Shown: piece by piece, positions 1 through 21,113 of the stretch
How positions within the stretch are numbered: the stretch's first letter is position 1
How the letters are laid out: each line of letters starts with the position of its first letter
DNA from: a virus
Lineage: Duplodnaviria; Heunggongvirae; Uroviricota; Caudoviricetes
IMG/VR virus record: IMGVR_UViG_2563366887_000002
Strand: one strand, 5' to 3'
Length of the DNA: 21,113 nt
Translations under genes and position numbers: made by a program
Notes under the pieces: generated by a model
The model's database searches: none
Told to the model about the DNA's origin: nothing
Seen by the model: the letters and a program-made list of their open reading frames with translations, nothing else

Positions 1-1284
1 TTACTTCTTCGCCTCTGCAACCACTTTACTACCCACGCCGCGGTTATTGTATTCCCACATGCGGTTGTAGTTAGTGTCATTCAGATTGCGCTGTATTTCG
101 TCGTTATCATCTACGCTGCCGGTATTACCCGCAAACGGACGATTAGAGATCACCGCATCGGCCCACGGTTTAGCCGTGTTAAAACCTTCGTTGATGGCGC
201 TATCACGGATCACCACCTGACCGTTGGTATTGGCATCAACATCCAGCGAGCGGCCCAGTTGCGCCACACCATCACCGAAAGCATTGAAACGGCTGTTTAC
301 GGCGAGGAAACCGTAGTAAATGTTGGACAGCGTAGCCGGTGCAAACACATACGCTTCTTGCTGAGTACGTGAGTTCACCACGCGGAATTCGGTGTTATCG
401 AACACCACTGCGCCGCGACCAGAAACGATATCCACATCCCCTTCAATGTAGCTGTTGGTCACCAGCGTACGCGGCTGACGATTTGTTTCCAGACGGTTCT
501 GCACACCGCTGTTGGTGACAAAGAAGGTGTTCTGACGACCGAGAATGTTAACGTTGTTAATCTGTACCTGGTCACCATCAGTACGCAGTGCCACCGCCGG
601 ATGGTTACCTGCATCTACGCTATCGCCCAGCGTGTTTTCGATGGTCAGATTTTGCAGTTGCAGGCCATTGTTTTGTGACCAGAAGACCGCAGAGCAGAGA
701 ACACCGATACTGTCGCTGCGTTTGCTCTGGCAGCTATCGTACATATACCACGCTGGTTTACCTGGCATATATTTGCCGCGCGGGTTGACGTCGTGACGCC
801 AGTCGGCAGGGCTCATGCCACCATCAAGGGAAAGCCCAATCTTCACATCAATCGGTTTTTCACCTGTACCGTACAGAGTAATTCCACCCGGAGCGGCAGG
901 GACATATACCGTTCCCTGATACTCACCAGGCATCACGGCAATATACTGGCGCTTGTTGGTACGCTTGATAATTGCCGCATCTACCGCCGCCTGAATCGTG
1001 GTATGCGTTACACCTTGAGTGCCCGCCGGGCCGACAACAAAGTCAGGTTGCGCAGGCAGGGTAATCGGGGAAGGATTCCACGCTGCAGCACCTGGTGTCA
1101 GGGATGCAAAATAGTGTTGAGCATCGAAATTCTGCGCTTCTTTTGCCGACAGAATCGGGCGAGAAGAGGTACCAGGCGCGGTTTGATCAGAAGGACGTTG
1201 ATCGGGCGGGGTTGAGCTACAGGCGGTCAGCGTCACGCCAAAAGCCAATGCCAGCGCCAGACGGGAAACTGAAAATGTGTTCAC
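1..1284 (-). CDS. ybhC: YbhC, pectinesterase-family outer-membrane lipoprotein / putative acyl-CoA thioesterase; host gene on the gal side of att-lambda
   Basis: Complete 427-aa ORF with N-terminal signal peptide and lipobox LTAC; lies directly next to the lambda att core, matching the known order ybhC-attB-ybhB. Confidence 0.85.
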   Translation of the reverse strand: MNTFSVSRLALALAFGVTLTACSSTPPDQRPSDQTAPGTSSRPILSAKEAQNFDAQHYFASLTPGAAAWNPSPITLPAQPDFVVGPAGTQGVTHTTIQAAVDAAIIKRTNKRQYIAVMPGEYQGTVYVPAAPGGITLYGTGEKPIDVKIGLSLDGGMSPADWRHDVNPRGKYMPGKPAWYMYDSCQSKRSDSIGVLCSAVFWSQNNGLQLQNLTIENTLGDSVDAGNHPAVALRTDGDQVQINNVNILGRQNTFFVTNSGVQNRLETNRQPRTLVTNSYIEGDVDIVSGRGAVVFDNTEFRVVNSRTQQEAYVFAPATLSNIYYGFLAVNSRFNAFGDGVAQLGRSLDVDANTNGQVVIRDSAINEGFNTAKPWADAVISNRPFAGNTGSVDDNDEIQRNLNDTNYNRMWEYNNRGVGSKVVAEAKK

Positions 1285-1418
1285 AGGTTGCTCCGGGCTA
1301 TGAAATAGAAAAATGAATCCGTTGAAGCCTGCTTTTTTATACTAAGTTGGCATTATAAAAAAGCATTGCTTATCAATTTGTTGCAACGAACAGGTCACTA
1401 TCAGTCAAAATAAAATCA
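1285..1418. other. attL: attL (B-O-P') of a lambda-type prophage: bacterial B arm, 15-bp common core GCTTTTTTATACTAA at 1331-1345, then phage P' arm with arm-type Int sites
   Basis: Core followed by GTTGGCATTATAAAAAAGCATTGCTTATCAATTTGTTGCAACGAACAGGTCACTATCAGTCAAAATAAAATCATTATTTGATTTC, which matches my recollection of the lambda P' arm; the left side matches attB (CCGTTGAAGCCT). Confidence 0.9.
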
Positions 1419-2489
1419 TTATTTGATTTCAATTTTGTCCCACTCCCTGCCTCTGTCATCACGATACTGTGATGCCATGGTGTCCGACTTATGCCCGAGA
1501 AGATGTTGAGCAAATTTATCGCTTATCTGCTTCTCATAGAGTCTTGCAGACAAACTGCGCAACTCGTGAAAGGTTGGCGGATCCCCTTCGAAGGAGAGAC
1601 CTGATGCTTTTCGTGCGCGCATAAAATACCTTGATACTGTGCCGGATGAAAGCGGTTCACGACGAGTAGATGCAATTATGGTTTCTCCGCCAAGAATCTT
1701 TTTGCATTTATCAAGTGTTTCCTTCATTGATATCCCGAGAGCATCAACATGCAATGTTGTTGGGATGGCAATTTTTACGCCTGTTTTGCTTTGCTCGACA
1801 TAAAGATATCCATCTACGATATCAGACCACTTCATTTCGCATAAATCACCAACTCGCTGCCCGGTAACAACAGCCAGTTCCATTGCAAGTCTAAGCCAAC
1901 ATGGTGATGATTCTGCTGCTTGATAAATTTTCAGGTATTCGTCAGCCGTAAGTCTTGATCTCCTTACCTCTGATTTTGCAGCGCGAGTGGCTGCGACCGG
2001 GTTTGTTGTTATATGGCCTTCAGCCATAGCCTCTCGGAATGCATCGCTCAGTGTTGATCTGATTAACTTGGCTGATGCCGCCTTTCCCTCGTCTATGTAT
2101 CCATTGAGCATTGCCGCAATTTCTTTTGTGGTGATGTCTTCAAGTGGAGCATCAGGCAGACCCCTCCTTATTGCTTTAATTTTGCTCATGTAATTTATGA
2201 GTGTCTTCTGCTTGATTCCTCTGCTGGCCAGGATTTTTTCGTAGCGATCAAGCCATGAATGTAACGTAACGGAATTATCACTGTTGATTCTCGCTGTCAG
2301 AGGCTTGTGTTTGTGTCCTGAAAATAACTCAATGTTGGCCTGTATAGCTTCAGTGATTGCGATTCGCCTGTCTCGGCCTAATCCAAACTCTTTACCCGTC
2401 CTTGGGTCCCTGTAGCAGTAATATCCATTGTTTCTTATATAAAGGTTAGGGGGTAAATCCCGGCGCTCATGACTTCGCCTTCTTCCCAT
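1419..2489 (-). CDS. int: Lambda-type integrase (tyrosine recombinase)
   Basis: 356-aa ORF, MGRRRSHERRDLPPNLYIRNNGYYCYRDPRTGKEF..., matches lambda Int essentially end to end from memory; adjacent to attL. Confidence 0.95.
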   Translation of the reverse strand: MGRRRSHERRDLPPNLYIRNNGYYCYRDPRTGKEFGLGRDRRIAITEAIQANIELFSGHKHKPLTARINSDNSVTLHSWLDRYEKILASRGIKQKTLINYMSKIKAIRRGLPDAPLEDITTKEIAAMLNGYIDEGKAASAKLIRSTLSDAFREAMAEGHITTNPVAATRAAKSEVRRSRLTADEYLKIYQAAESSPCWLRLAMELAVVTGQRVGDLCEMKWSDIVDGYLYVEQSKTGVKIAIPTTLHVDALGISMKETLDKCKKILGGETIIASTRREPLSSGTVSRYFMRARKASGLSFEGDPPTFHELRSLSARLYEKQISDKFAQHLLGHKSDTMASQYRDDRGREWDKIEIK

Positions 2490-2685
2490 TTCTGATCCTC
2501 TTCAAAAGGCTACCTGTTACTGGTCGATTTAAGTCAACCTTTACCGCTGATTCGTGGAACAGATATTCTCTTCCATCCTTAACCGGAGGAGGGAATATCC
2601 TGCATTCGCGCACCCATCGACGAACTGTTTCAAGGCTTCTTGGGCGTCGCTGGCGAGCGTTCCACTCCTGAAGTGTCAAGTACAT
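2467..2685 (-). CDS. xis: Excisionase Xis
   Basis: 72-aa ORF MYLTLQEWNARQRRPRSLETVRRWVRECRIFPPP... matches lambda Xis; overlaps int start as in lambda. Confidence 0.95.
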   Translation of the reverse strand: MYLTLQEWNARQRRPRSLETVRRWVRECRIFPPPVKDGREYLFHESAVKVDLNRPVTGSLLKRIRNGKKAKS

Positions 2686-2724
2686 CGCAAAGTCTCCGCA
2701 ATTACACGCAAGAAAAAACCGCCA

Positions 2725-2892
2725 TCAGGCGGCTTGGTGTTCTTTCAGTTCTTCAATTCGAATATTGGTTATGTCTGCATGTGCTATCTGCGCCCATATC
2801 ATCCAGTGGTCATAGCAGTCATTGATGTTCTCTGCTTCGATAACTCTGTTGAATGGTTCTCCATTCCATTCACCTGTGACTCGGAAGTGCAT
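2725..2892 (-). CDS. Small hypothetical protein, lambda orf55-like
   Basis: 55-codon ORF (MHFRVTGEWNGEPFNRVIEAENINDCYDHWMIWAQIAHADITNIRIEELKEHQAA) found by hand translation, below the ORF-track cutoff; GGAG 7 nt upstream of the ATG; sits where lambda has orf55. Confidence 0.6.
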   Translation of the reverse strand: MHFRVTGEWNGEPFNRVIEAENINDCYDHWMIWAQIAHADITNIRIEELKEHQAA

Positions 2893-2974
2893 TTATCATC
2901 TCCATAAAACAAAACTCGCCGTAGCGAGTTCAGATATAATTTCCACCAAAGGCAGTAGTTGCTGATGCTAAGAA

Positions 2975-3403
2975 TTATTCAATATCTATTCCTGTAATAT
3001 CTTTTATCTTTTTCCTTGCAAAGCCTTTTGCTAGTGATTTTGAAACACTTATTAGTGTACTAATTCCCTCATCCTTAAAGTTTGTTTTTATAGTTTGCCA
3101 GACCTCCTTTTGACGCAAGTCAGCAATAAAATCATGCCCTCTTGCTGTCAACCTCAGTGGTACTTCGAACCAACTATATCCAACACCTTCCCCTAACTCG
3201 TTGGACATTATATGACCGAACCCAGGTTTTCCATCAACCCTGACTATTAATTCGTAGTCGCATAATAATCGCATATGGAAAATAAAATTTTGGTCATATC
3301 TATTAAAGCCATTATCCTCTAGTTCACTAAGCATCGTGTCAGGGCCATGAGTTTTTTCGAATGCGATAAGTAGATCTTTTAGATATTGCTGGTCTAATTT
3401 CAT
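2975..3403 (-). CDS. Hypothetical 142-aa protein, AT-rich moron; possibly DUF2513-like, function unknown
   Basis: ORF with strong RBS (GGAGG 6 nt upstream); about 37% GC; not in lambda at this position; DUF2513 assignment is from pattern memory only. Confidence 0.6.
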   Translation of the reverse strand: MKLDQQYLKDLLIAFEKTHGPDTMLSELEDNGFNRYDQNFIFHMRLLCDYELIVRVDGKPGFGHIMSNELGEGVGYSWFEVPLRLTARGHDFIADLRQKEVWQTIKTNFKDEGISTLISVSKSLAKGFARKKIKDITGIDIE

Positions 3404-3413
3404 TGCCGCCTCC

Positions 3414-3425
3414 GTGACATGTCAC
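3414..3425. promoter_or_regulatory. Perfect 12-bp palindrome GTGACATGTCAC in the 5' leader of the 142-aa gene; candidate operator
   Basis: Read directly from sequence; lies between the stop of the upstream zinc-ribbon ORF and the RBS of the 142-aa gene. Confidence 0.35.
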
Positions 3426-3431
3426 AGAGAT

Positions 3432-3770
3432 TTATATCATTAATTTTGTTTCGTGCCAGCCTTTGGTCACCCAGCATTGTGAGTCACCATTACACGGGCA
3501 TGAATTAACAGGAACTCTCTCGCCGCACTTACCGCAACGTTTTCTGCTGATCGATTTTATACGCCAGCGCACACGTGCATCATCCTGGCGGCTCAGTAAC
3601 GCGATGTACTCACCAAACTCGTAAGGCGCATGCCTGAAGCGGCGCGTGGCTCAGTTACGATCCAGCATTTCAATTTCCTGAGCATCAAGTACAAGCTCCA
3701 GCTTACGCATACCGGATGATGCTTGCTTGGCTCTCTGATCGACTTTGCGCTCTGCTGATGATTTAGCCAT
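3432..3770 (-). pseudogene. Split ORF: 39-aa N-terminal part (3651-3770) then in-frame TGA, then 72 codons containing a Cys-rich zinc-ribbon-like motif (CGKCG...CPCNGDSQC); possibly a disrupted Ea8.5-like gene
   Basis: Hand translation of minus strand: MAKSSAERKVDQRAKQASSGMRKLELVLDAQEIEMLDRN-TGA-ATRRFRHAPYEFGEYIALLSRQDDARVRWRIKSISRKRCGKCGERVPVNSCPCNGDSQCWVTKGWHETKLMI; both parts in the same frame. Confidence 0.35.
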
Positions 3771-3963
3771 TCTGCTTTTCCTGCATTAGGAGAAAGACAA
3801 TCATGGCGGCGCGGATACTTCCGGTATCTTTTTACTCGATATTACCCTTCAATGGCACATACAAGAAGAGAGCCATCAACAGGAGTGAGTGAGGAATCGA
3901 CAACCAGCAACGCTTAATTATCTATAGTGTCGTATTTGCTTCATAAAATATGGCGAATAACAC

Positions 3964-3999
3964 AAAGCCCGCAGCAGCTCATTGTGCGGGCTTTTCTTA
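3964..3999. terminator. Bidirectional rho-independent terminator: AAAGCCCGCA-loop-TGCGGGCTTT with U-rich tracts on both strands
   Basis: 10-bp stem read from sequence; T-runs follow on both strands; about 70 nt downstream of the minus-strand 204-aa gene. Confidence 0.5.
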
Positions 4000-4063
4000 T
4001 ACATACTTCCTAGAGATAATTCTATGGAGGCATTAAATTAATACTGTCATTGGTAATATCATA

Positions 4064-4678
4064 TTATCTAAAAGTCTTTCCACTTTTAACGTCTAGGTAT
4101 ATTCTGTTCGACAACGTCATTCCTCCGCAATATGTGAAATAGATGTTTTTCCCCTTATTGCTTGATGCCATCCACCCTCCGATTTCCTTAAAGTCGCTTT
4201 CCGTGCAGACCCCTTCGTTTATTAACTTCCTAGCTGCCGAAGAAAACTCTTTTTTGTATATACGGTAGTCATCAGATCCTTTGATTAAAGTATCATCTCC
4301 GCTCGCATTTTCAGCAGGATCTGATGGCCTTTCACTGCTAAGATCACTAAGTTTAACCCATTCTGAAAACTTGCCATTGACGATTCCGTTTTTTCTTGTG
4401 CAGGATTTATTACCTTCTTTAATATATTCGCTTTCCCCTCCCACACATGAGGCTGAATATGGCTCAGTTATACGAACCCATTCACCTTTTTTTTCTAGAA
4501 AATCTACGCCTTCCCTGAAAAATAGTTTCCCAGCCACTCCACATTTACTTGAAGGGCAGGTATGTCTTTCCGTTCGATCAACAACAACCCAAAGTCTTGA
4601 TTCATTTTTTGCCATTGCCGATGGTATTTGAGATGAGACAATTAACGTAAGCCCTAAAATTAGTATTGATTTTTTCAT
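4064..4678 (-). CDS. Secreted/periplasmic cysteine-rich protein (204 aa) with cleavable signal peptide; function unknown
   Basis: N-terminus MKKSILILGLTLIVSSQIPSAMA with AXA cleavage motif and no lipobox Cys; six Cys in mature part; SH3b-like motifs (GEWVRI, SEWVKL); about 40% GC; RBS AAGGA; own terminator. Confidence 0.7.
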   Translation of the reverse strand: MKKSILILGLTLIVSSQIPSAMAKNESRLWVVVDRTERHTCPSSKCGVAGKLFFREGVDFLEKKGEWVRITEPYSASCVGGESEYIKEGNKSCTRKNGIVNGKFSEWVKLSDLSSERPSDPAENASGDDTLIKGSDDYRIYKKEFSSAARKLINEGVCTESDFKEIGGWMASSNKGKNIYFTYCGGMTLSNRIYLDVKSGKTFR

Positions 4679-4976
4679 TGTAATTTCCTTTTACTTTTTA
4701 CAAAGCGTTTAATCATGGCTGATTATCTTTAAGCGTAGTAACAGCCTTGTGCGAAACATGTTACCAAATCGCCATTTCAGTGTATCCGCAGTTAGGCTGC
4801 CACTTCAAGGATTCCTAATTACATGGTACGTAAGCGTAAAATCCCGTTGGTTGTCGGGTAATAACTCTGATCAAATCTCCCTTGTCTTTTGCTCTTACGT
4901 ATGCAGCTCTTGTGTATTCAACCCAGGCCTCCAGTTCAGCAATACGCTTACTTCCATCCGAGATAACACCTTCTAC

Positions 4977-5228
4977 TCACGCTGCTCGTTGAGTTTTGAT
5001 TTTTGCTGTCTCCAGCTCAACACGCAGTTTCCTCACCGTTAGCGCAATATCCTCGTTCTCCTGGTCGCGGCGTTTGATGTACTGCTGGTTTCTTTCCCGT
5101 TCATCCAGCAGTGTCAGCACAATCGATGGTGTTACCAGCTCATGGAAAAGGTCCGCGTCAAATCCCCAGTTGTCATGCATTGCCTGCTCTGCCGCTTCAC
5201 GCAGTGCCTGAGAGTGAATTACGCTCAC
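4977..5228 (-). CDS. Ea22/ead-like protein fragment (83 aa) ending at an in-frame TGA; the same frame continues 54 more codons to a TAG at 4815
   Basis: DADLFHELVTPSIVLTLLDERERNQQYIKRRDQENEDIALTVRKLRVELETAK and, after the TGA, VEGVISDGSKRIAELE, resemble the C-terminal region of lambda Ea22-family proteins as I recall them; 4-nt overlap with upstream gene. Confidence 0.55.
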   Translation of the reverse strand: MSVIHSQALREAAEQAMHDNWGFDADLFHELVTPSIVLTLLDERERNQQYIKRRDQENEDIALTVRKLRVELETAKIKTQRAA

Positions 5229-5446
5229 TTCGAACCTCTCTGTTTACTGATAAGTTCCAGATCCTCCTGGCAACTTGCACAAGTCCGACAACCCTGAACG
5301 GCCAGGCGTCTTCGTTCATCTATCGGATCGCCACACTCACAACAATGAGTGGCAGATATAGCCTGGTGGTTCAGGCGGCGCATTTTTATTGCTGTGTTGC
5401 GCTGTAATTCTTCAATTTCTGATGCTGAATCAATGATGTCTGCCAT
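5225..5446 (-). CDS. TraR/DksA-family C4 zinc-finger protein, lambda orf73-like
   Basis: 73-aa ORF with CxxC-x17-CxxC (CCECGDPIDERRRLAVQGCRTCASC); same size and architecture as F-plasmid TraR and lambda Orf73. Confidence 0.75.
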   Translation of the reverse strand: MADIIDSASEIEELQRNTAIKMRRLNHQAISATHCCECGDPIDERRRLAVQGCRTCASCQEDLELISKQRGSK

Positions 5447-5554
5447 CTTTCATTAATCCCTGAATTGTTGGTTAATACGCTTGAGGGTGAATGCGAATAA
5501 TAAAAAAGGAGCCTGTAGCTCCCTGATGATTTTGCTTTTCATGTTCACCGTTCC

Positions 5555-5596
5555 TTAAAAACGCCGTTTACGCTGCAGGATAATGTCCGGTGTCAT
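5555..5596 (-). pseudogene. exo: exo remnant: first 9 codons of lambda exonuclease (MTPDIILQR) then unrelated sequence and a stop
   Basis: ATGACACCGGACATTATCCTGCAGCGTA matches the lambda exo start overlapping the bet stop; homology ends near 5568. Confidence 0.7.
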
Positions 5597-6039
5597 GCTG
5601 CCACCTTCTGCTCAGTGGCTTTCTGTTTCAGGAATCCAAGAGCTTTCACTGCTTCGGCCTGTGTCAGTTCTGACGATGCGCGAATGTCGCGGCGAAATAT
5701 CTGGGAACAGAGCGGCAATAAGTCGTCATCCCATGTTTTGTCCAGGGCAATCAGCAGAGTGTTAATCTCCTGCATGGTTTCATCGTTAACCGGAGTAATG
5801 TCGCGTTCCGGCTGACGTTCTGCGGTGTATGCGGTATTTTCGACAATGCGCTCGGCTTCATCCTTGTCATAGATACCAGCAAATCCGAAGGCCAGACGGG
5901 CACACTGAATCATGGCTTTATGCCGTAACATCCGTTTGGGATGCGACTGCCACGGCCCCGTAATTTCTCTGCCTTCGCGGGTTTTGAATGGTTCGCGGCG
6001 GCATTCATCCATCCACTCGGTAACGCAGATCGGATGATT
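5593..6039 (-). pseudogene. bet: bet (Red-beta recombinase) C-terminal fragment, about 149 of 261 aa; 5' half deleted
   Basis: Translation NHPICVTEWMDECRREPFKTREGREITGPWQSHPKRMLRHKAMIQCARLAFGF...KATEQKVAA matches lambda Bet C-terminus; in-frame TAG at 6049-6051 and unrelated sequence upstream. Confidence 0.85.
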
Positions 6040-6198
6040 ACCGGTTCGCTACCAGGGAAGAACGGGAAGGAAAGGTGAGCACGAATCTGATTTTCAAGGA
6101 GTGTCGCCAGAGTGCCGCGATGAAGCGGGTGTTGGCATTTTATCGCGGCAATTTTCAATAGACTATGTACATAAAAATATCATTTTTTTAATACATGT

Positions 6199-6390
6199 CT
6201 AATTATTGGACGAAATTGGTTTTTGCTTTGGTTTAGTTAGCCTAGCAATCAAGCCAGAGGCAATAATGATGATCCAAGCAATTTGATGCAATGCTACTCC
6301 AATATAAGAACCTTTATAGATAATAAAGGCATAGATCGCTAGAAACGAAATAAATATCCATAACGAAAGTTGATAAATTTTGGCGCGCAT
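6199..6390 (-). CDS. Small hydrophobic membrane protein (63 aa from ATG; 68 aa if the TTG at 6405 is used), two predicted TM helices; function unknown
   Basis: MRAKIYQLSLWIFISFLAIYAFIIYKGSYIGVALHQIAWIIIIASGLIARLTKPKQKPISSNN; about 33% GC; weak RBS. Confidence 0.45.
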   Translation of the reverse strand: MRAKIYQLSLWIFISFLAIYAFIIYKGSYIGVALHQIAWIIIIASGLIARLTKPKQKPISSNN

Positions 6391-6611
6391 ATTTAATCCA
6401 ATCAATCAGAAAGACGAGTAATCATAGAGGTACTATCACCCGGGTAACTATTGCTATTATGAACGGATAGGATAGAGGCTTCAATAACATATGCATCAAG
6501 TATGATGGAATATGTAGGTGAAAATGACTTGTGTCAAATTTGTGGAAATGAGTACCATGTTTCTCTGAAATTGATGTCGTTAATGGCTAGTGATAGTGAA
6601 CTTTTTTACTT

Positions 6612-6617
6612 TATAAT
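6612..6617 (+). promoter_or_regulatory. Consensus -10 hexamer TATAAT about 30 nt upstream of the lipoprotein operon start
   Basis: Exact TATAAT read from sequence; no good -35 found. Confidence 0.25.
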
Positions 6618-6646
6618 TCCTTTGGTTATAACAATAAGGTAAATTT

Positions 6647-7207
6647 ATGAAGAAGATAATATTATTAGCCATGATTATTGGTTCTTTAACAGGTTGCGCT
6701 AGTGTGCCACCATTGAATTTTTCAACACCTAACGTGGGAGTTAGCTAGAAAAAAATAGATGCTGAAATTAAGTCATTAACGGTATCACTTGCTCGTCCAG
6801 ATGAGCAGAAAGGGGATATCACTGCTGGTATGGAGGCTATAACTCCAATTTGGCGTGAATCTTTGCAGGAAGCACTCGACCGAATGACTATTTTTCGTGA
6901 TAGTTCACCAAATACGGTTAGCTTAAATGTTAAAGTGTTGGCTCTTGACGTTCCTGCTTTTGGTGTTTCAATGACAACTAAAGCAATTGCAAGGTATGAA
7001 ATAATCAACCGTGCGAATGGTGATATTATATATACGCAGGATATTGAGTCTACCGGTACTGTTCCAGCCAGTTACGCATTCTACGGTATTGTTCGAGCAC
7101 GCGAATCTGTTAATCGCGCGGTGCAAAACAACATAACGCAGTTCTTGCAAGCATTAGAAAGTGTTGATCTTTCTCGTCCAATGTTTCCTGTTAGGGTAGC
7201 TAAATGA
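6647..7207 (+). pseudogene. Lipoprotein gene (lipobox LTGC) interrupted by an in-frame amber codon (TAG 6746-6748) after 33 codons; 153 further in-frame codons downstream
   Basis: MKKIILLAMIIGSLTGCASVPPLNFSTPNVGVS-TAG-KKIDAEIKSL...VRVAK; RBS AAGGT 7 nt upstream of ATG; ORF track reports only the 6830-7207 portion; ATGA overlap with next gene. Confidence 0.5.
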
Positions 7208-16597: not shown

Positions 16598-17511
16598 GTG
16601 AATGGTAAGGCGCTTTCAGCGGATATAACACTGACGCCGAAAGATATTGGTACGCTTAACTCAACAACAATGTCATTCAGCGGTGGTGCTGGTTGGTTCA
16701 AATTAGCAACGGTAATGCCAGCGTGACGATTCATACGTCACCAGCATATTCTGCTAATAAGCCGGAAGGGTTAACGGACGGTACAGTTTATTCACTCTAT
16801 ACGCCATCAGAGCAGTTTTATCCGCCTGGCGCACCAATCCCGTGGCCATCAGATACCGTTCCGTCTGGCTATGCCCTGATGCAGGGGCAGACTTTTGACA
16901 AATCTGCATACCCGAAACTTGCAGCCGCTTATCCGTCAGCCGTGATCCCTGATATGCGTGGCTGGACGATTAAGGGCAAACCCGCCAGTGGTCGTGCCGT
17001 ATTGTCTCAGGAACAGGACGGCATTAAATCGCACACCCACAGCGCCAGCGCATCCAGTACGGATTTGGGGACGAAAAACACATCGTCGTTTGATTACGGA
17101 ACCAAATCCACGAATAACACCGGGGCGCATACCCATAGTATTAGCGGGACTGCAAATAGTGCCGGTGCGCACCAACACAAGAGTTCCGGTGCATTTGGTG
17201 GCACGAACACGAGCATTTTCCCTAATGGTTATACCGCGATTTCAAATCTAAGCGCGGGGATTATGAGCACAACAAGCGGTAGTGGCCAGACTCGTAATGC
17301 AGGGAAGACATCATCAGATGGTGCTCATACCCACTCGCTGTCCGGCACTGCTGCAAGCGCAGGCGCACATGCACATACTGTCGGTATTGGTGCTCATACG
17401 CACTCCGTTGCGATTGGCTCACACGGACACACCATCACCGTTAACGCTGCTGGTAACGCGGAAAACACCGTCAAAAACATCGCATTTAACTATATTGTGA
17501 GGCTTGCATAA
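16598..17511 (+). pseudogene. stf: Side tail fibre Stf, C-terminal fragment, with a frame shift near 16693-16723
   Basis: Frame 2 reads [42 protein letters not shown] then stops; frame 1 continues to ...[38 protein letters not shown], matching the lambda Stf C-terminus; no start codon. Confidence 0.8.
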
Positions 17512-18092
17512 TGGCATTCAGAATGAGTGAACAACCACGGACCATAAAAATTTATAATCTGCTGGCCGGAACTAATGAATTTATTGGTGAAGGTGATGCA
17601 TATATTCCGCCTCATACAGGTCTGCCAGCAAACAGTACCGATATTGCACCGCCAGATATTCCGGCTGGCTTCGTGGCTGTTTTCAACAGTGATGAGTCAT
17701 CGTGGCATCTTGTTGAAGACCATCGGGGTAAAACAGTTTATGACGTGGCATCAGGGGACGCGTTATTTATTTCTGAACTCGGCTCATTACCGGAAAATGT
17801 TACCTGGTTATCCCCGGAAGGGGAGTTTCAGAAGTGGAACGGCACAGCCTGGGTGAAGGATACGGAAGCAGAAAAACTGTTCCGGATCCGGGAGGTGGAA
17901 GAAACAAAAAACAGCCTGATGCAGGTAGCCAGTGAGCATATAGCGCCGCTTCAGGATGCTGTGGATCTGGAAATCGCAACGGAGGAAGAAACCTTGTTGC
18001 TGGAAGCCTGGAAAAAGTATCGGGTATTGCTGAACCGTGTTGATACGTCAACTGCACAGGATATTGAATGGCCAGTAGCACCTATAGGGTAA
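17511..18092 (+). CDS. tfa: Tail fibre assembly protein Tfa
   Basis: 193-aa [47 protein letters not shown]... matches lambda Tfa. Confidence 0.9.
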
Positions 18093-18950
18093 ATTCGTAA
18101 TGATTACCTAAATACGTTATTCTTTTGTTCAAAAAGTGATTTTGCTATAGATAGGGAGTATGTTCTTGGATTAAGAATAAAAATCGCCATGAAAGAGCTT
18201 CATGGCGAGTACATAAACGTACAAAATGTGATGAAAGTAGAGTGGCGTAAGCCACTATATTAAGATGTGACAATAGCGAAGAAAAGTAAATAACATTTTA
18301 TGGACGTTTAATTGTTAATTATAAAAACTAGAGTGCCCGATATTGTTTACCTTGCTTTAAAATAATGTACTCAAACCAAATTTTTGAGCTAAAAGCTCAA
18401 ATAATATAAATGCAATAATAATGTTTAATAAGACAATTAGCTTGCTTTGTATTTTCATTTCGGAATACTGTTAAGTAACTTTGATGACCCTAACAATAGA
18501 TCGGAATTTTCTTAGAGTCAATGGTCACTGTTTTTGCTTGCAAAGCAAATGTTTTGGTGGTTATAAGTTGTCTTAATATAGTCACGCATGCAACTTGTTC
18601 CATGCGGAGATTAAAGATTGGAATATAACGCTAAGATGGAATTAAATTACATTTGCAATAATCAATTTATTATTACTCAATAATTACCGATATTATTATT
18701 GTAAATTAATCATTAGAGTGCAAAAAGAAATGTAACGGCAAAATAAGAGGACGATAGCTGAGAAAAAAGCGTGCTTTCCCAATCTGGGGCAAATCACGTC
18801 TGAATGACACCTGAAAACAGGTGGTAGCCTCAAGAAGGCTTGGAATATTCTTCTTTAATGTTATGTAATTCATTGATTTTTCGTGTACGATTTAAAGACA
18901 TTTATTCCAAGAAAAATTTTTAACTCTTTGATTTTTCGACTCTGTATCAT

Positions 18951-19012
18951 CGGTCTCGAAAACCGGAGTAGGGGCAACTCTACCGGGGGTTCAAATCCCC
19001 CTCTCTCCGCCA
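18951..19012 (+). tRNA. serU: 3' fragment (about 62 nt) of a tRNA-Ser gene (serU-like), ending CCA; 5' third absent. Probable integration-site remnant, not a functional tRNA
   Basis: CGGTCTCGAAAACCGGAGTAGGGGCAACTCTACCGGGGGTTCAAATCCCCCTCTCTCCGCCA matches the anticodon loop, long variable arm, T-arm and acceptor 3' end of E. coli tRNA-Ser(CGA) as recalled; upstream bases do not match the D-arm. Confidence 0.7.
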
Positions 19013-19587
19013 CTTTATCAATGACTTATCTCCCGACTTCCCGCCTTGCTTTTCCTAAACAGAACAATCGTAGAATATTCTTGAAGGGTTAGATCGTCAC
19101 TGTTTTCTGTTCGATACTGTGACATTCAGCACTTGATTCGCTATGGATCTGACAGGAAGGTTTTGAGCGAAAATTTGCAGTTATTCAGTCGTTTTCTTAT
19201 CGGTCACCATTATTCTTTTAGACATTGATCCTACAAAGCTGCCGCAAAGTTGGTGGTGGGAACTGAAGTTGCGTAGAGAAGGGGTCAATACCCGGAGGCA
19301 AACATGGGCTGGCAAAAGTGTAGCGGTATTAGGCGCAGCTATTTAGCCTAGTTATGTTTTATGAAAACTTGATATCATATAAGTGTCTTACTTATTGGCT
19401 GTAAATAAGTTTTTCCTAAGGAATTGTTTCTTGAGTATCATTTGTAACTGTAACGGAATTTATAATCCTTTGCTTTATTGTTACGGTATTTTTTATCACA
19501 CCCTATTTTTTATGTGGTTTTTTATACTGAAGTTTGGCAAAGTGAACTTTATATGCATATACTTCATCCTGGTTTCAGTTAAGTTGG

Positions 19588-20340
19588 GTGGATGATATGG
19601 CAACTACATGTTCAGTTATATTGATTTTGGAGTCCTTTGATGTTTATTTCGGAAAAGAGAGTGTGTTTCTGGAGAGAGGTTCATCTGTACTTGTCGACTC
19701 TAGCTCTAGAGATTTTTTCCTGACATATCCTGAAAGAGTGATAGTGGCGGATTTTGGCGCTGAGTTTATTAGTCGCTATTTGAAAGCTAATAACTTAAGG
19801 GATATTTCTGATTGTAGGGAATATCCATCTTATTTAAAAATAAACTTTGCTGACTTCAGTTTAATTAAAGGATTAATTAGTTGGGCTAATCACTGTGCTG
19901 AATACATAGAAATTTTTGATGAGTCTATTGCTTTTACATGTCTCTCTGCATTTTCTTCTGAAAAACAATTTGGAGTATTTCTGTTTGAATGTTTGAAAAG
20001 CACAGGGGCTAAAGTTAAAACGATTATTCATACGGATTTATCTGCACCATGGCGTCTTAAGGATATATCATCAAGATTATATCTCAGCGAAAGTTTACTA
20101 AAGAGGAAATTGAAAGAAGAGGGGGTATCATTCAGTAAGATCATACTTGATGAGAGGATGCAAATGGCTGAATATTTACTCAGCACTCGTTGTTATCCTA
20201 TTAGTAAAGTAGCTAAGGTCTGTGGTTATGCCAGTGTCTCATACTTTACTTATGTATTTAGACGTTATTTTGGTGTTTCTCCAAGTCAATACTCTCAGAG
20301 CAGTTCAGAAAGTAAAATTCTTACTCACCAGGGAATCTGA
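19588..20340 (+). CDS. AraC/XylS-family transcriptional regulator, AppY/EnvY/GadX-like
   Basis: 250-aa ORF with C-terminal double HTH (WRLKDISSRLYLSESLLKRKLKEEGVSFSKIILDERMQMAEYLL...GYASVSYFTYVFRRYFGVSPSQY); AT-rich gene behind a long AT-rich leader; start GTG 19588 or ATG 19597. Confidence 0.75.
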   Translation: MDDMATTCSVILILESFDVYFGKESVFLERGSSVLVDSSSRDFFLTYPERVIVADFGAEFISRYLKANNLRDISDCREYPSYLKINFADFSLIKGLISWANHCAEYIEIFDESIAFTCLSAFSSEKQFGVFLFECLKSTGAKVKTIIHTDLSAPWRLKDISSRLYLSESLLKRKLKEEGVSFSKIILDERMQMAEYLLSTRCYPISKVAKVCGYASVSYFTYVFRRYFGVSPSQYSQSSSESKILTHQGI

Positions 20341-20850
20341 TCATTGTTCTTGCCCCCTTATTTCCAGACAGGGGGTGTATCTTAAGTTAACGTTACCCGC
20401 TGACGTCGATATTCTCGCGGAGAGCGATAACCCAACGCACTGTGCGGATGGTTTTCATTGTAATGTTCGATCGCCACTGCAAGATTATGCAATGCCGTTC
20501 TTACATTCGGTTTCGGCATGAACGCGATGTAGTCTTCCTTCATCGTTTTCACGAACCTTTCTGCCATTCCATTACTCTGAGGACTGCTGATTGCCGTTGT
20601 GCAGGGCTCCAGATTCAACTCTCTGGCGAACTGCCATGTTTCATGCGCTCTATACGCTGAACCGTTATCTGTCAGCCACTGGATGGACTGTTCCGGTACT
20701 TTATCGCCAAAGCGTTTTTCTATCGCTCCTAACATGACATCCTGCACTGTCGCTTTATCGTAACCTCCCGTGCTTGCGGCCCAGTCTATGGCTTCACGAT
20801 CGCAACAGTCCAGGGCGAACGTAACACGCAGTTTTGAATCGCCACGGGTT
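20341..20850 (-). mobile_element. IS3-family (IS2-like) element remnant: 3' half of the orfB transposase (DDE catalytic core), 5' part cut off by another insertion
   Basis: Translation [42 protein letters not shown]...[14 protein letters not shown] resembles the C-terminal half of IS2 InsD; in-frame stop and loss of homology near 20850; ORF-track ORF 20382-20747. Confidence 0.75.
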
Positions 20851-21113
20851 TAACAGACACCTCAGAGTCATTTAAGATGGCTTAAAGAGAGGTGCCCATG
20901 AGCGGTAAGCGTTATCCCGAAGAGTTTAAAACTGAAGCAGTCAAACAGGTTGTTGATCGCGGTTATTCTGTTGCCAGCGTTGCAACACGTCTCGATATCA
21001 CCACCCACAGCCTTTATGCCTGGATAAAGAAGTACGGTCCGGATTACTCCACTTTTTCATCAAGCCAATCCGCCCACCACTGCATCATTTCTCTGCGCTT
21101 ATCGAGATACTGA
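20851..21113 (+). mobile_element. 5' end of a second IS3-family element running off the window
   Basis: Starts where the IS2-like remnant breaks; contains orfA-like ORF with HTH. Confidence 0.55.
20898..21113 (+). CDS. IS3-family transposase OrfA (HTH N-terminal region); C-terminal part atypical, possibly disrupted
   Basis: MSGKRYPEEFKTEAVKQVVDRGYSVASVATRLDITTHSLYAWIKKYGPD matches the IS3-family OrfA motif; RBS GAGG 7 nt upstream; the expected leucine-zipper region is not seen before the stop at 21111-21113. Confidence 0.55.
   Translation: MSGKRYPEEFKTEAVKQVVDRGYSVASVATRLDITTHSLYAWIKKYGPDYSTFSSSQSAHHCIISLRLSRY

Follow-up and report, generated by a model that had tools for sequence, protein, structure and literature searches.

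A DUF2513 accessory gene and a conserved 12-bp palindrome at the 3' end of a gp49-like phage gene in a lambda-like prophage

Related systems

The Pfam family DUF2513 (PF10711) and the related family YjcQ (PF09639) consist of small winged-helix proteins of phages and prophages. The 142-residue protein described here has the same size and the same stand-alone architecture, and nothing sets it apart from the DUF2513 family, which has no assigned function. In fold it resembles the winged helices of the MarR and PadR regulators. However, its sequence identity to MarR, PadR and HxlR proteins is 8-21%, its Pfam matches include none of these families, and the helices at its C-terminus are different.

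The slot between xis/orf55 and the recombination genes, in which the DUF2513 gene is found, is occupied in lambda by the accessory genes of the b2/ea region (ea8.5, ea22). Like these and like morons in general, the DUF2513 gene is AT-rich, dispensable and variable between related phages, but it has no sequence relation to either ea8.5 or ea22. Morons usually have an independent promoter, whereas none was demonstrated for the DUF2513 gene by a promoter scan.

The gene for the lambda regulator Q is closely followed by pR', which contains the Q binding element, and N is paired with nut/boxB. The gene preceding the DUF2513 gene, which is similar to gp49 of phage epsilon15, recalls these systems, being a small, basic, zinc-containing, regulator-like gene that ends an early operon and is followed immediately 3' by a conserved 12-bp site. 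In the epsilon15-like phages the gp49-like gene and the site are situated just before the late (terminase) genes. Nevertheless, no homology of the gp49-like protein to Q or N was found. The two situations also differ in that no promoter was identified at the 12-mer, that its copies lie beside terminators and not in promoters or leaders, and that in the lambda-like hosts of the module it is not near late genes.

Short palindromic sites dispersed over a replicon are also found in host systems. MatP reads its DNA site partly through a ribbon-helix-helix. This site, matS, is the 13-bp sequence GTGAC[AG]N[TC]GTCAC, or GTGACRNYGTCAC (PMC3603311, PMC3116907). The SlmA site, SBS, is the 12-bp sequence GTGAGTACTCAC, in which G, T, A and G are required at positions 1, 2, 4 and 5 and a pyrimidine is preferred at position 6 (PMC3020112). 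The 12-mer of the present locus, GTGACATGTCAC, has in common with these sites the outer GTGA...TCAC, the matS half-sites GTGAC and GTCAC, a perfect dyad and the small number of dispersed copies per replicon. However, it is one base shorter than matS and is tied to a phage gene instead of the Ter region, and its central bases (C5, A6) are wrong for SBS. GTGACATGTCAC fits neither the matS nor the SBS definition.

The prophage and its foreign block

The window, by which we mean the whole stretch of 21,113 nucleotides that was analyzed, opens inside ybhC, after which come lambda int, xis and orf55. The prophage is evidently a defective, lambda-like one situated at the lambda attachment site. Window positions 1331-2940 correspond to lambda 27724-29333 with 97.9% identity, and homology restarts at position 4930 (lambda 30094). 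Because homology to lambda halts at 2940 and resumes at 4930, the block in between is foreign; it displaces lambda 29334-30093. The earlier note on this DNA had the DUF2513 gene replacing lambda ea8.5/ea22. This is correct for ea8.5 and the 3' part of ea22, but the 5' part of ea22 survives at 4977-5228. The block contains the DUF2513 gene, a gp49-like pseudogene, the remnant of a umuD-like gene and a 204-aa lipoprotein-like gene. The lambda-like phage Chlobot has the same block, with 97.9% identity, and also encodes the DUF2513 gene. The features considered below are as follows.

2912-2931, minus strand: intrinsic terminator hairpin, then TTTTGTTTT (terminator scan; sequence)
2941-4929, no strand: non-lambda mosaic block, 41% GC, replacing lambda ea8.5 and the 3' part of ea22 (blastn against lambda J02459)
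2975-3403, minus strand: DUF2513-family gene with ATG start, 142 aa, predicted winged helix-turn-helix and C-terminal helices
3409-3413, minus strand: Shine-Dalgarno sequence GGAGG, 5 nt 5' of the ATG (sequence)
3410-3429, minus strand: extended imperfect inverted repeat, E. coli lineage only (folding)
3414-3425, no strand: perfect 12-bp palindrome GTGACATGTCAC, conserved 3'-flank element of the gp49-like family (sequence; comparison of loci)
3432-3770, minus strand: pseudogene similar to epsilon15 gp49 and N15 gp46, PHROG 536 (translation; intact alleles elsewhere)

Between positions 4930 and 7850 the homology passes directly from ea22, of which the 5' part is present, to bet, of which the 3' part is present (5569-6041, corresponding to lambda 32001-32473). 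The bet remnant is followed by unrelated AT-rich DNA and by ninB at 7847. The genes exo, gam, kil, cIII and N, the immunity region and O/P are absent from the prophage. Because the prophage is deleted from ea22 to the 3' part of bet, after which comes the nin region, lambda pL, the usual driver of this strand, is missing.

Just upstream of the gp49-like gene, on the minus strand at 3806-3910, is the remnant of a umuD/LexA-type peptidase gene (LLVVDSSLTPVDGSLLVCAIEG and YRVKRYRKYPRR, separated by a stop codon). In the annotation of Chlobot, an open reading frame running from this remnant into the gp49-like gene is called "UmuD-like protein". The 204-aa gene (4064-4678, minus strand) is AT-rich and belongs to PHROG 8310 (function unknown). 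Its product has a lipoprotein-like signal and a weak match to SH3_3, and it may be another accessory or exclusion-type gene.

The DUF2513 gene

The open reading frame on the minus strand, its GGAGG ribosome binding site and the palindrome preceding this site were all found where the earlier note had placed them. The GC content of the gene, given there as about 37%, was measured to be 36.1%, compared to 44.7% for the window; nearby 400-bp windows fall to 37-39%.

The product had been called possibly DUF2513-like, in agreement with its match to the Pfam model, which scored 42.8 bits (E=7e-11) and exceeded the gathering threshold of 29.6 bits. The alignment relates residues 2-115 to positions 1-100 of the model, that is, to its full length of 100. 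The product also matches PHROG 585, whose function is unknown. The predicted structure is a confident winged helix-turn-helix with beta strands, followed by helices, and the winged helix expected of a DUF2513 protein is present in the model. The product is thus more than the "small helical protein" of the earlier description.

Neither a search of NCBIfam nor a sequence search of the PDB gave a match for the protein, and with PADLOC, searched at E<=1, neither the protein nor its three neighbours had a hit. A fold search of BFVD returned uncharacterised, YjcQ and PadR-like proteins only. Nothing functional was found by searching the literature for "DUF2513"; the sole paper uses a member of the family merely as a PCR marker. 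That the gene has no known function, as had been proposed, is consistent with the entries in Pfam and PHROG 585 as well as with the literature.

When the gene is compared with its alleles in Enterobacter and Serratia prophages, pS is 0.75-0.85 and pN is 0.14-0.18. Because synonymous sites are saturated while pN remains low, the open reading frame can be read as a genuine, constrained phage accessory gene under purifying selection. The gene is present in 167 of the 5426 complete E. coli genomes in RefSeq, where identical genes already carry the label "DUF2513 domain-containing protein". The protein has 113 close homologues in the Enterobacterales, and a profile search of 1.8 billion representatives produced 1508 relatives, almost all of them stand-alone proteins of 130-145 aa. 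The genomic look-ups led to the early or accessory region of a prophage every time. A conserved gene neighbourhood, for which the earlier note had proposed to look, does not extend beyond the Enterobacterales: clustering the neighbours of the distant homologues showed no partner gene that is kept outside this order. In these respects the gene is ordinary, being one more member of an uncharacterised family.

In a few relatives, TIR effector domains are situated C-terminal to the DUF2513 domain (CAP12/Pycsar TIR, 7.7e-21; TIR_2, 3e-19). The proteins P0258, P0362 and P0327 have an N-terminal DUF2513 domain combined with these TIR domains, together with a weak match to DUF4062. Such an architecture is typical of defence effectors. 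Because the same domain forms the N-terminal part of TIR-effector proteins elsewhere, the DUF2513 protein might, by analogy and with low confidence, be a nucleic-acid- or ligand-binding winged-helix module in phage-host conflict. The TIR fusions are the sole pointer to a role of this kind. The earlier note had proposed a defence or anti-defence function; it is possible in view of these fusions in some bacteria, although PADLOC gave no hit.

A separate clade of DUF2513 genes (about 50% identity; L015, L020, L022 and L116-L126) has its own promoter-like leader, which includes a long palindrome. The latter is 21 bp long, for example CAGGCATTCAnTGAATGCCTG, is followed by GATAAT, lies 30-70 nt upstream of the DUF2513 homologue and is unrelated to GTGACATGTCAC. 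This leader suggests that the genes of the separate clade have independent, repressor-controlled expression.

The gp49-like gene

In enterobacterial phages, the DUF2513 gene is usually situated directly behind a gene of the gp49/gp46 family, epsilon15 gp49 being annotated as similar to N15 gp46. The gp49-like protein has a basic, Arg/Lys-rich N-terminus and a Cys-rich, zinc-ribbon-like C-terminus, and an intact allele matches PHROG 536 with E=7e-48. Pfam has no model for this family, and its members are always annotated as "hypothetical". No relatives were found in sequence and profile searches of the PDB, and the AF2 model is poor (pLDDT 56). A sub-threshold match to the NCBIfam entry "LexA regulated protein" (E=0.0068, 16.8 bits compared to a cut-off of 62) gives a hint of a ribbon-helix-helix. 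Homology of the gp49-like profile to MatP was rejected (hhalign probability 0.1%).

The gene in the window is interrupted at codon 40 by an in-frame TGA (3651-3653). This codon specifies Cys (TGY) in intact alleles, and Cys40 is kept in other E. coli prophages and in phage Chlobot. Several IMG/VR contigs carry the same nonsense allele. In L003, L005, L014 and L209 (ZF40 gp21-gp22), the gp49-like gene comes directly after a DNA methyltransferase gene with an overlap of a few bases, which hints at a recurrent pairing.

Conservation of the palindrome

The palindrome is located between the TAA stop codon of the gp49-like gene (3432-3434) and the Shine-Dalgarno sequence of the DUF2513 gene, which abuts it. 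The window contains five perfect 12-bp palindromes, compared to 5.5 +/- 2.4 in shuffled sequences, and copies of the 12-mer with one or two mismatches occur in it at chance level. Because the number of palindromes within the window is that expected by chance, a function of the 12-mer can be argued only by comparing loci.

The earlier note had made its interpretation of the palindrome depend on conservation in homologous loci, and such conservation was found across genera. The sequence GTGACATGTCAC is exact in Cronobacter and Enterobacter prophages and differs at one central base in Serratia prophages (GTGACATCTCAC). The spacers on either side of it are unrelated between these loci. Between loci with saturated synonymous sites (pS 0.75-0.85), all 12 of the 12 bases are identical.

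The gp49-like gene family was represented by 37 distinct 3' contexts. The 12-mer is exact in 29 of these, has one mismatch in three (giving 32 of 37 with at most one mismatch) and two mismatches in one; the remaining four (L095, L103, L157 and L210) have no motif. It begins either 1 nt before a TGA stop codon, which then lies inside the motif, or 5-9 nt past a TAA or TAG stop codon. The feature that follows it can be the DUF2513 gene, a 70-aa gene of PHROG 1541, a tiny open reading frame and a terminator, or a 145-aa gene of PHROG 2266, in which case the DUF2513 gene comes only behind the latter. Elsewhere it is followed by xis, by a LexA box and a umuD-like gene, by 150 nt of non-coding DNA or, in epsilon15, by a terminator alone. 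The 12-mer was not found upstream of DUF2513 homologues that have no gp49-like neighbour, yet it is present in epsilon15, phiV10 and ZF40, which have no DUF2513 match. The comparison shows GTGACATGTCAC to be the conserved 3'-terminal cis element of the gp49-like gene, whatever lies downstream. The earlier proposal of an operator serving the DUF2513 gene did not survive this comparison, as the motif tracks the gp49-like gene with or without DUF2513. A literature search for the 12-mer found no paper.

In some E. coli strains (L073; hit H26, NCTC9040) an insertion sequence is situated exactly at the junction of the palindrome and the Shine-Dalgarno sequence, so that the 12-mer is replaced upstream of GGAGGCGGCAATG. 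Judging from its end and from the RefSeq annotation, this element is IS1.

Further copies in phage genomes

The chance expectation is about 0.003 copies of the 12-mer per genome. Phage epsilon15 (L214) has three exact copies, at 2142, 19517 and 39612. In phiV10 (L215) there are copies at 2262, 19493 and 39101, two of them exact and the other, at the third homologous place, with one mismatch. Three exact copies, at 5125, 7622 and 14944, are found in ZF40 (L216), an unrelated myovirus. No such site is annotated in the records of phiV10, ZF40 and the richly annotated epsilon15.

One of the epsilon15 copies is located beyond the terL terminator, between convergent genes. Another overlaps the stop codon of the last gene of the structural operon, 2 nt before a terminator, and another overlaps the gp49 stop codon, 24 nt before a terminator. 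The phiV10 copies lie at the homologous places, beside intrinsic terminators, and their flanks differ from those in epsilon15. In both of these Uetakeviruses the copies are found where transcription units end. The second copy occurs in 34 of the epsilon15-like contigs examined, 2.2-2.5 kb farther downstream, which places it after terL. A two-mismatch copy at the Rz end of epsilon15 was dismissed, being at chance level and having no counterpart in phiV10.

In ZF40, two of the three copies are inside the coding regions of genes that flank the immunity region. An exact copy in AH07 encodes the CVTCHG zinc motif and may be coincidental. Chlobot and the window each have a single copy. The ZF40 coding-region copies, AH07 and the single copies show that the motif follows no single positional rule.

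Possible functions of the 12-mer

Taken as a whole, the observations are probably best explained by a real DUF2513 accessory gene that is preceded by a palindrome belonging to the gp49-like module, and not by a private operator. The DUF2513 gene would fill a cargo slot directly after the 12-mer, with its Shine-Dalgarno sequence abutting the site. It would be co-transcribed with the gp49-like gene, and the transcript would end at the terminator at 2912-2931, which is situated 44 nt past the DUF2513 stop codon within the lambda-homologous DNA that extends up to 2940. The 12-mer ends 10 nt ahead of the start codon and may well affect DUF2513 expression; this effect would then be a property of the upstream module.

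It is quite possible, though the chance falls a little short of even, that a dimeric protein binds the 12-mer as double-stranded DNA. Conservation extends over all 12 positions, and the bases that would form the loop of a hairpin are as conserved as those of the stem. Variants occur at positions 1, 5, 6, 8 and 9; some of them break pairs and none is compensatory. The conserved core folds to just 4 bp and a tetraloop, and folding of six lineages showed no common structure and no advantage over shuffled sequences (z-scores -1.75 to +0.85). Because the loop is conserved, compensatory changes are lacking and the hairpins are weak and inconsistent, duplex DNA is favoured over RNA, and the pattern favours sequence-specific reading by a putative dimer.

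Because the linkage of motif and gene is strict, the gp49-like protein, with its basic, possibly ribbon-helix-helix N-terminus and zinc ribbon, is the obvious and best candidate reader. Binding of this reader so close to the DUF2513 start codon (10 nt) could gate transcription into the cargo gene. A point against this candidate is the position of the site, since operators are not usually located at the 3' end of their regulator's own gene. Further points against it are the poor AF2 model, the sub-threshold score of the ribbon-helix-helix match, the single copy of the motif in Chlobot, where the gene is intact, the absence of one positional rule and the four contexts that have a gp49-like gene but no motif. 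Since the gp49-like gene of the window holds a nonsense codon, any control by its product has probably been lost here. The change of Cys40 to TGA together with the loss of pL suggests that the local circuit is decaying.

Alternatively, the motif might act as RNA, either as a hairpin at the end of a cistron that modulates translation of the next gene or as a protein-bound signal before terminators. We regard this as unlikely, and the same applies to the Arg/Lys-rich N-terminus of the gp49-like protein as the putative RNA binder, in analogy to lambda N and boxB. In its favour, the distance from the end of the motif to the next start codon is 8-12 nt in most pairs, with the Shine-Dalgarno sequence abutting the motif, and the gp49-like stop codon precedes the stem by 6 nt or falls within the motif. 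In epsilon15 and phiV10, every copy is followed within 0-41 nt by an intrinsic terminator on at least one strand. However, at the terL site the motif comes after the terminator on the terL strand, and the copy at epsilon15 gp49 has no downstream gene. The 4-bp core, the folds that differ by lineage, the pair-breaking variants and the conserved loop described above also disagree with an RNA element.

The repeat at 3410-3429 of the window, read as RNA, forms a longer hairpin with a 9-bp stem, including one G-U pair, and a 4-nt loop; the stem takes in the GGAG of the Shine-Dalgarno sequence. The minimum free energy is -10.8 kcal/mol with a z-score of -1.43, and 19 of 200 shuffled sequences folded as well. 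This extension of the repeat is not kept in other genera. Because it reaches into the Shine-Dalgarno sequence, an RNA-level effect on DUF2513 translation is possible in the E. coli lineage.

Two further roles for the palindrome were rejected. It is not an intrinsic terminator, as no T run comes after it; the terminator-like site is instead at 2912-2931. A mini-ORF starting from its central ATG (MSRRRQ, with an ATGA overlap with the DUF2513 start) has no Shine-Dalgarno sequence, and in the Serratia variant this ATG is missing.

A dedicated DUF2513 promoter with the palindrome as its operator is very unlikely; the repressor bound there would perhaps be the DUF2513 protein itself, as in autoregulation. 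A MarR/PadR-like winged helix is typical of dimeric repressors that bind palindromes, and the promoter-like region with the 21-bp palindrome in the separate clade shows that individual regulation of such genes is possible. A weak CTGGCA, 17 nt and TGnTATAAA can also be read by eye in the 3' end of the gp49-like gene, ending 5 nt before the palindrome. However, the promoter scan found no sigma-70-like site on the minus strand, which is that of the DUF2513 gene, and the distance from the putative -35 sequence to the motif varies by 9 nt between lineages. Co-occurrence of site and gene fails in both directions: epsilon15, phiV10 and ZF40 have the motif with no DUF2513 gene nearby or elsewhere in the genome, and DUF2513 genes that are not neighbours of a gp49-like gene lack it. 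In L111 and L114 the motif does not adjoin DUF2513; another gene or a spacer of 80 nt comes in between. Moreover, the centres of the half-sites are 6-8 bp apart, which would be short for a winged-helix dimer.

A functionless 12-mer, left as a recombination joint or as the hitch-hiking end of a gp49-like module spread by mosaic exchange, is highly improbable. The motif does mark the point at which loci diverge into different cargo genes, and lambdoid and related phages are strongly mosaic. Against this stands the 12/12 identity at a divergence that has saturated synonymous sites. The distance of the motif from the stop codon also varies, so that coding does not fix its position, and epsilon15, phiV10 and ZF40 have additional exact copies that are remote from any gp49-like gene. 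A length of 12 bp would, in addition, be short for homologous exchange.

Finally, it is extremely improbable that the 12-mer serves to decoy or hijack a host protein that organises the chromosome, such as MatP or SlmA, despite the GTGAC/GTCAC shared with matS and the 12-bp length and outer GTGA/TCAC shared with SBS. The motif is 12 and not 13 bp long, and a search of the window and of the epsilon15, phiV10, ZF40 and Chlobot genomes found no 13-bp matS. SlmA strongly prefers G5 and a pyrimidine at position 6, where the motif has C5 and A6. The close tie of the motif to a single family of phage genes suggests that its reader is encoded by the phage, and the gp49-like profile shows no homology to MatP.

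Significance

The DUF2513 gene has already been named in RefSeq, and the palindrome is a modest new lead. What looked like a chance 12-bp sequence in one window is an invariant, previously unannotated cis element that is passed on together with a gene family very common in phages and lacking a Pfam model. The reading of the 12-mer as part of the gp49-like module may be taken one step further, tentatively and with considerable doubt: GTGACATGTCAC could be the cognate DNA site of the PHROG 536 family, the two forming a portable module of regulator plus site that controls read-through into cargo genes, here the DUF2513 gene. In Uetakeviruses such a module would mark where transcription units end, beside terminators; that of ZF40 would flank the immunity region. 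If true, this would give phages an equivalent of site-specific host systems like MatP/matS.

The TIR fusions make DUF2513 a reasonable candidate for studies of phage-host conflict. GTGACATGTCAC and the gp49-like protein constitute a putative protein-site pair that is directly testable, and this pair may help to explain how these phages keep their operons apart or join them.

Follow-up and report, generated by a model that had tools for sequence, protein, structure and literature searches.

Temperate phages alter their hosts mainly through morons, most of which are unannotated. Among lambdoid phages, morons that encode envelope proteins include bor and lom of lambda, gp15 of HK97 and cor of phi80 and N15. 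Two further groups of proteins act at the cell wall. The SH3b domain (SH3_3, PF08239) is the cell-wall-binding domain of endolysins, lysostaphin and NlpC/P60 peptidases. The lysozyme inhibitors Ivy, PliC/MliC, PliI and PliG are small, stand-alone, Sec-exported and disulfide-containing non-enzymes, which occur in soluble and lipoprotein versions and act on wall-degrading enzymes. A stand-alone SH3 protein (DUF7244) encoded in the lysis modules of T1-like coliphages has been proposed to be a lysis auxiliary (PMC13164509).

Here we analyze a gene, referred to as gene X, in a 21,113-nucleotide stretch of viral DNA (the window). Like bor, lom, gp15 and cor, gene X is an extra gene of atypical composition that is present in some group members only, comes with a terminator of its own and codes for a product, exported or membrane-bound, that is presumed to benefit the lysogen. 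It shows no sequence or fold relationship to these morons, which are located in the late region, whereas gene X is located in the early-left arm and its promoter is only a candidate. Unlike theirs, its family is also chromosomal in many non-phage settings. The SH3b domain of its product differs from that of endolysins, lysostaphin and NlpC/P60 peptidases in having no attached hydrolase and in being assigned to the periplasm of a double-membraned bacterium; it also carries two extra cysteine pairs and an insertion of ~20 residues in comparison with the classic domain, and its ligand binding is putative. Like PliC/MliC, the gene X family is made up of stand-alone exported proteins that come in soluble and lipoprotein forms, but there is no sequence or significant structural similarity to Ivy, PliC/MliC, PliI or PliG, and inhibitor activity of the gene X product would be pure conjecture by analogy. 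The DUF7244 protein, too, is of SH3 type, encoded by E. coli phages and without an assigned role; it is, however, a bare SH3 linked to a lysis cassette, (PMC13164509), whereas the gene X product begins with a signal peptide and contains an undescribed domain besides its SH3b. The gene X product does not match Pfam DUF7244. The genetic unit is a textbook moron, and in the protein a known wall-binding fold is joined to an uncharacterised domain.

Results

Gene X lies in a defective lambdoid prophage

Loci identical to the window are found in the chromosomes of many E. coli strains, including FORC_081, NCTC9041 and the ATCC 8739 lineage; there the lambdoid prophage sits beside ybhC, the lambda attachment site. 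The minus strand carries int (1419-2489), xis (2467-2685), a 55-aa ORF and a DUF2513 gene (2975-3403), then a pseudogene with an internal stop (3432-3770) and, directly after the terminator of gene X, the remnant of an S24 peptidase (UmuD/HumD-like) gene at 3803-3913. This remnant was detected by tblastn (76% identity over residues 46-82 of an S24 protein from an E. fergusonii phage-plasmid), and the DNA alignment agrees; RefSeq labels positions 3845-3910 as “DNA repair protein, incomplete”. On the other side of gene X, RefSeq annotation of the identical locus places a 3'-truncated ead/Ea22-like gene (4929-5180, minus strand) at the upstream edge of the insert, and the ORF at 4977-5228 matches Pfam Ead_Ea22 (E 9e-20). 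It is followed by a traR/dksA-like gene (5225-5446) and a 5'-truncated recT (5593-6039), both on the minus strand.

The prophage has no exo, its recT-type gene is fused to a fragment of ren that abuts it on the other strand, and everything from gam through P has been lost, including pL, N, cI and the replication genes. It is a defective prophage that has lost its immunity region. The initial annotation had assigned gene X to an “exo-xis region” and described it as lysogen-expressed. The position between the ea22-like remnant and traR/dksA-like gene on one side and xis on the other holds, but exo is absent and recT truncated, and expression in a lysogen is moot in the window because pL, N, cI and the replication genes are gone. 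Both descriptions fit intact relatives and not the window copy. One such relative is phage Chlobot, isolated from puddle water, where a 98.5%-identical gene X occupies the same slot in the early-left operon, downstream of exo and recT.

Gene X is a real gene with a predicted exported product

Gene X (4064-4678, minus strand; ATG start) was delineated from the ORF list and the RefSeq annotation of the identical locus. Its 204-residue product is identical to WP_000748284.1 (“hypothetical protein”). Comparison with an 88%-identical E. fergusonii ortholog gave dN 0.06 and dS 0.71 (dN/dS 0.085). Together with 82 word-indexed homologues and the 1500 representatives retrieved by the exhaustive search described below, this ratio establishes that the frame is a real gene, and it is under strong purifying selection. 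The ORF has a GC content of 39.2% (GC3 33%), against 49.6% in each of the two flanks (3432-3828 and 4929-6039), which bears out the compositional contrast noted from the sequence at the outset. A Shine-Dalgarno sequence, AAGGA (4686-4690, minus strand), lies 7 nt ahead of the ATG and is invariant in the E. fergusonii cassette, so that the gene does have its own ribosome-binding site.

The N-terminus, MKKSILILGLTLIVSSQIPSAMA, has a basic n-region, a hydrophobic core (Kyte-Doolittle maximum 3.18 over a 10-aa span) and the residues A-M-A ahead of K24. The predicted signal peptide comprises residues 1-23 (4610-4678, minus strand), with a signal-peptidase-I cut after AMA. There is no lipobox, because the first cysteine is residue 41. 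Six cysteines are present, at residues 41, 46, 78, 93, 158 and 184. The earlier proposal of a cleavable signal peptide without a lipobox and of six cysteines in the mature protein is consistent with all of these features.

The gene is part of a compact mobile cassette

Downstream of the gene, positions 3964-3999 form a hairpin resembling an intrinsic terminator on both strands, with U-rich tracts on either side. RNAfold assigns the hairpin at 3964-3994, together with its A/T runs, a free energy of -18.5 kcal/mol (z -3.1) when read on the sense strand and of -17.5 kcal/mol (z -4.3) on the plus strand; the structure is much more stable than shuffled controls. A simple terminator scan called it on the plus strand only, since a bulge in the sense-strand stem caused the scan to miss the other strand. 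The E. fergusonii cassette has a hairpin and T-run at the matching position. The bidirectional terminator that had been proposed here is thus supported by stable folding and a U-rich tract on both strands and by conserved position. A match of positions 3957-4050 to the Rfam family Thr_leader was rejected: its 21 bits compare with a gathering score of 55 (E 0.39), and it merely reflects the terminator hairpin.

Upstream of the gene, a conserved region (4679-4818, minus strand) was delimited by comparison with E. fergusonii. The 150 bp preceding gene X are 79% identical between the two cassettes, compared with ~54% at synonymous sites of the ORF, which indicates that the upstream region is constrained as well. 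It contains a candidate weak sigma-70 promoter on the minus strand (TTGAAG at 4803-4808 and TACACT at 4779-4784, separated by an 18-nt spacer), which matches 8 of 12 consensus positions. A standard scan of the gene X strand of the window found no promoter at the usual consensus threshold. An autonomous promoter for gene X is plausible.

In the alignment with E. fergusonii, homology starts ~140 bp 5' of the ATG (near 4818) and stops just past the terminator hairpin. The unit 3964-4818 (0.85 kb) is therefore a block, terminator included, that is common to the window and a P1-like phage-plasmid of E. fergusonii, and its boundaries are nearly the same as those first drawn from the sequence (3964-4815). 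The full low-GC mosaic insert is larger (3829-4928; 39.3% GC) and is missing from most lambdoid prophages that share its flanks. When positions 3400-5300 were used as a megablast query, 3862 E. coli records matched the flanks (query positions 40-371/429 and 1528/1530-1901), and in only 131 was the middle (~3829-4928) covered. At the level of genomes, the unit 3964-4818 was found in 133 of 5426 E. coli genomes and the flanks in more than 3500. The survey of this slot suggested in the initial annotation thus finds the insert in 131-133 E. coli genomes. The 204-aa frame is intact in 129 genomes in which 80% or more of the cassette is covered. An IS1 lies ~95 bp upstream of the gene X ATG in some strains, which suggests that the gene is dispensable.

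The view of gene X as a foreign insert with its own terminator is borne out by the GC contrast and the hairpin. Its designation as a moron is well supported, because the unit 3964-4818 recurs as a block in a phage-plasmid and because relatives are found on the opposite strand in late operons (see below).

The protein consists of an SH3b-like domain and an undescribed C-terminal domain

An AlphaFold2 model built with an alignment of 39 sequences has a mean pLDDT of 90.8, with residues 1-20 below 55. In this model residues 28-110 (4349-4597, minus strand) adopt an SH3-like β-barrel. The Cys41/Cys46 pair lies in the first loop of this SH3b barrel, and Cys78/Cys93 belong to an insertion of ~20 residues. 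Two SH3b-like motifs had been reported from the sequence; the model does not support reading them as two domains. Instead, GEWVRI and SEWVKL each form one strand of the same barrel, and the ~20-residue, cysteine-containing insertion lies in between. Against Pfam SH3_3 (PF08239) the window protein scores 16.1 bits, below the gathering cut-off of 27, whereas relatives that have no insertion score 34-88 bits, over the threshold. We attribute the low score of the window protein to the Cys78/Cys93 insertion and the Cys41/Cys46 loop pair.

The C-terminal α/β domain (residues 125-204; 4067-4306, minus strand) is predicted to consist of two helices followed by three strands and contains Cys158 and Cys184. 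Its conserved motifs are SDD[YF] (SDDY in the window), GGW, YFTYCGG and NR[IL]YL (NRIYL in the window). Modelled alone, the domain reaches a pLDDT of 91.5, as confident as in the full protein. Searches of Pfam with 22 members returned no match even at E ≤ 10, and searches of the PDB returned no genuine sequence match and no solved relative; no enzyme family was matched. Profile matches to de novo designed TIM barrels in the PDB (E ~1e-6 to 1e-8) are an artefact, since in each case one helix (SDDxRxxKxAxxKxAxxLI) is matched weakly to an idealised repeat four times and the scores are summed. The C-terminal domain is described in none of the databases searched. The models show a predicted fold for each of the two domains, and we regard the overall architecture and the localisation of the gene X product as highly probable.

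That the protein belongs to no characterised family, as first noted from the sequence alone, is confirmed by the searches. The only Pfam match is the sub-threshold one to SH3_3, NCBIfam gave no match, PADLOC gave 0 matches, and PHROG 8310, in which the protein falls, is labelled “unknown function”. The source name of every family member is “hypothetical protein”. A literature search by accession or PHROG id returned nothing on gene X, and the literature on the exo-xis region does not mention it. No characterised homologue was found.

The family is widespread in double-membraned bacteria

With E ≤ 1e-3 as the cut-off, an exhaustive profile search identified 1500 representatives at 50% identity, and 177 of these have E-values below 1e-30. 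Genome matches come from Pseudomonas, Aeromonas, Vibrio, Shewanella, Marinobacter, many Rhodobacteraceae and Rhizobiales, and Burkholderiales, and also from Campylobacterota, Terriglobia, Vampirovibrionales, Gemmatimonadota and Bacteroidota. All of these taxa are double-membraned; the single exception is a 1.2-kb “Streptomyces” contig, probably a contamination.

An N-terminal hydrophobic export signal is present in all 39 aligned homologues, about a third of which have a lipobox, so that both signal-peptidase-I-type and lipobox signals occur within the family. The Cys158-Cys184 pair is kept family-wide, whereas the full set of six cysteines is seen across the subfamily of the window protein. 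Export signals throughout the alignment and these six cysteines agree with the original prediction of an exported cysteine-rich protein. Other members have a zinc ribbon and a transmembrane anchor, additional copies of SH3b, or ankyrin or coiled-coil regions that are exported. The C-terminal domain is also found alone, in ~100-aa forms with a signal peptide or a lipoprotein signal in Agrobacterium, Rhizobium and Marinobacter, and in tandem within one protein (P0151).

Relatives of gene X occur in mobile elements and among housekeeping genes

Among 50,697 deposited phage genomes, gene X is carried by one (Chlobot). In other prophages from IMG/VR, homologues lie on the opposite strand between the endolysin and a tail gene, between the head-decoration and major-head genes, or adjoining the tail terminator gene. 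Opposite orientation inside late operons is the classic placement of morons, and judging from gene order it implies autonomous transcription in those prophages. In an Aeromonas prophage, the homologue has the antiterminator on one side and the lysis region on the other. A ColE1-type plasmid of Citrobacter, 5.3 kb long, has only four annotated genes, gene X among them; the others are uninformative. In a ~5-kb Pseudomonas island, the homologue is directly 3' of the integrase, and the partner genes there have weak KilA-N matches only. Further mobile settings are IS-rich regions and IncF plasmids with prophage fragments.

Homologues are also found among housekeeping genes (pheT, glnD, recJ, 6-phosphogluconate dehydrogenase and secDF) in Rhodobacteraceae, Rhizobiales, Vibrio and Shewanella. 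Genomic neighbourhoods were compared by all-against-all clustering of the ORFs from 79 genome loci, and individual contexts were inspected as well. No conserved partner emerged from these loci, the largest non-self cluster being present in 5-6 of them, which speaks against both a toxin-immunity pair and an operonic machine and fits a protein acting alone. Co-occurrence with the DUF2513 gene was seen in the E. coli lambdoid group and one Marinobacter lineage only and was set aside as too thin. Since there is no conserved neighbour and housekeeping settings are frequent, the core role is unlikely to be phage-specific; the distribution suggests that the family has a general function in the periplasm, borrowed by mobile elements.

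Discussion

We propose that gene X is carried as cargo by a compact mobile cassette, made up of a leader/promoter region of ~140 bp, a ribosome-binding site, the ORF and a terminator, which would have been inserted between the ea22-like and umuD-like genes in the early-left arm of the lambdoid prophage beside ybhC. Its product would be exported by Sec and lose its signal peptide, and disulfides would stabilise the protein in the periplasm; these steps are strongly suggested by the N-terminus and the cysteines. There, the SH3b barrel may dock the protein on peptidoglycan, a tethering that we infer from the class of the fold. The C-terminal domain would bind, and probably block or shield, a periplasmic partner, most plausibly an enzyme that acts on the wall or an incoming device that breaches the envelope. 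This last step is speculative and, taken by itself, doubtful; for a domain with no recognisable catalytic signature that also occurs as a free exported module, it is an argument by analogy with the soluble and lipoprotein lysozyme inhibitors PliC/MliC. The protein would work alone in the periplasm, as suggested by the lack of a conserved neighbour in 79 loci and by its presence as one of only four annotated genes on a 5.3-kb plasmid. Its function would be generic to double-membraned bacteria, and phages, phage-plasmids, small plasmids and integrase islands would have captured the gene as a host benefit. For the combined statement (mobile cassette, exported two-module protein, wall docking and partner binding) we estimate a probability of about 0.45, having weighed against it the sub-threshold SH3_3 score of the window protein, the loss of pL from the window prophage, the lack of a promoter at the usual threshold, the IS1 upstream of the gene in some strains and the recurrent umuD-type link discussed below.

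A broader version of this proposal would make the C-terminal domain a widespread periplasmic protector module, either free or tethered to peptidoglycan by SH3b, that neutralises wall-breaching weapons. Lysozyme of the host or of phage tails might be such a weapon, as might type VI muramidases or amidases, and in some elements the module might be switched on by SOS. As it stands, we consider this generalisation unlikely.

Homology to described exclusion, defence and lysozyme-inhibitor families was looked for and not found, and neither was an adjacent effector of the kind that accompanies an immunity gene. These results bear on the first two alternatives to the proposed cassette with its wall-docking product. 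In one of them, which the initial annotation put forward, gene X would serve superinfection exclusion or another anti-phage function: a periplasmic protein would block DNA entry or the piercing of the wall, for example by shielding peptidoglycan from tail lysozymes. T4 Sp and the receptor blockers Cor and Llp are parallels. A moron found at several genomic positions in temperate phages, in opposite orientation to late genes, whose predicted periplasmic product has a domain of wall-binding type, suits such a role, and the terminator directly 3' of the gene would confine autonomous transcription in the lysogen. However, searches with PADLOC defence models and for known exclusion proteins revealed no similarity (Pfam and NCBIfam gave nothing relevant), many family members are found among housekeeping genes in non-phage chromosomal settings, and a single one of the 50,697 deposited phage genomes has the gene. 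Superinfection exclusion by gene X is possible, but its probability is low.

Orphan immunity is the next alternative, and we judge it improbable. Here the C-terminal domain would neutralise a toxin that competitors deliver and that acts in the periplasm, for instance a bacteriocin or a type VI effector with amidase or muramidase activity, and mobile elements would spread the immunity gene without its toxin. The neighbourhood data speak against it: no effector is adjacent in the loci inspected, and no non-self cluster occurs in more than 6 of the 79 loci.

More evidence bears on the idea that gene X encodes an envelope or stress factor co-regulated by SOS, which would be expressed together with umuD-type genes upon DNA damage or when a prophage is induced, and would modulate wall turnover or lysis. 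A umuD-like remnant lies directly past the terminator both in the window and in Chlobot, and the lambdoid-phage gene X lies in the early-left operon, which is transcribed on induction. Directly upstream of the ortholog in the E. fergusonii phage-plasmid are a humD-like gene and a perfect LexA box. Two metagenomic loci have a tight umuD-X-umuC arrangement, an operon in which a homologue is separated from its neighbours by gaps of 44 bp and 9 bp, and umuDC debris lies upstream of the homologue in a Burkholderiales genome. A stand-alone SH3 protein is, moreover, tied to the lysis cassettes of Drexlerviridae (PMC13164509). Against this, no LexA box was found anywhere in the window, the link to umuD was seen in only four lineages among more than 100 loci, umuDC genes are common on mobile elements anyway, and in E. 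coli gene X is neither beside lysis genes nor related to DUF7244 by a profile match. The association in four independent settings may reflect shared accessory regions of mobile elements or SOS co-regulation, and we give SOS co-regulation only a small chance of being the function. The recurrent umuD-type link is left unexplained by the wall-docking model. Finally, the heavily degraded prophage, the neighbouring pseudogenes and the IS1 upstream in some strains could suggest that the ORF is a functionless passenger decaying within a cryptic prophage, but this is essentially refuted by the dN/dS of 0.085, the intact frame in 129 genomes, the deep conservation of the family and the confident fold.

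In the proposed cassette, the capture of gene X by phages, phage-plasmids, a small plasmid and integrase islands suggests a portable, stand-alone benefit. Gene X is a well-defined experimental target for a large unannotated family rather than a surprising discovery. Solving its function would annotate thousands of “hypothetical” genes at once and could reveal a new way to protect or modify the cell wall.

State of the prophage and its other genes

The prophage in the window is defective. A recT gene with a 5' truncation (minus strand) directly adjoins a ren fragment (plus strand; 5593-6161), and the entire gam-kil-cIII-N-pL-cI-cro-cII-O-P block has therefore been deleted. The gene at 3432-3770 (minus strand) is broken by an internal stop into ORFs of 39 and 46 aa; its counterpart in plasmid-borne and phage copies is intact and 113 aa long. 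A second low-GC block (32-40%), stretching from the ren fragment to the ybcN/nin genes (6150-7650), may be a further moron. Two uncharacterised ORFs on the plus strand overlap each other in this region, one at 6830-7207 and the other, with a weak glycine-zipper 2TM match, at 7204-7656. The prophage also carries, downstream of the Q-like antiterminator, a porin gene of OmpC/NmpC type that is full-length (9909-11051, minus strand; Porin_1, E = 4e-153).

Genes neighbouring X and its homologues

S24/UmuD-type genes are recurrent associates of X, the gene for the 204-aa exported protein. In the window, a remnant of this type immediately follows X (3803-3913, minus strand). In the P1-like phage-plasmid of E. 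fergusonii, an SOS box, TACTGTATATAAACACAGTA, and a humD-like gene immediately precede the X ortholog (locus L099, 2300-2910), metagenomic loci place X inside a tight umuD-X-umuC operon (L013, 4019-6411), and a Burkholderiales MAG has umuDC debris on the upstream side of X (L065, 3895-5122).

About 660 bp downstream of X lies a low-GC (36%) DUF2513 gene (2975-3403, minus strand). A homologue in Marinobacter litoralis, a lipoprotein consisting of the C-terminal domain only, is followed at once by a DUF2513 gene and then by PIN- and NERD-type genes (L104, 6401-6763). The presence of DUF2513 genes beside X homologues could be due to chance, or this could be a second cargo gene linked to X.

In Pseudomonas, a tyrosine integrase is directly followed by the X homologue (L006, 6402-12411; L015-L019), whose home is a recurrent island of ~5 kb with four or five uncharacterised genes, two of which have weak KilA-N matches. 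In one Pseudomonas genome, the island adjoins two pyocin S/immunity pairs.

Upstream region of X

Several genomes, among them L106 of the E. coli ATCC 8739 lineage, have an IS1 in the region upstream of X, ~95 bp from the start codon (about 4773 in the window). This places IS1 immediately 3' of the candidate -10 element, and the X ORF is still intact. When the cassettes of E. coli and E. fergusonii are compared, conservation is 79% in the X 5' leader (4679-4818, minus strand), as against ~54% at synonymous sites of X. A search of the leader against Rfam returned no match. Conservation above that of synonymous sites suggests that the leader holds a regulatory element, whether an RNA or a site for protein binding.
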